DNA of 64,000 bases from Thermococcus sp. JdFR-02 (GTDB lineage Archaea; Methanobacteriota_B; Thermococci; Thermococcales; Thermococcaceae): positions 32,001 through 96,000 of the forward strand of contig MTLP01000007.1 in NCBI GenBank assembly GCA_002009975.1. Direction: 5' to 3'. Under the pieces are notes generated by a model. It made no database searches, had not been told where the DNA came from, and saw only the letters and a program-made list of their open reading frames with translations. This document shows positions 1-64,000 of the stretch, piece after piece. Numbering within the stretch: the first letter of the stretch is position 1; every line of letters begins with the position of its first letter. Position numbers and translations under genes: made by a program.

Positions 1-508
1 GAGAATACACTACTATTGTTTCTCCATTTAGAGCATAATTTGCACTTAGAGGCCTCTCTTTAACATAAGATGATGCCTCCTTAAATATTAAAGGCTTATC
101 TATAACGTTTACAGGGACCCTAGCAGTTATGATGTAAACATCACCGGAATGCAAAAAGCCCCAAAAGGTTAGGAGCAGTTGATATCTGCCAGCTTTAACA
201 CTCTCATTAGCTGAAAGCTTATATTTAATCTTTCTCTCTTGTGTGGAGTTCCAGTTGTGGTATATTTTCTGCTCAAGTTCTAATGTGAACCCTTTAACTT
301 CGTTAAGCCTCTCATCAACAACCTTATACTCTTTGAAGCTGACGATATCAAAGTTCAGCTCTGCATCATTTGAAAGAGTGAAGCTTCCTTCGGTGTAATC
401 CCCGCTTAAAACGTTTATCTCTCCTGTAGTTGAGAAGGTTATAAACTGTGCAGAGGCAAAAGGAAGTATCGCTAAGAGCAGTGCTGAAATAAGTAACATC
501 CTTCTCAT
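1..508 (-). CDS. Secreted/cell-surface protein, N-terminal part only (runs off window start)
   Basis: Manual translation from ATG 508: MRRMLLISALLLAILPFASAQFITFSTTGEINV..., a signal peptide followed by a beta-rich region. The frame stays open to position 1. Confidence 0.7.
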   Translation of the reverse strand, partial: MRRMLLISALLLAILPFASAQFITFSTTGEINVLSGDYTEGSFTLSNDAELNFDIVSFKEYKVVDERLNEVKGFTLELEQKIYHNWNSTQERKIKYKLSANESVKAGRYQLLLTFWGFLHSGDVYIITARVPVNVIDKPLIFKEASSYVKERPLSANYALNGETIVVYS

Positions 509-562
509 TTTCTCCCCCAAAATATTTCTCCCTTAGGATATAAAGTTCTTGCTGTGCATGAA

Positions 563-835
563 CTAACTTAGCAGAAGAAAGACTCCTATGACAGTCATAC
601 CTATGAATGCAACCATACTTAGCTTATAAAGAAAAAGCTTGGAGAACTGTTCTCTAACTATCAAGTTGATTATGCTAAGCATTGCACCATAAAACGTGCT
701 AAAAATCCCCAAAGCAAGCTTTAAATCAACTTTCAAGATTAGCAGAATCCCTAAGATTGAGCCAGCTAATACAGTTATGTGTGGTATAGTGAACATGTAA
801 TAATTCAGCAGTACTTTGTTCTCTTCCATTTCCAC
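563..835 (-). CDS. Small membrane protein (3 TM)
   Basis: 90 aa hydrophobic ORF, coupled to the upstream DUF61 gene. Confidence 0.7.
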   Translation of the reverse strand: MEMEENKVLLNYYMFTIPHITVLAGSILGILLILKVDLKLALGIFSTFYGAMLSIINLIVREQFSKLFLYKLSMVAFIGMTVIGVFLLLS

Positions 836-1240
836 TCACTCCATGATAAATGCGTATGTGGTTGTCGTTGGAAGCTTTCTTCTTATCTTTGGTAGCAGAT
901 ATCTCGGCAAGGTTACTTCACTCTTTTCCTCCAAAATGTCATAAGTTCCAAGGATTTTTTCAATAACCTTCACTTCAATTTTTCCATGAATTTTAAAGTA
1001 GCCATGCCAAACAGGAGTTAACTCTAACACTATAGGGAGAAAGAGTTTATCCTTTTCCCATTCATCTATGAGGGATGATAGGAATAAAAGCTCCTCTTTC
1101 TTGAAATAATGCTTGCTTCCATCTCTAAGTTCAACTTTTGGTTCATCCTCTTCGAGCAATTTGGCTAGGCTTTTTCTTGTTTTTGGAAGATGAAGATTAA
1201 TCCTCGAAATCTCTTTGTTTAAAATTTTGTCAATTTTCAT
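836..1240 (-). CDS. DUF61/UPF0216 family protein
   Basis: INLHLPKTRKSLAKLL...DGSKHYF...LPTTTTYAF motifs; directly downstream of atpD. Confidence 0.75.
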   Translation of the reverse strand: MKIDKILNKEISRINLHLPKTRKSLAKLLEEDEPKVELRDGSKHYFKKEELLFLSSLIDEWEKDKLFLPIVLELTPVWHGYFKIHGKIEVKVIEKILGTYDILEEKSEVTLPRYLLPKIRRKLPTTTTYAFIME

Positions 1241-1279
1241 GGACAGATCCTCAAGATGTTAATTTAACAAAATTAAAAA

Positions 1280-1921
1280 TTAGGCGTGTCTTGCCTCAAG
1301 TAAGGCTTTAACCCTCTTAAGCCTAAAGAAGTTTTCTCTCTCAATCTCATCTAAGCGCTGGCTTATGAACTTAACCGTTGCTTCCATCCTTGGGATTATT
1401 ATGTATTCCAAGGCATTAACTCTTCTTTTGGTCTTTTCAATTTCTCTTGCCAACCTTTTGAGTGTTTCCTCCACTTCTGCAAGCCTCACAGCCACATCTA
1501 AAACTTCCTCAAACTTCTGAGCGGCAATATCAACCCTCGAAGATGTAGAAACAAAGGGATATCCTCTTTCATCTGGCTTTCTCTTAAAGCTTTCAGCTTC
1601 AATTAGGGGGACTGGAACGCCCATGATATTTCTTTTTCTAATTGTTATTTCGTTGTTTGGCTTAACTCCCAAAGCAACTTCTTTAAGTTTCAGCAATCCA
1701 ACGTCAATTTCTGCTAATCTTAAGGCTGCAAAAGCCTCTTCCATCTTTTGAGCAAGCTCTTTTCTTAATGATAAGGCTTCATCATAGATAGTAAAGAATT
1801 CCATAATTAAAGCGTCCTGCTTTTCTTTGAGTAGCTTGTGACCTTTCTGGGCTAACTTGATTCTTCTCTTTAATTTAAGCAATTCCATACGTGTTGGCTT
1901 CACTTTGAGTATTTCTGGCAT
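1280..1921 (-). CDS. atpD: A/V-type ATP synthase subunit D
   Basis: [12 protein letters not shown]...[11 protein letters not shown] motifs; ATG 1921 follows GAGGTGA. Confidence 0.97.
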
Positions 1922-1947
1922 TTTTATCACCTCAAAAAATTAGAGAG

Positions 1948-3339
1948 CTAGGCACTTCTGCCCTTGTACTTGGGGTGATACTTTTGTATGTACTTTGGCT
2001 CGATTCTCTTAAGCTCGCTCTCTGGAAGCATGGATAAGAGTTCCCACCCTAAGTCGAGAGTCTCAAAGATTCCTCTATCCTCATCGTAGGCTTGAGCTAT
2101 GAATTCCCTTTCGAATCTATCAGCAAAGGCTAAATATTTTCTATCAATATCTGAAAGTGCTTCTTCACCAACTACAGCAACTAAGTCCCTCAAACTTCTA
2201 CCTTCTGCATAAGCTGCATACAATTGTTGGCTCAATTGTGGGTGATCGTCTCTTGTTCTTCCCTTACCAATACCATCTTTCATCAATCTTGAAAGTGAGG
2301 GTAAAACGTCAATTGGTGGATAAATTCCCTTTCTGTGCAAATCTCTACTAAGGACAATTTGTCCTTCTGTAATATAACCCGTAAGGTCTGGAATTGGGTG
2401 AGTAATGTCGTCATCAGGCATTGTTAAAATTGGCATTTGTGTGATGCTTCCTTTTCTACCTTTAACCCTACCAGCTCTTTCATAAATTGTTGCTAAATCT
2501 GTGTAGAGGTAACCTGGATAACCTCTTCTCCCTGGAACCTCCTCTCTTGCTGCAGAGATTTCTCTCAATGCTTCACAGTAGTTTGTCATGTCTGTGAGGA
2601 TAACCAAAACTTGCATGTCGTAGTCATAAGCTAAATATTCTGCGACTGTTAATGCCATTCTTGGGGTGATTATTCTTTCAATAGCTGGGTCATCAGCTAA
2701 GTTCAAGAATAGCACAGCTCTTTCTATAGCTCCAGTCTCTTCAAAGCTCTTCTTAAAGAAGTTAGCCTCTTCATAGGTAATACCCATTGCTGCAAAGACG
2801 ACTGCAAACTGTTCTTCTTCACCTAAAACCTTGGCTTGCCTTGCAATTTGAGCGGCTAATTTATTATGTGGTAAACCTGAACCGCTAAATATTGGCAACT
2901 TTTGACCTCTAACGAGTGTGTTCATACCATCTATAGCTGAAACACCTGTTTGGATGAAGTCTCTTGGATAGGCTCTAGCTACTGGATTTAATGGAGCACC
3001 GTGAACATCTCTTCTGTCCTCTGGAATTATGTCTGGACCTCCATCGATTGGTCTCCCAATACCATTGAATATTCTCCCAAGCATATCGATTGAGACTGGA
3101 ACCTTTAATGTTTCACCGGTGAACCTAACTCTTGTGCTTTTAACATCTAAGTCTCTCGTTCCCTCGAAAACTTGAACAATTGCCAAGTTTTCTCTAGCTT
3201 CAAGCACTTGTCCCTTCCTTTTTCCTCCATCAGGCAGCTCTATCTCAACAACTTCACCATAAGCTACTCCCTTAACTCCTTCGATAATCATTAGAGGACC
3301 GTAGATTTTGCTAATTGTGGAGTATTCTTTTCCAACCAT
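1948..3339 (-). CDS. atpB: A/V-type ATP synthase subunit B
   Basis: [28 protein letters not shown] and [11 protein letters not shown] motifs. Confidence 0.98.
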
Positions 3340-3344
3340 TTTGT

Positions 3345-5102
3345 TCACGCTCCATACTTATTAAAGAGTTCTTCAAATTGCTCTTTTGTTTCATCCATGA
3401 GCTTTGCAATTTCCTCAACATTTGCCTCATACTTCATTCTACCAATCTTTTCCCTGACTGGAAGTTTGGCTATCTCTTCAACTGGGATCCCTCTATCAAT
3501 TGCTTGCATTGTGTATTCATAAAAGTTGAGAAGTGTTTTCATCATGGTTATTTGCTTCTTTGGTGGACAATATGTATCAACTTCATGGAAAGCATCCTGT
3601 TGGAGGTAATCTTCTCTAATCATTCTCGCAACTAAGAGAATTGCCCTCTCTCTATCTGGAAGTGCATCTGGACCTACGATTCTAACAATCTCTTGCAATT
3701 CGGCTTCTTTTTGTAATAGCTCCATAGCTCTGTCTCTTAAAGCTTTCCACTCTAAATCAACATTACTTTGCCACCAGCTTTTTACAGCATCAACATAAAG
3801 TGAGTAGCTCATTAGCCAGTTAATTGCTGGGAAGTGCCTTCTTCTTGCCAAATCTGCATCCAATGCCCAAAATACCTTAACCACTCTCAATGTGTTTTGG
3901 ACGACTGGTTCACTAAAGTCTCCACCCGGTGGTGAAACTGCACCGATGACACTAACACTTCCCACTCTTTCATCACTTCCTAGAACCCTAACTCTACCAG
4001 CTCTCTCATAGAACTCGGCAATTTTACTTGCAAGGTAAGCTGGATAACCCTCTTCACCAGGCATTTCCTCTAAACGACCTGATATTTCTCTCAATGCTTC
4101 AGCCCATCTTGAAGTTGAGTCTGCCATTAAAGCAACATCATACCCCATGTCTCTAAAGTACTCCGCAATTGTAATTCCAGTGTAAATTGAAGCCTCTCTT
4201 GCTGCAACAGGCATGTTTGAAGTGTTAGCAATTAAAACAGTTCTCTCCATCAATGGCTTTCCACTTCTTGGATCTTTTAGCTTTGGAAACTCCTCAAGAA
4301 CATCTGTCATCTCGTTACCTCTCTCACCACAACCAATGTAAACTACAACTTGGGCATCACTCCACTTTGCTAATTGATGTTGTGTAACAGTTTTTCCACT
4401 TCCAAATGGTCCTGGAATTGCTGCAGTTCCTCCCTTAGCTTGTGGGAAGAAGGTGTCAATTATTCTTTGTCCTGTAATTAATGGAACCTCTGGAGGAAGC
4501 TTTTCTTTATAGGGTCTCTTTTGTCTTACAGGCCACTTGTGATACATCTTTAGCTCTTTTATCTCCCCGCTTGGAGTTTTTACTTTTGCAATAACCTCTT
4601 CGATGGTGTACTCCCCTTCTTCCGCAATCTCGACTATTTCTCCCTCGACATGTGGAGGAACCATAATTTTGTGCTCTATTAAGCTTGTCTCTGGAACAAC
4701 ACCCAAAATATCGCCGCCAACAACTTTATCGCCAACTTTTACTTTTGGAGTGAAGTGCCATTTCTTTTCCCTATCCAAAGCTGGAGCAGTTAATCCTCTT
4801 GCAATGAAGTCACCACTTTTTTCTCTAAGAATTTCAAGAGGTCTTTGAATACCATCATAAATTGAGGTAAGTAATCCAGGACCTAATTCAACACTCAATG
4901 AAGCACCTGTTCCAATAACGGGTTCGCCTGGTTTAATACCTGCAGTTTCCTCGTAAACTTGTATAACAGCTGTATCCCCTTCTAAACGAATGATCTCACC
5001 AATTAATCCCAATTCACCAACCCTAACTACCTCGTACATTCTGCTTCCTCTCATTCCATCGGCAACTACCAAAGGTCCAGTAACCCTAATTATTTTTCCC
5101 AT
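3345..5102 (-). CDS. atpA: A/V-type ATP synthase subunit A (no intein)
   Basis: Walker [29 protein letters not shown]. Confidence 0.98.
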
Positions 5103-5107
5103 CTTTT

Positions 5108-5416
5108 TCACCTCTTAATTTCTACACCAATGGCTTTCCTAACTATTTCCCTCAATTGGGCTTCACCATATATTGAACCAAACTTATCGGGAATTTGAAG
5201 GATGATTGGGAACTTAACTTCTGGGATTTCAACTCTCTCAGCTAATCTTTCTGTAATAAGTATTATACCAACATCTTCCCTCTCAATGAGCTCTTTTAAC
5301 TTGTTCTTAGCCCTTTCAGTTTCTAAGGAAGTTTCTCCAAATGAATAGGCTTCGTGAACTCCTGCAAGCTTAAAGCCGAGAACTGTATCCATATCACCCA
5401 TTAAGACTATCTTCAT
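5108..5416 (-). CDS. atpF: A/V-type ATP synthase subunit F
   Basis: [15 protein letters not shown] motif and operon position. Confidence 0.95.
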
Positions 5417-6525
5417 GGTATCTCACCTATAATTGTCTTTATTTTCTCTGGCTTTATTTTATCTTCGATTAGCTTTGCTATTGCTTTTAGCTTTCTAACT
5501 TCACTTTCTTTTTGCAGGATATAACTGACTGGTACAGCAACGCTTAATGGGTAAAATCTTGTGAACTCAATCATTTTTCTCCTTATGAACTTCTCAAAGG
5601 CTACTTCAAATGAAGCAAGATCACCTTTCTCCAGTTCCTCTCTTACTTCTCTAACTATCTCTGAATATTTCGTTGAGTCAAGCTCTGCTAAAGCCATGCT
5701 TAAATCTTCAACGTTCAAAAGTGTTTCAATCGTCCTTTGGCTTAAGCTTCCTTCCATTAGGAGCATTGATTTAATCTTTTCAGAACTTAATCTGTGAAGC
5801 TTTGCCCTTAAGATTGTTAAAATATTTATCTTGTCTATCTTGAGTTTTACGAATTCCTCGAGTATCTTCCTCTCTTCATCTCCTCTTGAAAGTGCAAAAT
5901 TAAGTAGCTTTAGATAATGCATCCTGTAAAGCTCTGTTTCAAACTCTTCGACGCTTATTTCCTTTAGAAGAAGCTTTTGATAAACTTCTTCATATTCTGT
6001 ACCCTCAAGAATTACCAGAATTTCTTCCATTGTTTTAGCTTCTGCCATTGCTTTTATCTTTTCAATCATAGTTCCAAGCTCTGCTACATAATCCCTAGCA
6101 ACTTCTCCATAAAGTTTTGCTTTTACGACAGATGAGATATTTCTAACATCCCACTCTTCGAGAAGCAAGTTAAAAAATTGCCTAACCCTTTTGGGCAATA
6201 TTTTGAACATTAAGGCATAGGTATCTGCAAGGGCTTCATCAAAAGCTCTATCAATTGTTTCTGCGGTATATGAATTTAATTTGCTTAGATATGGCTTGTA
6301 ATCGCTATCTTCTAAATTCATAACAAAATTATTCAAAGTCTTTGATTCTGCAAGTTCAGAAAATCTCTGCTCAGTGAAGAATCTCGCTTCCATGGCTCTA
6401 ATCCTTGCGTTTGGGTAGGAATATGGAGTATATTTCCAAATAATCCTGCTCGTTTTATATCCTATCCAAGTAAAAATCAATGCTAATGTTGTGTCTAAAA
6501 TGCCTGTTATGGTGTTTATCTCCAT
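5413..6525 (-). CDS. atpC: A/V-type ATP synthase subunit C
   Basis: YPNARIRAM motif and operon position. Confidence 0.95.
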
Positions 6526-6531
6526 AATCTT

Positions 6532-7143
6532 TCACCCAAAGAGTGCTTTTGCTATTATACTTCTGAGTTCGCTTTGTAACCTTTCAATTCTGGCTTCGAA
6601 GGTGTTATCAACCCTCACATTACCTTCTTGATTCTCTACCACTACCCCTCCAATTGTTTCTCTCTTGGTGCCAATTTCAATGCTAATTTCTTTCCCTAAC
6701 TTCTCTTTAAGGAAGGATTTTACCTCTTCAATATTTCCTGCTATCATCTGTAATGTGGCTTCATTGGAGCTAATTCTTACCCTAGTTTCTCCCAGCTCTG
6801 CAACAGCTTGCAGTATTAAGTTTTTAACTATCTCAAAGTACTCTTCTTCTGGTAGTGATGAGAGCCTTTCTTTGAGACCCGTAAATACTTCGTTTATAAA
6901 CGTCTCTTGTGTTTGCAGCTTTTTCCTTCTAATTTCAAGCTTTGCATTTGCTATGATTCTGCTCTTTTCAATCTCTGCTTGTGTTTGAGCTTTTCTTATT
7001 ATCCATTCCGCTTTTGATTGTGCTCTACGTTCTGCTTCTTTTTTTATCTGCTCTGCTTGCTCCCTTGCCTCGTTTATGATATAATTTATCTTTTGTTCTG
7101 CTTCTCTGTGGATTTCATCGATGATCAGTTTTGCTCCTTCCAT
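6532..7143 (-). CDS. atpE: A/V-type ATP synthase subunit E
   Basis: Coiled N-terminus; IGGVVV...VRVDNTFEARIE. Confidence 0.95.
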   Translation of the reverse strand: MEGAKLIIDEIHREAEQKINYIINEAREQAEQIKKEAERRAQSKAEWIIRKAQTQAEIEKSRIIANAKLEIRRKKLQTQETFINEVFTGLKERLSSLPEEEYFEIVKNLILQAVAELGETRVRISSNEATLQMIAGNIEEVKSFLKEKLGKEISIEIGTKRETIGGVVVENQEGNVRVDNTFEARIERLQSELRSIIAKALFG

Positions 7144-7181
7144 AGCTTTTCCTCCTTATGGAATTAAGGAAAAGGAGTAGC

Positions 7182-9661
<2,480 letters not shown>

Positions 9662-9662
9662 C

Positions 9663-9974
9663 TTAGATCCCTCTTATTAACTTTATCGCCTCGTTAATGG
9701 CTTTTTCGAAATTTTCAGTTGCTTTGACTTTAAGATCTTCAAGCTCCTTCTTGCCACTTTCTATTATAATCTTTGCTTCACTCTCCCCTTCTTTCTTCTT
9801 TTCCTCGATTATTGCTTTAGCTTTCTTTTCTGCTTCCTCTAAAATTCTTTTCTCTATTTCTTTTGCTTCCTCTTTAGCTTTCAAAATAATAGCTTTTGCT
9901 TCCTCTTTTGCCTTTTCAATACGTATTTCGGCCTCTTTTTCTGCATCTACGATTTGCTTAATAATATCTTCCAT
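9663..9974 (-). CDS. atpH: A/V-type ATP synthase subunit H
   Basis: Charged coiled coil MEDIIKQIVDAEKEA; first gene of the operon; start moved to ATG 9974. Confidence 0.9.
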   Translation of the reverse strand: MEDIIKQIVDAEKEAEIRIEKAKEEAKAIILKAKEEAKEIEKRILEEAEKKAKAIIEEKKKEGESEAKIIIESGKKELEDLKVKATENFEKAINEAIKLIRGI

Positions 9975-10190
9975 GAGCATCATCTCCCAATGATAGGTGA
10001 AAATAAGGTACATTTTTGGCTATGATGATTAGTTTAAATAGTTTATGCTCATATAACATGGCATTTCTGCAAATTGCTTGCTAAGGGTGAAAATATTTTC
10101 ATCATTATGTCAAGAATATTGAAAATTAATGAAAGATTATTCAAAAATTTTTAAAACAAAATGTCAAAAAGAGAACAACATTGATCAAAC

Positions 10191-10877
10191 TTATTCTTCA
10201 GACCTCTTTCTTTCAAAGATATTCTTAACGTCCTTTAAAGTGGTGTTTCTAGCAAAAACAACTATTTGTCCCTTCTTTGGAAGTTTTGTATCTCCAGAGG
10301 GTATTATTAGGTTTCCCTTCTCGTCATATATTGCTACAATTAAGGAATCTTTTGGCAGTCCAAGTTCCTTTACCAATTTTTCTGAAACTTCATTGTCACC
10401 ATTTATTTGGAACTCTACTATTTCGGCTCCCTCTTTTGGGAATATAACTCTGTTGAATCCGGGAGTGAGGATACTCCTAAAGATGTAGTTGGCGGCTATT
10501 TCTTCAGGGCTTATTACAAAATCAAAGTATCTCTTTAAGTCTTCTACCTTCTCAAAGACTTCCTTGTTTTTTGGATTGCTAACCCTAAGCACGGTTATTA
10601 CATTTGGGTTCAAATGTTTGGCTAGAATACACGCTAAAAGGTTTGCATCATCTCTACCAGTTAAGGCAGCAAATGCATCGGCTTGTTTTATGTTTGCTTC
10701 TTCAAGGGTCTTTTGGTCAGTTGCATCGCCTTCAATAACCAATCCATTAATGAGGAAAGAAAGTTCCTTAGCTCTCTCCTTTTCCATCTCTATTATTGTG
10801 ACATCATGACCCTCATTCTCAAGCATCTTCGCAACCAAGTATCCAACTCTACCAGCCCCCATAATAACAACAAACAT
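10191..10877 (-). CDS. trkA: TrkA-family potassium uptake regulatory subunit
   Basis: GAGRVG Rossmann fold (RCK-N) plus TrkA-C domain. Confidence 0.92.
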   Translation of the reverse strand: MFVVIMGAGRVGYLVAKMLENEGHDVTIIEMEKERAKELSFLINGLVIEGDATDQKTLEEANIKQADAFAALTGRDDANLLACILAKHLNPNVITVLRVSNPKNKEVFEKVEDLKRYFDFVISPEEIAANYIFRSILTPGFNRVIFPKEGAEIVEFQINGDNEVSEKLVKELGLPKDSLIVAIYDEKGNLIIPSGDTKLPKKGQIVVFARNTTLKDVKNIFERKRSEE

Positions 10878-10882
10878 CTAAT

Positions 10883-12412
10883 TCACCTCTTTTTCGCTTG
10901 AAGCAACACCTTAGCTATCTCTGCATAGGCTGGTCTTGTTATGGTTATACCAATTAATACTCCAAGTATTGTTGTGAAGGCAAATCCTCTTAGTCCACCA
11001 ACGAAGAATTTGAACAAGAAGCTCATTGCTACTATTGTGGTTGATGCTGACGCTAAGATTACAAAGAATGCCCTACCCATCCTTTTCAGCATGCTGCTCC
11101 TCTTAACGATTCTCTCCTTTCTTTCACTTCCTAAGAGTTCATCGGTAATAACTATTTGCTGGTCAACGCCGGTGCCAATTGCCGCTATAATTCCGGCTAT
11201 ACTTGGCAAATCTAGGTTCCATTTAATTAACGCAGCGATTCCAAGTATTATTATAACTTCACTTAAGCTTGTCGTCACAACTGGTACAGCGATACTAATC
11301 TTTCTGTAGTGAGCATATATAACAAGTCCAACAACTATTAAAGCTGCTATTCCCGCTATTAGAACTTGTTTCTTAAAGTTCTCACCCAATTCTGGAGAAA
11401 TGTATTGAGAACCTTCCACATAGACCTTTATTGGCAGTGATCCACTGCTCAATACTACCGCTATGACTTGAGCTTCGTGTTGGGCTATATATTGATCTGG
11501 AGCAGTTCCAGTAATTTCAACGTCTGTTGAAGGTACACCCCTTGCCAATCCTTCACTTAAAGTATAAGGACCGTATAATCCTAAAGCTCTCGTTATGACC
11601 TCTGTTAGATCTTCATTTGTTCCCCTCTCAAAGTATCTAACTTTTATCCCCTTAGCATCGAGTTGTTCTTTTAGACCACTATCAACATCTATCAGCACTA
11701 TCAATTCCTTGTCCTTAGCCAAGCTCATAATTTCATCGATACTTTGATTTGTGTATGTGATGGTGTCTATATTGAAAGCTTTTTTAATACGCTCTGTTAG
11801 AGGCATTGCTTGAGGAGCCTTGGCTTTAAATTCATTTGATGTCATTAAAGCGTAAACATCTGGAGAGACTACTAAGAGGGAGTTCTTTGGAGGGTCTAAA
11901 AACATGTCAACTGGATAGTTTGCTTTTCCTTCAGCTATTTTAGCAAATTTTTCTGCTGCAGTTTTTGAAATCCTAAATGGGACATGCCATTTGTAGTATC
12001 CACCAGAGGGTTCTATACGAATGTTAAACACTTGTTCTATATCCTCTCCAGTTGCGAAGATTTCTCCCTCAAATTCTGCAAAGAATACACCTTGTCTCTC
12101 AATAGTTTCTTTTATGCTTTGGGCTTCCTCTTCCGTAACTCCTGCAACTTTAACTAAAATAAACTGGTCTCCCCAAGGTTGAATCTTAATATCCTTTACT
12201 CCAAGCTGATTTAATCTCTTATCTAAAGACACCCTAACTTGCTCCATTGTAGCAGAATCCACAGGTTTTTCCAATTTTACAGTTATAGCGCTCCCACCAC
12301 TTATGTCAAGACCAAAAGTTAATCCATAAGCTAAAAGTGAAGCTATTGAACCCATGATGAAGATTAGAAGCAGTAACACTCTTCCATTAAGTAGAACTTT
12401 TTTCCAGCTCAT
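10883..12412 (-). CDS. secD: Preprotein translocase subunit SecD
   Basis: [23 protein letters not shown] motifs. Confidence 0.95.
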
Positions 12413-13269
12413 TTGGATCCCCTCCTAGCTAAATACCACTTAAGAACACCAGCATTTAATATCCATGTGTTCATGAAATCCGCAAGCAAACCAAACATCA
12501 GAACTATGGCTATCTCGTCAATTACTTTAGCTGTAGAAAAGAGCCATAGGGAGAATAGGGCGCCCAATGTGGTTGTAGTCATTGTAAATCCCGTCTTTAC
12601 AGCCGAAAGATAAGCTTCTTCAACAGTATCTTCTTTTCTCTTTAGAATTTTGGTTGTTAAAAGAATATTGCTATCAACGGAGTAACCTATCAACATTAAC
12701 AAAGCCGCTATGGTTGCTTGACTTAATTGTATACCAACTATGCTCATTAAGGCTACAGCTACTGTCATGTCGGACAGTGCAGAGAAAATAACGGTGAAAG
12801 AAGGCACTAATACTCTAAAGAATAGGAAAACAACGATAGCCATTCCAATAAATGCCAACGCTATTGCCTTTATTCCTTGTTGCTGTGCCATTTGACCAAA
12901 AGTAGGTTGAACCTCTGTGTGAGCATATTTAGCATCTGGAAACTTTTGCTGGAGAAGCTTTATCACATCATTTGGATCTATTGTTGAAGGAGCATAGATG
13001 TTTAAACCACTCCCACCGATCCCAGAAAACCTCTCCACTCTAACTTCTACATTTAGATCATTTGATAGGTATTTAGCGATGTCATCTGGATTTGCATTAA
13101 CCCCATAAGCCGTTACAACAACGCCACCTTTCAAGTCAATACCCAGTTGAGGAAACTTAAAAGCAACTATCAACACCGCTATTAGGAATATTACCAAAGG
13201 ATAAGTAATCATTTTTTTGTATCTCATTTCAGCGAGCTTTTTCAAATGTTTTTCTAGCATTAACTCCAC
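12409..13269 (-). CDS. secF: Preprotein translocase subunit SecF
   Basis: GIDLKGG and [11 protein letters not shown] motifs. Confidence 0.95.
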
Positions 13270-13381
13270 CCCGCATTATTTTTAGGACTCTCAAATAAAT
13301 CTTTTTCCATTACAATTGAATTACTGTTGGTGAAAACTATCTAATACTATTTAAATTTGTGCTTAACATTAGGTATGTATA

Positions 13382-14482
13382 ATGGTGATGGAGATGTTTG
13401 AGAAGGGTTATATTGATGGGAATTATGTTAGGGTTTCGAGGGATGAGCTATTTTCATTTGTTGTGAAAGTTCTCACAAAGCTTGGAGTTAGCAAAGAAGA
13501 TGCAGAAATTGTTGCGGACAACTTGATAATGGCTGATTTGAGGGGGATTGAGAGTCATGGCGTTCAAAGGCTAAAGAGATACGTTGATGGGATTCTAAGC
13601 GGGGGAATAAATCTGAAGCCGAACATTAGGATTGTCAGGGAAGGGCCTTCTTATGCGTTGGTTGATGGTGATGAGGGATTGGGTCAAGTTGTTGGTTATA
13701 AGGCGATGAAGCTGGCGATTGAAAAAGCCAAGAGGAGCGGCATTGGAGTTGTTGTTGTGAGGAACAGTAACCATTATGGTATTGCTGGATATTATGCTTT
13801 GATGGCTGCTAAGGAGAAAATGGTTGGAATAAGCATGACGAATTCTCGTCCGTTAGTTGCTCCAACTGGTGGGGTGGAAAGGTTTTTGGGGACGAATCCG
13901 ATCTCAATTGCAGCTCCTACTAAAGGAAAGCCTTTTCTTTTGGATATGGCTACTAGCGTGGTTCCAATTGGGAAATTGGAAGTTTATAGAAGGAAGGGTA
14001 AGCCTATTCCAGAGGGATGGGCGATAGACAAAGAGGGTAATGTGACTATAGAAGTTGAAGACGTTTTTAATGGAGGTGCTTTGTTGCCTTTGGGTGGTTT
14101 TGGGGAGCTTTTTGGTGGGCATAAGGGTTATGGGCTTAGCGTAATGGTTGACATTTTAGCGGGGATTCTAAGTGGTGGAACTTGGAGTAAGCATGTGAAG
14201 AATACAAGTGATAAAGGTAGCAATGTATGTCACTTCTTCATGGCGATTAACATTGAAGCTTTTGTTCCTCTCGAGGAGTTTGAGGAGAAGATGAGCAGGA
14301 TGATTGAGGAGTTGAAAAGTTCGAGGAAGCATAGGGATTTTGAGAGAATCTGGATTCATGGTGAAAAGGGTTTCTTAACAGAGGAGACAAGACTTAAAAT
14401 TGGAATCCCAATTTACAAAAAAGTCTTGGAAGAACTGAATGAAATAGCAGATAGTCTTAAAATAGAGAGGTTGAAAGTATAG
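13382..14482 (+). CDS. Ldh_2/ComC-type malate/L-lactate dehydrogenase family oxidoreductase
   Basis: ADLRGIESHG, NSNHYG, GTNPIS, GHKGYGL motifs; upstream of malic enzyme. Confidence 0.88.
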   Translation: MVMEMFEKGYIDGNYVRVSRDELFSFVVKVLTKLGVSKEDAEIVADNLIMADLRGIESHGVQRLKRYVDGILSGGINLKPNIRIVREGPSYALVDGDEGLGQVVGYKAMKLAIEKAKRSGIGVVVVRNSNHYGIAGYYALMAAKEKMVGISMTNSRPLVAPTGGVERFLGTNPISIAAPTKGKPFLLDMATSVVPIGKLEVYRRKGKPIPEGWAIDKEGNVTIEVEDVFNGGALLPLGGFGELFGGHKGYGLSVMVDILAGILSGGTWSKHVKNTSDKGSNVCHFFMAINIEAFVPLEEFEEKMSRMIEELKSSRKHRDFERIWIHGEKGFLTEETRLKIGIPIYKKVLEELNEIADSLKIERLKV

Positions 14483-14494
14483 GGTGGTGATTTT

Positions 14495-15802
14495 ATGGCT
14501 AAGCTAACTGAAGAACAAAGGAAGAGGCTTAAAAAGGATGCCTTAGTTTATCATAAAAATAATTTTCCTGGAAATGGAAAAATAGAAGTCATTCCAAAGG
14601 TTAAACTTGAGGGTTTTTACGATTTAAGTTTAGCCTACACTCCCGGTGTGGCAGAACCATGTAAAGCCATAAGAGATGGAGAAAGCTACGAAGAGTATAC
14701 GATAATCCCAAACACCGTTGCAGTTGTGACAGATGGGACTGCAATATTGGGCTTGGGTGATATAGGCGTTTTGGCGGGAATGCCAGTAATGGAAGGAAAG
14801 TGCGTTCTATTTAAGGCTTTAGCTGGAGTAGATGCTTTTCCAATTTTAATTGACTCGAAGGATGTTGATGAAATTGTAAACACTGTAAAGCTCATAGCTA
14901 AAGGTTTTGGAGGAATAAATCTTGAAGACATTAGTGCCCCAAGGTGTTTCACTATAGAAGAGCGCTTAAAAAAAGAACTCGACATTCCAGTGTTTCATGA
15001 TGACCAGCATGGAACCGCCGTAGTAACCTTAGCTGGGTTAATCAACGCTTTAAAGCTTGTTGGAAAGAAGTTTAGTGAAATAAAAGTTGCAATGAGTGGT
15101 GCAGGCGCAGCTGGAATTGCAATAGCAAAGACTTTGCATCATGTTGGGGTTAGAGACATAATCATGGTTGACAGGAAAGGAATAATTTATCAGGGGAGAA
15201 AAGAGGGAATGAATCCATACAAGGAAGAGGTTGCTAAGTTCAACAGAGAAAACATTAGCGGTGATTTAGCCAAGGCAATGGAAGGTGCTGATGTTTTTAT
15301 TGGGGTAAGCGTTGCGGGGTTAGTTACTAAAGATATGGTTAGAAAAATGTCCGATGATGCAATAGTTTTTGCAATGGCAAACCCAGTGCCAGAGATAATG
15401 CCAAATGAAGCTAAAGAGGCTGGGGCAAAGATAGTTGCAACTGGGAGGAGCGATTACCCAAACCAAATTAACAACGTTTTAGGATTCCCGGGAATATTTA
15501 GGGGTGCTTTGGATGTTAGGGCAAGTGACATAACGCTAAATATGAACATTGCCGCTGCTGAAGCTATTGCAAGTGTTGTTAATGAAGATGAGCTTAGTGA
15601 AGAATATATAATTCCAACACCTTTACATCCGGATGTATTTCCAAAGGAAGCAAGAGCCGTTGCTGAGCAGGCTATTAAGGATGGTGTTGCAAGGAAGAAA
15701 GTGAGTGGTGAATGGGTTGAAGAACACACAAGAAAACTCAGGGAATTTTATAACACGTTAATTGCACCAATAAATAGAGAGAGGAGAAAATGGGGCTTTT
15801 AG
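14495..15802 (+). CDS. NAD(P)-dependent malic enzyme
   Basis: LAYTPGVAEPC, FHDDQHGT, GAGAAG, TGRSDYPNQINN. Confidence 0.95.
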   Translation: MAKLTEEQRKRLKKDALVYHKNNFPGNGKIEVIPKVKLEGFYDLSLAYTPGVAEPCKAIRDGESYEEYTIIPNTVAVVTDGTAILGLGDIGVLAGMPVMEGKCVLFKALAGVDAFPILIDSKDVDEIVNTVKLIAKGFGGINLEDISAPRCFTIEERLKKELDIPVFHDDQHGTAVVTLAGLINALKLVGKKFSEIKVAMSGAGAAGIAIAKTLHHVGVRDIIMVDRKGIIYQGRKEGMNPYKEEVAKFNRENISGDLAKAMEGADVFIGVSVAGLVTKDMVRKMSDDAIVFAMANPVPEIMPNEAKEAGAKIVATGRSDYPNQINNVLGFPGIFRGALDVRASDITLNMNIAAAEAIASVVNEDELSEEYIIPTPLHPDVFPKEARAVAEQAIKDGVARKKVSGEWVEEHTRKLREFYNTLIAPINRERRKWGF

Positions 15803-15879
15803 CTCTTACTTTATTTTTCTTGCATGTGGGAAAAGAGTCAATTACTTTAAAAACATTTGTTGACATTATGAATTCTTAG

Positions 15880-16305
15880 GTGAGTGTGATGGACACCATA
15901 GGATATCATTATATTGTCGAAGCATCAGGATGTGACGAGGATATACTAAGAGATCCAAACAAGATAAGGGAGATTTTCATAAAAGCAGCAGAAGTCGGAA
16001 ACATGGAAGTTAGATCATCATACTTTTACAAGTTTTCCCCAACGGGAGTTAGCGGAGTAGTTATAGTTGCAGAGTCTCATATTTCGATCCACACATGGCC
16101 TGAGGAAAAATATGCGGCTATAGATGTTTATGTTTGTGGAAATAAAGCAGATCCGGAAAAAGCGGTTGATTATATTCTAGAGGCTTTTAATGCAGCCTAT
16201 GCCCACGTATCGGAAGTAAAGAGAGGTATTAAGGAAGACGATGAGACGTTTACTCACATGATCCTTACGTGGGAAGAAAAGCTCGATAGAAAAAACAAAA
16301 ACTAA
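15880..16305 (+). CDS. speD: S-adenosylmethionine decarboxylase proenzyme
   Basis: AESHISIHTWPE pyruvoyl autocleavage motif. Confidence 0.9.
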   Translation: MSVMDTIGYHYIVEASGCDEDILRDPNKIREIFIKAAEVGNMEVRSSYFYKFSPTGVSGVVIVAESHISIHTWPEEKYAAIDVYVCGNKADPEKAVDYILEAFNAAYAHVSEVKRGIKEDDETFTHMILTWEEKLDRKNKN

Positions 16306-16309
16306 AAAA

Positions 16310-17083
16310 TCACTCTAAAAGTTTTTCAATTTCCTCTTTTAGCTTTTCAATCTTTTCTTTAAGCTCTTCGAACTTTATCTTGTAAGGCTCAAGTTCTTCA
16401 ACCTTCTTTGCCAACTCTTCTTTCTCTTGCATTAACTTTTCTCTCTCACTTTCAAGTGCTTGTAGCTCCATGAGCTTAACTTTTGCTTGTGTTAGTTCTT
16501 TTTCAAGTTCTTTCTTCTCCTTTTTTACTTTTTCAAGCTCTGCTTTTATTTTATCTAGCTCTTCTTTTAGTCTCTCAATTTCTTCTTTTGCTTTTTCAGC
16601 TTCAGCCAAACTTATTGTTTCCTTCATCTTCTCAAGCTCTGCTTTAACTTGCTCATATTCGGCTTTAAGCTTCTCGTATTCACTCATTAGCTTTTCATAC
16701 TCTTCTTTTGCAATCATATCTTTTAAGCCACCTTTTTCTATTGCTTCTATTGTTTTGATTAGCTCATTAAGCTTTCCTTGCTTTATTAGCTCGTAGGTTT
16801 CTCTAACTAACTGCCCAGCTTTGCTCTCTCCTTTCAGGTGCTTTCTAATTGTTTGCTCAGTTCTTCCAAGCTCTCTTGCAATCTCACTTGTTGCCATTCC
16901 AGCTTTTTCTCTTGCAATCGCCCCAGCGGCAACTGCTAAACTGTCAACCCAAGTTAATCTTTCCGCTGGATCTTTTATGAGCTCAATGACCTCTGGTCTG
17001 AAGAGTGTTGCAAATAATAAGATACTCTCCAATTGGTGAATCTCTTGTCTTCCAATTGGATTTAGGGGAATCTCAATTTCCAT
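16310..17083 (-). CDS. HTH + coiled-coil transcriptional regulator, KaiC-associated
   Basis: SEIARELGRTEQTIRKHL HTH and long coiled tail. Confidence 0.8.
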   Translation of the reverse strand: MEIEIPLNPIGRQEIHQLESILLFATLFRPEVIELIKDPAERLTWVDSLAVAAGAIAREKAGMATSEIARELGRTEQTIRKHLKGESKAGQLVRETYELIKQGKLNELIKTIEAIEKGGLKDMIAKEEYEKLMSEYEKLKAEYEQVKAELEKMKETISLAEAEKAKEEIERLKEELDKIKAELEKVKKEKKELEKELTQAKVKLMELQALESEREKLMQEKEELAKKVEELEPYKIKFEELKEKIEKLKEEIEKLLE

Positions 17084-17095
17084 TTTCTCACCCCC

Positions 17096-17821
17096 TTACA
17101 CCTTCAACACTTTGTCAGGGTAAACAACTATTCCTTTATCGGTAATATCGAATGGATGTCTCCTCATTGAGTGAGAAGTTCCCCTCATCTTCCACACAAT
17201 TAATGAACGTTTCAATTCTCCCCCAATTTCGTCTAAATCTAGTCTAATAATCCCATCTACTCCATGTTCAACTCCAGGTCCTCCAAATCCTCTCTCACCA
17301 ACACTAATTTGGCTTACAAAGATTGATGTACATCCCGTTCCGGCAAGGACTCTCTTTAGTTGGAGTATTATACTCCTTGCCATTGCAGGTTTGTTTATGT
17401 AAAGTGTTGTGACTGAATCAACGACAACCCTTTTAGCGCCTATATCTTTAATAGCTTGCCTCAAAACATCAATAAACTCTCTAATATCTGTTAAATCATG
17501 GACTATGTATTTTTCGTATTCTTTTGACTTTCCTATTCCTGCTGTAAAAGCATCAACCATTGCAAATAATCCCTCTTCTTCGTATTTTTTAACATCCCAG
17601 CCAAATTGAGACATGTTTTGTCTAACCTGAACTGGATGTTCTTCTAATGCGACATAAATCCCTGGCTCTTCCATTTGAAGACCATTCCATAGGAACTGTT
17701 GTGAGAATATTGTCTTTCCTGTACCCGGTCCACCACTTAATAAAACAACATTTCTCTCTGGGATTCCTCCATATAGGATTTCATCCATCCCGGGAATCCC
17801 AGTTTTTACTCTCTTTATCAC
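17096..17821 (-). CDS. Single-domain KaiC/RAD55-like ATPase
   Basis: [24 protein letters not shown] motifs. Confidence 0.9.
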
Positions 17822-17933
17822 TTATATCACCTCCTTCTTTGAGAAAAGTGATTTTAGCTTAATCACAGAAGTAGCAGGTTTTAATTACCAAAAGGTATTA
17901 TAATTTCTGGGTATATAAATTTTATGCTGGACT

Positions 17934-18443
17934 TTATTTCCGATGCCGCCTTATGAACTCTCCAATGTCCGTTATGTTCTCTATGAAAACTTTTTTCCTC
18001 GGCTGTATCCTCCCAATTCCCAGAATTGTCCAATTTTCATCTAAAATGACGAGCTTTCTTGTTCCTTCCCATTTATATTCTTTGATGCCTTCTCTTGGGA
18101 TATCCTTTCCAGTTGTAAACAAAAAAGCTGAACGAGGTTTTAAAATAGCGTAATTTTTGCTTATATCAACAAAATAGAAGAACTCGACGTTTGGATAAAA
18201 CCTTTCAACCAAGTTCTTGTCAGTTTTAATTGTCCCGACAAATGTGCCAAAAGAGTAAGGCTTGAGCTTCAAATTTTCAATCTCTTTCCAAACTCTCTCA
18301 TTCACAGCATAAACGTCTTTAAACTTCCCTTCAACTATTCCAAAAAATTCATGTTTAAGCTCGCCATATTTTTCCGCTTCCCTTAGAATTAGGTCAAATT
18401 CATGCGAGGAAACCCTTCTATATCTCAGCATTGCTCTCACCAT
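17934..18443 (-). CDS. NIP7/PUA-like RNA-binding protein (RsmF C-terminal-like)
   Basis: [10 protein letters not shown]...[13 protein letters not shown]...[10 protein letters not shown] pattern. Confidence 0.7.
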
Positions 18444-18930
18444 TAATTAAATCAACAAACCCTTCTAAATTACTTTTATCAAATTCCTCTTTAAACTTTA
18501 GTCCTAATTCTGCTATTTCCTCTCTTGTGATTGTTTTGCCTTTTCCAATTCCAGGGCAGCTTTCGTCATAGTAAAGCCAAAGCTTTTGACCTTTATATTC
18601 AAAAGACTCTTCCCCTTCAATACCTAAGGGCTTGTGAGAAACCATAAAAGGGTAGATTTGGCAGATTAATGGATTATAGTCATGAATTTTACATTTCCCA
18701 CTCTCTGGGTCATGGAAAATGCAACCTAGATCCCATTCCCTATAGGCTAAAATAAACCTAATTTGCTCATTTTCAGTAGTTAGCACTACAAAATCCTGTG
18801 GATCGTGGTGTTTAGCTATTCGCTTTATATCATAGAGAGTTAAATAAATGAACCTCCCCCTGCAGCAATCTAAACAAAACTTGCACTCAAAGGCTATATC
18901 ATCCTTAAGTGGTTTTGGTTTGAATCTCAC
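18418..18930 (-). CDS. YkgJ-family cysteine-cluster protein
   Basis: [10 protein letters not shown]...CIF...CKIH...PLICQIYPF...CPG. Confidence 0.88.
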
Positions 18931-18981
18931 ACAATCACCTCACCAGATTAATAAGGATACCAGCTTAAAGCATGCCCCTCC

Positions 18982-19356
18982 TTAGTGATTTAACATTATC
19001 TTTATCAATTTATATAACAATATGCCAATAGCAAATCCAGCGAGATCAAAAGTAAGCACTGCAAAGGCTATAACACCTGTGCCTTCCGCAACAGCCTCTG
19101 GTGGAACTTGATGTAGCCAGCCCATAATACCTGACCAAAGGGATACAGTGATCCAGGAACCAAATACAGAAAAGATAGAAAACTCTATGAGCGGCATCTT
19201 TATTTTTAAAAGAAAGAAGAATGTCATCAGAGAAACCCACAGAATGGGAATTATGAATATCATAACTCCCTCAGCTTTAGTCCAAAATGGCAAATAAAAC
19301 CAACCAATGCTTGCAATAGGAAGAAAAATTAGAAAGTAGAGGAAGTGTTTTTTCAT
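18982..19356 (-). CDS. Small 4-TM membrane protein
   Basis: MKKHFLYF... from ATG 19356, after a GGTGA SD that overlaps the upstream stop. Confidence 0.65.
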   Translation of the reverse strand: MKKHFLYFLIFLPIASIGWFYLPFWTKAEGVMIFIIPILWVSLMTFFFLLKIKMPLIEFSIFSVFGSWITVSLWSGIMGWLHQVPPEAVAEGTGVIAFAVLTFDLAGFAIGILLYKLIKIMLNH

Positions 19357-19360
19357 GATA

Positions 19361-20223
19361 TCACCATTTTTTAATTCTTGTTGCATAACCATCATTGTAT
19401 CCATACTGATCAGCAACTCTGTTGTCTAAATAGTACCAATCTGGATACACTACCCATGGAGAATAATAGTAGCTTGCAATAAGCTCTTCAACTTCTTCCC
19501 AATCAACACCAACATGAGGAAAGCCCTCATCATGATGAGCTGATCCAACAACTTTTCCGTTATAGATTACCCAAAGTATTACATGATTCCTTTCAGGTGT
19601 TCCAGTAGGATGTGTCGCCATGTCATCTCCCTCTTCCCATCTCCCTCCTCCATATTCTGGTGGATCGTATATATATTGGTTATAAGCATAAACAAAGTCC
19701 CACCAACCATTACTATCGAGTACATCCTTTACTTCTTCTTTTGTTCCACCTTCCCATACTAAGTTTATGGGACCTGATCTTTTGTAACCTTCAAGCCATC
19801 CAGATGGAGAATATACTGGTTTCCATGTCCATCTTGGTAAATATGGGTAATAATTCCACCAAGGATATGGATCATTTGGCTTAACAATAACTGCAGTGGT
19901 CTGGTAGGATTTCATGGGCACTTCCATGCCAAGCATAAGTTTAATGCCTTCAACACCAAATGCTTTTATTAAAGTTCTTCTGTCAATCTTTAATTTTGTA
20001 ACTTCATAAAGCTCTCACTTCCAAATTTCTTTTTCAACTCTGGGCTTATATAAATAGTTTCTTGAACAAGCTGTCCATTCTCATATTTGAGTTTCTCAAT
20101 AACCATGACGTTGTAAGTATGCTTTGCAGCCCATTCTTCCCAAGGATCACTCGAGGCAGTTGTCAACTCTATATTTGCAGCAAGAAGAAACAAACCAATC
20201 AACATTGCAAATAACTTTCTCAT
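19361..20223 (-). pseudogene. Secreted protein split by one frameshift (LssY-C-like C-terminus); pseudogene or sequencing error
   Basis: Signal-peptide ORF 19990-20223. The downstream frame (ELYEVTKLKIDRRTLIKAFGVEGIKLMLG...) is open across the junction near 20014 and continues into ORF 19361-19936. Confidence 0.65.
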
Positions 20224-20412
20224 GCTCGTCCCTCCATAAGCTTCTGCATTAGTAAATAATACTTAGTTTCTTATAAGTTTTTCTATCTATTAGTGTTAAT
20301 TTATTACATTTTTCTTTGTTATCCATAATTTACTTTTTAACTGTAACTTTATGGTGTTTTTGAGTCAAAAGAAGCTGAAGTAAAGGAGTAAACAAACTTG
20401 ATCATTAGGTAT

Positions 20413-22173
20413 TCAAATGCGCATCAAACTCTTTGCTCTTTCCAAAGTCAGCATAGGTTTATCCAGACGCTTGCTCACATAAGGTCCATCTTTTCTATAG
20501 CCAAACTTTCTGTAGTATTCTCTAACGCCAATACCACTTATAACGAGCATCTTCTTCCTATCAAATTCTTCCTTTGCTATTCTCTCAGCCTCAGCTATTA
20601 ACTCCCTTCCGTAGCCTCTATGCTGCCACTCATATTTTGGCTTTTCACCAATCGGAACCAAAGGTCCATAAACATGGAGTTCTCTGATTATAGCAGAGGG
20701 GACTCTATTTATCTCCTTCCTATGGGCTTTTTCGCTTGGAATTCTAAGCCTCAAGAAGCCAATTAAAATGTCGTTTTTAACATCTTCAAAGCTCAAAAAG
20801 ATTTCATGACCTTCGCTTGCTTCGTAATCCTCTCTTAAAAGCTTGATGTGTTCAATTTCTGGTTGAATTCCAAACTTCTGCATCATGTGTCCAACTTCTC
20901 TAAATCTAATCTCTCTCGGTCTTATTCCTTGCTTTACAAGTTCATTAAAAACTAACTGTCCCAAATTTGAGTGTTTAACTCCATCGACTATTAATTGGAC
21001 TGGAATATCCCTTTGAATTCTCATAACTCTAACCCATTTTGGAACGAACTTCATTACCTCAACAATGAGCTTTACAGCTTTTTCTGTATCGTAAGGTTTG
21101 TATTCTCCACTCTTCCACCATTGGTATAGGGTAGTGTCATCAGTCACGAGGGTTGGGTAAATCTTTAACATATCAGGTCTAAAGCGCTCATCTTCAAAAA
21201 TTGTTCTAAAAGTTCTTAAATCTCTTTCAAAGTTGCTTCCAGGTAAACCTGGCATCATGTGGTAGTTTATTTTCAATCCAGCGTCTTTTAGGATTCTTGT
21301 TGCTTCAACCACATCTTCAACTGTGTGTCCTCTTTTAACCCTTTCATAAATGAAATTGTAAACAGTTTGAACTCCCAATTCAACCCTCGTTGCTCCTAAG
21401 GCGAGCATTCTATCAACATGCTTTTCCTTTGCCCAATCTGGTCTCGTCTCGAAAGTCATTCCAATATCTCTAACTTTAGCCTTCTCATTTTTCCTTTGCA
21501 CCTCTTCAAGGTAATAATATCTCTTTGAGTGTGTTTTTTTCCAAGCCTCTTTGAACTTTTTATCCTTGAAAACGCTCTCATCTTTGTGAATTAAGATTCT
21601 CTCAAGTTTATCTTCCAGATCATCGATGTCTTTGAAGTAAACAAAATCATTCATTGCTTTCAAAGCTTCTTTAACAAACCACTCTTGATAGTCTAGATCC
21701 ACCGAAGGAAAAGTTCCTCCCATTATTATAAGCTCAACTTTGTCTACATCATGCCCTATGTCATAGAGCTGTTTTAAGCGGCGCATAACTTGTAGATATG
21801 GATGGAAAGAGCTTTGTGCTGCTCTTAAAGCCGCTGGTTCCTTTCCAGTATAGCTTTGGGGAGAACCTATTGTTGGACCTCCCGGACAGTAGATACATCT
21901 TCCATGTGGGCATGGAAAAGGTTTTGCCATAATTGCAACAATAGCAACGCCGCTAATAGTTCTTGTTGGCTTTTTCTTTAGGAAATCTTTGAAAAACTCC
22001 CTATCCTCTTTTTTCATAACTCTTAAGATGTCAGCGTTGCTTGGAATTTTGCTTAAATGGTATTTTCTCGCTACAATAACCTTAAACCTATTCAACTCTC
22101 TCCTATCTCTAATCTCACCATTTAAAACTGCTCTTGCCAACTCCTCGCAGGCTTTTTTATAAATTTCATCCAT
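20413..22173 (-). CDS. elp3: Elp3 tRNA U34 carboxymethyltransferase (radical SAM + GNAT)
   Basis: CPHGRCIYCPGG, ETRPD, ELGVQ, RELHVYG, QHRGYG. Probable single-base loss near 20456; the alternative frame ends at 20405. Confidence 0.95.
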   Translation of the reverse strand: MDEIYKKACEELARAVLNGEIRDRRELNRFKVIVARKYHLSKIPSNADILRVMKKEDREFFKDFLKKKPTRTISGVAIVAIMAKPFPCPHGRCIYCPGGPTIGSPQSYTGKEPAALRAAQSSFHPYLQVMRRLKQLYDIGHDVDKVELIIMGGTFPSVDLDYQEWFVKEALKAMNDFVYFKDIDDLEDKLERILIHKDESVFKDKKFKEAWKKTHSKRYYYLEEVQRKNEKAKVRDIGMTFETRPDWAKEKHVDRMLALGATRVELGVQTVYNFIYERVKRGHTVEDVVEATRILKDAGLKINYHMMPGLPGSNFERDLRTFRTIFEDERFRPDMLKIYPTLVTDDTTLYQWWKSGEYKPYDTEKAVKLIVEVMKFVPKWVRVMRIQRDIPVQLIVDGVKHSNLGQLVFNELVKQGIRPREIRFREVGHMMQKFGIQPEIEHIKLLREDYEASEGHEIFLSFEDVKNDILIGFLRLRIPSEKAHRKEINRVPSAIIRELHVYGPLVPIGEKPKYEWQHRGYGRELIAEAERIAKEEFDRKKMLVISGIGVREYYRKFGYRKDGPYVSKRLDKPMLTLERAKSLMRI

Positions 22174-22301
22174 AAATGACACCTCAATGATAGTGACTTG
22201 TTTTTAACCAAAGCGGAGATGTTTAAAAATGTTGCTTTATTGGACAAATTTGCCGAAAAATATGTATATTCACTTTGTGAATTGTTCAGTGGGTGAACAA
22301 A

Positions 22302-23060
22302 ATGACCGAGCTTTACGAAATTGTTAGGTTTTTGGATGATTACTTAAATGTCAAAGAGTGGGAAGATAAATCAAGGAACGGACTTCAAGTTGAGGGAAAA
22401 AGTGAAGTAAATAAAGTAGCTTTCGCTGTAGACGCCTGTATGGAAAGCTTTGTTAGGGCAAAATCCCTAGGAGCTGATCTCTTAATAGTCCATCACGGTT
22501 TGATTTGGGGAGGAATTGAATATGTTCGCGGTTTAGTTCAAAAGAGGCTCAAGTTTTTGCTTGAAAATGAGCTAAGTCTTTATGCAGCCCATCTGCCCTT
22601 AGATGCACATCCAGAAGTTGGGAACAATGTTCAACTTTTGAAGCTCTTAGATTTAGAGCCGAAAGAACCATTTGGCTATTATCACGGTGTTCCAATAGGT
22701 TACGTCGGCTATTTTGAAGAGCCAAAACCTTTGCCATTAGTTGCTCAAATACTGGTGGAAAAGCTAAAGACAGATTACGTTAAAGCCTATGAGTTTGGAA
22801 AGCAAGAAATAGAAAGTGTTGGTGTTGTTAGTGGTGGAGCAAGCTTTGCAGCTGCAGAAGCTGTAGAAAAGGGATTAGATTTATTTATAACTGGAGAATT
22901 TGAGCATGAAGCATACCACGTCGCAAAAGAAGGGAATCTCAACATTATTTCGGCGGGGCATTATGCAAGCGAGACTTTAGGCGTAAAAGCGTTAATGCCG
23001 TTAATAAGGGAAAAATTTGAAGTGAAAACTGTGTTTATAGATCTTCCAACAGGGTTGTGA
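22302..23060 (+). CDS. Nif3/DUF34 dinuclear metal-centre protein
   Basis: NGLQVEG, HHGL, HLPLDAHPEVGNN, GHYASE. Confidence 0.93.
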   Translation: MTELYEIVRFLDDYLNVKEWEDKSRNGLQVEGKSEVNKVAFAVDACMESFVRAKSLGADLLIVHHGLIWGGIEYVRGLVQKRLKFLLENELSLYAAHLPLDAHPEVGNNVQLLKLLDLEPKEPFGYYHGVPIGYVGYFEEPKPLPLVAQILVEKLKTDYVKAYEFGKQEIESVGVVSGGASFAAAEAVEKGLDLFITGEFEHEAYHVAKEGNLNIISAGHYASETLGVKALMPLIREKFEVKTVFIDLPTGL

Positions 23061-23070
23061 TTTTTGACTT

Positions 23071-23447
23071 CTATTTCTTTACCAAATATCTCTCTATTAG
23101 TTCTACAGCTTTTTCTGGCTTTACAAGGCTAACTTCCATTTTAAGCTCGCTTTCAATAAAATCTCTAACCCAACTATTTTTTAGTGGATCGCTTTTAAAG
23201 GGATAAATAAGGATTAATCTTTTAAAGCCAGCACGATGAGCTTTTAAAGCATTGTATAGCACTCTTTGCTTTATCCACTTGTAAGAATTCTCAAATTCAA
23301 TTGCAAGTATCTTTTCTTCATCCTTTCCAAGAATAACCAAATCTATCCTTGCCCCATCTTCTGTATAAAACTCCTTATAGCTCTTAAGCCCCTTATGTTG
23401 CACTGAGCCTTTATCTCTCTCAAGAGGGTTTTAACTTTGATTTTCAT
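23071..23447 (-). pseudogene. PD-(D/E)XK-like small protein with a frameshift near 23400 (pseudogene or sequencing error)
   Basis: GGAGG-preceded ATG 23447 gives MKIKVKTLLREIKAQC, which joins QHKGLKSYKEF...RIDLV...AIEFE after adding one base. Confidence 0.6.
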
Positions 23448-23475
23448 GCCTCCTTAAAAAAGAGAAGTAAAAAAA

Positions 23476-26205
23476 TCAGGCAATTTTCTTTTTAAGCTCT
23501 TCTAAGGCTTCTTTTGCTTTTAAGATATTCTTTATCTTTCCTTGAGCTAAATCTTTCTTTCCTCCACCGCCGCCGCCAGCTATTGAGGTTATAATCCTTA
23601 TTAGTTCACCAGCTTTGAAAGGTAGTTCATCTCCGACAACGACTACTACCGCATTTGTGTCTTCACTTATTACTGCAATTATTCTATTTGGCTTCTTTAA
23701 CTTAAGTGCGGCTTCTCTTAAGTGGTCTAGGTCTCCTTCAACGACATCGCCAATAAATTCAATGTTTCCAATCCTCTCTACTTTGCTTTCAAGCTCATAA
23801 ACCAATAGCTTTGCTAATTCCTTCTTTAGATTTTCAACTTCCTTCCGTGCCTTTTTCCATTCTTCGAAGAACTTTTGAGCAGTTTCTGGGAGCTTTTCAG
23901 GTGGAACTCTAAATACCTCACTTGTCTTCTTTAGTATTGCCTCGCTCTCTTGCATCCATTTAATTGCTGCTTCTCCACATGCAAATATTATCCTCTCAAC
24001 ACCATCTTGTATCCTCTCAGTTCTTAAAATCTTTATTGGACCTATTAAGCCTGTATTTGACAAGTGCGTTCCACCACAAGCCTGAACATCCCAATCTTCT
24101 ATTTTAAGCACTCTAATAACTTTTCCTGGAACTACTCCACCTTGGTAAAGTCTAAAGCCATACTTTTGCTCTGCTTCAGTTCTTGGAAGCCACTCCCATT
24201 TAACGTTTCTATTCTCCATTACGATTTGATTTGCCAAATGCTCAATTTTTCTAAGCTCTTCTTCACTGATACGTTTGTAGTGAGATACATCTAGCCTTGC
24301 CCACTCCGTAGTTAGTTGTGAACCTGCTTGCCAAACATGCTTTCCGAGAACTCTGACCAGGGCTCCCATTAGGACATGAGTTCCCGTGTGATGCCTCATG
24401 TGCTGGATTCTTCTATTCCAATCAATCTTCCCGTGAACTTCTTGACCTTCTTTGAACTTCTCGGGATTTTCAACTTTGTGAATAATCACCTTTCCAACTT
24501 TTTGCACATCTAAGACTTTAACTCCCTCTATTTCACCTAAATCGCAAGGTTGTCCTCCACCTTCTGGATAAAATGCTGTTTGGTCTAAGATGAGCCAATC
24601 ATCGATTATCTTAAGCACCTTTGCATTGAACTCTTTCATAAATGGATCCTCATAATAAAGGGTCCTTGTATCTGGTAAATCTTTGAGAAGCTCAAAGTCT
24701 ATGAGTTTTTCTTCTTTTTCTGCTTCCTCTAAACTCTTCTCAGCTTCTTTGGCAACTAATGTGTAGAAGTTGTCTGGAACGTGAACTTTCACACCTTCTT
24801 TCTCGGCGACTTCTTTAACTATTTCTGGGGTTAAACCATGGCTTTCATAGAATAAAATAAGCTGTTCAAGTGGAATTTCGCTTTTTCCTTCTTTCTTAAG
24901 TTTTTCAACGTTCCTTCTAACTAAGTTTGTCCCTCTCTTTAGCGTTTCGAAATATCTCTTTTCCTCGACATTTATCATGTCTAGAACAACATCTTCCATC
25001 TCTTTGAATTCTGGGAAAGTCTTGTGAAGAGCTTTAATGTGCATTGCAACTATCTCAGCTAGAGGAACCTCTAATCCAAGTTCCCTTAGATGCCTAATGC
25101 TCTTTCTAATTAAGAGTCTTGCCAAATAGCCAGCTTTAACGTTGGAAGGGACAACCCCATCAGCCAGCATGAAAGTCAAAGCCTTTGTGTGATCTGCTAT
25201 AGCATATATTAGCTCATAAGGTCTCACTAAGCTCTCAAGTTCTTCCATACTAATATCTACTCTCTTTGCAACTTCTCTTCTTAGTATTTTCAAATCTCCC
25301 ATGTCTTCGATGTCAAACATTCCAGCTAAGCGGGAATTTTCCATTAAAATTCTTTCGTCTATATTATCTATACCCGCCATTTTCTTTAATGGCTCAACTA
25401 CATAACCTAAAACAGCATCATATGCTGTAGGTGTCCCTTGGCTCATCCAGACTAAACGTTCAAGTCCATAGCCGGTATCAACGACTTTTGTATCCATTGG
25501 TATGTATTTGTCGCCTTTAATCTCAACAATTTGTGAAGGATCAGCATTTTCTGGGGCTTTCTTATACTGCATAAAGACCAATGTTGCAACTTCTAAACCT
25601 TTATACAATACCTCAAAAGCTGGTCCAGCATTTCCTCCTCCTGCCCATGGGTTTTCCTTAAAGGTTATCTCCTCTCCTTTCATTCCTAAGTCTTTAGTAA
25701 AGAATTCATAAGCGTACTTTACAGTCTCGTCCATCCAATATATTGGTTTTCCGGGGTAATTAAAGGCATGATGAGCCATCATTTCGAAGATCGTGAAGTG
25801 CCTACCTGTTATTCCAACATTGTCAATGTCTGTAAATCTAATTGAAGGCTGAGAAATCGTTAAGGGATTTGCTGGTGGGTCAGCTTCTCCCGTGATTACC
25901 CATGGTTGAAAGTCCATAATTGAAGCTCCTACTAACAAGACGTCATCTCTCCATCTTGGTAAAACCGGATAGCGTTTTACTCTACCATGATTGTGCCTTT
26001 CAAAGAAGCTTAAGAACTTTTCACGCATCTCTTCTAATGTGTATTTTTTCGGAATCCCTGGTTTTCCGATGAATTGGTATTCATCACAAGGTGGATCTCC
26101 ACAGGTCTCTCTATCGGGATCTAATGTCCAAAAGGGTTTGCCACAAACTTTACATGTCTTTCTTACCCATCCTTCCTCTTTGAACATTCTTGTTGACATG
26201 TCCAT
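23476..26205 (-). CDS. alaS: Alanine--tRNA ligase
   Basis: [39 protein letters not shown]; start refined to ATG 26205. Confidence 0.98.
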
Positions 26206-26287
26206 TCTCTCACCTTCTTTATGATTAAAGTTCACAGAATAAAAAGCATTCGCTTAGTAAAAGAAAGCACATTCACATATAAATATG

Positions 26288-26554
26288 TCACTTTTCATCT
26301 TCCTCGTTTATTATGACAATTGGAAGCTTTATCTTCTTTATAGCCTCTATTAGTTGTTCATAACTTTTCTGAATCCTACTGAGCTTATATCTCAAGTTTT
26401 CATTTTCTATCGCTAAGCTATTTACTTCTTCAGTTTTTGTCCTTATCTGTGCCTTCAGTTCTATTATCTGCTCTTCAGGTTCAATAACAGAACGCTCAAG
26501 CCTGTCAATTTCTTCATACAAATCTCTACAAACTTTTCTCTTTAAACTTTCCAT
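26288..26554 (-). CDS. Small coiled-coil protein
   Basis: Heptad-rich ~88 aa ORF upstream of alaS. Confidence 0.65.
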   Translation of the reverse strand: MESLKRKVCRDLYEEIDRLERSVIEPEEQIIELKAQIRTKTEEVNSLAIENENLRYKLSRIQKSYEQLIEAIKKIKLPIVIINEEDEK

Positions 26555-26564
26555 TTTTAACACC

Positions 26565-26620
26565 GGTCAGACCCGCGAAACATCATCACTTATTTCAGTG
26601 GGCTCCAGACTCATCATTCC
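26565..26620 (-). ncRNA. C/D box methylation-guide sRNA
   Basis: Minus strand reads ATGATGA-gtctggagccca-CTGA-aataag-TGATGA-tgtttcgcgggt-CTGA: perfect C, D', C', D boxes with 12-nt guides. Confidence 0.92.
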
Positions 26621-26722
26621 TCTTAGGGGTATATCTCAACACCTATTATACTTTTTTGCAATTAAAAAACTTTCAATGATTTCGACAATTTGACTAAATG
26701 TTCAAAGAATACTCCAAAAACC

Positions 26723-26745
26723 TTAAATATTTTGACAATATTTAA
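26723..26745. promoter_or_regulatory. TATA region with 9-bp inverted repeat upstream of the symporter-racemase operon
   Basis: TTAAATATT-ttgac-AATATTTAA, preceded by a BRE-like CCAAAAACC. Confidence 0.4.
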
Positions 26746-26835
26746 AATACATTTGTAAAGTACACTAATGCAGAAAATCTCACGTTATAGTACAACAGAG
26801 TCCAGAAAATCCCAAATTAATAAGGAGGTGTCTAT

Positions 26836-28383
26836 ATGGGAGCTATAATGGAATTTATTAACTGGTTGGATGGTATGGTTTGGGGTCCTCCCATAATGAT
26901 TTTGCTTGTTGGTACAGGACTCTTCTTAACCATTGCCCTAGGAGGAATTCAATTCCGCAGGATTGGATGGTCAATTAAGTTTACTCTCTTTGAAGGAAGA
27001 AAGAAACAAGGTGAGGGTGATATCACACCATTTCAAGCATTGATGGCAACTATTGCCGGAACAGTAGGTATAGGGAACATTGCTGGTGTTGCAACTGCAA
27101 TTCATCTTGGTGGACCTGGAGCACTGTTCTGGATGTGGGTTACAGCTTTAGTAGGTATGGCAACGAGATACTCAGAGGGTCTCTTAGGTGTTGCCTTTAG
27201 AGGCAAGTTACCAGATGGAACGATGATTGGTGGAACATTTAACTTCCTTGAAAAAGGTCTTTCAGAGGAAAAGATTTCACCGACTGCAAGATATTTAGCA
27301 GCAGCCTTCATGTTTATATTCGCAGTGTTTATAGGCTATGAAGCCCTCGGACTTGCAGGAGGGCTCAAGATTCTGGCAATAATAATTGCTCTGTTCTTCT
27401 TGGCATTAGCGCTCCTTCTTACAAGAGAACAATCACTGCCAAGCCTTGGAAAGACATTAGCAATACTCTTTGCATTATTCGCAGCAATTTCAGCATTTGG
27501 TATAGGTAACATGACCCAAGCTAACTCACTAGCATTGGGAATGAAGGTAGCGTTTAACGTTCCAGAATGGGCAAGCGGAGCATTCTTTGCATTCCTGACA
27601 TTTATAGTCATCGTAGGTGGAATTAAGAGAATCGGTGAGGTTGCAGAAGGATTAGTGCCATTCATGGCAATAATCTACTTCATCTTCGCAATTGGAGTAT
27701 GGATCAAGTTTGCTGGACAATTACCAGGTGCAATTGCGCTAATATTTAAGGACGCATTTACAGGAAGCGCAGTTGCTGGAGGTGCAGTTGGTACGACCAT
27801 AAGGTGGGGTGTTGCAAGAGGTCTGTTCTCCAACGAGGCAGGTCTAGGTACGGCAACGCTTGCTCACGCAGCTGCAAGGACAGATCATCCATCAAGACAA
27901 GCTCACGTTGCAATGCTTGGACCATTTATCGACACACTTATCATCTGTTCACTTACTGGAATTTCAATCGTGGCAACAGGTGCTTGGCAAACAGACAAAA
28001 CAAGTACAGCATTAACCCAAGAAGCATTTGCAAGAGCCTTTGGACACATCGGTGAAATAATGGTCGTTATCGGTGTCATACTCTTCGCATACTCAACAGT
28101 TCTTGCATGGTCATTCTATGGAAGGCAAAACATCATGTACTTGGCTAAGTGGATTGAAGGAGATCCAGAGAAATTTGCAAAGCTCTATCCAAAGCTCCAC
28201 TTGATCTACAACTTGCTGTTCGTGATCTTTATCTACATTGGTGCAACAACAGTTCTTGAAAATGTCTGGACATTCTCAGACATGATGAACGGTCTCATGG
28301 CAATACCCAACTTGGTTGGTTTGATACTGCTTTACACAGTTATCAAGAGATACACAAATGAATTCATTTCGGCGAATCCATGA
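26836..28383 (+). CDS. Alanine/glycine:cation symporter (AgcS/AlsT family)
   Basis: GTVGIGNIAGVATAI, GGPGALFWMW, RGLFSNEAGLG. Confidence 0.93.
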   Translation: MGAIMEFINWLDGMVWGPPIMILLVGTGLFLTIALGGIQFRRIGWSIKFTLFEGRKKQGEGDITPFQALMATIAGTVGIGNIAGVATAIHLGGPGALFWMWVTALVGMATRYSEGLLGVAFRGKLPDGTMIGGTFNFLEKGLSEEKISPTARYLAAAFMFIFAVFIGYEALGLAGGLKILAIIIALFFLALALLLTREQSLPSLGKTLAILFALFAAISAFGIGNMTQANSLALGMKVAFNVPEWASGAFFAFLTFIVIVGGIKRIGEVAEGLVPFMAIIYFIFAIGVWIKFAGQLPGAIALIFKDAFTGSAVAGGAVGTTIRWGVARGLFSNEAGLGTATLAHAAARTDHPSRQAHVAMLGPFIDTLIICSLTGISIVATGAWQTDKTSTALTQEAFARAFGHIGEIMVVIGVILFAYSTVLAWSFYGRQNIMYLAKWIEGDPEKFAKLYPKLHLIYNLLFVIFIYIGATTVLENVWTFSDMMNGLMAIPNLVGLILLYTVIKRYTNEFISANP

Positions 28384-28454
28384 ATTTGAATTTTCCCTAT
28401 TTTTTAATTTTAACTCAAAAGTTTGATTTAAAATATAAATACTGAGGTGATTTT

Positions 28455-29840
28455 ATGAATTTTAAAGAATTTCCCAGGATAGTTGTTAAACCCCCGGGAC
28501 CGAAGGCTAAAGAGTTAATAGAAAGGGAAAAAAGTGTCATCTCTTCTGGTCTTGGAGTTAAACTTTTCCCTGTTGTCCCTGAAAGGGGTTTTGGCGCGTT
28601 AATAGAAGATGTTGATGGTAATATTTTTATAGACTTTTTAGCTGGTGCAGCTGCGGCTTCAACTGGATATGCTCATCCAAAATTAGTAAAAGAAGTTCAA
28701 GAGCAAGTTTCTAAAATCCAGCATTCAATGATAGGTTATACTTACAGCAAAAGAGCAATAGAAGTTGCTGAAATCTTAGCAGAGAAAGCTCCAATTAAAA
28801 ATCCAAAGATACTTTTTGGTTTAAGTGGAAGCGATGCAATGGACTTAACTATGAAAGTCGCCCGTTTTGCAACAAGAAAACCTTGGTTCATCGCCTTTAT
28901 TGGAGCTTATCATGGACAAACCTATGGTGCAACATCCATAGCTGCATTTCAAAGTTCTCAAAAGAAAGGTTTTTCTCCGTTAGTACCCAATGTAGTGTGG
29001 ATTCCATATCCAAACCCCTATAGAAACGTTTGGGGAATTGACGGCTATGAAGAACCTCAGGAGTTGATAAACCGCTTTTTGGACTACCTCGAGAATTACA
29101 TTTTGGCTCATGTTGTTCCTCCTGATGAAGTGGGCGTTTTGATTGCAGAGCCAATTCAAGGTGATGCGGGAATAGTGGTTCCGCCAGAGAACTTCTTCAA
29201 AGAGTTAAAGAAGGTTTTAGAGGAACACGGTATTTTATTGGCAATGGATGAAGTTCAAACTGGAATTGGGAGAACAGGAAAATGGTTTGCAACTGAATGG
29301 TTTGGAGTTGAGCCGGATTTCTTGGCTTTTGGTAAAGGAGTTGCAAGCGGAATGGGACTTAGTGGGGTAATTGGAAGAGCTGAGCTAATGGAAATGACAA
29401 GCGGGAGCGCTTTGCTAACTCCCGCGGCAAATCCAGTGATTTCAGCAGCAGCTTATGCAACGTTAAAAATAATAGAGGAAGAGAAAATAATAGAGAATGC
29501 TCAAAAAGTTGGAGCATTCATATTCAAACGCCTAAAGGAGATGCAGGAGAGATATGAGGTTATTGGAGACGTCAGAGGAAAAGGATTGATGATTGGTGTT
29601 GAGATTGTAAAGCCAAATACCAGGAAGCCAGACCCAGAGCTTACAGGTAAAATATGCTGGAGAGCCTTTGAGCTTGGATTAATTTTGCCGAGCTATGGAA
29701 TGTTTGGAAATGTCATAAGAATAACTCCACCCCTCGTTATAACACAAGAAATAGCAGAAAAAGGTCTAGAGATCATGGAGCAGGCTTTAAAAGATGCTTT
29801 AGCTGGAAAAGTTACTCACAAAGTTGTTACTTGGCATTGA
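28455..29840 (+). CDS. PLP-dependent class-III aminotransferase-fold enzyme, probably a Thermococcales amino-acid racemase (Leu/Met or broad specificity)
   Basis: SGSDA, AEPIQGDAG (Asp where aminotransferases usually have Glu), DEVQTGIGRTG, FGKG; operon with an amino-acid symporter. Confidence 0.75.
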   Translation: MNFKEFPRIVVKPPGPKAKELIEREKSVISSGLGVKLFPVVPERGFGALIEDVDGNIFIDFLAGAAAASTGYAHPKLVKEVQEQVSKIQHSMIGYTYSKRAIEVAEILAEKAPIKNPKILFGLSGSDAMDLTMKVARFATRKPWFIAFIGAYHGQTYGATSIAAFQSSQKKGFSPLVPNVVWIPYPNPYRNVWGIDGYEEPQELINRFLDYLENYILAHVVPPDEVGVLIAEPIQGDAGIVVPPENFFKELKKVLEEHGILLAMDEVQTGIGRTGKWFATEWFGVEPDFLAFGKGVASGMGLSGVIGRAELMEMTSGSALLTPAANPVISAAAYATLKIIEEEKIIENAQKVGAFIFKRLKEMQERYEVIGDVRGKGLMIGVEIVKPNTRKPDPELTGKICWRAFELGLILPSYGMFGNVIRITPPLVITQEIAEKGLEIMEQALKDALAGKVTHKVVTWH

Positions 29841-29901
29841 TGAATTTTCTTTCATGATTTATTTTTTAAACTCTTTTTCTAACTTATTTTCAGGTGATAA
29901 G

Positions 29902-30021
29902 ATGGGACTCAAAAAGTTCTTTGCAGAATGGAGGAATAGATGTCCATTCATCAGGGCGATAGAAAAGTGGCGCTTTGAAAGAAAGAAGAATAAGTTTGAG
30001 GTAAAGAGGAGTAGAAAATAA
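29902..30021 (+). CDS. Putative 39-aa basic small protein
   Basis: AGGTGA SD then ATG: MGLKKFFAEWRNRCPFIRAIEKWRFERKKNKFEVKRSRK. Confidence 0.5.
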   Translation: MGLKKFFAEWRNRCPFIRAIEKWRFERKKNKFEVKRSRK

Positions 30022-30038
30022 GAAAATTCAAAGAAAAA

Positions 30039-30106
30039 CATTGCAAACATCAACATCAGCTAGGTCGTCATCTGAAGAAAGCGAAGCGCATCACAGCTCA
30101 GCAATG
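30039..30106 (-). ncRNA. Candidate K-turn/K-loop-rich small RNA
   Basis: Terminal stem CATTGC/GCAATG; CTGA..TGATG and CAGA-TGACGA motifs; upstream AAAAGATTTAAAAA; downstream T-run. Confidence 0.35.
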
Positions 30107-30185
30107 GGTTTAATTATAATTCAACTCTAACTAAAGCCAAATATTTTTTAAATCTTTTATCGTAATTTTGCTTTGGTGTTGGTGA

Positions 30186-30983
30186 GTGAGGGATGAGTTT
30201 AAAATTATTGTTGAGTTTTTTAATGTTCAGCGGAGTGTTTTCTTTAGTTATCGTTGGGATGTTGTGAGCTACTTTATTGGGCTTTTGATTCAGATCATGG
30301 TCATGGGGATTTTTGCGAGTCTTGTAAGTATAAATGTAAACATTGCAAAATATGGGACCACGAGTTTTCTCCAATTCTTTCTTATTGGTTTTATTGTGCA
30401 CAACCTAATTTTCCTTCCAAGGGGGAGTTTGTCAAGATTTATTGTTGGACGGAGTTTTCCAATGCTTTATGCTTCACCCACAAGTATGCTCACAATATTT
30501 CTCGGAGTAAACGCATGGAACATTGTATGGAGCTTGCTAATTTTAGCTTTAATAACTACGACTTTTGTCCTCTTTTACAAATTAACACTTCACTTGAACT
30601 CTGGAGCAATATTGGTAATTTTGAGCGGTTTTGTTCTAATATTTGCCCTTGATTTGTTCTCTGCGGGATTTAAGGTTGCCACAAAGGCAAGACAAGACCC
30701 CTTAAACTGGTTTTTAAACATTACTTCACAACTTGTGAGTGGCTTGTACTTCCCACCTGAAGCTCTCCCTTGGTGGCTTCAACCAATATCAAAAATCCAT
30801 CCTGAAAGATATATTCTTGAAATGGCGCGCTTAACAATGGGAGGAGGATACTCCCTAAGCCAGATTTATCCAAGCTTAATCAACTTAACTATAACCACCT
30901 TGGCAATGCTCCTTATTGGGTATATAACCTTTAAATGGGGTGTGAAAAAAGCTATGCAACTTGGAACCCTCGGTCACGTTTGA
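30186..30983 (+). CDS. ABC-2 type exporter permease
   Basis: 6 TM; SGLYFPPEALPWWLQPISKIHP motif. Confidence 0.9.
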   Translation: MRDEFKIIVEFFNVQRSVFFSYRWDVVSYFIGLLIQIMVMGIFASLVSINVNIAKYGTTSFLQFFLIGFIVHNLIFLPRGSLSRFIVGRSFPMLYASPTSMLTIFLGVNAWNIVWSLLILALITTTFVLFYKLTLHLNSGAILVILSGFVLIFALDLFSAGFKVATKARQDPLNWFLNITSQLVSGLYFPPEALPWWLQPISKIHPERYILEMARLTMGGGYSLSQIYPSLINLTITTLAMLLIGYITFKWGVKKAMQLGTLGHV

Positions 30984-30992
30984 GGTGATAAA

Positions 30993-31985
30993 ATGATTGA
31001 AGCAATGAACTTGACAAAGTATTATCCACCACCATTCAAGGGTTTCCTCGATTTAAAGAGTCTTAAAGACTTCTTTGGAGCACCAAGAGAAGAAATCCCG
31101 GCTCTGATTGATTTGAACTTCAAAGTTAAAGAGGGCGAAATTTTTGGACTTTTAGGTCCCAATGGAGCTGGGAAGACCACTTTTTGTAAAATTGCCAATG
31201 GATTATTACTTCCTACTCGAGGGCAATTACTAATTAATGGTTATGATAGCGTCAAAGAGCACAAAAAAGTTGCCAAAGATATGTTTACAGTTTTCACTGG
31301 GGAAAGAGATATGTGGGGAATTTTTCAATGGCGCTTAAGTATTTACAAGAATTTACGCTTTATTGCGCGTTTGTGGAAAGTATCTGAGAGTGAAATTAAT
31401 AAGCGGATAAATTATGCTCTGGATTTGCTGAATTTAAAAGAGAAAAGGAATGAGTGGTATCAAAAGCTTTCGGCAGGGATGAAGCAGAAGGTGTATATTG
31501 CTTCCGCATTAGTAATCCAACCAAAAGTCCTTATTTTAGACGAGCCAACAGTGTTTTTGGACATTATAACTAAGAGTGAGATTCACAATGCGATTTTTGA
31601 ACTTGTGAAAGAATTTGGGACTACTGTTATTCTGACCACGCACGATTTGCATGAAGCTGAGAAGTTAAGTGATAGGGTTCTGCTTTTCAGCAAGAAGCCA
31701 ATTCTTGAAGGAAAGCCTGAAGAAATTAGCAAAAGACTTGAAGTTGAGTTCGATAAAAAGGTTGTTGCTCTTGTTAAGGGGAATGTTAAGTGTGATTTTG
31801 GGTTTAAAGTGCAGTGCTTCTCTAAGGACAATGTTACGAGGATTGTAGCTTACTTACGAGAAAGTGAAGTTGCTCAGTTCTTAGATGGATTATCTAAATA
31901 CAAAATTCTAAGTCTTAAAGTTGAAGAATTAACACTCGAAGATGCATTTCTATTAATTTTCAATCATTCTAAAAAAGTAGAATAG
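30993..31985 (+). CDS. ABC exporter ATP-binding subunit
   Basis: GPNGAGKTT, LSAGMKQK, ILDEPT, TTH. Confidence 0.93.
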   Translation: MIEAMNLTKYYPPPFKGFLDLKSLKDFFGAPREEIPALIDLNFKVKEGEIFGLLGPNGAGKTTFCKIANGLLLPTRGQLLINGYDSVKEHKKVAKDMFTVFTGERDMWGIFQWRLSIYKNLRFIARLWKVSESEINKRINYALDLLNLKEKRNEWYQKLSAGMKQKVYIASALVIQPKVLILDEPTVFLDIITKSEIHNAIFELVKEFGTTVILTTHDLHEAEKLSDRVLLFSKKPILEGKPEEISKRLEVEFDKKVVALVKGNVKCDFGFKVQCFSKDNVTRIVAYLRESEVAQFLDGLSKYKILSLKVEELTLEDAFLLIFNHSKKVE

Positions 31986-32016
31986 AGTTAATTACGTAGA
32001 GTATTACTACTAGGCA

Positions 32017-32030
32017 GAAAAATTTATAAA
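32017..32030 (+). promoter_or_regulatory. BRE/TATA promoter of the radical SAM gene
   Basis: GAAAAATTTATAAA about 35 nt upstream of ATG 32065. Confidence 0.6.
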
Positions 32031-32064
32031 TATGAAGATATATTCCTATATATAGTGAAAATTC

Positions 32065-33522
32065 ATGAAAGCAAATGATAAAAAGCTCGAGATTTATATA
32101 TTTACAGTTGAAGATAAGTATTTTCTCCTTTCTCCTCCAACTGGTATAGTTTTTGAAATTGATAGAAAAACTTACGAGTTTTGTAATACTGTTAGTGTAT
32201 TCGGGTGGAGTAAGAGTAAGGAAGAATTTGTGAGGAAATATTCTGAGAGTGATTGGGATGCTTTAATTAGTGAGATTAAGACTGATGAAACTTTGAACAA
32301 AATCTTTTTTGGAGAAAAACCTAAGCCCAACCTTCCTCTTGGAAGTATTAAACCAAAACTCTCAAGCTTATCTTTGAATGTTATGGAGGATTGCAATTTC
32401 GCTTGTGTTTACTGCTATGGTAACGCAGGCACTTATAACACTCCAAACACTAAGATGGATTTTGAAACTGGGAAGAAAGCCATTGATCTTCTTATAAAGG
32501 AAGGAAAGCAAGTTGTTAATATCAGCTTTTTTGGTGGAGAGCCTTTGCTTAACTTTGCACTTATTCAAAAGCTCGTTGCTTACGCTAAAGAAAAGGCTAA
32601 GGAGCATAATAAAACCATCAACTTCAGCATAACAACAAATGGTTATCTTATTAACGATGAAGTTATTGACTTCTTCCTTGAGAACAACTTCACGGTAACA
32701 TTGAGTTTTGATGGCCCAAAGGAAATTCAGGATTATAACAGATCTCTGAGGAGTGGTGCTGGAACTTTTGATGTTGTTTCAAAGAATGCCAAGAAAATGC
32801 TTGAAAAAGGAGTCAAGGTTAGTGTTAGGACCACAATCTTACCAAGCCAGCTTGAAAAGTACTATGACATCTACCGCTTTTTTGTAGATTTCGGGTTTAG
32901 AAGTGTCCACTTGGAAATGGCAACAATAAACGAAAAGCCCACGGAAGAACACATTGCGATAATCAAGGAGGCTCTGGAAAAAATTGCAAAGGATGAGTTA
33001 GGACACTACAAGGAAAAGGGGATAGTTTACACTAAGTTAAGGGATATAGTGAGGAGCATCTACTCCACGGCAGTCAAACAGTATCCTTGTGGTGCAGCGA
33101 GGACTTACTTTGGAGTCTCTGCTGATGGAACTATCTACCCCTGTCACAGATTTGTTGGAATGAGCAATTTTATTGTTGGAGGTGTTGATGACTTCAAGTG
33201 GGAGAACGAGTTTATTCAAAAGATCCTCCACTTCACTGTGGACAAGAGACCCTACTGTAGGGATTGTCCAATAAGGATGTACTGTGGAGGAGGATGTATT
33301 TACAACAACTTCTACTATAATGGCGACATTTTCAAGCCTGATGCGTTTCATTGTGCGTATATGGAAGAGTTGTTTAAGTGGGGTGTTTGGCTCTACTCAA
33401 ACCTTGATGAGGATTGGTTGAATAAGGCTTTTTCACGCTCACCCCGTGAAGGGGTGAGGGATGAGACACAAGCCGATGAATCCGAACAAAAAAGAAAGGG
33501 AGGTGATGGAAGTGGCGTTTAG
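32065..33522 (+). CDS. RRE + radical SAM + SPASM peptide maturase (PapB-like, putative ranthipeptide synthase)
   Basis: N-terminal PqqD/RRE-like beta-beta-beta-alpha segment (YIFTVEDKYFLLSPPTGIVFEID); CNFACVYC; FFGGEPLL; SITTNG; SPASM CGAAR...IYPCHRF...CRDCPIRMYCGGGC...HC; adjacent Cys-rich peptides. Confidence 0.88.
   Translation: MKANDKKLEIYIFTVEDKYFLLSPPTGIVFEIDRKTYEFCNTVSVFGWSKSKEEFVRKYSESDWDALISEIKTDETLNKIFFGEKPKPNLPLGSIKPKLSSLSLNVMEDCNFACVYCYGNAGTYNTPNTKMDFETGKKAIDLLIKEGKQVVNISFFGGEPLLNFALIQKLVAYAKEKAKEHNKTINFSITTNGYLINDEVIDFFLENNFTVTLSFDGPKEIQDYNRSLRSGAGTFDVVSKNAKKMLEKGVKVSVRTTILPSQLEKYYDIYRFFVDFGFRSVHLEMATINEKPTEEHIAIIKEALEKIAKDELGHYKEKGIVYTKLRDIVRSIYSTAVKQYPCGAARTYFGVSADGTIYPCHRFVGMSNFIVGGVDDFKWENEFIQKILHFTVDKRPYCRDCPIRMYCGGGCIYNNFYYNGDIFKPDAFHCAYMEELFKWGVWLYSNLDEDWLNKAFSRSPREGVRDETQADESEQKRKGGDGSGV
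33421..33511 (+). repeat. Precursor-upstream element, copy 1 (overlaps the rSAM 3' end)
   Basis: Similar to 36631-36704; contains hairpin CTCACCCC-gtgaa-GGGGTGAG. Confidence 0.6.
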
Positions 33523-33664
33523 AAAACTGAACAAAGAAAGAGAGACAATATCACCACTATGTGCGTGGGTTGATATCTGCATAGACTACGACTATTGTGT
33601 TTGGGACGATTGTGGAAAGTTTGATGTATGTATATATGACAACTGCCTTGCGGATACTGATTAA
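33512..33664 (+). CDS. RiPP precursor peptide 1 (50 aa; 6 Cys, 9 Asp)
   Basis: GGAGGTGA SD, GTG start: MAFRKLNKERETISPL-CAWVDICIDYDYCVWDDCGKFDVCIYDNCLADTD. Confidence 0.85.
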   Translation: MAFRKLNKERETISPLCAWVDICIDYDYCVWDDCGKFDVCIYDNCLADTD

Positions 33665-33688
33665 AACTTCATACAGGAGGTGTTACAA

Positions 33689-33862
33689 ATGTTTAAAAAG
33701 CTTAATAATAAAAGCCAAAAGACCCAACCATCTCCTGAATGGTGCATTGACATCTGTATAGGTGGCGATGTATGTGGAGCATGTGATACAGCATGTGATC
33801 AGAATGACAGTTGTATTACAGATGGATGTATATTTGACTGTTATTTAGACATTACACCCTGA
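33689..33862 (+). CDS. RiPP precursor peptide 2 (57 aa; 8 Cys, 8 Asp)
   Basis: GGAGGTG SD, ATG: MFKKLNNKSQKTQPSPEW-CIDICIGGDVCGACDTACDQNDSCITDGCIFDCYLDITP. Confidence 0.88.
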   Translation: MFKKLNNKSQKTQPSPEWCIDICIGGDVCGACDTACDQNDSCITDGCIFDCYLDITP

Positions 33863-33876
33863 AGGTCTCGTTGTTA

Positions 33877-33889
33877 ATTTTTTATTTTT
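33877..33889 (+). terminator. Oligo-T archaeal terminator after the precursor genes
   Basis: TTTTTTATTTTT tract just downstream of the precursor 2 stop. Confidence 0.45.
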
Positions 33890-33905
33890 ATAACCTAAAC
33901 AAAAT

Positions 33906-34793
33906 ATGGTGAGGAGAATGCTCAGAGTATTCATCAAAAAAGCACTGTATGATAGAACTGTAATTCTTGGTGTTTGTCTTTTTCTCATATTCTACTTTAA
34001 TATCCTTTTGGGAGTGAAGAACTCTACTTATTTTGAAAGCTGGCAATACTCAAAACTTGTTCTTAACTATTTTAGCGACATGCCTTCAATAGTTATTTTA
34101 ATCTTTGCAAGCATTTGGGGTTCAAGAAGCATAAACACCGAGTCTTTGCCATTGATTTTAAGTAAACCCCTTTCTCGATATAATTACTTACTTACAAAAG
34201 CCATGTCCTCTTTTTTATTCTTTTTAGCTTTGTCTCTCTTGTTATATCCAATTTTATTACTTTCTTCTCTTGCTTTTGGGACCTCTATCAGCTTAAACCT
34301 GAGCTTTGTACTAATATTTGCTCTATTTCTCTCTGCTTTCTATTCTATTGGTATGCTCATCTCAACTATAACTTCTCCTAAAAAAGCTCCTGTAGTAGCA
34401 CTCATTATAGTTATCTTATTTGTATACCTAGAATCTACATTTCACCATACAATTGAAAAAGAAGTGCTGAGGATGTACAATATTACCCAATATGATATGG
34501 CAAGATATTTTGCTACTAACGAAAAAATCTTTTGGAAAATTTCAAGTGACATATTTGCTCTTAAAGTCAAGAAAAGCTGGGAACAGTTTTTTAATCCTTT
34601 CACCCACTTTAGAATTTTGTTAACATATATAATGAGCAATGGAAACTTATGGAATTACTACCATTCTCCTGAAATATATTCTATATTCCAAATGCCTATA
34701 AAAGCGTGGAGAGCCTTGGGTTTTCTAATTCTCGATACATTATTACCATTAGTTATAACATTAAAAATCTTTAATCAAAAAGATTTAAGGTGA
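33906..34793 (+). CDS. ABC-2 type exporter permease
   Basis: LILSKPLSRYNYLLTK motif; C-terminal FNQKDLR. Confidence 0.85.
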   Translation: MVRRMLRVFIKKALYDRTVILGVCLFLIFYFNILLGVKNSTYFESWQYSKLVLNYFSDMPSIVILIFASIWGSRSINTESLPLILSKPLSRYNYLLTKAMSSFLFFLALSLLLYPILLLSSLAFGTSISLNLSFVLIFALFLSAFYSIGMLISTITSPKKAPVVALIIVILFVYLESTFHHTIEKEVLRMYNITQYDMARYFATNEKIFWKISSDIFALKVKKSWEQFFNPFTHFRILLTYIMSNGNLWNYYHSPEIYSIFQMPIKAWRALGFLILDTLLPLVITLKIFNQKDLR

Positions 34794-34797
34794 TAAC

Positions 34798-35715
34798 ATG
34801 TGGTCGTTCAAGCTTGAAGCAAAGAACAGCTTGAGAACTAAAAAGTTTTGGTTAACAATAGTGCTGATCTCTCTAGTGTACGTTATAGCCTTTAGGGAGA
34901 TAAAGGACAACCTTAAAGCTACTACTAACCTCCAGGGGGTGTTGACTTTCAGTCTAATAGGCTATATACTTGCGAGTGCTTTTTTGTTCATAGGGTTATA
35001 TGTCCTTATTTTAGGAGCTACATCAATCAACGGTGACCTTGAAAATGGAACGGTTCAGATATCCTTAAGCAAGCCTGTTAATAGAATACAGTATCTAATC
35101 GGAAAGTTTCTTGGACAGTTCGTTTCAATCATTGTTGCACTTCTTTTCGCTACACTCCTTTCTCTTGTCATAACAAGATACTACAGCATATCCATAACAG
35201 TCAAAATAATTTCTGATCTTACAATAGCCAATGCTCTCACGCTCCTCTCAATGCTTCAGCTACTCGCACTCGGCTTACTTATCTCAACCTTCATTCGCTC
35301 TCAGAACACTGCTATCAGCGTTGTTCTCATCCTCTTCCTTGTTACCGGATTGGTGGCACCTCAAATAGTCGACAGCATGGCAAAAGACAGAGCTAGAGAA
35401 GAGTTCCACATCAAAACACCTGAAGATGCCATGAAGATGCCTGTTGAGGAACGCAACAAGTATCACCAACGTCAAATAGAACTCCAGAAGGAGTACCACT
35501 TAAGATACCTGTTCTACATTCCTCAAGTGCTCCTTGAGGATATAGTGATAGATATGCAGAGAACCACTTTTATCAAGGGGAAGATCAGAACAGAGTATAT
35601 CAGGGCTTGGGACGCCATCAAGAACAATCCTTTGAGGGTCTCTCTTCTTGTGGGACTAACCTTGGTCTATCTAATCATGGCAGTTTTTCGCTTTGTTAGA
35701 ATGGACCTGAGGTGA
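34798..35715 (+). CDS. ABC-2 type exporter permease
   Basis: DLENGTVQISLSKPVNRIQYLIGKFLG; C-terminal FVRMDLR. Confidence 0.88.
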   Translation: MWSFKLEAKNSLRTKKFWLTIVLISLVYVIAFREIKDNLKATTNLQGVLTFSLIGYILASAFLFIGLYVLILGATSINGDLENGTVQISLSKPVNRIQYLIGKFLGQFVSIIVALLFATLLSLVITRYYSISITVKIISDLTIANALTLLSMLQLLALGLLISTFIRSQNTAISVVLILFLVTGLVAPQIVDSMAKDRAREEFHIKTPEDAMKMPVEERNKYHQRQIELQKEYHLRYLFYIPQVLLEDIVIDMQRTTFIKGKIRTEYIRAWDAIKNNPLRVSLLVGLTLVYLIMAVFRFVRMDLR

Positions 35716-36635
35716 CAATTGTGTTGAGAATTGAGAATCTAATCAAGATTTACAAGGATATTAGGGCTTTGGATGGCTTGAATTTGGAGGTTAAAGAGGG
35801 GCAGATTTACGGATTTTTAGGACCTAACGGTGCCGGGAAGACAACAACAATCCTGAGCATTCTTGGAATGATATTCCCGCAGAAGGGCAGGATAGAAGTG
35901 CTAGGTGAGGAAGTCTTCAACGGAAAGTTCGATGAAGAGAAGCTCATCAAAGTCAAGTACATGATTGGTTACATGCCTGAGGACGCTACACTCTGGGATT
36001 TTTTAACGCCAATGCAGACGCTTGACATTATTGGTGAAGCTTTTAAAATGTCCAAAGCAGAGAGGCAAAAACGCTCAGAGGAGCTTTTAAAGCTCGTCGG
36101 CTTATGGGACGTCAAAGATAAAAAAGTTGGCAAGCTCTCAAAAGGAATGCGCCAGCGTTTATTGTTGGCACAGGCGCTCATTAATGATCCAGAACTTTTA
36201 ATCTTGGACGAGCCCATGAGCGGATTAGATCCAAAAGGTATTGCTGAATTCAAAGAGTTGATTAGGCAGTTCAACAAGGAAGGAAAAACAGTCTTCTTTT
36301 CATCGCACATCTTAGCTCATGTCGAAGAAATCTGCGACACTGTTGGCGTTATTGTTAAAGGAAAGCTGAGAGCCCAAGACTCTTTGGACAATATTAAAAA
36401 AGAGTTCTTAAGACGGGCTGGCCACACGATACTGATTGAGACAAACAAACCCATCCATATAGATCTTGAGGGAGTCAAAGTTGAGGTTATTGGTACTAAT
36501 AAATACAGGATTATCACAAGCAAAGATGTTAGGGAAGAACTCCACGACTTGATAGCAGTTCAAAACGCAAAAATTCTAACAATGCAGATTAAAGAGCCGA
36601 GCTTGGAAGAAATATTCCTAAAAATGATCGAATAA
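35712..36635 (+). CDS. ABC exporter ATP-binding subunit
   Basis: GPNGAGKTT, LSKGMRQR, ILDEPMSGLDP, SSH. Confidence 0.93.
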   Translation: MTIVLRIENLIKIYKDIRALDGLNLEVKEGQIYGFLGPNGAGKTTTILSILGMIFPQKGRIEVLGEEVFNGKFDEEKLIKVKYMIGYMPEDATLWDFLTPMQTLDIIGEAFKMSKAERQKRSEELLKLVGLWDVKDKKVGKLSKGMRQRLLLAQALINDPELLILDEPMSGLDPKGIAEFKELIRQFNKEGKTVFFSSHILAHVEEICDTVGVIVKGKLRAQDSLDNIKKEFLRRAGHTILIETNKPIHIDLEGVKVEVIGTNKYRIITSKDVREELHDLIAVQNAKILTMQIKEPSLEEIFLKMIE

Positions 36636-36704
36636 AGTTTTTCATGTTCATCCCGTGAAATAATGAGGCATATGCTGATGAGACAGATTTAAGGGAGGTG
36701 GGGG
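36631..36704 (+). repeat. Precursor-upstream element, copy 2
   Basis: aataaagtttttcatgttcatcccgtgaa...atgaggcatatgctgatgag...aagggaggtg aligns with copy 1. Confidence 0.6.
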
Positions 36705-36829
36705 ATGAAGTTGGAGATTTTAAACAAAGAAGAAACCCTTAAAGGAATGCTACCAAACTCCTGCCTACTCCAGCAGACTGGATTTGTTGGTGGCTAGAGG
36801 ACTACTGTGATCTTCACGAGCCATATTGA
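36705..36829 (+). pseudogene. Third RiPP precursor, frameshifted
   Basis: GGGAGGTG SD; MKLEILNKEETLKGMLPNSC, then the -1 frame reads PTPADWICWWLEDYCDLHEPY*. Confidence 0.6.
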
Positions 36830-36929
36830 ATTATGAGCCAATTGTTCCTCCCCACTTTTTTTAATTATTTAGGGAGTAGGAGGTGCTACCTTCATAATTC
36901 AAGCACAGGATAATAAAGGAGGGAGTGTA

Positions 36930-37976
36930 TTGAACCAGAGAGTATTTTTAACAAGTGTTAAAAGAATATCAGAGATTGCAATAATCTCTATTTTAATTCT
37001 GCTTATCCTGACATCACTGACTGTTGAAGCCAAGAAGAAAACCCTTATTAACAATAACATGAACCTGCCTCTTTTCTTATGGTACGCTTCAAACAAAACT
37101 GCACAAGAGGAAGCCAAAGTACTTGGAATGAATCAAACAGAGTACTTAGAGTACGTAATCCTTAGAAAATTCGGTTTGAACAAACCGCTCTATGTCTTGA
37201 TTCCCCAACAAATTAAAAGCGCGATAACTTATATTGGGCAGAATAGGGAGTATATACTCATCTCCACTTTTAGAACTGTTCTTCTTCTCCTACTCGTTCA
37301 AGGTTTTATCTTGGTATTTGGTCTGCTCATTGGAGTTCTAGCTGGTTATAAAAGAGACGGCTTTTTGGATAAGCTAGTTTCAACATTGGCGCCTGTGTCA
37401 AACGGAGTTCCCAGCTGGTGGATTGCGGGCATGTTACTCCTTATTCTTTCTCTCAAATTTAATCTATTTCCCGCTTCGGGATATATGTCAATACCTCCAA
37501 AGACGGGTCTTTATTATTATTATCTTGATATTGCTAAGCACTTAGTTCTCCCATTTTTAGCCCTCTTTCTAGCTCGTTTCTGGGAATATGCTTTTATTGT
37601 TAGGAGCTTAATTTTTGAGGAGTTCAAAAGGGATTATATACTCGTTGCTGAAGCTAAAGGTGTTCCAAAAAAGAAAATTTTATGGGGACATGCCCTAAGA
37701 AATATCCTTCCCTCATTCCTTACCTTCACAACATACAACTTTCTCGACCTGCTCACAAGTGTCTTTGTGATTGATATAGTTTTCGATTTAAGAGGACTTG
37801 GGACTTTGTTAAGGATAAGCTTTTTCAGAACACTTGTAAGTGCTAGGGGAATTTTCACAACATTGAGACCAGAGCTTTTCCTTTCTATTTGTATTATTAT
37901 CATGATCCTGTACTTGGTTGTATCCGCAATCTTAGAGACCCTCTACATTTACCTCGATCCAAGAATTGGGGGATAA
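36930..37976 (+). CDS. DppB/OppB-like ABC permease
   Basis: GVPSWWIA and DYILVAEAKGV (EAA loop) motifs; YLDPRI C-terminus. Confidence 0.85.
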   Translation: MNQRVFLTSVKRISEIAIISILILLILTSLTVEAKKKTLINNNMNLPLFLWYASNKTAQEEAKVLGMNQTEYLEYVILRKFGLNKPLYVLIPQQIKSAITYIGQNREYILISTFRTVLLLLLVQGFILVFGLLIGVLAGYKRDGFLDKLVSTLAPVSNGVPSWWIAGMLLLILSLKFNLFPASGYMSIPPKTGLYYYYLDIAKHLVLPFLALFLARFWEYAFIVRSLIFEEFKRDYILVAEAKGVPKKKILWGHALRNILPSFLTFTTYNFLDLLTSVFVIDIVFDLRGLGTLLRISFFRTLVSARGIFTTLRPELFLSICIIIMILYLVVSAILETLYIYLDPRIGG

Positions 37977-37980
37977 GTAA

Positions 37981-39306
37981 ATGATTGAAGAAAAATCCAT
38001 TAAATATGGTTTCCTGATCATAACCTCTTTCATCCTTTTATCTCTCCTAACTCCCTTTATAGTTCCTGAGGAAAGGGTTAAGTACTGGAACGATGGTAAT
38101 TACTGGATTAAGAATCCTAAACTTGCGCCACCCAAGTGGTACAACTATTTTACAAGCAAAGACAGAACACCAACTGAGATTCTCACTCCAAAACAAAAGA
38201 AAATTGAGAATTTTAATTCTTTAAGGATGTACAATTTCTCCTTTGAATATGACTACACTTATTATGTTCCTCCTCAAGATATTTGGATAAATCTTAATGT
38301 TAATTCGAGCAATGCACTTTATGAGGTTTCCTTTATCCGTCCAGATAGGATCAATATTCTGCTCCTTCAAGGGGAAGTCCAAAAGGGAGAAATCTCCCTA
38401 AAAACACGTCAAGAAGTCAGAAAAACTGTCATGAACTTTGCAATGGAGAAGCTTGATGTAAAGACATTCAACCAGCTCACCTTCAATCCCTTTGAATACC
38501 TTTTTTCATCCAAAAGCGGAAATCCTCTGAAGGGTGTTTATAGAATTGATGTTGTTATTTACTCTTTTAATCAGAGTGATGTTATTGAAGAGCCGAGCAT
38601 TAGAATTGTGGGAAGTTGCTATGGGATTTTAGGGACTGATAATATGGGAAGAGACTTATTTGTGGGTTTTATATGGGCTATGAGGAATACACTATTTTTA
38701 GCTTTATTTGTCGCTCTCTTCACAGTGTTTTTTGGAACACTCTTTGGTTTAATAACTGGTTACATAGATTCAAGATTAAGTAAAGCTCTTGAATTTGTAA
38801 ACAAAGTTTTCCTTGCTCTTCCTGTTCTTCCAACTGCTTTAATCATAACATATCTCATCTCGGTTCAGAGTGTGGGTAAGAGCGTGGAGCTTTCAACATT
38901 TGAGTTTTCAATTATACTGAGTGCATTACTTTGGGGAAAACCTGCACGGAGTATAAAGGCAATTGTTGAACAAGAAAAGGTTCAAGAATACGTTACTGTT
39001 GCTGAAAGCATTGGTGCAAGCAAATTCTATATTCTAAGAAGACATATATTGAAAAAAGTCCTCCCTTACTCTTTTGCAGTTCTCTCAATAACAGTTCCAA
39101 AGGTCATTGTTCTTATTTCGCTTTTTGGATTTTTTGGTATCGTTCCTGGGATTAATTGGGGCTCTTTCATGGCTGAAGCATTGGAAAGGGGTGGATTTTA
39201 TGGTGGTGTTTGGTGGTGGATAATTCCACCAGGATTAGCAATAGCCTTGATTGGGATTGGCTTCGTCTTGATAAATAAGGGAATAGAAAAATGGTTAGGA
39301 ATATAG
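37981..39306 (+). CDS. DppC/OppC-like ABC permease with a large extracellular insertion
   Basis: LGTDNMGRDL, EYVTVAESIGAS, WWWIIPPG. Confidence 0.85.
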   Translation: MIEEKSIKYGFLIITSFILLSLLTPFIVPEERVKYWNDGNYWIKNPKLAPPKWYNYFTSKDRTPTEILTPKQKKIENFNSLRMYNFSFEYDYTYYVPPQDIWINLNVNSSNALYEVSFIRPDRINILLLQGEVQKGEISLKTRQEVRKTVMNFAMEKLDVKTFNQLTFNPFEYLFSSKSGNPLKGVYRIDVVIYSFNQSDVIEEPSIRIVGSCYGILGTDNMGRDLFVGFIWAMRNTLFLALFVALFTVFFGTLFGLITGYIDSRLSKALEFVNKVFLALPVLPTALIITYLISVQSVGKSVELSTFEFSIILSALLWGKPARSIKAIVEQEKVQEYVTVAESIGASKFYILRRHILKKVLPYSFAVLSITVPKVIVLISLFGFFGIVPGINWGSFMAEALERGGFYGGVWWWIIPPGLAIALIGIGFVLINKGIEKWLGI

Positions 39307-40620
39307 CTACGCTAGCATTTCTTTAACTTCCTTAGCTATCTTTTCAATTTCAATGCTCTTCTGTTCTCCGCTTATCATGTCTCTAATAGTTGCTTTTCCT
39401 TCAGCCAAATCTCTCTTTCCAAGTATTATCACGAGAGGTATTTCAACTTTATCTGCATATTCTAAAGCCTTTCTGAGCTTTCTCCCTTGTAACTCATACT
39501 CTGCTTTAATTCTTTCTTTTCTTAGCATTTGGGTTATTTCAATAACTTTCTTTTTAATTTCAAGCTCTTTTCCAATATAAACAACCAAAACGTCAGAGCT
39601 TAATCTAAGGTTAGGTAATAGACCTTTGCTTTCTAAAATTGGGATTAAACGTTCAATTCCAATGGCAAAGCCTGTTGCTGGGGTTGGTTTTCCTCCAAAG
39701 ACCTCAATTAAGTTGTCATATCTTCCACCGCCACCAATTGAACCTATCCCCAAATCGTTTTCTGCAATGGCTTCAAAAACTATGCTTGTGTAATAATCAA
39801 AACCTCTCGCAATTCCAAAGTCAATTAAAGCATAATCATAAACGCCGTAAGCCTTTAAAAGTTCAAAAAGCTCTTCTATTTTCTTCAGCTCTTCTTTAGC
39901 CTCTTTGCTTGTAAAAAGCTCGTAAGCTTTTGGTAAAACTTCATCTGGTTTTCCTTTAAGCTCAATTAGAGAGAACACCTTTTCTATTGCATCATCATTT
40001 AAGCCGAAGTCTTTTAACGCTTCTATAAACTCTTCTCTGCTCATCTTATCTTTCTTATCAATCAAGCGCATTAAGCCAATATCATCTTTAACGCCAAGCA
40101 TTTTAGCGAATTCGTCAAGGAGAATTCTATCGCCAATGTTTAGTGTGAAATCTTTTAGCCCAGTACTCAAATATGATTCAATCATTAAGGCAATAACCTC
40201 AGCATCGGCTTCAATATTTGGTGAACCTATTAACTCTACCCCAGCTTGCCAGAATTCCCTTAAGCGACCGCTTTGTGGTTCCTCATAGCGGAACATGTTC
40301 GTTATATAGTACCACTTTACTGGTTTTGGAGCGTTTTGAAATTTATTTACAAATAAACGAGCAACACTTGAAGTTAAATCTGGTCTTAGAGAGACATCTC
40401 TGCCGCCTTTATCTTTAAATGCATACAGCTGTTTTACGACCTCTTCACCGCTCCTCAATTGGAAAAGCTTCGTATATTCAAAGGTTGGTGTTAGGATTTC
40501 TTTAAAGCCATAAACCTCAAAAACTTCTCTTATTCTCTCAAATACATATCTTCTTTTTACCATATCCTCTGGAAGCAGATCCCTTGTTCCTTTGACTCTC
40601 TCAATTTGTTGCTTTGCCAT
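39307..40620 (-). CDS. hisS: Histidine--tRNA ligase
   Basis: KGTRDL, LRPDLT, RYEEPQSGRLREFWQ, RGFDYYT, GGGRYD. Confidence 0.98.
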   Translation of the reverse strand: MAKQQIERVKGTRDLLPEDMVKRRYVFERIREVFEVYGFKEILTPTFEYTKLFQLRSGEEVVKQLYAFKDKGGRDVSLRPDLTSSVARLFVNKFQNAPKPVKWYYITNMFRYEEPQSGRLREFWQAGVELIGSPNIEADAEVIALMIESYLSTGLKDFTLNIGDRILLDEFAKMLGVKDDIGLMRLIDKKDKMSREEFIEALKDFGLNDDAIEKVFSLIELKGKPDEVLPKAYELFTSKEAKEELKKIEELFELLKAYGVYDYALIDFGIARGFDYYTSIVFEAIAENDLGIGSIGGGGRYDNLIEVFGGKPTPATGFAIGIERLIPILESKGLLPNLRLSSDVLVVYIGKELEIKKKVIEITQMLRKERIKAEYELQGRKLRKALEYADKVEIPLVIILGKRDLAEGKATIRDMISGEQKSIEIEKIAKEVKEMLA

Positions 40621-40693
40621 TTCTCCCACCTAAAGGCATAAAGCATAGAGCAGTTAAAAATTTTGTTAATACCCTTTTGTCACATTAACAAAG

Positions 40694-41305
40694 CTAACTT
40701 TGAGTACTTAAAAGTTTTAGGAATATTCCACCAACACCCTCTACCATCATCTGTGCCCCTATTGCCATGGTGAACAAACCTATGATCCTTATGAACACTC
40801 CTAAAGTTGTTTTCTTTACATTCTGAGCTAAATATAACGTGACCACCATTATCAACGCTGTTAATCCGATTGCAATTAGGATTGCAGATGTTGAAATTGC
40901 TATTCCATATTCAGCGGTTAAAGTTATTGCCGTTGTTATTGCGGCTGGACCAGCAATTAAAGGAGTAGCAACTGGGACTGCAGCTAAAGCTAATATATTT
41001 TTCTCCTTTTTTAGTGTTACCATTCCACCGCCTTCCAAAGCTTCCAAGCCAATTTTAAAAAGGACAAAACCTCCAGCAACTTTTAGGGCATTTAAATCTA
41101 TGTGGAATATCTCCTGGAGGATTATCTTCCCAGCTAAGGCAAAGACTATTAAGAGCAGAAAACCGATTAGGTTTGCCCTAATAATAAGCTGTTTTATATC
41201 CCTTAGATGGAAATCTTCCTTGAGTAGCGTAATTAACAGGATTTTATCGCTTGGATCAATCATGATGAGCATTAAAAGGGCACTGCTGAGAATTTCTGCA
41301 ATCAT
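40694..41305 (-). CDS. MarC family membrane protein
   Basis: [15 protein letters not shown] motif; 6 TM. Confidence 0.9.
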
Positions 41306-41356
41306 TTTCCTCACCAAAGGGTTTTAAACAGGTGCGCTTTAAAAAACTATGGTTTT

Positions 41357-41412
41357 GCAATGATGAAACCGGCACTGGATGAATGGTGATTAGTGCTCGG
41401 TTGTCTGAGCAG
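41357..41412 (+). ncRNA. C/D box methylation-guide sRNA
   Basis: ATGATGA-aaccggcactgg-ATGA-atgg-TGATTA-gtgctcggttgt-CTGA with a short terminal stem. Confidence 0.85.
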
Positions 41413-41439
41413 AAAAGCAAATAAAAAAGGGAATAAAAT

Positions 41440-42513
41440 TCATCCCCTTTCCTTAACAATCTCATCTGCACTTTTGCCTTCAACCATAAGCTTTGTCCAT
41501 TCCTCAAGCCATCTTGAATAATTCTTCTCTATCTCTTTTGGATCGAGGGTTACTATCTTATCAGGCTTTACAGCGTATTTGAATACTTCTGGCAGAGGGG
41601 CATTTTTATTTGCAGGGAACATCCAATTGGTTAATGGAATCTCCTTTTGGAATTCCTCGCTTAAAACAAACTCAATGAATTTTTGGGCTAGCTCTTTGTG
41701 CTTTGCTCCCTTTACTAACCCAATGCCTTCAATTTGTGGATATCCACCTTCTTTGAAGATTATTGCTCCAATATTTGGCTCTTTTCCACCTGCGTAAGCT
41801 GAATAGGCTGGATCTGTGGCATAGCTAACAAAGAGAGGAGCTTCTCCTTTGTCCCACATCTCCCATCCAGAATCCCAGCCTTTTGTGATTGTGTATATAT
41901 TTGGCTTTAGCTTTTCCCAGAAGTAGAGATATCCCGGATCTCCATAGACGGCTATGGTCCAAAGCAAGAAGGCTGCTCCAGTTGAGCTTGTCCTTGGATC
42001 TTCGACTATTAAGCTTTTGCTCCATTCTGGTTTCAATAAATCCTCAAAGCTTTGTGGTGGGTTTTTAACCTCATCTTTACGGTAAACCACCGCTATGAAT
42101 CCATAATCAAAGGGGACTACATGATAAGTTGGGTCAAAAATTAACTCTTGAGGAACAACGTCAATATTGCTTGGCTTGAAAGGCTCTAAGACACCAGATT
42201 CTATAGCTTTAGCTATTAAATTGTTATCTATTCCAATAACTACGTCAGCCCTTGGGTTGTCTTTCTCAAGAATTAGCCTGTTTAGAACTTCTCCAGCATC
42301 TCCAAGTGTTATCAACTTGACTTTTACCCCATATTTTTCTTCAAACTTAGGAATTGTTGCATTTGCTAATCCCCAGCTTACAAAGCTGTCGTAAGTATAA
42401 ACTACTAATTCCTGTTCTTTTGGACTCTCTGTCTCTGAAGTTTCTTTTCCAATACACCCAAATACTGGGACAATTAAAAGCATCAGGCTTAAGAGCAATG
42501 CAGCTTTTTTCAT
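41440..42513 (-). CDS. Thiamine ABC transporter substrate-binding lipoprotein (TbpA/ThiB)
   Basis: Lipobox-like VFGC; VYTYDSF, DPRTSSTG, SYATDPAY, NWMFP. Confidence 0.88.
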   Translation of the reverse strand: MKKAALLLSLMLLIVPVFGCIGKETSETESPKEQELVVYTYDSFVSWGLANATIPKFEEKYGVKVKLITLGDAGEVLNRLILEKDNPRADVVIGIDNNLIAKAIESGVLEPFKPSNIDVVPQELIFDPTYHVVPFDYGFIAVVYRKDEVKNPPQSFEDLLKPEWSKSLIVEDPRTSSTGAAFLLWTIAVYGDPGYLYFWEKLKPNIYTITKGWDSGWEMWDKGEAPLFVSYATDPAYSAYAGGKEPNIGAIIFKEGGYPQIEGIGLVKGAKHKELAQKFIEFVLSEEFQKEIPLTNWMFPANKNAPLPEVFKYAVKPDKIVTLDPKEIEKNYSRWLEEWTKLMVEGKSADEIVKERG

Positions 42514-42593
42514 ACTCTCACCCCTATAACAGATTTTTCAATTTTCAAAAATTGGTAATTAAAGGAGACTTTTAAAGCTTTGCTTACTTTTTG

Positions 42594-43517
42594 TTAATGC
42601 ATGGATTGGGCGTACATGTATATGAAGTAGGAATAAACAAGCATTAAGAACGCTCCAACCTTTCTATCGACTTTATGACCCAAAATAAGGGAGGATGTTA
42701 ATGTTAACATTACTAGCATTGTTATTGGCATAGTGAAGGTTATAACACTTCCATCAACTTGTATTGGTCTTATGATGGCGGCAATACCTATTACCATTAG
42801 AATATCCAAGATATTTGCACCGATGACGTTGCCAACGCTGATATTTGGTAATCTTTTAAATGTAGCCGTTAGAGAGTTTGCAAGCTCAGGTAATGAAGTT
42901 CCCACGGAAACCAAGGTGAGACCTATCACAACTTCCGGGATTCCAAAGGCTCTTGCAAGTGTTACAGCACTATTCACGACCATTTTAGCACCAATCACAA
43001 CAACCATACCGCTTAAAAACATTATAACTGCTTCTCTCTTAGGATTTCCTCTACTTTCATTTACCTCTCCAATGCTGACATGTTTTTTGTAAAGATAATA
43101 CAAAAACCCGAGATAGATTAGTATTAGCGAAAAACCTTCAAGACGTGAGATTACTCCATTATACATCAAAAGCCATGCATAAGCTGTTACAGCAACCATA
43201 AATAAAGAGTTACGCCAAGCTATCTCCTCAACTTTTAGAGGTCTTATTAAAGAACAGATGCCCAAAATTAATGCGATGTTTGCTAAAGCACTTCCAACAG
43301 CATTTCCTATGGCAATTCCGCTCTTCCCTATATATGCCGCCATTGCAGAAACAGTTACCTCTGGTAGGGTCGTTGCTACACTTGCTAAAACTAATGCTAT
43401 CAAGAACTCGCTAACTCCAAAACCTTTAGCAACTCTTGATGCTGATTCTACAAATTTATCACTACCCTTTATCAGGAAGGCTAAACCTACTATGAATATG
43501 ATTATCTCTTTTACCAT
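42594..43517 (-). CDS. Ca2+/Na+ antiporter (CaCA family)
   Basis: ATTLPE and GTSLPE alpha repeats. Confidence 0.92.
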   Translation of the reverse strand: MVKEIIIFIVGLAFLIKGSDKFVESASRVAKGFGVSEFLIALVLASVATTLPEVTVSAMAAYIGKSGIAIGNAVGSALANIALILGICSLIRPLKVEEIAWRNSLFMVAVTAYAWLLMYNGVISRLEGFSLILIYLGFLYYLYKKHVSIGEVNESRGNPKREAVIMFLSGMVVVIGAKMVVNSAVTLARAFGIPEVVIGLTLVSVGTSLPELANSLTATFKRLPNISVGNVIGANILDILMVIGIAAIIRPIQVDGSVITFTMPITMLVMLTLTSSLILGHKVDRKVGAFLMLVYSYFIYMYAQSMH

Positions 43518-43561
43518 CTTTCTCGTCCCATGCAACTAAAGGAATGCCATGATTTAAAATG

Positions 43562-44080
43562 TTATCCCTCATAGCCTTCAGCTTTCTCTCCTCTGCTTTC
43601 CATTTTTATAACGTAGTCTGCTGCATTTTGTAGAGCTACACTGAATCCCGGCTCAATTCCGATAATCACAGCTTCCTTCCCTTTCCTTTTTGCTTCACTT
43701 ATAATTGGTAAGAAATCGGCATCCCTTGTAGCCAAAGCTAAGACATCAACATCCGAATTATAAATCAACTCCATTGCTTCTATAGCAACTCTAACATCTG
43801 TATCTCCAGCAACAATAATAGGTTCAAAACCTTGGTTCACGATGGCTTCAATCAATCCTTGAGGAGCGTATTGGTTTAAAACAACCTTAGCAACTCTTAT
43901 TTTTCCAAGTCTCTCTAAAGCTTCTTTAATATCTTCAAGGTGAAGTCCAAATTCCTTCCTTAAAATGTTTGGACCATCAATTATCAATCCCACTGACCTT
44001 TTTGTTTCCTCCTTCTTTTTTGGCTTAACCTCTTTAGCTTCCTCACCTTTCCTTAGTATCTTGAAGAGCCTTTTTCTCAT
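43562..44080 (-). CDS. NYN-domain protein
   Basis: [19 protein letters not shown]. Confidence 0.88.
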
Positions 44081-44585
44081 CTACATCACCCTTTGGTGTT
44101 AAAACAATAACATAATCTGCTCCATGCTTTAAAGCAGAGCTAAATCCTGGCTCAACACCAATAACAACAGTTTCTTTCCCTTTTTCCTTTGCTTTGAGAA
44201 TTATTGGTAAAAACTCTGCATTTCTTGTGGCTATTGCTATGATGTCTATATTTGGGTTGTAAATCTCACGCATAGCTTCAACTGCTAACTTTACACCAAC
44301 TTCTCCTGGAACAACTATCGGCTCAAAACCTTGATTTGCTATTGCTTCGATTAATCCTTGAGGAGCGTATTGGTTTAGTATCACTTTTGCAACCCTTATA
44401 TTGCCCAACTGTTCAAGGGCTTCAACTATATCCTCGAGATGTATTCCAAATTCCTTTCTAAGGATATTAGGACCATCAATCAAGAGGGCGATTTTTTTAC
44501 CCCTCTGCATCTTTCTTTTCATAGTTGCTATACTCTTAACTCCCTCTTTTGTTATCGAGACGATTCTCTCCCAATTGGTGGGCAT
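44043..44585 (-). CDS. NYN-domain protein (paralog with degenerate acidic residues)
   Basis: IDGPNIL; EVGV and TRNAEFLP in place of the Asp-bearing motifs. Confidence 0.85.
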
Positions 44586-44670
44586 ACTATCACCACATCG
44601 AAATTATCATCTATACATTGATTTTAGTTTAAATTTTTGTTAGAGAAATATAAAAGGATTAGCTTTGAGG

Positions 44671-47124
44671 TCAATCTTTCAAATTAATCACATGCTTATA
44701 GTAGTACCAGAGACCTCTAACTATATCCCTGACTTCAATCATTGTAAACATTGGACTCCTCTCTATGAGCTTTGCAGTTTCTTCCCATGTGTGTGCCTGT
44801 AGAATGCGATAGATTAGGAGGATAATTTGACGCTCATCTAAATAGGGTTTCATCCATCCATCAAGGAAATAGAGTTTTACTATTGGCTTTACTGCATCTA
44901 AAACAGTATCATAGGTCAAAACTTTGCCAACAAACAGCTCCAATCTCTTCTTTTGAGTCCTTGTTAAGTATATTGGGTAATCCACTGCCTCTTCAAATGG
45001 GCTTTCGAACAACCATCTTGCGATCTCAGGCTCTAAATCTCTATGTGTATCTCCCAGCCACTCTAAAAGCCTAATCCTAAATTCTGCATTTGCTTGCTTA
45101 ACGATTTGCTTTGCCCTTTCACTTATAGGCTTAATCACGATAGCCGTATATTCCCCACTAACGGGATTTCTTGAAGGACTTAAATGGACAACTGCAAATC
45201 CATTTCTTATCCAAAATCTAATTAACTCCTCACTTGCACCAAATCCGCTTCCAACCCAATCTAAATTTTTCTCTTGGGCTTCTTTAATCAAAAGCTCTAA
45301 AGCTTTGCTTCCCAAACCGCGATCCATTGCATCTGGATGTGTTGCAATCCTAACAACCCTATAACCTCTAAGCTTTGCAAACTCTTTTGCATAGTGATGC
45401 TTCACCATCATATCTGGAATGATATTTCCCCTTGGCTTGTAACCTTTAATCATCTTTTCAATTACTCCCTTTGGAATTCCTCCCTCTTTGGCTATTTGTA
45501 CAGCTGTGACTATTTTTCCATTCTTTAAGCGAAGTACTCTAGCTTCATGATGAGGTGCATCTGCTAACAGAGCTACATCGCTTGGTCTATTTTTATAATG
45601 AGCTAAAACATAGATTCCAACGAAATTTCTTAGGTCATCTTCACCTTTTCCTTCAAACCAGTTATCCAAGTTAGGTTCCTCAAAATAAACTTCTTTCTTC
45701 TTAATTAGCTCATAGTCTTCTTCCGTTAGCTGAACAGGTTCTGCATCAAGCAGTAAGACATCAAAGAGCCATTTTTCGATAGGATCATCATCCGCATATC
45801 TAATTGGCGTTGATAGGTGTATCTCTTTAAATCCTCTCTTTTCTCTTGCTTTTTTGAGGAACTTAACTGAGAAACCTCTTCCAGCACCTTCATAACCGTG
45901 AATCGTTGAGGAATAAATTACCTTATCCATAGTTAGATACTTATGCAAAATAGGAACGTGAATTCCAGCGGCTTCATCTAAAACATAAACATCAGCACTC
46001 TTTTTGAAGCCTTGAGCTGGTGGGTAATATCTGAGCCCAATTTCTCTAGCATAGATTTCTTTTATTAACCTTCCTTCGTAGACTACCTTAACTCTGTAGC
46101 CAAGCTTCTCTAAGCTCTTCTTTGCAAACAAGAAAAGACTTTGGACGTTAGCTAATTCTGGAGCTGTGATTACTGCTCTAAATCTCTTTCGCTTAGAGCT
46201 TAAAGCTAAACCAACAACACCAATTCCAACACTAACACTTTTTCCCCTTCCTCTGTCTGCTGTTAAAACAACCATTCCATTCTCATTTGAGAGGGATTCT
46301 AAGGCTTTTAAGACCTCAACTTGACCTTCCGTTAGACATATCTCGTAAAGCTCTTTTGGGAACGTTATTTCACTTGGAATTTCTGGCTTCTCTCTTTCAA
46401 AAAGTCTTGCCTGCTTCTTCTCTTTTTCAGGAGCTTTTAGGATTTTTTGATTTTCAGCGTTCACAATGTAAATTCCTTCATGTTCGTTGAATTTCCTAAT
46501 CAGACGTTTGTTGAATCGCTTTTTTACATCATCGATTGTGTATGGGGGGGTGACTAAATTTTTATGAAAGCCAGTCCACATTTTTTTCCATTTTTCAAAG
46601 GGATTTGTTAGAACAAAGATCAAGCCTCCTCCTCTAACAGTTTCGATTATCCTTCCCAAATCATTAGGGGAGAAGTCATAGCTTAAGTCTAAAACAAGCA
46701 TGTCAAAGGTTCTTCCTAAAATATCTTCGGTGTATTTGAAGGGAATAGCCTCAACTTTAACTTTATCTCCAGCTAAAATATCAAAGTGTTTTCTAAACTC
46801 CTCATATCTCGCCCTTCCAAAAGTATTTTCCCCCAACGCATCGGTTGCATAAAGGAGAACAACATCTTTCTCATTCTCATCTCTGAGCTTCCTCTCGATT
46901 AAATCATCAACTAAAGATGCCAAAACATTAGCAGCCGATCCTCCCAAAATTCCAGCAAGCTTTGCTTTATTTAGAGTTTCACCTTGTAAAATTATCATTC
47001 TCCTTTGAAAGCTTTCTAAAGCTTCAGCTAGAGCTGTTTCGGTGAGCTTTAGAAGTTCGTCTTTCACTCTCTCACTCCTGGCGTATTCTCTCACTTCTTT
47101 ATTAAAACGCACTTTCACGGTCAT
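44671..47124 (-). CDS. tmcA: RNA cytidine acetyltransferase TmcA/Nat10
   Basis: TADRGRGKS, DEAA, STIHGYEGAGRGF, AHYKNRPSD, RIATHP. Confidence 0.94.
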   Translation of the reverse strand: MTVKVRFNKEVREYARSERVKDELLKLTETALAEALESFQRRMIILQGETLNKAKLAGILGGSAANVLASLVDDLIERKLRDENEKDVVLLYATDALGENTFGRARYEEFRKHFDILAGDKVKVEAIPFKYTEDILGRTFDMLVLDLSYDFSPNDLGRIIETVRGGGLIFVLTNPFEKWKKMWTGFHKNLVTPPYTIDDVKKRFNKRLIRKFNEHEGIYIVNAENQKILKAPEKEKKQARLFEREKPEIPSEITFPKELYEICLTEGQVEVLKALESLSNENGMVVLTADRGRGKSVSVGIGVVGLALSSKRKRFRAVITAPELANVQSLFLFAKKSLEKLGYRVKVVYEGRLIKEIYAREIGLRYYPPAQGFKKSADVYVLDEAAGIHVPILHKYLTMDKVIYSSTIHGYEGAGRGFSVKFLKKAREKRGFKEIHLSTPIRYADDDPIEKWLFDVLLLDAEPVQLTEEDYELIKKKEVYFEEPNLDNWFEGKGEDDLRNFVGIYVLAHYKNRPSDVALLADAPHHEARVLRLKNGKIVTAVQIAKEGGIPKGVIEKMIKGYKPRGNIIPDMMVKHHYAKEFAKLRGYRVVRIATHPDAMDRGLGSKALELLIKEAQEKNLDWVGSGFGASEELIRFWIRNGFAVVHLSPSRNPVSGEYTAIVIKPISERAKQIVKQANAEFRIRLLEWLGDTHRDLEPEIARWLFESPFEEAVDYPIYLTRTQKKRLELFVGKVLTYDTVLDAVKPIVKLYFLDGWMKPYLDERQIILLIYRILQAHTWEETAKLIERSPMFTMIEVRDIVRGLWYYYKHVINLKD

Positions 47125-47223
47125 GGCTCATCCCTAAGCTTTCTTCTTACGTTGGCTTAATAAGATTTGGGAAAAGTTATATACTTAAACCATTAAAATC
47201 TTTATCGAAACATTAAGCTGAAG

Positions 47224-49146
47224 GTGGAAAACATGAAAAAGCTTGAGATTAATGATTTGGGAAAGTTTAAGCTTGTTCACAACTTGGATGTCTATAAAAA
47301 TAAAGCAATTTTCGTAGTTACAAGTATAGACCTTGAAAAAGATGACTATTTTAGCAGACTTTATCTTTACGATGGAAGGAAAGTCTTTCAGTTTACCTTT
47401 GGACCAAAGGATAACAACCCAAAATTTTCTCCTAATGGAAAACTAATCGCTTTTACATCAAAAAGGAATAAAGAAAGCAAGGAAAGTGAGCTTTACATTA
47501 TTTCAACTAGTGGCGGAGAGGCAAGACTCTTAACAAGGTTCAAGTATGGGATAAACTTCTTTGATTTCTCTCCAGATAGTGAGAAACTCTTAGTTCTAAG
47601 TCCTGTTGAGATTAAAAGGAGAAGAAAAAAAGAGAAAAGCGATGTTCATGTTATTAAAGAAATCCCCTTCTGGTTCAATGGCATTGGTTGGATTTATGGA
47701 AAAAGGTCTCAGATCTTTTTAGTCGATGTTGAAAGTGGCAGAAAGAGGAAAATAACAAGAGGAACTTTGAACATCACCTTCGCTAAGTTTAATTCAAAAG
47801 GGGATAGCATTTTCTTCATTGCTCAAGAGGATAGAGAAAAGAAGCCTTTGATCAGCGATTTGTTTGTTATGGACTTAAAAAGCAAGAGAATTGAAAAGCT
47901 AACAGATTCAACAATGAGCATTAATGCCTTTGAGTTCGTTGATGAGGAACGTTTGGTTTTGAGGGCAAAGAGCTTGGAGAGAGGACTTCCAACAAATACT
48001 CACATTTACTTGTTTAATGTTGAAACAAGAGAAATGAAAAAACTTACGGCTAAGCTTGATAGGAGTGCCTACAACTCATTGAACAGCGATGTTAGAGGAG
48101 CATCAAGAAATCTGCTTATTTACAAGGATGGATGGATTTATTACATTGCAACTGATGGTCCAAAGGCGAATCTATTTAGGGTTAATTTAGAAGGGGACAT
48201 TGAAAAAGTTATCAGCGGAAATAGAAGTGTTGAAACCTTTAGAATTGGCAAAGGGATTTTCTTCATAGCTCAAAATTCTACAACCCCCACGGAGCTTTAT
48301 TTGTTGAGAGATGAAAAAGAGAAGAAGCTAACTAACTTTAATGATTGGATTAAGGAGTATAAGCTTTCAGAACCAGAACATTTTAGAGTTAAAGCGAGTG
48401 ATGGTGTTGAGATAGACGCTTGGATCATGAAGCCTGTTAACTTTGAAGAAGGAAAGAAGTATCCCGCCGTTGTTGAAATCCATGGAGGACCTAAAACGGT
48501 CTATGGCTATGCTTTCATGCATGAATTCCAAGTTTTAGCGGCGAAAGGCTTTGTTGTGATTTTCAGCAATCCAAGAGGAAGCGACGGTTATGGTGAGGAT
48601 TTTGCAGACATAAGGGAGCATTATGGTGAAAGAGACTACCAAGACATCATGGAGGTTGTTGATGAAGCCATTAGAAGATTTGATTTCATTGATGAAGAGA
48701 GAATAGGAGTAACTGGAGGCTCTTATGGCGGTTTCATGACCAATTGGATTGTAACTCATACAAATCGCTTCAAAGCGGCAGTGACTCAAAGATCAATAAC
48801 AAATTGGATTTCTTTCTTTGGAACAACGGATATAGGCTATTACTTTGCTCCAGATCAGATTGGAAAAGATCCCTGGGATAATTTAGAAGGATATTGGGAA
48901 AAGTCACCTTTAAAGCATGCCAAAAATGTTGAAACGCCCCTTTTAATAATCCATTCAATTGAGGACTATAGATGCTGGCTGACTGAAGCACTGCAATTCT
49001 TTACAGCTCTGAAGTATTTAGGCAAGAGAGTTGAGTTAGCTTTATTCCCCGGAGAAAACCACGATTTGTCAAGGAGAGGGAAGCCAAAGCATAGAATAGA
49101 AAGGTTAAAGTTAATTGTCAGCTGGTTTGAGAAATATTTAGCTTAA
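47224..49146 (+). CDS. S9 family (acylaminoacyl/dipeptidyl) peptidase
   Basis: Beta-propeller N-terminus; IHGGP, GGSYGG, DYRC, GENH. Confidence 0.92.
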   Translation: MENMKKLEINDLGKFKLVHNLDVYKNKAIFVVTSIDLEKDDYFSRLYLYDGRKVFQFTFGPKDNNPKFSPNGKLIAFTSKRNKESKESELYIISTSGGEARLLTRFKYGINFFDFSPDSEKLLVLSPVEIKRRRKKEKSDVHVIKEIPFWFNGIGWIYGKRSQIFLVDVESGRKRKITRGTLNITFAKFNSKGDSIFFIAQEDREKKPLISDLFVMDLKSKRIEKLTDSTMSINAFEFVDEERLVLRAKSLERGLPTNTHIYLFNVETREMKKLTAKLDRSAYNSLNSDVRGASRNLLIYKDGWIYYIATDGPKANLFRVNLEGDIEKVISGNRSVETFRIGKGIFFIAQNSTTPTELYLLRDEKEKKLTNFNDWIKEYKLSEPEHFRVKASDGVEIDAWIMKPVNFEEGKKYPAVVEIHGGPKTVYGYAFMHEFQVLAAKGFVVIFSNPRGSDGYGEDFADIREHYGERDYQDIMEVVDEAIRRFDFIDEERIGVTGGSYGGFMTNWIVTHTNRFKAAVTQRSITNWISFFGTTDIGYYFAPDQIGKDPWDNLEGYWEKSPLKHAKNVETPLLIIHSIEDYRCWLTEALQFFTALKYLGKRVELALFPGENHDLSRRGKPKHRIERLKLIVSWFEKYLA

Positions 49147-49971
49147 CTACTCTTCCAGCATTTTAAATTCTTTTTTAAGCAAAGCGATTTGTTGGGGAGA
49201 AAAGGCATCTTTTTCTATAATCACCGCTATGAATGATTTTGTGAGCAGGGCATGGTCTTTTAGGGTCGCTAGCATTTTAAACACACTCTCAAAGTCATTT
49301 TCTATAACGAGATATTCTATCCCATCTATCAGTATTACTTTGGGCTTTCTCTCTTTTTTCATGAATTCTACAAGAGAGTGAAGTATAAAAGGCAAACGAG
49401 AAGGGTGAATTGAATTTGGCGCTTCAATTTTTGTTATCCAGTAGATTGGAATATCTTTAAGGAGTGTGTGTTTCTCTTTGATGATTATCGGGGAATCTCT
49501 TGCTAGGATTATCCCAGGGTATTTGTCTATCAGGTTTAAGAAGAAGTTAAAGGCTTTTGATTTACTTGAGAAGAGATAAAGTCCAGGGGAAACATTAACA
49601 TCTCCCAGAAGCATGCCTCTTGCCTTAACTAATGGTATGTCAATATATTTCTCAGCATATTTTGAAAGCCACAGTGTTGTTGAAGTTACAAATATGATAG
49701 CAAAGAGAGTATAGATAAGGAACATCTGCTCTAAGCTGAGATTGATTAAGGGTTTTCCATCAATATAAATATCATTGAAAATGTCTAGTATAAACCCTAT
49801 TATTGCGATAAACAGACCCAGAATAATGCCCTGATGGAAGAGTTTTATTCTAGGATACTCTTTAATTATAACCTCTCTTGTTGCCAAGAGTTTGTAAAAT
49901 AGATAAATTGAACAAATAAGCGCTATTAGGGGAATAGCAAAGCCAGGATTGGTATAATCTATACTTAGCAT
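49147..49971 (-). CDS. Membrane-anchored DUF835 protein
   Basis: N-terminal TMs; YWIT...IHPSRL...IDGIEYLVIENDF. Confidence 0.85.
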   Translation of the reverse strand: MLSIDYTNPGFAIPLIALICSIYLFYKLLATREVIIKEYPRIKLFHQGIILGLFIAIIGFILDIFNDIYIDGKPLINLSLEQMFLIYTLFAIIFVTSTTLWLSKYAEKYIDIPLVKARGMLLGDVNVSPGLYLFSSKSKAFNFFLNLIDKYPGIILARDSPIIIKEKHTLLKDIPIYWITKIEAPNSIHPSRLPFILHSLVEFMKKERKPKVILIDGIEYLVIENDFESVFKMLATLKDHALLTKSFIAVIIEKDAFSPQQIALLKKEFKMLEE

Positions 49972-50032
49972 AGTGCGACTAATAGTTTGAAGGAGTATAA
50001 TAAATTTTCTATAAAAGATAAAGAGAAGCACG

Positions 50033-51472
50033 TTATCCTAAAAATCCTCTAAGCATGGCTAGATTTAATATTGTTTCCTTACTTATCTCACCTGTTATCA
50101 CTCTTTCAGTCATCGCTACATACTCTGAATTTTGCTCGATTCCCCATTCTTTAGCAAGTTCTACAATTGGCTTTAGGAATTTAAACTTTTTAGCGGCATT
50201 TGGGTTAAAGTGTGCAAAAGCAAAGCTTAAATCTCTGTAAAGTCCTTTGTAGTACTCGCTAATCAATTCGAATTCTTTTTCACTTAAAGCATTTAATCCC
50301 AAAATCTCGGGTGGTATTCCTAAGGAATAAAGCGAGGCTGTAAACTTTATTGCCCTTGGCAAAGCTGAACCATTAACCTCTCTTGCATAACCAAAAAGTC
50401 CAATATGGAGCTTTCTCTTTCTTCTTGAAGGCACAAAGTTGGCAACTTCCCTAATATAGGGAGCTAGAACCCTAAGCTGCTGTGAATACTCATCTTCGTA
50501 TTTTGTCAGAATTTGGAAAAGCCTCTCATCAATTGGTTCTGCTTTCTTTCTTTTTGTGTTTTTTATCTCCTCTATTGCTTTCATGACCTCTTTTGGAGGG
50601 TTGTCGTATTTGAAAGAACTCTGTATTGTGAAAGTTTGAGTGCTTGGGTATTCTTCCAGTACACCCTTAACATTATCTGGCGTCAAATGCCCTCTAAAAG
50701 GAGCTCCTCCAACGCCAACTATTGGATAAATGTCAATACTTATCTCCTCCTCAAGTTCTTGAAGTTTAAATAGGGCATATTTGTCATAAATAACCGCGCT
50801 AATTAGTCCATAGTTCATCGCAGGATCACTTCTTGCCAAAAAGACACGCTGATACTCAAAATCCTTTCCATCTAAATACTCCTCAACAATTTTGTGTGCA
50901 TTTAAAATTGCTTCTTTTGTCTCAAAAAGCGGAATTATGCTTATTTCAGTTGGATAAAACTCACCGATCCATTCATAAATCTTAATATCAAAAACCCTCT
51001 TGTACTGCTTTCCAGCTATGTATTTGGTGTAAAGCTCATACACCCTTTGAATTTCTTCAAATGAGGTTGTCATTGGTAAAATAACCTCAAAAATGGGGGC
51101 AATCTCGTCATTATAGAAAATTTTAGCATAATCAGCCGAGCGTGGAATACTCTCCAAAGTTTCAAGCAAAAGCTTTGCTTCTGCCTTTTCAACACTTGGG
51201 TTTGGGACTCTTGGGGTTAAGCGAAACTCCTCTCCAAGTTTGTGTTTTTTAAAGAATTCCCCATACTTTTCAAGGAGCTTTTTTATAACAAACTCATCAA
51301 CTTCTTTACCTTCAAAATCCCACATTTGTTCTTCTACTCCCAAAACACTAAAAGCATAGAAAGCTTCGCTTATCTCATCTTCTCCCCCTAAAACAGGCTC
51401 CTTCGCAAAGAAGGGTATAAAAACGTTGTCAGGATGTTGAGTACTCATTGTTCTTGGTATCAAATTTCCCAT
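50033..51472 (-). CDS. ppcA: Archaeal phosphoenolpyruvate carboxylase
   Basis: IPRTMSTQHPDN, MWDFEGK, ARSDPAMNYG, LPRAIKF. Confidence 0.96.
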   Translation of the reverse strand: MGNLIPRTMSTQHPDNVFIPFFAKEPVLGGEDEISEAFYAFSVLGVEEQMWDFEGKEVDEFVIKKLLEKYGEFFKKHKLGEEFRLTPRVPNPSVEKAEAKLLLETLESIPRSADYAKIFYNDEIAPIFEVILPMTTSFEEIQRVYELYTKYIAGKQYKRVFDIKIYEWIGEFYPTEISIIPLFETKEAILNAHKIVEEYLDGKDFEYQRVFLARSDPAMNYGLISAVIYDKYALFKLQELEEEISIDIYPIVGVGGAPFRGHLTPDNVKGVLEEYPSTQTFTIQSSFKYDNPPKEVMKAIEEIKNTKRKKAEPIDERLFQILTKYEDEYSQQLRVLAPYIREVANFVPSRRKRKLHIGLFGYAREVNGSALPRAIKFTASLYSLGIPPEILGLNALSEKEFELISEYYKGLYRDLSFAFAHFNPNAAKKFKFLKPIVELAKEWGIEQNSEYVAMTERVITGEISKETILNLAMLRGFLG

Positions 51473-51577
51473 CCAAAAGTACATTTTAAATCTAAATTTA
51501 ATACTTTCGGCAAATTTTTTGGAAAAATGACAAGGTATTTTAAAAAGCTTTTTAAGTGAAACTCCCTATTTCAATCC

Positions 51578-52183
51578 ATGCGCGCTTACATTTTGGCATT
51601 TAAAGAGAGGGCATTTGATAACTATCTCTTGATGATAAATGATGAACCAATAGTTAAAATAGTTGAAGAAAGGCTTTTGATGTGTAAAAGAATTGATGAG
51701 GTTTTCACGATTGTTAGAAAAGATCAGCTGAAACGCTTTTCACTTCATGTTTCAAATCCAATAGGTGTTAAAGCAAAAAACAAAATTGAGGCTTTATATA
51801 AGTTTCTTCCCTCTTCAGGCGAAATATTTTTGATTGAAGGGAACATGCCTTTAGTGATGCCCTTCTTGGTAAACTACCTCTCAACACTCTTTTTAGATAA
51901 TGAAAGCGAAGCACTAATACCTTCTTGGAGCGATAAAACACTTGAAGTAACTCACGCTTTTTATGAAGCAAAGCCCTTAAAGAAAGCATTGGAAACCTGT
52001 TTAGCTGAAAATGAGAAAAAGCTTGGCTGTATGGCGAAGCATTTAGATTATGAAACGATTAGCATTAAAAAGTTAAGCAAAAGAAATGTTAAGGTAACTT
52101 TGAGCTTCTTTAAAGTTAGAAACTCCTTTGATTTGAGGTTTGCTGAGGAAACATTGAAAAAATTAGAAAAGGAGAGTAGTTAG
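51578..52183 (+). CDS. MobA-like nucleotidyltransferase-family protein (degenerate)
   Basis: GNMPLV...ALIPSW...LEVTHAFY...SFFKV pattern. Confidence 0.65.
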   Translation: MRAYILAFKERAFDNYLLMINDEPIVKIVEERLLMCKRIDEVFTIVRKDQLKRFSLHVSNPIGVKAKNKIEALYKFLPSSGEIFLIEGNMPLVMPFLVNYLSTLFLDNESEALIPSWSDKTLEVTHAFYEAKPLKKALETCLAENEKKLGCMAKHLDYETISIKKLSKRNVKVTLSFFKVRNSFDLRFAEETLKKLEKESS

Positions 52184-52695
52184 ATCTTTACAGCCTTCTT
52201 AACTTTGTCCCCTATCACAACGGCAAGGAAGGCTTTAATGACATCAAACACTACGAAAGGAGCAACACCCAGTTTAAATGCCTTTACAAAGTCTCCACCC
52301 ATATAAAAACCAAGTCTAAGCCAGCCGAGGAGGTAAATTACCGTTAAGCCCAGCAAGCATGCAGTCAAATGCCACACTAAGCCTTCTCTTTTCTCGGCAA
52401 TGAAGCCTATTAAAAATGCCGCTATTGGAAATGCTATAATATATCCCCCAGTTGGACCGTAAATATGGACAAAACCTCCACTAAACCTTGCAAACACTGG
52501 GAGTCCTATAGCACCCATAAGTACATATATGAATTGACTTAAAAAGCCTAGTCTTGCTCCTAAAATCAGAGCACTCAGGAATATGACTAAAACCTGAAGT
52601 GTAAATGGTACTGGACCTAATGGAATGGCTATTTGAGCACCTACTGCTGTTAAGGCGGCAAATAAAGCTGAGAATGCTACATCTCGAGCCTTCAT
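52180..52695 (-). CDS. bioY: Biotin ECF transporter S component
   Basis: PVPFTLQ, GLPVFA, GPTGGY. Confidence 0.95.
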   Translation of the reverse strand: MKARDVAFSALFAALTAVGAQIAIPLGPVPFTLQVLVIFLSALILGARLGFLSQFIYVLMGAIGLPVFARFSGGFVHIYGPTGGYIIAFPIAAFLIGFIAEKREGLVWHLTACLLGLTVIYLLGWLRLGFYMGGDFVKAFKLGVAPFVVFDVIKAFLAVVIGDKVKKAVKI

Positions 52696-52721
52696 TTTAT
52701 CACCTCAAAGTTAGAGCATTC

Positions 52722-52749
52722 GTTAACTTTAAAAATTTTATGGTTAACA
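52722..52749. promoter_or_regulatory. BirA operator in the divergent bioY/bioB promoter
   Basis: GTTAAC-N15-GTTAACA, matching the BirA consensus TGTtAAC-N15/16-GTTaACA. Confidence 0.75.
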
Positions 52750-52766
52750 ATATTTAGTGCTAGGTC

Positions 52767-53741
52767 ATGAGAGAGAAGATACACAAGCTTGCGGATAAGG
52801 TCATGAATCATGAAACATTAAACCCTGATGAGAAAAGGTTTCTCTTTAGTGTTCCCAATGAGTACATACTTGACCTAATAAGCGCTGCTTATAAAATAAA
52901 GCTTAAATTTCGTGGGCAAAGAATCTCGACTTGTAGCATAGTAAGTGCCAAAACTGGTTTTTGCTCGGAAGACTGTGCATTTTGTGCTCAATCAATTAGA
53001 AGCACCTCAAAGATTCAAAGGCATTCACTCATCCATCCAGAGGAAATTTTGGAGGCTGCAATAGATGCTGAGGAAAGCGGTGCCGAGAGGTTTAGCATAG
53101 TAACGAGTGGAAGAGGATACAGCGGCGAAGAGAAGGAATTTGAGAGAATTTTAGATGTAGTAAAGCTTATTTTAGACAACACAAATCTAAATGTGGACGT
53201 TTCATTAGGCTCACTCAGCAGAAAAGCTGTCGAAAAGCTTGCAAAAGCTGGTGTTAAAAGAATTCATCACAATATTGAAACTTCAAAAAGCTACTTTAAA
53301 AATATCGTTTCTACACACAGTTTCGATGAAAAAATTGAAACTATAAAAACAATAAAAGAGCTTGGATTGGAGGTTTGTTCGGGATTCATAATTGGAATGG
53401 GCGAGGATGTTGAAGACAGAATAGAAATAGCTGAAATTTTAAATTCGCTAAATGTTGATTCTGTTCCAATAAATATACTGATACCAATAAAGGGAACTCC
53501 TCTAGGAAATCTAGTACCCATAACGCCCCTAGAAGCTTTGAAGAACATAGCAGCATTTAGATTTCTTATGCCCGATAAAGAACTAAGACTCTGTGGTGGA
53601 AGGGTTCAAAATCTCAGAGACCTGCAGATATTAAGCTTGTTTATAGTTGATGGAATACTCATCGGTAGAAAGGCTTTGACAACAGGAATAAGAGATCCAG
53701 AATTAGATATTACAATGATAAAGGACTTGGAATTTTATTAA
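52767..53741 (+). CDS. bioB: Biotin synthase (radical SAM)
   Basis: CSEDCAFCAQS, HHNIETS, VCSGFIIGMGE, SVPIN, LRLCGGR; located between bioY and birA. Confidence 0.9.
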   Translation: MREKIHKLADKVMNHETLNPDEKRFLFSVPNEYILDLISAAYKIKLKFRGQRISTCSIVSAKTGFCSEDCAFCAQSIRSTSKIQRHSLIHPEEILEAAIDAEESGAERFSIVTSGRGYSGEEKEFERILDVVKLILDNTNLNVDVSLGSLSRKAVEKLAKAGVKRIHHNIETSKSYFKNIVSTHSFDEKIETIKTIKELGLEVCSGFIIGMGEDVEDRIEIAEILNSLNVDSVPINILIPIKGTPLGNLVPITPLEALKNIAAFRFLMPDKELRLCGGRVQNLRDLQILSLFIVDGILIGRKALTTGIRDPELDITMIKDLEFY

Positions 53742-53892
53742 CTTCTAATTCCCCTTCACGGAGGAGATTTGTTCCTCTCTTTTACATATGTAAGAAATAT
53801 AATCAGAAATCTCAAAAGTTGACATATTAACAACTAAGTTAGCATAATCAGAAGAGGAATTATTATAAAGAGCTTCTTTCTAACAGTTAGAC

Positions 53893-54300
53893 ATGTCAAT
53901 GAAAATTAGAGCTCATCATCTTCTGTGTATGCAGGGATTTCAAGGATATGGGTATAGCAAAGAATTCGTAGAGAATATGACTAACATACTTGAGAGATTA
54001 AGTTCAAATCCAGTATTGGAGATAGTCGATGAATGTGATGAAATTTGCTCTCATTGCCCATACAATATAAATGGTGAATGCAGAAAAACATCAACTTCTT
54101 CTCAGACGGTCAAAAGCATGGATATTAAAGTTTTGAGAAAGTTAAGCTTAAGAAAAGGAGATAAAATTAGAGCAAAAGATGCTCTTTCTCTTGTGAATGA
54201 AAAGCTTGATTATGCGTCTCTCCAAGAAATATGTGGTGATTGTGAATGGAAGGAAAAATGCCTGTTTTTCATAAGAAAATGCTCAAAGACAGCAAAGTAA
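53893..54300 (+). CDS. DUF1284 family Cys/His-rich protein
   Basis: RAHHLLCMQGFQGYGYS...DEICSHCP...ICGDCEW. Confidence 0.85.
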   Translation: MSMKIRAHHLLCMQGFQGYGYSKEFVENMTNILERLSSNPVLEIVDECDEICSHCPYNINGECRKTSTSSQTVKSMDIKVLRKLSLRKGDKIRAKDALSLVNEKLDYASLQEICGDCEWKEKCLFFIRKCSKTAK

Positions 54301-55064
54301 AGCGTGAACTCTTAAAGGCTCTTCATGAAAGAGAAGTGGTTTCAGGTGATGCAATAGCATCAAAGTTAAATATATCACGAGTTGCTGTGTGGAAGCATGT
54401 GAAAGAACTTATTGAGCTTGGCTACGAGATAGAATCGACACCAAAGGGCTATAAACTTTTAAAAGAACCAAACAAACCCTATCCATGGGAGCTAAATGTT
54501 AAGGCTTACTATTTCTTAAAAATTGACTCCACAATGAACGTTGCTAAAGAGCTTGCTGAAAAAGGAGAGGAAGAGTGGACTTTTATAATTGCGGAAGAGC
54601 AGACACAAGGGAGAGGAAGATTGAAACGGTCTTGGGAGTCTCAAAAAGGTGGCTTGTACTTTTCCGTAATTTTGAGACCAAAAATAAAGCTTACAGAAAT
54701 TGAAAAAATTTTAATTCCATCATCGCTTGTAGTTGCTAAAACAATTGAAGGATATGGACTAAAACCTCAAGTTGGTTCAGCTGGAGATGTTTTTATCAAT
54801 GGAAAAAAAGTTGCTGGAATATTGGTTGAGGCTGAGGGAGAACTCGACATGGTTGATTTTCTCATACTTGGAATAGGTGTTAATGTGAACAACGATGTTC
54901 CAAAAGAGCTTAACGCAACATCCCTAAAAGAAGAGTTAAGGGAAGAGATAAATCTGCTTAGGTTTTCTGAAAAGCTGTTTGAAAATCTTAAGAAAGAAGT
55001 CGAACGGTTTAAAAATAATCCCAAAGAGGTTATTGTGGAGCAAAAGAAAAGCACAAATTTTTAA
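54246..55064 (+). CDS. birA: Bifunctional biotin repressor/ligase (HTH + BPL)
   Basis: SGDAIASKLNISRVAVWKH HTH; QTQGRGR; KKVAGIL. Confidence 0.9.
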   Translation: MEGKMPVFHKKMLKDSKVKRELLKALHEREVVSGDAIASKLNISRVAVWKHVKELIELGYEIESTPKGYKLLKEPNKPYPWELNVKAYYFLKIDSTMNVAKELAEKGEEEWTFIIAEEQTQGRGRLKRSWESQKGGLYFSVILRPKIKLTEIEKILIPSSLVVAKTIEGYGLKPQVGSAGDVFINGKKVAGILVEAEGELDMVDFLILGIGVNVNNDVPKELNATSLKEELREEINLLRFSEKLFENLKKEVERFKNNPKEVIVEQKKSTNF

Positions 55065-55073
55065 AGTCTAAAC

Positions 55074-55877
55074 TTGAAATTCAAAGCGATGATTGAGGTA
55101 AGGAACCTTTGGCATATCTATGAAGGTAGAAAAATAGCTCTGAGGGATGTTAGCTTAGCCTTTGAAAATGAGATAGTTGCGTTAGTTGGTCCAAATGGTT
55201 CTGGAAAGACAACTTTAGCAAAGCATTTGAACGGTTTGTTAAAACCTACAAAAGGTGAGGTAATTGTTGATGGGCTGAACACAAGAGAGCACAGTGTTGC
55301 AGAGCTTTCTAGGATAGTAGGTTACGTCTTCCAAAACCCAGAAAATATGTTCTTTGAGGAAAACGTTTTTAAAGAGGTTGCTTTTGGTCCAAAAAATCTT
55401 GGATTGAGCGAGGAGGAGATAGAGGAGAGGGTTAAGTGGGTTTTGAAGCAAGTAAACCTTGAAGGATATGAAGAGAGACATCCCTATGGATTAAGTGGTG
55501 GTGAAAAGCAGCGCTTAGCCATAGCCTGTATCCTTGCTATGAATCCGAAATATCTAATTTTAGACGAGCCAACAACAGGTTTAGATGAAAAAAGTGCTGA
55601 GAGTGTTAAGACTGTCATCAAAAAGCTATATAGGGAAGGACATGGAATTCTGTTAATTACCCATGAGATGGAACTTGTTTTGGAGTTAGCGGAAAGGGTT
55701 GTTTTACTTTATGAGGGACAAAAGCTTTTTGATGGTAGTGTTGGTGAGTTCTTTGCTCTAAATTTGAGAGATTACTATCTAGACAAGCCAGAAATACTGA
55801 AAATTAGTGAAAACTTAAATTTGGGTTTCATAAGAAGTGTGGGTGACTTTTTAACCAAGCTGGAGGAATTGCTATGA
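55074..55877 (+). CDS. ECF transporter ATPase (BioM-like)
   Basis: GPNGSGKT, VFQNPE, LSGGEKQR. Confidence 0.9.
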   Translation: MKFKAMIEVRNLWHIYEGRKIALRDVSLAFENEIVALVGPNGSGKTTLAKHLNGLLKPTKGEVIVDGLNTREHSVAELSRIVGYVFQNPENMFFEENVFKEVAFGPKNLGLSEEEIEERVKWVLKQVNLEGYEERHPYGLSGGEKQRLAIACILAMNPKYLILDEPTTGLDEKSAESVKTVIKKLYREGHGILLITHEMELVLELAERVVLLYEGQKLFDGSVGEFFALNLRDYYLDKPEILKISENLNLGFIRSVGDFLTKLEELL

Positions 55878-56632
55878 TGTATAACTTCTACGTGGAGAGA
55901 GATTCGATCCTGCACCGTTTAGATCCTCGGGTTAAAATAATTGCTTCAATTCTCGGAATAGCATCCATGATTCTTTTTAACAGCCCAACGATGCTTTTCC
56001 TACTTTTTGTAAGCATCTCCCTGAGCTTAGCATTTTTAGGAAAAATAACTTTTAGAGAACAGTTAAGAGTTTTAAAGCCACTCTTTCCTTTAATGATCAT
56101 AACCATTGCAATATGGCCCTTTATATTAGAACCAGCCAGCTTCGGACTTTTCATTGGCTTTGGATATGCTTTAAGGTTAGCCTCTATGGCAATGATAACC
56201 TTTGGACTCTTAATAACAACGTCTCAAAGGGAGCTTATTTTAGGATTTATAAAGCTAAAAATGCCCTATGAGATTGGTTTAACACTAACAATCGCTTTGA
56301 GATACATTCCTACTCTCTTTGGCTTAGCTCAAAAAATAACCGATGCACAAAAATCAAGGGGATTAGAATTGGAGAAAGGTAGCTTTCTCACCAGACTCAA
56401 AAATACAATCCCAATTTTGATCCCCTTAATAATTTCGGCAATTAAAACTGCTCATGAGCTAAGCATAGCCTTAGAGAGCAGAGCATTTGGAGCTAATAAA
56501 AGGAGAACTTTCCTCTACACGATAAAAATGAAATCAAGGGATTATTTTGCTCTGATTGTTGTGCTTTTCTTGTTTGGCTTAGCCCTTTATCTACGCTATC
56601 AGCTTAACATTGGCTACATTAAGCTTTATTAG
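55874..56632 (+). CDS. ECF transporter T component (BioN-like)
   Basis: LDPRVK, AQKSRG, ALESRAF. Confidence 0.9.
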   Translation: MMYNFYVERDSILHRLDPRVKIIASILGIASMILFNSPTMLFLLFVSISLSLAFLGKITFREQLRVLKPLFPLMIITIAIWPFILEPASFGLFIGFGYALRLASMAMITFGLLITTSQRELILGFIKLKMPYEIGLTLTIALRYIPTLFGLAQKITDAQKSRGLELEKGSFLTRLKNTIPILIPLIISAIKTAHELSIALESRAFGANKRRTFLYTIKMKSRDYFALIVVLFLFGLALYLRYQLNIGYIKLY

Positions 56633-57282
56633 ACCATTATCAGCTTGACTTTTTTATCTATGGGAACGCTGTGCTCTCCAATGTTCTTTATAAACTTTGG
56701 TGGTGTCTTTAAGATGCTTATGTTCATTCTGTAATGTCCTCTATACCCCGAGGTTCTTAAAACGAGAAGATACTCAAAGAGTTCGGGCGTTAAGAATAAC
56801 CTCCTAAACTCAGCATTTAGATTTAGTTCGTTTATCTCCAAGGTATTGTGGGAAATGATCATGAACAACCCCTTTTTATCCACGATTTTTCTCAAGTCAA
56901 TCAGCTTTTCCTTAGCTATCCCCTCTAAAATTCCAAAGTTTGACACAAAGATGAATGAATCTTCTTCAACCAACTCTAAAGCAGAAATCAATTCATCCAA
57001 TGTATATATCTTCCCCAAGAAAATGTTATCATTAGTGGGGGAGAATTTTTCCAAAAGTTCGAAGGAAAAACCATTTGTCGGTTCCAAATGATATGCTGTC
57101 TTATTTGCATTTAGTGCATTTGAAAGGGAGGAATATTGCAAAACAGCATGAGAAATAGCATCTGTGGTTATTACACCAGCTATGCTGCTCTCTTCTATAA
57201 AACCAACTAAGGGGGAGATTTCTTCTATTAATGCAACCCCGCTCTCTTTTTTAGTAGTTGGTTTATAGAACATGACCCTCAA
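56629..57282 (-). CDS. Hypothetical protein
   Basis: 217 aa ORF with native-looking composition. Confidence 0.6.
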   Translation of the reverse strand: MRVMFYKPTTKKESGVALIEEISPLVGFIEESSIAGVITTDAISHAVLQYSSLSNALNANKTAYHLEPTNGFSFELLEKFSPTNDNIFLGKIYTLDELISALELVEEDSFIFVSNFGILEGIAKEKLIDLRKIVDKKGLFMIISHNTLEINELNLNAEFRRLFLTPELFEYLLVLRTSGYRGHYRMNISILKTPPKFIKNIGEHSVPIDKKVKLIMV

Positions 57283-57335
57283 AAATTATCCTCTACTTTG
57301 GGATATTTATACTTTACCGAAAATAAAACTGAAAG

Positions 57336-57710
57336 TCAAAGGGCAGCTATTAAGGAAAGTCCAACGATTATACCCACGATTATCATTAGCACGAATGCTA
57401 CTACTATTGCAAAAAGCCAAGCAATCACTGCTTTTCCCCAGTTGGTATTGAAAACTGTTTTTACAACCCAAAGAAAAGCTATTAGTCCTATTAATCCTCC
57501 AATTACTGGAATTATATTACCCAATATCCCTGAAAGAAGCATGCCAACTAATGTTGCGATAAATGCTTTTCCAAAGCTTGCATCCTCGATTTTGGCGAAT
57601 CTTGCACCTATCCAGAGGAACACTGAATCTATTGCTATCATTACCAAAAATACGATAACTGCCATAGCACCTAAGGCACTCATCATTGCTCCAAACCCAT
57701 AGGGTGGCAT
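57336..57710 (-). CDS. Small membrane protein
   Basis: AGGTGA SD; 4 hydrophobic segments. Confidence 0.7.
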   Translation of the reverse strand: MPPYGFGAMMSALGAMAVIVFLVMIAIDSVFLWIGARFAKIEDASFGKAFIATLVGMLLSGILGNIIPVIGGLIGLIAFLWVVKTVFNTNWGKAVIAWLFAIVVAFVLMIIVGIIVGLSLIAAL

Positions 57711-57815
57711 AGCATCACCTAAGTTCTCTCATATTTGCAAAGGCTATATAGCTTTGCCCTATGTGACAAAGGATAAAACTAATAAATGCTCCTTCACAAC
57801 TTTTGGAGGGCTTAA

Positions 57816-58640
57816 ATGGAATTGGTGGTTATAGGGCATGTTTCAATTGATCACATTAGGTTTCCAAAGAAAGAGGAAATACTTTTACCGGGAGGAGCAG
57901 CGGCAGCTGTTGCAACTTCTGCAGCTTTGAGCGGTGCAAAGGTTGGCTTAGTAACTAAAGTTGGAAGAGATTTCCCAGAGGAATGGATGGAGAAGCTAAG
58001 AACTGTTTTAGATATAAAAGGGATTCACATTCTCGAGGGAAAAACGATTAACATTTACATGATTTATCACGAAGATGGCACGGTTGATGCTCCAGTTGAT
58101 ATGGGTGTGGCTCAAAAGATGGGGGAAACAGAGATCCCAGAGGAATATTTGAATGCAAAGATGTTTCATATTGCCCCAATTCCACCAGAAGAGCAATTAA
58201 AATTAGTTAAGCGTTTAAAGGGGAAAAGAATAAGCATCGATTTTAATCCAACTTATATGGAAGATTACAAAACTAAAAAAGAGCTTCTGAGAGAAATAAT
58301 ATCAAAAGTTGAAGTTGCTTTCCCAAATGAGAGGGAAGCTTTGACAATAACTGGAAAGCGAAACTTAGAAGATGCGGCAAGAGAACTTCACAAGTGGGGA
58401 GCTAAGCTTATCATAATAACTCGTGGAGAAAAAGGAGTTCTCGTTTATGATGGGGAAAAGTTTGAGCACTTCAATTCCTTGCCTATAGATGAGATAGTTG
58501 ATCCAACTGGAGCTGGGGATGCATTTGCGGGTGGATTTTTAGCATATTACGTTAAAAATAAGCCATTAAAGGAATGCATAACTCAGGGGCTTTTTAGAGC
58601 TAAAGAAGTCTTGAGGAAATGGGGAAGCTGGAGCGTTTAG
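57816..58640 (+). CDS. PfkB/ribokinase-family carbohydrate kinase
   Basis: PGGAAA, PNERE, DPTGAGDAFAGGF. Confidence 0.92.
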   Translation: MELVVIGHVSIDHIRFPKKEEILLPGGAAAAVATSAALSGAKVGLVTKVGRDFPEEWMEKLRTVLDIKGIHILEGKTINIYMIYHEDGTVDAPVDMGVAQKMGETEIPEEYLNAKMFHIAPIPPEEQLKLVKRLKGKRISIDFNPTYMEDYKTKKELLREIISKVEVAFPNEREALTITGKRNLEDAARELHKWGAKLIIITRGEKGVLVYDGEKFEHFNSLPIDEIVDPTGAGDAFAGGFLAYYVKNKPLKECITQGLFRAKEVLRKWGSWSV

Positions 58641-58737
58641 CTTTTCTCTATTTTTACGCTAAGGAAAATTTGAAAGTTGCTCGTTTAGAAGAATGTAACA
58701 AAAAAGCTTTTAAAATTCGCCTTCAGATGTTCTAAAC

Positions 58738-59523
58738 ATGTCCGTAATTGATTCAATCAGAGAATTTTTGTGGGAATACTTCATAAGACCCATGTACACG
58801 AGAGAAGGTTATAATGCTTACAATACTCTTGTCTATGGCTTCCTCTTAGGTGTTGGCATAATCTACTCCTATAAAATTGTTGAAAGGCTTAAAATTAAAA
58901 TCGATGAAAGGCTCATCTATTCGGTTGCTCCTATGATAGTTTTTGGCTCAACAACGAGGGCTTTGGTTGATGCTGGAGTTTTGCCCAAAAATCCTCTAAT
59001 TTTAACTCCCGGAATATTTTTCACAGCATTTTTCCTAATACTCCCTGCTTTAGTCATCGATTCAAAAACAAAGAAATATCCCAAAATAACGGTTGCTTGG
59101 GGTTCCTTGCTAAGTCTAATAGCTCTTTATTTATTTGTAACCAATGTTGAATATCCAAAAGCCCTTTATCTGACAATAATATACACTCTAATCTTTTCAA
59201 TTCCCTTACTTCCATTCTACAAGAAAATTGATAGGATATTTTTCTATGCTCTCTTAGCTCACATGCTCGATATTGCTTCGACTTTGGTTGCAATTGTTTA
59301 TCTTGGCTACTATGAAGTGCATTGGATTGAAGGCTGGCTTTCAAAAACTTTTGACCCTTTTGTCCTCTATCCTTGGAAATTGTTCATCTTGGCAGTTATT
59401 TATTATGGCTTAAAGTATTTAGTACCTAATGAAGAAGAGAGGAGATTTTGGTACGTTGCAGTGTTTATCTTGGGCTTTGCTCCCGGAGTTAGAGATACCG
59501 TGCAAATGGTTTTAATGGGTTGA
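58738..59523 (+). CDS. DUF63 family membrane protein
   Basis: GYNAYNTLVY, RALVDAG, AHMLDIAST, LGFAPGVRD. Confidence 0.85.
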   Translation: MSVIDSIREFLWEYFIRPMYTREGYNAYNTLVYGFLLGVGIIYSYKIVERLKIKIDERLIYSVAPMIVFGSTTRALVDAGVLPKNPLILTPGIFFTAFFLILPALVIDSKTKKYPKITVAWGSLLSLIALYLFVTNVEYPKALYLTIIYTLIFSIPLLPFYKKIDRIFFYALLAHMLDIASTLVAIVYLGYYEVHWIEGWLSKTFDPFVLYPWKLFILAVIYYGLKYLVPNEEERRFWYVAVFILGFAPGVRDTVQMVLMG

Positions 59524-62034
59524 GTTTTTAATTCTTCTTCCCTCTTCAAGCTCCCTCTTCAAAATCTTGGCGTTTTCTTCAACATCTCTTAATCTAAAGA
59601 CCTTTGCAATTCTCTCTATAGCTTCAAGCTTCCTTATTATCCCATCAAGCCAAGTGAAAACGTCTCCGGGATAGAGGATTAAAGAATACTGCCTTCTAAA
59701 GTACTCGGCAATTTGTGTTGGATGTTTGCCATTCCTTCTAAGCTCAATTATGAGTTTGCTCACTCTTTCCATTGCATATTCTGTGCATTCTTTTTCTTCA
59801 CACATGAAAAAGTCCTGATAAATTAGGAAAAGCTTATCTTGAATGTTTGCACTAACTTCTGGCAAAACTTTATCCAGCTCATCTAAAATTGAGGCAAAGC
59901 TTGGTGAGAAGATATTACTCGAGAGCTTCCCCCTAACGGCACTCTCTAATTCTCTCTGCAAAACACCTGTTAAGAAAACGTTTTCAAATGGCAACAGTTT
60001 TATGGCTATCTCCTCAACCTTCCTCTTTCTTAGGTTCTCTCTAATAAACTGGGCTTCATTTGGGAGTAAAAAGCTCATAGACACAGCTCTTCCATAGGGA
60101 GTGACATTAATTAGCTTTCCTCTTAAACGAACGAAATCGAATTCCTCAAGCTTCTTCAAAACTGCTTCAGCGTTTTGGTTTGCACCTAGGCATTTGCTCT
60201 GCAGTTCTTCCACATCATCTAAGTGAGAGAACAAACAGCTATGGGCTAAAACTTGGTCTTGCTCAAGCTCATCACTCCATTCCACAATAACAGGCTCAAT
60301 TGGTGAACTTAATAGTTTAAAGGCTATTTCATCTTCACTTTGCTCCATTTGAGCCGAATATTTCTTACCTGGCTCAACTATGAGGTAAACTTTCCCTTTC
60401 TCATGAAATGTAGGCCTTCCAGCTCTTCCAAGCATTTGGTAGAACTCTCTAACGCTAAGCCACTTATTTCCCATTGCCAAGCTTTCAAAGATGACTTGAG
60501 ACGCAGGAAAATCAACACCAGCTCCTAAAGCTGCTGTAGTTACTACCACATCAAGCATTTGAGCTTGAAACTCCATTTCAGTTATCTTTCTTTGTGCGTA
60601 AGGTAAACCGCTGTGGTATGGCTTAGCTTTAAGTCCTCTACTTGTCAAAAAGGCTGAAAGCTCATGACAACGCTTCCTTGAAAAAGTGAAAACAATACTT
60701 TGTCCTTTAAACCCTTGAGGTGATTTCCTAAGGCTTTCCGCTTTACAAAGCTCCGCTATATAACGCCATTTATCGCTCTCGTTTCTTGCAATAATTATAT
60801 GCCTCTCTAAAGCTACAGGTCTTTCATCGTAGGGGACTAACTTAAGGTTAAGCTCTTTTGCAAGATCTTGAGGGTTTCCAATCGTTGCACTTAAGCCTAT
60901 GAACTGGGCTCTCGGATAGAGTTTTCTCAATCTTGCGATTAATCCATCTAAGCGAGGTCCCCTCTCTTCGTCATCAACCATATGAATTTCATCAATAACT
61001 ATTGTTCCAATTTTTCCCAATTTTCGCCCAGCCCTTAAAAGGAAATCAACACCTTCGTAAGTTCCAACGATTATTTCAGCATCTATTCCAGTATCAACAA
61101 CTACAAGCTCATCTCTCGTCTTAATTCTGCTCATCCCAACTCTAATGGCAACTCTTAATCCAAGCTTGCTATAGCGACGCTTAAAGTCTTCATACTTTTG
61201 ATTAGCTAAAGCAACAAGAGGAACTAAAAAGAGCATTTTTTCTCCTTTTAAAGCTCTTGGAATTCCTGCTAATTCACCAATGAGGGTTTTTCCACTTGCC
61301 GTTGCAGAGACTATTAAAAGGTTCTCCCCATCTAAAAGCCCATTTTGGATTGCTAAACTTTGAACTGGTAAAAGCTCATTGATTCCTTCTTCTTTCAAAA
61401 CCTCTTTAAATTTCTCTGGAATGTTGATTTCATCAATGCTGAGTCTTTTAATTTTCAAGCGCTTTGGCTTAAGCTCATCCCATTTTGTTATTTCTGGATT
61501 TTTTATGGGGTCAAAGCGGGGATCAAAAACGGCCAAAACTTTATCTAAATCTTTAAATCGGTTCAAAAGTTTTTTTGCTTGGTCAAACATTGCTATGCTT
61601 CTAAATCTAAAGCGGAGCTCATTTTTTAGCTCTTCCTCAGCACAGCTTTGGCAGATATATTCTCTATGAAACCTTATTTTATTCCCTTCTGTTAGGACTG
61701 TGATATGACCATTTAAGAGGCAAAACCTGCAAAGATTCGCCTTCTCAACTTGCTTATTTTGGAGTCTCTCTTTAAAATAGCGCTCTATTTCATCATCAAC
61801 TTCCACTAAAACAATTCTCGCTTTTTTTAAAGCCTTTTCAATCTCCTTTGGATTTTTATACTCACTCTTCTCAAGAACTTTAAATAACCTATTCTCTCGC
61901 ATTATAAAGCGATAAATCTTATCTGCTTTTAACTTTTGCATTTGAGACAGCTTTTCAGGTTCTTTTTCAATGTAATACGCTTCAAGTTCATTTTTCTTTC
62001 TGCCCTTTCTCACCACAAAAAGCATTTCTCTCAC
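59512..62034 (-). CDS. Archaea-specific Ski2-like SF2 helicase
   Basis: ATASGKT, DEIH, SAT, QMLGRAGR; N-terminal Cys cluster. Confidence 0.92.
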   Translation of the reverse strand: MREMLFVVRKGRKKNELEAYYIEKEPEKLSQMQKLKADKIYRFIMRENRLFKVLEKSEYKNPKEIEKALKKARIVLVEVDDEIERYFKERLQNKQVEKANLCRFCLLNGHITVLTEGNKIRFHREYICQSCAEEELKNELRFRFRSIAMFDQAKKLLNRFKDLDKVLAVFDPRFDPIKNPEITKWDELKPKRLKIKRLSIDEINIPEKFKEVLKEEGINELLPVQSLAIQNGLLDGENLLIVSATASGKTLIGELAGIPRALKGEKMLFLVPLVALANQKYEDFKRRYSKLGLRVAIRVGMSRIKTRDELVVVDTGIDAEIIVGTYEGVDFLLRAGRKLGKIGTIVIDEIHMVDDEERGPRLDGLIARLRKLYPRAQFIGLSATIGNPQDLAKELNLKLVPYDERPVALERHIIIARNESDKWRYIAELCKAESLRKSPQGFKGQSIVFTFSRKRCHELSAFLTSRGLKAKPYHSGLPYAQRKITEMEFQAQMLDVVVTTAALGAGVDFPASQVIFESLAMGNKWLSVREFYQMLGRAGRPTFHEKGKVYLIVEPGKKYSAQMEQSEDEIAFKLLSSPIEPVIVEWSDELEQDQVLAHSCLFSHLDDVEELQSKCLGANQNAEAVLKKLEEFDFVRLRGKLINVTPYGRAVSMSFLLPNEAQFIRENLRKRKVEEIAIKLLPFENVFLTGVLQRELESAVRGKLSSNIFSPSFASILDELDKVLPEVSANIQDKLFLIYQDFFMCEEKECTEYAMERVSKLIIELRRNGKHPTQIAEYFRRQYSLILYPGDVFTWLDGIIRKLEAIERIAKVFRLRDVEENAKILKRELEEGRRIKNSTH

Positions 62035-62077
62035 CGCTGAAAAGCTCGCAAGTTTGGTTTATAAGCTTTTAAGTTGA

Positions 62078-62572
62078 TCATCTACGGCGAGGACTTTTTC
62101 TCTTTTCAAAAGTTACCCCGTTCTCTTTGATTGTATCGAGGATCACGGTAACCTTATACTTTTTTAAATTCGCCTTTAATACGGTGTTCATTAGATATTC
62201 AACGAACTTATTAAGCTCACTCATATCTTTGAAGTTTGCCCTTATCATTATCGGGAACTCTCCAGTTTTTCTGTAAATTCCTAAAACATTTTCAAGTCTT
62301 CCAATTGCGTAAAGCTGTGTATTAACATGGGGACCATCCCTAATGACCTCTATTTCTATAATCGCTTGAATAAATTCGTTAAGAAAAGTCGGTTCGACTA
62401 CTGCAGTGTAACCTTTAATTGCTCCCAATTTTTCAAGCTTATCAATCCTGTTTTTTATGCTTGCGGGACTTAATCCCAATTTAAAACCTAACTCAGTTAG
62501 AGTTATTTTTCCATTTTTTCTAAGTTCTCTTAAAATAGCCTCATCCTTTTCATCGAATGCCATTTTCATCAA
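62078..62572 (-). CDS. Lrp/AsnC transcriptional regulator
   Basis: DEKDEAILREL...RIDKLEKLGAIKGY. Confidence 0.9.
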   Translation of the reverse strand: MMKMAFDEKDEAILRELRKNGKITLTELGFKLGLSPASIKNRIDKLEKLGAIKGYTAVVEPTFLNEFIQAIIEIEVIRDGPHVNTQLYAIGRLENVLGIYRKTGEFPIMIRANFKDMSELNKFVEYLMNTVLKANLKKYKVTVILDTIKENGVTFEKRKSPRRR

Positions 62573-62603
62573 AGAAAAAATTAGAGGTTAGAGGTTAATA
62601 AGT

Positions 62604-63302
62604 TTATTCAATTGTGTGTAGTTGAGGTAGAGTTGAAACTTTTATTGGTTCTCCAAATGCTCTATCTCCTGCATCTCCTAAACCTGGTAAGATATATCCT
62701 TTGGCATTTAACTCTCTGTCAATCTTTGTTACAAACACTTCAACCTCTGGAAACTCTTTTTTAATTCTTTCAATTCCTTCTGGTGCTGCTAGGACTCCTA
62801 AAACTATTATCCTCTTTGGAGTTCCGTATTTTTTAACCTCTTGTATCACTTTGATTAAAGTTGAGCCTGTTGCAATCATTGGATCTGCAACAATCACCGT
62901 ATCCTCTGGTCTTATATGTGGAATCTTGACATATTTCATCTCTATTTCAAATTTTGGTGGCTTTCCTCTGGAAGCTGAGATAATTCCTACCCTTGCATGC
63001 TCCAAAACTTTAATTAGCCCTTCCATTAAAGGAATTGCTGCTCTAAGGACGGTTATGATGACAACGTTTTTCCTATCTTTGGCAATAACTCCCTCCGTTT
63101 CTTCCAGTGGTGTTTCAACTTTAATTTTCTCAAACTCCATAGTTTTTGTTAGCTCATAACCCATGTATCTTCCAAGCTTAACTAATCCTTTCCTAAATGC
63201 TATACTGTCTGTGTTTTTGTCTCTAAGCTCTGTTAAAACTTCCATCAAAAATGGGGAATCCTCAAAGGAATATACACCTTTCCAACGCTTATCTTTCCTC
63301 AT
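62604..63302 (-). CDS. upp: Uracil phosphoribosyltransferase
   Basis: [29 protein letters not shown]. Confidence 0.96.
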
Positions 63303-63307
63303 TTCCC

Positions 63308-64000
63308 TCACCTCAAGAGTTGATCTAAAATTATAGCGGTCAAAGCTCCAACAGCCATTCCAGATTCTAAAATGCTCCCAATTATTTTAGGAAAATGCTC
63401 TAAAAACTCTGATGGAAGTTGTGGAGAGCCTAAACCAACTATTAAAGCACTTGCAATTATCAGCATGTTCCTATCGTTAAGCTCTACTTTTTCCTTTATT
63501 AGCCTAAGCCCTGTAACGCTTATCATTCCATAAAGTGCTATAGTTAAGCCGCCCAAGACTGGAGCTGGAATTGAAGCCAATATCCCAGAGAATTTTGGAA
63601 TTAGTGAGAACAGGATTAAGATTACTCCGCCTATTTGAACAACTTGTCTGCTTGCAACTTTTGTTAGAGCTACTAGTCCTATGTTTTCTGAGTAGCTTGT
63701 CGTTCCACATGCTCCCAAAAGTCCTGCAATTGAACATGCCAAACCTTCACTCATTATTCCCCTGTTTATGTTTGTGTTCGTTATCTTTGCTTCACTTATT
63801 GCCGAAATAGCATGATAATCACCAACACTCTCGATTATACTCACCATAAAGGCAAATAGGAGTGTAATTATTGCTGTAATTTCAAAGATTGGCACTCCCC
63901 ATGGCAAGGGCTTTGGAATGCTAAATGCTGGCAATTCTTTAACTAAGCTTAAGTCTACCATACCAAGGACTAAGCTAATGAGATAACCAACGAAAGCTCC
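63308..64000 (-). CDS. Uracil/xanthine permease (NCS2), C-terminal part only
   Basis: ESVGDY and TTSYSENIG motifs; frame runs off the window end. Confidence 0.92.

Follow-up and report, generated by a model that had tools for sequence, protein, structure and literature searches.

The genes described here occupy positions 30186-36635, on the plus strand, of a 64,000-nt stretch of DNA from the hot-vent archaeon Thermococcus sp. JdFR-02 (GCA_002009975.1 MTLP01000007.1:32001-96000), which we call the window and whose numbering is used throughout. An ABC-2 permease and an ATPase are followed by a radical SAM (rSAM)/SPASM enzyme, two small peptides, two further ABC-2 permeases and a second ATPase. 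A preliminary description of this DNA had given the cluster as 30186-36829; we arrived at the same start, but the last cluster gene stops at 36635. That description had also spoken of an island between a racemase operon and hisS. The upstream neighbour is indeed an Ala/Ser-racemase-family gene (948 bits against a cut-off of 639), itself preceded by the amino-acid carrier gene agcS, but on the other side two Opp/Nik-like permease genes (36930-39306) separate the cluster from hisS, which lies on the minus strand (39307-40629). No tRNA gene was found between positions 26000 and 42000, and no leader peptidase is encoded among the cluster genes.

Profile searches placed ABC systems on either side of the rSAM and peptide genes (30186-31985 and 33906-36635), as had been claimed, and their family membership suggests the export function that the same claim attributed to them. 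The upstream system consists of a 265-amino-acid ABC-2-type permease (30186-30983; PF01061, 25.7 bits, just under the cut-off of 26.9) and a 330-amino-acid ATPase (30993-31985; PF00005, 97 bits; DrrA-like, 202 bits, under the cut-off of 312). Downstream, the first permease (295 amino acids, 33906-34793; PF12679, 56 bits) has an alternative start at ATG 33918 behind GGTGAGGAG, and the second (305 amino acids, 34798-35715; PF12679, 156 bits) weakly resembles the peptide-export permeases SagH and PmtD (E 1.3e-4 and 9.5e-4, far under cut-off). The downstream ATPase (307 amino acids, 35712-36635; PF00005, 109 bits) has a DrrA-type C-terminal domain (PF13732, 29 bits) and scores 233.8 bits as DrrA and 184.7 bits as a lantibiotic-protection ATPase, both under cut-off. 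Just 3′ of the second peptide gene we read a T6-A-T5 tract (33878-33889, plus strand), which may act as an archaeal oligo-T terminator or attenuator, may belong to a TATA-like promoter serving the transporter genes beyond it, or may do both; a bacterial-type scan of this region is uninformative for archaea.

The radical SAM/SPASM enzyme

The gene at 32065-33522 (plus strand) encodes a predicted rSAM/SPASM peptide maturase of 485 amino acids, an assignment based on profile searches, a PDB match, a structural model and an alignment. The preliminary description had reported an enzyme bearing an RRE, the motif CNFACVYC and a set of SPASM cysteines, and all of these were recovered. CNFACVYC spans residues 110-117 and supplies the CX3CX2C cysteines C110, C114 and C117, while seven SPASM cysteines (342, 360, 398, 401, 407, 411 and 430) align with those of the thioether synthase CteB; all ten cluster cysteines are invariant in the 81 aligned homologues (81/81). 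Pfam recognizes the Radical_SAM domain (PF04055) at 90.2 bits and the SPASM domain (PF13186) at 22.1 bits, the cut-off being 21.5. The Pfam PqqD/RRE model gave no match at E <= 0.01, and it is in the AlphaFold model (pLDDT 90.5) that an N-terminal RRE-like domain appears at about residues 11-82, with three strands (11-15, 18-23, 28-32) and three helices (34-58, 61-73, 75-82).

The best sequence relative in the PDB is CteB (residues 17-443, E 2.6e-58), which is also the closest solved structure in fold (TM 0.86-0.90). Among curated families the top matches were PapB (279.9 bits), the nif11-type maturases (276.7), QhpD (254.8) and SCIFF (254.8), all of them maturases that form thioethers in peptides or proteins, and the cut-off was reached for none of the models. 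Because its score against the PapB family (NF047865, about 279.9-281.1 bits) falls under the cut-off of 340, we regard the enzyme, on sequence grounds, as PapB-like and not as a PapB-family member. Thus the PapB-type assignment of the preliminary description holds for the best NCBIfam match and not for family membership.

Other assignments fell further short. The SCIFF maturases (TIGR03974, cut-off 425) form a separate clade and differ by a Q-to-R change at position 6 of the proximity residues, QhpD (TIGR03906) scores about 254.5-254.8 bits against a cut-off of 453, and CefB (NF038107) 119.8 bits against 600. A grouping with the anaerobic sulfatase maturases, which the preliminary description had named as a refuting outcome, was not found: TIGR03942 gave 130.4 bits against a cut-off of 349 and about 280 bits for PapB, and the PDB match had an E value of 2.7e-18, compared with 2.6e-58 for CteB. 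The sulfatase-maturase alignment begins at residue 97 of the enzyme, and therefore the RRE is extra. In the tree, the enzyme falls in a 15-row clade (support 96) with all six rows named for Thermococcus or Thermococcaceae, and the 30-row SCIFF clade stands apart from it.

The six active-site proximity residues are Y118, F156, T190, S214, H361 and R362 (YFTSHR). In the homologue alignment this profile is identical in P0072, the single PapB-named protein available for comparison, whose name derives from an HMM. All eight SCIFF-named maturases (8/8), and CteB likewise, carry FFTSHQ. A PapB arginine has been implicated in carboxylate recognition, as mentioned in PMC9413430, and R362 may be its counterpart.

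Predicted precursor peptides, modelled leader binding and conservation

As the preliminary description had stated, two small ORFs with Shine-Dalgarno-like sites, each encoding a basic leader and a Cys/Asp-rich core, directly follow the rSAM gene. Peptide A (P0001; 50 amino acids, 33512-33664, plus strand) overlaps the stop of the rSAM gene by 11 nt and starts at a GTG (33512) 5 nt past the directly read GGAGGTGA (33499-33506, plus strand), a motif also present before the orthologous peptides. Its 16-residue leader begins M-A-F-R-K-L-N and its 34-residue core holds six Cys and nine Asp. Peptide B (P0002; 57 amino acids, 33689-33862, plus strand) starts at ATG 33689, 6 nt past AGGAGGTG (33675-33682, plus strand, read in the same way); its leader begins M-F-K-K-L-N, so that both leader starts read as previously described, and its 39-residue core holds eight Cys and eight Asp. 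Both leaders are free of Cys.

Asp or Glu lies three or four residues after every Cys of peptide A (6/6) and after six of the eight in peptide B. In peptide A, four of the six Cys have Asp at +4 and the other two at +3 only; in peptide B, three have it at +4, three at +3 and two at neither. The dominant register is thus a mixture of CX2D and CX3D, and not pure CX3D. In the family peptides, which are not independent because their genomes are related, an Asp or Glu follows at +3 or +4 for 97 of 113 core Cys, compared with a mean of 39.5 (sd 4.6) in shuffled cores, none of which reached 97 (0/2000). Cys makes up 17% and Asp 19% of the cores.

Orthologues of the enzyme at no less than 68% identity occur in nine of the 97 genomes of the family. 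All nine are followed by one to three Cys/Asp-rich peptides with an FKKLN-type leader, bearing out the preliminary expectation of adjacent Cys-rich peptides in homologous loci. The small ORFs are not chance: the orthologous loci (9/9) together hold 18 of these peptides, all of them behind an SD-like site. The leaders are conserved and the cores variable apart from Cys and Asp: peptide A shares 58% identity with its copy in locus L013, and 6/6 Cys and 8/9 Asp are kept. Several relatives have Cys at every fifth residue. The precursors form a tiny, unnamed family; for one member there is a weak match (E 0.003) to a generic family of Cys-rich proteins, none of the 18 matches a SCIFF precursor model, and the CefA model (NF038108) matches neither window peptide (0/2) and three of the 18 weakly (best E 8.8e-5).

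In a model of the complex, residues 1-7 of peptide B dock on the RRE of the enzyme with an ipSAE of 0.82, whereas the best of three controls gave 0.00; 58 of 80 solved complexes attain the mark applied, as do two of 110 mismatched pairs. The confident contacts join peptide residues 1-7 to enzyme residues 27-33, 35-36 and 70-77. At least 23% of contacts agree between runs, and the model is confident for residues 1-7 only, the fold of the partner being uncertain (pLDDT 34-36). The solved CteB structure reportedly contains a bound leader peptide, and the pass may reflect likeness to an already solved complex. The model suggests that the conserved leader binds the RRE.

The transporters are kept less strictly. 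Homologues of the upstream permease (76-78% identity) adjoin the rSAM gene upstream in six of the eight other loci and are found some 5 kb from it in a seventh, and those of the upstream ATPase (71-72%) travel with them. The set is partly missing or exchanged in three of the eight: L013 is without the upstream ABC pair, L032 has a MacB/FtsX-type system in place of the downstream set, and in L033 the downstream ATPase ORF is absent. Among the cluster genes, downstream permease 1 varies most: it has 57.5% identity in L013 and is replaced by 505-661-amino-acid forms in other genomes. Some transporter adjoins the rSAM and peptide genes in every locus where the contig extends far enough. In genomes G100 and G089 the entire ABC-to-ABC block lies between an alaS homologue and a homologue of the window gene 23071-23403, two genes that are adjacent in the window.

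Proposed product and competing explanations

Taken together, we consider that this is probably an uncharacterised ranthipeptide-type RiPP cluster making thioether-linked, exported peptides, most likely an archaeal member of a peptide class known from bacteria. We infer the cross-link chemistry, the removal of the leader and the biological role as follows. Both precursors would be translated and, as the complex model suggests, bound at the RRE through the leader F-K/R-K-L-N ... P. SAM would be cleaved at the CX3CX2C cluster and a hydrogen abstracted from an Asp side chain. That carbon would then be joined to the sulfur of the Cys that precedes it by three to four residues and that an auxiliary Fe-S cluster keeps in place; from the example of PapB, we assume an S-to-C-beta linkage. 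Each CX2-3D unit would give one small thioether ring, up to six in peptide A and some six to eight in peptide B. Of the two ABC-2-type systems that would deal with the rigid, strongly anionic product, one would probably export it and the other would either do the same or protect the producing cell, and the leader would be cut off by an enzyme encoded outside the cluster. With about 8-9 free carboxylates, such a product would be unlike typical cationic antimicrobial peptides.

The regiochemistry is not fixed by sequence alone, and the sulfur might instead be joined to the alpha-carbons of Asp or its neighbours, giving a sactipeptide-type product. By sequence, some sactisynthases resemble ranthisynthases more than they do the rest of their own class (PMC10288494), and RumMC-type and other sactipeptide models do match the enzyme, though more weakly (101 bits). 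However, every one of the nearest curated matches forms non-alpha thioethers, the YFTSHR profile is the one seen in the PapB-family protein and differs from that of CteB at one or two positions, and the strict Cys-to-Asp +3/+4 register fits a side-chain carboxylate acceptor, as in PapA. We therefore judge alpha-carbon linkage unlikely.

SPASM enzymes catalyse many different reactions, and cores so rich in Cys and Asp could chelate metals; one member of the peptide family is weakly similar to a generic Cys-rich family. The enzyme might thus perform other radical chemistry (epimerisation, or C-C or C-O links), or there might be no cross-links, the Cys and Asp serving as metal or Fe-S ligands in an exported peptide. 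We think this quite unlikely, given that the nearest characterised relatives of the enzyme all form Cys thioethers and that the Cys-X2-3-Asp pairing, needless for metal binding, is the most conserved feature of the cores. It is highly improbable that the enzyme has a QhpD-like task, maturing a protein or cofactor subunit inside the cell, with unrelated ABC neighbours and no secreted natural product: despite the QhpD score and the altered transporter sets in three of eight loci, that score is under its cut-off, no dehydrogenase partner genes were found near the rSAM gene, a transporter is kept wherever the contig is long enough, and the ABC-bounded block forms one unit between conserved genes in G100 and G089.

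Returning to the ranthipeptide-type reading, the preliminary description had presumed a hyperthermophilic host and a role as archaeocin, signal or metal ligand, any of which may apply. It is conceivable, if rather doubtful, that the cluster makes and secretes a polyanionic peptide which forms a cage with six to eight thioether rings and withstands vent temperatures. Its role would be to capture metal ions or, as an archaeocin, to act on cells nearby, with one transporter dedicated to immunity. Hyperthermophilic archaea would then have yielded their first radical-SAM RiPP natural product, together with a peptide macrocyclase, its maturase, that is thermostable by nature and tolerates both registers, CX2D and CX3D. 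In that case the rapid divergence of the permeases would follow that of the peptide cores.

Comparison with known systems

The nearest counterpart is the freyrasin system PapA/PapB of Paenibacillus polymyxa, whose RRE-rSAM-SPASM enzyme is the best NCBIfam match and whose family includes a protein with the same six proximity residues. According to PMC9413430, PapB works on CX3D motifs, joining Cys to the Asp C-beta, and in vitro tolerates CXnD spacings of n = 0-6, and PapA likewise carries repeated Cys-Xn-Asp units. The PapA leader printed in PMC10739248 begins MLKQIN, as the preliminary description had given it; it is basic, with K-x-[IL]-N followed further on by E-P, a layout that the Thermococcus FKKLN...EP leaders resemble. 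In contrast, the Thermococcus host is archaeal, its enzyme scores under the PapB cut-off, its core sequences are unrelated and mix two registers where PapA has six CX3D, and its cluster has two precursors (six and eight Cys) and two ABC-2-type transporter sets.

Thermocellin (SCIFF, CteA/CteB) of the Clostridia offers the nearest solved structure in both sequence and fold, with an RRE and all the cluster cysteines. The SCIFF leader has a similar K-x-L-N-type element. However, SCIFF maturases have F and Q at proximity positions 1 and 6, where the Thermococcus enzyme has Y and R, they form their own clade, and their precursor models do not recognize the Thermococcus peptides. In the QhpD/QhpC system, which serves the maturation of quinohemoprotein amine dehydrogenase, QhpD makes Cys-Asp and Cys-Glu thioethers using an RRE (PMC13692751), but it acts on an enzyme subunit, whereas the Thermococcus substrates are a small peptide pair lacking nearby dehydrogenase genes. 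The 'Cys-every-fifth' pair CefA/CefB (NF038108/NF038107), on which our literature search found no paper, resembles the present family in the three weakly matching relatives, but not in the window peptides or in the score of the enzyme.

Two archaeal comparisons remain, within a class of archaeal ranthipeptide clusters already counted by genome mining, as reported in PMC12144867. CrpC, an RRE-rSAM-SPASM enzyme of the archaeon Methanococcus voltae, has been shown to form ranthionine links in CrpA, which carries C-X-X-Q/D motifs (PMC13692751). Unlike the present peptides, CrpA is described there as a large repeat protein, the survey in that source left out proteins of <100 aa, and CrpC belongs to TIGR04463, on which the Thermococcus enzyme scores 95.5 bits against a cut-off of 525. 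The subtilosin-like sboA/albA/albC loci of Thermococcus celer and T. nautili, presented in bioRxiv 10.64898/2026.07.27.741052 from bioinformatics only, are likewise rSAM thioether RiPP clusters; as they are described there, they belong to the AlbA-type sactisynthase lineage, with another precursor and in other species, and are distinct from the JdFR-02 cluster.

Organization of the cluster and its precursor peptides

The cluster genes are tightly packed and all lie on the plus strand. An ABC-2-type permease (30186-30983) and an ABC ATPase (30993-31985) precede the gene of a 485-amino-acid radical SAM/SPASM protein (32065-33522), which is followed by two small ORFs, two further ABC-2 permeases (33906-34793 and 34798-35715) and a second ABC ATPase (35712-36635). 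The first small ORF, peptide A, starts at a GTG (33512) 5 nt past GGAGGTGA, so that its first nucleotides are shared with the radical SAM gene; the second, peptide B, starts at an ATG (33689) 6 nt past AGGAGGTG. Directly after peptide B, a T6-A-T5 tract (33878-33889) could, from its sequence, be an oligo-T terminator or part of a promoter. A scan for bacterial promoters and terminators, which is unsuited to archaea, stayed near the shuffle level in this DNA (21 against 19.9 expected, and 7 against 5.1). No leader peptidase or extra tailoring enzyme was found in the window.

Upstream, the cluster is flanked by an agcS carrier and a gene of the Ala/Ser-racemase family, and downstream by two Opp/Nik-like permeases and, beyond them, a minus-strand hisS. 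The layout of the genes in the preliminary description was borne out, apart from its end coordinate and its omission of the two permease genes before hisS. This permease pair (36930-39306) lies immediately past the cluster, and distant homologues (27-34% identity) also follow it in four other genomes, though not in G100 and G089, so that the pair may be loosely associated with the cluster or its position a coincidence. The GC content of the cluster (0.33-0.43) does not differ clearly from that of its flanks, and composition thus gives no sign of a recent transfer. A tRNA-linked island was also considered and rejected, as there is no tRNA gene between 26000 and 42000.

Both peptides begin with a basic leader lacking cysteine (16 residues in A, 18 in B), followed by a core with six Cys and nine Asp in 34 residues in A, and eight of each in 39 residues in B. 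The preliminary description had claimed a radical SAM enzyme with adjacent Cys-rich peptides, and this pairing recurs at all nine orthologous loci, where one to three small ORFs (18 in total) lie immediately downstream of the enzyme gene. Every one of the 18 has a Shine-Dalgarno (SD)-like site, a start of the form [M/V]-(x)-F-[KR]-[KR]-L and a tail rich in Cys and Asp. Their alignment shows conservation of F and L in the leader, of a Pro ahead of the first Cys and of part of the Cys and Asp columns, while the remainder is variable. When we compared the window with L013, the locus of the 87% relative, we found 58% identity for peptide A, with all six Cys and eight of the nine Asp retained, and 68% for peptide B. 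The Asp lost from the L013 peptide A is the nearer of two that follow one Cys, standing at +2, with another at +4. Across the 18 cores, an Asp or Glu stands at +3 or +4 of 97 of the 113 Cys, against a mean of 39.5 (sd 4.6) in per-core shuffles, none of which reached 97 in 2000 trials, although the cores come from related genomes and are therefore not independent trials. We conclude that the small ORFs are real peptides and most likely the substrates of the radical SAM enzyme.

A profile built from the 18 peptides retrieved seven proteins from a set of 5.8 billion sequences and 11 representatives from an exhaustive search of 1.84 billion. All of them are 42-67 amino acids long, and those with a name are each a 'hypothetical protein' from Thermococcus. 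Among homologues with a named source, the nearest come from T. celericrescens, for both the enzyme and the peptides, and from T. thermotolerans, for a peptide. None of the 18 peptides belongs to a precursor family in Pfam or NCBIfam. The CefA ('Cys-every-fifth') model weakly matched three of them, neither of the window's two being among these, and our literature search found no relevant paper on the 'Cys-every-fifth' family.

The radical SAM enzyme and its active site

The enzyme scored 279.9 bits against the curated PapB model, whose cut-off is 340, followed by the nif11-type maturase (276.7), QhpD and SCIFF maturase (254.8 each) models. By curated score it thus falls outside the PapB, SCIFF, QhpD and CefB families. 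That it could be an anaerobic sulfatase maturase is contradicted by a score of 130.4 bits with that model and by a PDB alignment that begins only at residue 97 (E 2.7e-18), as compared with an E of 2.6e-58 for its best PDB relative, the SCIFF maturase CteB, which aligns over residues 17 to 443 and covers the N-terminal domain. An AlphaFold model built with 81 homologues (mean pLDDT 90.5) places three strands and three helices in residues 11-82, the layout of a RiPP recognition element (RRE), and CteB chains head the Foldseek ranking with a target-normalised TM of 0.86-0.90. All 81 sequences retain each of the three radical-SAM Cys and each of the seven in SPASM. The early identification of an RRE-bearing radical SAM/SPASM enzyme agrees with this predicted layout, the alignment to CteB from residue 17 and the invariant SPASM Cys.

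In a FastTree phylogeny of the 81 sequences, a quick method that left several long branches, the window enzyme belongs to a 15-member clade (support 96) that contains all six rows named Thermococcus or Thermococcaceae and is separate from a 30-member SCIFF clade. The trees and profiles comprise 81 of the 120 listed hits; sequences that covered less than about 75% of the query, and some of the last entries listed, were left out.

A complex prediction for the enzyme and peptide B gave a passing score, 0.82 in the median run against 0.00 in the best of three controls; in a benchmark, 58 of 80 solved complexes attained this mark, as did two of 110 mismatched pairs. The runs agree in at least 23% of contacts, and the pLDDT of the partner is 34-36. 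Confident contacts join peptide residues 1-7 to the RRE strand 27-33 and to helix residues 35-36 and 70-77, with further contacts at 332-335 and 441-452. Such a pass can arise where a similar complex has been solved before, and since the solved CteB structure contains a bound leader peptide, the result may partly reflect likeness to that structure.

Alignment to CteB, confirmed on the 81-sequence alignment, gave Y118, F156, T190, S214, H361 and R362 as the equivalents of six active-site proximity residues, which PMC10288494 sets on CteB as F112, F152, T186, S210, H363 and Q364. Among the 81 sequences, all eight NCBI-named SCIFF maturases read FFTSHQ, while YFTSHR is found in the window enzyme, in the sole sequence named as PapB family and in the majority of the named Thermococcus homologues, position 5 being Q in two paralogues. 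According to PMC9413430, PapB needs an arginine, identified via alignment, to form cross-links, and this residue may be what recognises the carboxylate; we infer that R362 would occupy the position of this arginine. PMC12373016 does not mention the PapB arginine, and no PapB or QhpD members above cut-off, sought for a direct look at position 6, occurred in the control genomes.

Distribution of the cluster and its sister lineages

The enzyme has a match at E <= 1e-50 in 16 of the 97 family genomes, and an orthologue of 68-87% identity in nine of these 16, the window's own included. The block occurs in 9 of 97 genomes, spanning three genus-level groups, which might be due either to horizontal spread or to loss on several occasions. 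The distribution was taken from the genome-set search rather than from a pattern scan of contigs with the enzyme, which gave 168 matches with one confirmed relative, the 87% locus; the extraction of loci omitted L004-L012, which are weaker or partial hits.

The upstream ABC pair adjoins the enzyme gene in six of the eight other loci, lies about 5 kb off in L032 and is absent from L013. Near the contig end of L013, a 131-amino-acid ORF (197-592) takes its place, without a counterpart among the window genes at 20-44 kb. Five of the eight have the full downstream set of permeases and ATPase; L033 has the permeases without the ATPase ORF, in L035 the contig ends, and L032 (genome G072) lacks the ABC-2 set, having a MacB/FtsX-type ABC system upstream instead. 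The transporter module therefore appears to be exchangeable. In L032 a 227-amino-acid ABC ATPase and a 651-amino-acid FtsX/MacB-type permease lie at about 4.1-7.9 kb and separate the upstream ABC pair from the enzyme gene.

In G100 and G089 the entire block, from ABC system to ABC system, is located between an alaS homologue and a homologue of 23071-23403, which are direct neighbours in the window, and in three other genomes it stands beside phosphate-transport genes; the block has thus been kept together at different places. Identity to L013 is 86.7% for the enzyme and 83% for the ATPase, and 57.5% and 41.8% for the permeases, as might be expected if the permeases changed along with the variable peptide. 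Related clusters carry extra ORFs (218, 252, 409, 382 and 347 amino acids) that have no Pfam match and are absent from the window. Those of 218, 252 and 409 amino acids separate the precursor genes from the first permease in some relatives (L037, 6382-7798, and L034, 6320-7549, minus strand) and could be accessory or processing proteins.

Thermococcus also has two sister lineages of the enzyme (about 37-46% identity), with different small peptides, likewise SD-preceded, encoded after them. One precursor type (L022 and L027-L029, in G048, G047, G053 and G046) lies downstream of radical SAM paralogues of about 40% identity, in which Q replaces H at proximity position 5; its peptides are 48-50 amino acids long, SD-preceded, and have four Cys, each with an Asp or Glu within 3-5 residues. 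Another (L002, L003, L023-L025 and L030, in G020, G001, G097, G069, G068 and G083), accompanying paralogues of 37-46% identity, consists of one to four tandem peptides of 31-42 amino acids that start M-R-A-[LM]-[VT]-K and have two Cys, with an Asp at +4 or +5 of the first and a Glu directly after the second. Since the sister peptides share it, the combination of Cys and an acidic residue is common to the whole Thermococcus radiation. Elsewhere in the window's own genome (G000, contig C1, about 131.8-134 kb, L039), an SD-preceded 38-amino-acid ORF with the motif C-G-L-C-G-F-C-G lies just upstream of a radical SAM/SPASM-like gene (466-495 amino acids), with an ABC ATPase next, and may represent a second RiPP-like locus.

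Proposed mechanism and comparison with known systems

In the pathway that we propose, the leader would bind the RRE, as in the complex model. By analogy with the enzyme family, PapB and CteB, cleavage of SAM would then yield a 5'-deoxyadenosyl radical that abstracts a hydrogen from the Asp C-beta, and a Cys thiolate at auxiliary cluster I would form the thioether; repeated at each CX2-3D unit, this would give six rings in A and six to eight in B. Judging from their gene family, the ABC systems would carry the product out of the cell and might also give the producer protection.

The concept of such a cluster is not surprising in itself. According to PMC12144867, ranthipeptide clusters had already been counted in archaea through genome mining, and haloarchaeal lanthipeptides had been the only archaeal products characterised; PMC13635244 describes ranthipeptide clusters as 'only recently reported in archaea'. 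A methanogen ranthionine-forming enzyme with a large-protein substrate was characterised in 2026, in a study whose survey left out proteins under 100 amino acids (PMC13692751). In the literature covered, main texts with few subscription journals among them, we found no characterised radical SAM peptide from Thermococcales and no description of this peptide and enzyme family; the genome-mining sets of PMC12144867 and PMC10288494 may already include this cluster or enzyme.

The conserved enzyme-substrate pair is a concrete test case, with a clear and easily tested prediction of -2 Da per CX2-3D unit. The small self-contained family (11 representatives) also lends itself to work on the joint diversification of leader, core, enzyme and transporter, to which the three Thermococcus sister enzyme lineages, each with its own Cys-plus-acidic peptides, add further material. 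PapB is under development for peptide macrocyclisation (PMC9413430), and the enzyme described here is a candidate thermostable relative and macrocyclase tool.

A subtilosin-like cluster from two other Thermococcus species, presented in a 2026 preprint (bioRxiv 10.64898/2026.07.27.741052), is different from ours. The cluster is predicted to work in the same way as the freyrasin system (PapA/PapB), with an enzyme that falls below the cut-off of the PapB family.

What the first reader, a model, noticed from the sequence alone, without database searches (positions are those of the whole stretch)
33512..33664. Precursor 1: four tandem CX3D plus two CX2D motifs, rich in aromatic residues
Core CAWVD-I-CIDYD-Y-CVWDD-CGKFD-V-CIYD-N-CLAD-TD. 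Every Cys has an Asp 3-4 residues downstream, and five of six Cys also sit in a D-x-C register. This predicts up to six in-line rings (-12 Da). The true start is probably GTG 33512 after GGAGGTGA, not ATG 33461. W-x-D triplets (WVD, WDD) leave aromatic cyclophane (triceptide-type) chemistry as an alternative.
Basis: partly seen in the sequence, partly recalled or inferred. Interest (0 to 1): 0.75.

Follow-up and report, generated by a model that had tools for sequence, protein, structure and literature searches.

The report
Archaeal freyrasin-like stapled peptide precursor
This tiny gene in a Thermococcales archaeon encodes a conserved cysteine/aspartate-rich peptide that the neighbouring radical-SAM enzyme likely staples into up to six small sulfur-bridged rings before likely export, making it an untested archaeal member of a known peptide class that a published table already flags in a related species.

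Summary
The 50-codon ORF at 33512-33664 lies in a Thermococcales genome, overlaps the stop of an RRE/radical-SAM/SPASM gene, and is followed by a second precursor and ABC-2 export genes. Enzyme orthologues (68-87% identical) occur in 8 of 98 other genomes of the order, each followed by precursors with the same leader and alternating Cys/Asp cores. The GTG start is supported: in 7 of 10 loci a stop closes the frame 3-4 codons before the leader Phe. The enzyme matches P. polymyxa PapB at 6 of 6 published catalytic-proximity positions, including the Arg372 equivalent, and has a seven-Cys SPASM domain. In-line Cys-S-to-Asp-Cbeta rings (-12 Da) are therefore the likely product. The cyclophane alternative is poorly supported: 15 of 20 precursors lack W-x-D. 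Ring 3 is ambiguous (D32 or D33). The enzyme scores below the PapB family cut-off and forms its own clade. The Precord 2023 supplement already lists the T. indicus orthologue as 'PapA-like', and this scan noted the family before in another Thermococcus genome. Chemistry and function are untested.

The parts
33512..33664 (+). Precursor 1, 50 aa: leader (M)AFRKLNKERETISPL (16 aa) and a 34-aa core with six Cys and nine Asp (core net charge -8)
   Evidence: identical in contigs of runs X1-X3 (X1 may be the source of this DNA)
33499..33506 (+). Shine-Dalgarno GGAGGTGA for precursor 1, inside the 3' end of the rSAM gene; 5-nt spacing to GTG 33512
   Evidence: 4-6 nt is the spacing in 44 of 51 SD-to-start pairs of long ORFs in this genome; equivalent SD in orthologues
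33560..33661 (+). Core; predicted rings C17-D21, C23-D27, C29-D32 (or D33), C34-D38, C40-D43, C45-D48
   Evidence: D25 is Lys in the closest orthologue while D27 is kept; ring assignment is inference
32065..33522 (+). Radical SAM/SPASM maturase, 485 aa: N-terminal RRE-type fold (3 strands + 3 helices, residues 11-73), CxxxCxxC at 110-117, seven SPASM Cys (342, 360, 398, 401, 407, 411, 430), H361-R362. Its stop overlaps the precursor start.
33689..33862 (+). Precursor 2, 57 aa, same leader type (MFKKLN...P), eight Cys, includes C-x-x-C-D nested-type motifs
30186..30983 (+). ABC-2 type permease upstream of the maturase; a gene with a similar N-terminus lies upstream in several orthologous loci
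   Evidence: (PF01061 below its cut-off)
30993..31985 (+). ABC ATPase (DrrA-like) upstream of the maturase
33906..34793 (+). ABC-2 family permease (PF12679)
34798..35715 (+). ABC-2 family permease (PF12679); 42-59% identical to the permease in orthologous loci
35712..36635 (+). ABC ATPase (DrrA-like); 71-83% identical in orthologous loci
36705..36829 (+). Frameshifted remnant of a precursor of a second Thermococcus rSAM-peptide family (leader in one frame, C-W-W-x-E-D tail in another), before OppB/OppC-like permeases at 36930-39306
   Evidence: same letters in contigs of X1, X2, X3

Best explanation
[quoted passage not shown] Shown here: the ORF, its conservation, the operon, the enzyme's domains and active-site residues. 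Inferred by analogy with PapB/PapA: the RRE grips the F-K/R-K-L-N leader; a 5'-deoxyadenosyl radical removes an H from Asp C-beta while H361/R362 hold the carboxylate; the Cys thiol sits on the open iron of auxiliary cluster I and forms the C-S bond. No peptidase was found in the cluster, so the leader is either cut by an unlinked protease or kept. The biological role is inferred weakly. A strain-variable extracellular signal or recognition peptide is my first choice, since the core is strongly anionic (unlike membrane-lytic bacteriocins, from general knowledge), cores differ between near-identical enzymes, and peptide-uptake-like permeases follow in 5 of 9 genomes.
For: Enzyme: best NCBIfam match is the PapB ranthipeptide maturase model (279.9 bits), then nif11, QhpD and SCIFF models. 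Best PDB sequence and fold match is CteB (E 2.6e-58; AlphaFold model pLDDT 91.5, TM 0.76-0.79). The six catalytic-proximity positions of Precord 2023 are Y118 F156 T190 S214 H361 R362, identical to the P. polymyxa PapB-family protein P0141 (Y127 F166 T200 S224 H371 R372); the six SCIFF maturases in the alignment have H-Q instead. PapB Arg372 is required for activity, and the His-Arg pair is modelled as binding the substrate carboxylate. QhpD (Cys-Asp/Glu) also has C-H-R, with Arg at 373. Substrate: 20 precursors from 10 loci were picked by leader pattern and at least 3 Cys, not by Asp. 123 of 125 Cys have Asp/Glu before the next Cys. The last Cys has Asp at +3 to +5 in 20 of 20, while the first Cys has Asp at -2 in only 1 of 20 (Asp or Glu in 5 of 20). 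In 14 representatives, 80 of 89 Cys have D/E at +3..+5, against 45.9 in shuffles (0 of 10,000 as high). PapB accepts CXnD with n = 0-6 and Glu, and not the reversed order. The T. indicus orthologue (68.7% identical) and its precursor are classed 'PapA-like' by RODEO.
Against: No chemistry or expression data for this clade. The enzyme is below the PapB cut-off (279.9 < 340), is only about 30% identical to PapB and to SCIFF enzymes alike, and lies outside the PapB clade in a quick tree with unresolved deep branches. The His/Gln-Arg pair is common across this whole enzyme group, so it points to a carboxylate acceptor but does not fix the carbon attacked. I did not profile sactisynthase or cyclophane-synthase sequences at the six positions. 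The single strongest Asp position is -2 (61 of 125 Cys), ahead of +3 (55) and +4 (48) taken separately. CteB, the nearest structure, was reported to make a single link in a six-Cys SCIFF peptide, so fewer than six rings is possible. The 14 representatives are related, so shuffle counts overstate independence. P0141 is a cluster representative, not the exact characterised PapB accession.
Confidence: 0.8

Rival explanations
1. Same enzyme chemistry but a different wiring: the fixed D-x-C register is the ring (Asp i to Cys i+2), or rings are nested, or only some Cys are used.
For: D-x-C is the sharpest single register (47 of 75 internal Cys in 14 representatives, against 17.9 in shuffles). An upstream acceptor has precedent in NxxcA (Cys23-Asn20). 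Precursor 2 has C-x-x-C-D motifs like the nested ones of PapA. C29 has two candidate Asp.
Against: The termini favour Cys-then-Asp: last Cys has a downstream Asp in 20 of 20, first Cys has Asp at -2 in 1 of 20. PapA itself shows D-x-C (DAC, DNC, DFC in the supplement sequence) yet is linked CX3D, and PapB rejects the reversed order. D-x-C is what in-line rings with a one-residue spacer produce.
Confidence: 0.08
2. The product is a sactipeptide: Cys sulfur is linked to the alpha-carbon of Asp or another residue.
For: GggB and QmpB are sactisynthases that resemble ranthisynthases in sequence and in the proximity profile, so the profile is not decisive.
Against: Six of six profile residues match PapB. 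Acceptors are almost always Asp/Glu, as for PapB and QhpD. The RumMC sactisynthase model scores 101 bits against 280.
Confidence: 0.06
3. The enzyme forms Trp-x-Asp C-C cyclophanes (triceptide type).
For: WVD and WDD are present, and OscB is known to link Trp C7 to Asp C-beta at i, i+2. The closest orthologue also has two W-x-D (one at a new place).
Against: 15 of 20 precursors lack W-x-D, 6 of 20 have no Trp, and one has no aromatic residue at all. W19 is Gly in L002. Cyclophane-synthase models score 78-115 bits. The SPASM domain has seven Cys and lacks the extra Cys of anSME; thioether-forming CteB has an open iron site while the C-C cyclase SuiB is fully ligated.
Confidence: 0.02
4. The peptide is not a substrate of the enzyme but a disulfide-bonded or metal-binding mini-protein, or the locus is silent.
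For: Six Cys and nine Asp could bind metals. There is no expression evidence.
Against: Every orthologous enzyme examined (10 of 10 loci) has a leader-bearing precursor overlapping its stop codon. Cys numbers vary from 5 to 8 and are often odd. The enzyme has an RRE-type domain, and two orthologues are listed as fused-RRE enzymes.
Confidence: 0.04

Closest known systems
Freyrasin system PapA/PapB of Paenibacillus polymyxa (ranthipeptide, six Cys-S-to-Asp-Cbeta links)
   Same: Six Cys each with a downstream Asp; about 50-aa precursor with a short K-x-x-N...P leader (PapA leader LKQINVIAGVKEPIRAYG); RRE/rSAM/SPASM enzyme with identical catalytic-proximity residues, including Arg372/Arg362.
   Different: Enzyme about 30% identical, below the NF047865 cut-off and outside the PapB clade. 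Precursor 1 is predicted to have only in-line rings of mixed CX2D/CX3D size, whereas PapA has six CX3D motifs, some nested. Two or three precursors per locus in most genomes; archaeal host.
'PapA-like' singleton of Thermococcus indicus (rSAM QDA30352.1 / A0A4Y5SJG5) in the Precord et al. 2023 supplementary table (PMC10288494)
   Same: Same family: the enzyme is 100% identical to the G025 orthologue and 68.7% to the window enzyme; the listed precursor equals L009 precursor 1 and starts at the equivalent codon.
   Different: A one-row bioinformatic entry: no 'Thermococc', 'archaea' or 'PapA' in the main text, no chemistry, one precursor only. The core sequence differs from the window's.
CteB/CteA (SCIFF, thermocellin)
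   Same: Best structural match; RRE + rSAM + seven-Cys SPASM.
   Different: His-Gln instead of His-Arg; Cys-Thr S-Cgamma link; the SCIFF model scores 255 against a cut-off of 425.
QhpD/QhpC of quinohemoprotein amine dehydrogenase
   Same: Cys-Asp/Glu thioethers; C-H-R motif.
   Different: The substrate is a 110-aa enzyme subunit in an operon with alpha and beta subunits; no such genes lie here.
CrpC/CrpA of Methanococcus voltae (TIGR04463; PMC13692751)
   Same: An archaeal RRE/SPASM enzyme shown to install ranthionine-type links.
   Different: Substrate is a 29-kDa repeat protein; the TIGR04463 model scores only 95.5 bits here.

Membership tests
Ranthipeptides (RiPP class) | Short ribosomal precursor with leader and Cys-rich core beside the maturase | tested here: met
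Ranthipeptides (RiPP class) | RRE + radical SAM + SPASM maturase of the CteB/PapB/QhpD group | tested here: met
   orthologues listed as fused RRE
Ranthipeptides (RiPP class) | Ranthisynthase-type catalytic-proximity residues and seven-Cys SPASM | tested here: met
   6 of 6 identical to PapB-family P0141; seven SPASM Cys; sactisynthase sequences were not profiled as a contrast
Ranthipeptides (RiPP class) | Thioether from Cys sulfur to a non-alpha carbon in the product | not testable with these tools
   needs MS/MS, desulfurisation and NMR
PapB equivalog (NF047865) / freyrasins in the strict sense | Score above the curated cut-off and placement in the PapB clade | tested here: not met
   279.9 < 340 bits; outside the 12-row PapB branch (SH-aLRT 100) in a quick tree
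PapB equivalog (NF047865) / freyrasins in the strict sense | Six CX3D motifs in the core | tested here: not met
   3-4 CX3D plus 2-3 CX2D here; CX2D to CX4D and Glu across the family
PapB equivalog (NF047865) / freyrasins in the strict sense | Arg372 equivalent | tested here: met
   R362 aligns with R372 of P0141
Triceptides (three-residue cyclophanes) | Conserved aromatic-x-acceptor triplets in the core | tested here: not met
   W-x-D in 5 of 20 precursors; any aromatic-x-D absent from 7 of 20
Triceptides (three-residue cyclophanes) | Maturase of a 3-CyFE family (OscB/GrrM, YhhB, AmcB) | tested here: not met
   78-91 bits against cut-offs of 310-445
SCIFF / thermocellin | TIGR03974 maturase with His-Gln | tested here: not met
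   254.8 < 425 bits; His-Arg
Sactipeptides | Sulfur-to-alpha-carbon links | not testable with these tools
   only indirect: RumMC model 101 bits; profile matches PapB

The most novel reading that the evidence does not exclude
Thermococcales run a diversity-generating peptide system. One conserved, heat-stable, ring-size-tolerant ranthisynthase staples interchangeable cores that are swapped between strains by recombination at the enzyme/precursor junction, producing strain-specific exported signals or recognition ligands that adjacent Opp-like permeases take back up. Basis: enzymes 86-94% identical carry at least five different core types, and G018 has a duplicated enzyme 3' end in front of an extra precursor of another strain's type. 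This would be peptide signalling by a ranthipeptide in hyperthermophilic archaea and would give a thermostable macrocyclase.
Probability: 0.2. Interest if true: 0.65.

Novelty: new member of a known kind. Interest (0 to 1): 0.32.

Why it matters
It extends PapA-like ranthipeptides to a small, patchily distributed clade in Thermococcales, an order of heat-loving archaea (general knowledge) in which my searches found no characterised ranthipeptide. Twenty natural precursors with CX2D to CX4D/E spacings suggest that the ring-size tolerance found for PapB in vitro is used in nature. PapB is being developed as a peptide macrocyclisation tool, so a homologue from a thermophile could be a useful heat-stable version. 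The reaction type is known, archaeal ranthionine formation has been shown in a methanogen, and an orthologue is already flagged in a supplement, so the surprise for a specialist is modest. The open question is the peptide's function.

Tried and rejected
Cyclophane chemistry, a SCIFF assignment, strict PapB membership and a QhpC-type enzyme subunit were considered and rejected or marked down (see rivals and membership). ATG 33461 as start was rejected: it exists in only 2 of 10 loci, and 7 of 10 have a stop 3-4 codons before the leader Phe. Pfam and NCBIfam give no match for precursor 1. No peptidase was found among the 10 cluster proteins or 13 further neighbours; 5 of those 13 had no Pfam match, and the genome was not searched for an unlinked protease. 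Expression: no RNA holder listed, which says nothing either way. The promoter/terminator scan was at shuffle level (21 vs 19.5; 6 vs 4.7) and is built for bacterial promoters. The genome-contig scan with P0070 returned 3 distant, unhelpful loci. The metagenome scan gave 3 loci; L040 and L041 nearly duplicate G089 and G057 and were left out of counts. The tree is the quick version; the careful search did not finish, 9 of 60 aligned rows were dropped (8 near-copies and the split-looking L055) and 20 added, and no donor or transfer direction is claimed. An enzyme-peptide complex prediction was not obtained, so leader binding is not tested. Hudson 2019 and Precord 2019 are not held, and the PDF supplement of Precord 2023 could not be read; these may mention Thermococcus loci.

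Full report
Observation. The window is G000:C5:32001-96000; close relatives of its proteins are named Thermococcus. Bases 33512-33664 encode a 50-aa peptide: a 16-aa leader and the core CAWVDICIDYDYCVWDDCGKFDVCIYDNCLADTD. All six Cys have Asp at +3 or +4, and five have Asp at -2. With Cys fixed and the rest shuffled 200,000 times, the first pattern appears in 0.9%, the second in 0.13% and both in 0.04%. Among 31,513 stop-to-stop frames of 30-120 aa in the genome, only this ORF and the next one reach six such Cys. Contigs of three public runs carry the ORF letter for letter; one may be the source of this assembly.

Surroundings. On the + strand lie an ABC-2 permease and ATPase (30186-31985), a 485-aa radical SAM/SPASM gene (32065-33522) whose stop overlaps the precursor start, precursor 1, precursor 2 (33689-33862), two ABC-2 permeases and an ATPase (33906-36635), then OppB/OppC-like permeases. 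No peptidase was seen among these or among 13 further neighbours, 5 of which have no Pfam match.

Relatives. Of 99 genomes of the order, 21 (G000 included) have a match to the enzyme at E <= 1e-30. Eight besides G000 carry an orthologue at 68-87% identity, and one further distinct metagenome locus was found (L042; L040 and L041 dropped as near-copies). From these 10 loci a leader pattern plus at least three Cys picked 20 precursors; precursors with other leaders would be missed. Start: in 7 of 10 loci the frame is closed by a stop 3-4 codons before the leader Phe, leaving a GTG or ATG just before Phe as the only start; an ATG equivalent to 33461 exists in 2 of 10. In L042 the codon is ATG. GGAGGTGA precedes GTG 33512 by 5 nt, within the genome's usual 4-6 nt. 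Coding: against L002, 12 of 49 codons differ synonymously, 20 non-synonymously and 17 not at all. All Cys and 8 of 9 Asp are kept, and 5 of 6 core aromatics are not. The lost Asp is D25, which favours C23-D27.

Ring logic. 123 of 125 Cys have Asp or Glu before the next Cys. Asp peaks at -2 (61), +3 (55) and +4 (48). In 14 representatives (still partly related), 80 of 89 Cys have D/E at +3 to +5 against a shuffle mean of 45.9, and 47 of 75 internal Cys are in D-x-C against 17.9; none of 10,000 shuffles reached either. The termini decide the likely polarity: the last Cys has Asp at +3 to +5 in 20 of 20, sometimes as the final residue, while the first Cys has Asp at -2 in 1 of 20 (Asp or Glu in 5). 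W-x-D is absent from 15 of 20 and Trp from 6 of 20 (all). I read this as in-line Cys-then-Asp rings, often spaced by one residue. On that register ring 3 would be C29-D32; PapB's preference for CX3D would give D33.

Enzyme. The best family model is PapB NF047865 at 279.9 bits, under its cut-off of 340; nif11, QhpD and SCIFF models give 277, 255 and 255, and cyclophane synthases 78-115. CteB is the best PDB match by sequence and by fold of an AlphaFold model (pLDDT 91.5). The model starts with three strands and three helices, the RRE layout (general knowledge). Precord 2023 defines six catalytic-proximity residues in CteB (F112, F152, T186, S210, H363, Q364), and the SCIFF protein P0020 shows exactly these in my alignment. 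The window enzyme has Y118, F156, T190, S214, H361, R362, identical to P. polymyxa P0141 (Y127, F166, T200, S224, H371, R372), as do all 9 other orthologues. Arg372 is needed for PapB activity (PMC9413430), and the His-Arg pair is modelled on the Asp carboxylate (PMC10739248, numbered 377/378 there). This pair is common in the wider group, so it supports a carboxylate acceptor, not family membership. The SPASM domain has seven Cys. In a quick 71-row tree the orthologues form one branch (95) apart from PapB (100) and SCIFF (100), with deep branches open.

Mechanism. Shown: genes, conservation, domains, residues. Inferred: leader bound by the RRE, H-abstraction from Asp C-beta, Cys activated on the open auxiliary cluster, up to six thioethers (-12.09 Da), export by ABC-2, leader cut elsewhere or kept. 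Confidence 0.8 for Cys-to-downstream-Asp ranthionines; the number of rings is less sure. For function I favour an exported, strain-variable signal or recognition peptide, weakly. The core has net charge -8. Eight enzymes 86-94% identical carry at least five core types. G018 has a second copy of the enzyme's 3' end in front of a third precursor resembling that of G063 and L042. Opp-like permeases follow in 5 of 9 genomes, one of the other four ending at a contig edge. Metal binding or antimicrobial action are not excluded.

What is known. The spreadsheet supplement of Precord 2023 (PMC10288494) lists A0A4Y5SJG5 and A0A100XX99 as fused-RRE enzymes and gives the T. indicus precursor as 'PapA-like', singleton, one of 23 such rows. 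That enzyme is 68.7% identical to the window's. Bacterial PapA-like leaders in the same table begin in a similar way (for example MFKRLN, MFEKIN). Searches for Thermococcus + ranthipeptide and for Thermococcus + SPASM + precursor peptide found no paper; two wider searches gave an archaeal ranthionine-forming enzyme acting on a protein (PMC13692751) and a preprint on subtilosin-like loci in Thermococcus, a different system. What I saw of each paper: PMC10288494, parts 2-3 of 8, passages and the xlsx supplement (its PDF supplement unreadable); PMC13692751, abstract, section 8 and passages; PMC9413430, PMC10739248, PMC8326336, PMC11002830, PMC12144867 and the preprint, passages only; Hudson 2019 and Precord 2019, nothing (not held). 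The library lacks most subscription papers.

Verdict. Real and conserved. It likely works like freyrasin but is not a strict PapB/freyrasin member. It is a new member of a known kind, already flagged bioinformatically in a relative and untested. Interest 0.32.

Noticed in passing
window 36705-36829 (+): A frameshifted precursor-like remnant with its own SD: a leader in one frame and a C-W-W-x-E-D-x-C tail in another, resembling precursors of a second Thermococcus rSAM family. The same letters stand in contigs of three runs, so it is unlikely to be an assembly slip. The search with the window enzyme found no second match in G000, so the partner enzyme seems lost.
   Followed up: partly
L010, L022, L023, L024 (G020, G019, G025, G018): A second rSAM family (about 39-41% identical, Gln-Arg at positions 5-6) whose stop overlaps a 48-50 aa peptide with CX4D/CX3E-D motifs and WW, followed directly by OppB/OppC-like permeases. 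Its precursor word was not in the Precord 2023 table.
   Followed up: partly
L011-L015, L025: A third rSAM family (37-46% identical over the matched part) followed by one to four 31-42 aa two-Cys peptides (C-x4-D-x2-C-E type) and a membrane protein; the copy in G042 has an in-frame TGA and that in G028 looks truncated.
   Followed up: no
L030 (G018), between the second and third precursor: About 100 bases of the maturase 3' end, with SD and start, are duplicated about 820 bases downstream in front of a third precursor that resembles those of G063 and L042; looks like a trace of cassette exchange.
   Followed up: partly
L044 (G130, same class, other family) 1237-2980: A related rSAM (His-Arg) followed by two peptides with very similar cores (for example C-P-W-V-D-I-C-T-I-D) and an x-R-L-N leader, so the peptide type reaches beyond Thermococcaceae.
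   Followed up: partly
L030, L032, L034, L033, L036 just after the precursors: The gene right after the precursors varies with locus: a 122-131 aa lipoprotein-like ORF in the three loci sharing one core type, and other membrane-like ORFs without Pfam match in two more. Candidates for cognate binding or immunity proteins.
   Followed up: partly
P0237, P0242: Two RefSeq calls of orthologues are 390-391 aa, while 480-483 aa calls exist on contigs of the same length; they probably miss the N-terminal RRE through a late start.
   Followed up: no
L027, L028, L017-L021, L026: Further distant rSAM genes in Thermococcales, some with small Cys-containing ORFs in front (39-aa two-Cys peptides; 33-34 aa peptides ending in a Cys cluster) and transporter-like genes beside them.
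   Followed up: no

What the first reader, a model, noticed from the sequence alone, without database searches (positions are those of the whole stretch)
33689..33862. Precursor 2: exact 8 Cys : 8 Asp stoichiometry with predicted interlocked rings
The core CIDICIGGDVCGACDTACDQNDSCITDGCIFDCYLDITP can be paired one-to-one: C1-D3, C5-D9, C11-D15, C14-D19, C18-D22, C24-D27, C29-D32, C33-D36. That mixes CXD, CX2D, CX3D and CX4D spacings, with an overlapping central triad. The CGACD..CDQND segment recalls the interlocked motifs of freyrasin. Eight crosslinks (-16 Da) of variable ring size from one enzyme would exceed freyrasin's six. The pairing itself is inference.
Basis: partly seen in the sequence, partly recalled or inferred. 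Interest (0 to 1): 0.75.

Follow-up and report, generated by a model that had tools for sequence, protein, structure and literature searches.

The report
Archaeal multi-stapled cysteine-aspartate peptide
This tiny gene of a Thermococcaceae archaeon encodes a peptide with eight cysteines and eight aspartates that the neighbouring radical enzyme likely staples pairwise into up to eight sulfur-bridged rings, three of them predicted to interlock, making it an unstudied archaeal variant of a known class of stapled peptides.

Summary
The gene follows a CteB/PapB-like radical SAM-SPASM enzyme, between ABC exporters, in a Thermococcaceae genome. In 18 precursors from 9 genomes, 113 of 113 Cys can take a distinct downstream Asp/Glu (shuffles 80±3.5). 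Five held-out peptides give 30 of 30. Only 2 of 381 Cys-rich small ORFs in the genome pass, both precursors. Direction is Cys to downstream acid. Exact 8:8 is not conserved: relatives have 5-7 Cys, often spare Asp. The CxxCDxxCD triad occurs in 3 of 23. The CXD and CX4D rings are the weakest part. Enzyme and peptide miss the PapB and freyrasin family cut-offs and form a separate archaeal clade. PapB already makes variable and nested rings in vitro, and an archaeal ranthisynthase is published. Verdict: a ranthipeptide-type precursor, new variant of a known kind; crosslinks and function untested. The scan noted this family before on another Thermococcus genome (e1-5265662).

The parts
33689..33862 (+). 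Precursor 2 (57 aa): the finding
   Evidence: ORF with ribosome site; member of a family of 23 peptides; no Pfam match and no NCBIfam match above cut-off
33689..33742 (+). Leader, 18 aa, basic (net +3), MFKKLN...P just before the first Cys; predicted RRE-binding part
   Evidence: F2, L5 and a Pro invariant in 18 precursors; Pro 2-3 residues before the first Cys in 18 of 18; resembles the PapA leader printed in PMC10739248, by eye only
33743..33859 (+). Core, 39 aa, 8 Cys/8 Asp, net -8; predicted rings: CXD x1, CX2D x3, CX3D x3, CX4D x1
33773..33808 (+). C11-xx-C14-D15-xx-C18-D19-xx-D22 segment, predicted three interlocked rings
   Evidence: overlap forced; CxxCDxxCD in 3 of 23 peptides, the only ones with any CxxC
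33512..33664 (+). Precursor 1 (50 aa from GTG; 6 Cys, 9 Asp; all rings can be in-line); start overlaps the enzyme's last codons
32065..33522 (+). Radical SAM/SPASM maturase with N-terminal RRE-like domain, CX3CX2C (C110/114/117), seven SPASM Cys, catalytic-proximity residues Y-F-T-S-H-R
   Evidence: NCBIfam best rSAM_PapB 279.9 bits, cut-off 340; best PDB match CteB, E 2.6e-58, from residue 17; model pLDDT 86, Foldseek top 5WHY; residues
33438..33458 (.). Perfect 8-bp inverted repeat with 5-nt variable spacer at the 3' end of the enzyme gene, about 55 nt before precursor 1; candidate cis element
   Evidence: conserved in 12 of 12 aligned loci, one G-U-compatible change, no compensatory change; single copy in the genome at up to 3 mismatches
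30186..31985 (+). Upstream ABC-2 permease (30186-30983) and ATPase (30993-31985)
   Evidence: same pair upstream of the enzyme in most close loci, not in G045 or G089
33906..36635 (+). Two ABC-2 permeases and an ATPase (33906-34793, 34798-35715, 35712-36635): predicted exporter
   Evidence: similar genes follow the precursors in most close loci

Best explanation
The gene encodes a leader-plus-core peptide that is likely the substrate of the radical SAM/SPASM enzyme just upstream, which is predicted to join each core cysteine's sulfur to a downstream aspartate, giving up to eight thioether rings. Shown: the ORF, the gene order, the enzyme's fold and motifs, and the family-wide pairing rule with its direction. 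Inferred from PapB and CteB: the RRE holds the FKKLN leader; the Cys thiol binds the open iron of auxiliary cluster I (seven SPASM Cys); His361/Arg362 hold the Asp carboxylate; the adenosyl radical removes H from Asp C-beta; an S-C-beta bond forms (-2 Da each). An unlinked protease would then cut near the conserved Pro and the ABC-2 exporter would release a rigid, polyanionic, heat-stable peptide. Its most likely role is a strain-specific signal or weapon between neighbours (about 50%, inferred from hypervariable cores and patchy spread).
For: 113 of 113 Cys in 18 precursors match a distinct downstream D/E, shuffles 79.7±3.5, max 90. Non-redundant 16 cores: 100 of 100 vs 71.5±3.4; five held-out peptides: 30 of 30 vs 21.0±1.8. 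D/E enriched at +3 (55/113) and +4 (44/112). Last Cys has a downstream Asp in 18 of 18, first Cys an upstream Asp in 2 of 18. Glu fills in for Asp in three peptides, as PapB allows (PMC8172795). In five orthologue pairs 3 of 70 Cys/Asp codons changed residue (32 synonymous) against 52 of 117 other core codons (pairs not all independent). Enzyme closest to the ranthisynthase CteB; 4 of 6 proximity residues equal CteB's (PMC10288494); His-Arg as in PapB H377/R378 (PMC10739248). PapB links CX0D to CX6D and nested motifs on minimal substrates (PMC9413430). An archaeal ranthisynthase modifies CAVD and CAGD motifs (PMC13692751). Sister clades use CX3D/E and CX4D cores.
Against: No crosslink was observed. 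Offsets +2 and +5, needed for C1-D3 and C14-D19, are depleted in the family (12/113 vs 28.8 and 13/106 vs 21.1 expected). A review reports that PapB on mutated PapA did not process CX4D and mostly not CX2D (PMC8172795), so this enzyme must differ from PapB. CteA carries one ring on six Cys (PMC8326336) and the CrpA fragment at most four of six, as a mixture. GggB and QmpB look like ranthisynthases yet link C-alpha. No protease, regulator or immunity gene was recognised in the window's cluster. The held-out peptides were found with a profile of the family, which favours the pattern, and kin are not independent.
Confidence: 0.75

Rival explanations
1. The enzyme closes only the easy rings (CX2D, CX3D). 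C14, and perhaps C1, stay free or react partly, so the product has 6-7 rings with no triple interlock, and free thiols plus carboxylates may bind a metal.
For: +2 and +5 offsets depleted. PapB favoured CX3D over alternatives in nested substrates and failed on CX4D in PapA. Partial modification in CteA and CrpA. The G089 orthologue can be matched in-line using its Glu and two CX0D rings.
Against: Every Cys in 23 peptides has its own acid, with no orphan. CXD and CX4D are forced in peptides with a single possible matching. Clade C has Asp at +5 of the first core Cys in 9 of 9. In all 3 triad peptides both inner Cys are followed by Asp.
Confidence: 0.13
2. Same pairs, but the sulfur goes to the acceptor's alpha-carbon (non-hairpin sactipeptide, like GggB/QmpB products).
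For: Such enzymes resemble ranthisynthases in sequence and proximity profile (PMC10288494).
Against: Acceptors are exclusively Asp/Glu, the hallmark of PapB/QhpD chemistry next to a side-chain carboxylate. The His-Arg pair is kept.
Confidence: 0.06
3. The peptide is an unmodified small metalloprotein (Fe-S or Zn through CX2CX3C) or a disulfide-rich acidic peptide.
For: C11/C14/C18 has the CX2CX3C spacing of part of a ferredoxin motif (recalled, not from a call). The core is acidic. CrpA was proposed to bind metals.
Against: CxxC occurs in only 3 of 23 relatives. Cys number is odd in 11 of 18. No Pfam match in the query at E up to 1. No confident fold, pLDDT 46 (weak evidence). A conserved leader and position right behind the enzyme in 9 of 9 close loci.
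Confidence: 0.03
4. Rings run backwards: each Cys joins the Asp two residues upstream (D-x-C), as NxxcB links to an upstream Asn.
For: D/E at -2 is the strongest single offset (59 of 95, z 8.8). An upstream acceptor exists in NxxcA.
Against: First Cys has Asp at -2 in 1 of 18, while the last Cys has a trailing Asp in 18 of 18. D-x-C is better read as a one-residue linker between in-line rings.
Confidence: 0.03

Closest known systems
Freyrasin, PapA/PapB (Paenibacillus polymyxa)
   Same: Leader plus Cys/Asp core; Cys N-terminal to acceptor; in-line and nested rings; Glu tolerated; His-Arg after the auxiliary-cluster Cys; best NCBIfam match.
   Different: Archaeal host. Native spacing mostly CX2D with CX3D, CXD and CX4D rather than six CX3D. 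5-8 Cys, 1-3 precursors per locus, hypervariable cores. Enzyme below the PapB cut-off and in a separate clade. No match to NF037957. Three-ring chain rather than a nested pair.
Thermocellin/SCIFF, CteA/CteB
   Same: Closest solved structure; RRE-rSAM-SPASM layout with seven SPASM Cys.
   Different: SCIFF peptides are highly conserved and Asp-poor, with one Cys-Thr ring reported. Their enzymes have His-Gln and form another clade.
CrpA/CrpC of Methanococcus voltae (PMC13692751)
   Same: Archaeal SPASM enzyme with seven SPASM Cys making ranthionine links, including a CX2D motif; Cys precedes acceptor.
   Different: CrpA is a 28.8-kDa repeat protein. CrpC is TIGR04463, which this enzyme matches at 95.5 bits against a cut-off of 525.
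QhpD/QhpC
   Same: One enzyme makes Cys-Asp and Cys-Glu links.
   Different: Acts on an enzyme subunit; no dehydrogenase genes here; TIGR03906 254.8 bits against 453.
Subtilosin-like sboA/albA clusters of Thermococcus (bioRxiv 10.64898/2026.07.27.741052)
   Same: Predicted radical-SAM thioether peptide in Thermococcales.
   Different: Three-Cys hairpin sactipeptide with Phe/Tyr acceptors; not this family.

Membership tests
Ranthipeptides (class) | Adjacent radical SAM enzyme with SPASM domain and RRE | tested here: met
   Pfam Radical_SAM and SPASM; alignment and fold match to CteB including the N-terminal domain
Ranthipeptides (class) | Auxiliary cluster I with an open site (seven SPASM Cys) | tested here: met
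   C342, 360, 398, 401, 407, 411, 430, invariant in 17 homologues; open site inferred from the count
Ranthipeptides (class) | Catalytic-proximity residues of the ranthisynthase group | tested here: inconclusive
   Y-F-T-S-H-R against CteB F-F-T-S-H-Q; the paper's scoring figures were not visible, and GggB/QmpB are exceptions
Ranthipeptides (class) | Precursor with leader and Cys donors paired to acceptors | tested here: met
Ranthipeptides (class) | S to non-alpha carbon thioether in the product | not testable with these tools
   needs MS/MS and NMR
Freyrasin/PapB family | Enzyme passes NF047865 cut-off | tested here: not met
   279.9 bits against 340
Freyrasin/PapB family | Precursor matches NF037957 | tested here: not met
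   0 of 18 at E up to 1; bacterial control L054 hits at 17.8 bits, itself below the cut-off of 30
Freyrasin/PapB family | All rings CX3D | tested here: not met
   no complete matching at +3..+5; 3 of 8 rings CX3D
Freyrasin/PapB family | Enzyme groups with PapB-named proteins | tested here: not met
   Thermococcaceae clade 100/98 apart from P0071+L054; PapB itself not in the tree, backbone weak, no AU test
SCIFF (TIGR03974) | Enzyme passes cut-off; conserved six-Cys peptide | tested here: not met
   254.8 bits against 425; separate clade
Ferredoxin or Zn-binding small protein | Conserved CxxC ligand set, family match | tested here: not met
   CxxC in 3 of 23; no Pfam match for the query

The most novel reading that the evidence does not exclude
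A hyperthermophile-specific lineage of ranthisynthases natively closes every Cys onto its own Asp/Glu whatever the ring size. On this peptide it makes eight rings of four sizes, including a chain of three interlocked thioether rings. Thermococcaceae swap such hypervariable stapled cores as strain-specific signals or weapons. The enzyme would be a heat-stable, spacing-agnostic peptide stapler.
Probability: 0.4. Interest if true: 0.62.

Novelty: new variant of a known kind. Interest (0 to 1): 0.42.

Why it matters
It gives a natural test of how a ranthisynthase chooses acceptors. Published results for PapB differ (strict CX3D on mutated PapA, CX0-6D on minimal peptides), and here evolution has produced 23 substrates with mixed spacing and a forced triple overlap. 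The family is annotated only as hypothetical proteins, in named Thermococcus species, so product and role can be tested in culture. A thermostable, promiscuous stapling enzyme would be useful for peptide engineering. The chemistry class itself is known.

Tried and rejected
Single-sequence searches found little: the precursor found only itself, and the genome-contig scan with the enzyme gave one locus. The metagenome scan returned mostly SCIFF loci; 2 of 80 showed Cys/acid precursors by my filter (L037, L054). Complex prediction of enzyme residues 1-100 with the precursor: no verdict, score 0.23 against a mark of 0.32. No RNA holder listed. AlphaFold of the peptide: pLDDT 46, not searched further. 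ESM Atlas hits 0.82-0.84 to Bacillota Cys-rich bacteriocin-precursor clusters, lead only. Rfam: two chance-level hits. Promoter and terminator scan uninformative. Plasmid tblastn: no match. The inverted repeat hit 24 viral contigs, not examined because the script machine was lost. The supplement search of PMC10288494 found no Thermococcus, but no 'PapB' either, so it is uninformative. I could not find the PapA core sequence as text, so the freyrasin comparison rests on papers' descriptions and on L054. Row labels in the tree ending GA/GV/GM come from a pattern catching the wrong Cys; the residues used are. Rejected: exact 8:8 as the conserved feature, backward D-x-C rings, an all-disulfide or ferredoxin reading, and PapB-family membership.

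Full report
Observation. Window 33689-33862 (+) encodes 57 aa: an 18-aa basic leader and the core CIDICIGGDVCGACDTACDQNDSCITDGCIFDCYLDITP with 8 Cys and 8 Asp. With Cys fixed, 0.5% of 20,000 shuffles allow a complete map. Of 381 six-frame ORFs of 35-80 aa with at least 5 Cys in the genome, 2 pass: this one and its neighbour.

Context. The order on + is: ABC-2 permease and ATPase, a 485-aa radical SAM/SPASM gene (32065-33522), precursor 1 (33512-33664), precursor 2, then two ABC-2 permeases and an ATPase. Flanking genes are archaeal, and the nearest named enzyme homologues are from Thermococcus. The enzyme's best NCBIfam match is rSAM_PapB at 279.9 bits, under the cut-off of 340; no maturase family among the 25 shown is passed. 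Its best solved relative is CteB by sequence (E 2.6e-58, from residue 17, so including the RRE region) and by fold (pLDDT 86, Foldseek E 4e-30). It has the SAM-cluster triad, seven SPASM Cys, and Y118-F156-T191-S214-H361-R362 at the six catalytic-proximity positions. CteB has F-F-T-S-H-Q there (PMC10288494; passages and section 7). PapB's modelled carboxylate binders are H377 and R378 (PMC10739248; passages).

The family. 17 of 99 genomes of the order match the enzyme at E 1e-40. Nine, counting the window's own, carry it at 68% identity or more, each followed by one to three small ORFs with the leader (F/L)(K/R)(K/R)L(N/T/G)...P: 18 peptides. A profile of these found 10 of 133 genomes of the class and 12 proteins among 1.84 billion, five with new cores. 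Named members are hypothetical proteins of T. celericrescens, T. indicus, T. thermotolerans and Thermococcus sp.. In trees of 95 and 32 enzymes the Thermococcaceae proteins form one clade (100/98), apart from the SCIFF clade and from a PapB-named protein with its metagenomic partner L054. PapB itself was not in the tree and the backbone is weak.

All 113 Cys of the 18 peptides can be matched to distinct D/E at +2..+6 (shuffles 79.7±3.5, max 90 in 1000). After removing 7 of 23 cores over 60% alike: 100 of 100 against 71.5±3.4. The five held-out peptides: 30 of 30 against 21.0±1.8 (they were found with the family profile). D/E is enriched at +3 (55/113) and +4 (44/112) and depleted at +1, +2 and +5; the strongest offset is -2 (59/95). 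The edges settle the direction: the last Cys has a trailing Asp in 18 of 18, the first Cys an upstream Asp within six residues in 2 of 18. So D-x-C is a linker between rings. In three peptides Glu is needed to complete the map. In five orthologue pairs, 3 of 70 Cys/Asp codons changed residue and 32 changed silently, against 52 of 117 other core codons (one peptide is used twice). The G089 orthologue has 7 Cys and 7 Asp: the segment holding C29 and D32 is replaced, losing both. A low-depth strain variant shows three listed changes in precursor 2: two silent, one Ile to Leu.

What does not hold. Cys equals Asp in 12 of 18, and counts run from 5 to 8, with this peptide the only 8 among 23. So 8:8 is the upper end of a general one-acid-per-Cys rule. 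Most relatives can be drawn with in-line rings only; overlap is forced here and in G045. CxxCDxxCD occurs in 3 of 23, two of them orthologues. The freyrasin likeness is fair: PapA has in-line and nested CX3D motifs (PMC9413430; abstract and parts 1-2 of 5), and the bacterial precursor at L054 has CxxCDxxD twice and a weak hit to the freyrasin-like model. Here a further Cys extends the pair to a chain of three, at the price of one CX4D ring. None of the 18 archaeal peptides matches that model.

Mechanism. Shown: sequence, gene order, enzyme fold and motifs, pairing rule and direction. Inferred from PapB and CteB: leader bound by the RRE, Cys on the open iron of auxiliary cluster I, carboxylate held by His-Arg, H removed from Asp C-beta, S-C bond formed, -2 Da per ring and -16.13 Da for eight. 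Inferred with less support: leader cut near the conserved Pro by an unlinked protease (none recognised in the cluster), export by the ABC-2 system, and a role as strain-specific signal or weapon (hypervariable cores, patchy spread, cassette turnover). On whether one enzyme can do all sizes, the literature differs. PapB completed CX1D to CX5D on minimal peptides and partly CX0D and CX6D, but a review reports failure on CX4D and mostly on CX2D in mutated PapA (PMC8172795; passages). Sister clades here have native CX3D/E and CX4D cores. An archaeal enzyme modifies CAVD and CAGD motifs, though only up to four of six Cys in the fragment seen (PMC13692751; abstract, part of results, sections 12 and 14). 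CteA has one ring on six Cys (PMC8326336; passages). I put thioether stapling of Cys to downstream Asp at about 0.9 overall, and all eight rings exactly as drawn at about 0.5.

Novelty. It works like freyrasin but fails the PapB-family tests, so I file it as a new variant of the ranthipeptide kind. No paper in the held library has both 'Thermococcus' and 'ranthipeptide', and searches (listings only) showed no study of this family. Archaeal ranthipeptide clusters are mentioned generically from antiSMASH surveys (PMC12144867; passages), and a different, subtilosin-like Thermococcus cluster is described (bioRxiv 10.64898/2026.07.27.741052; passages). PMC12373016 was seen as passages. Most subscription papers and large supplementary genome-mining tables were not visible and may list these loci. 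It came after my reading was formed; I differ in not filing the system inside the freyrasin family. Interest 0.42: real, well supported and easy to test, but known chemistry.

Noticed in passing
window 33438-33458: Perfect 8-bp inverted repeat with a variable 5-nt spacer inside the enzyme's low-confidence C-terminal tail. It is kept in two enzyme subclades only about 40% identical, is single-copy in the genome, and was duplicated together with an extra precursor in two genomes. Operator or mRNA hairpin; no compensatory change seen.
   Followed up: partly
L024:5500-5607, L136:427-703: A copy of the enzyme's last ~35 codons sits before a third precursor in G018 and G057, suggesting precursor cassettes are added by recombination at the enzyme's 3' end. 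The G057 copy is frameshifted, in a degraded locus.
   Followed up: partly
run X6 contig, leaves the window at 33511: About 93% identical enzyme DNA runs into a different precursor start, pointing to cassette exchange between near strains.
   Followed up: no
L010, L018-L020 (clade B); L032-L036 (clade C): Two sister Thermococcaceae systems. Clade B has one four-Cys precursor with CX3D/E motifs and Gln-Arg in the enzyme. Clade C has one to three two-Cys precursors with CX4D then CX3-5E, next to an MFS-like transporter.
   Followed up: partly
L024:5638-6036, L026:8227-8616, L028:8503-8895: A ~125-aa protein with a signal-peptide-like start lies among or after the precursors in three genomes and was not seen in the window's cluster; candidate immunity or binding protein.
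   Followed up: no
L124:1477-1665 (G042): Precursor almost identical to one of G074, beside transporters but with no close enzyme found in that genome; its clade C enzyme has an internal stop.
   Followed up: partly
L037:4146-4500: Metagenome locus with a 36% identical enzyme and two precursors with a similar LNKK leader but fewer acid partners, followed by an ABC exporter.
   Followed up: no
window 26836-29840: Amino-acid carrier and alanine/serine racemase-family gene just upstream on the same strand; not seen beside the cluster in the relatives examined.
   Followed up: no
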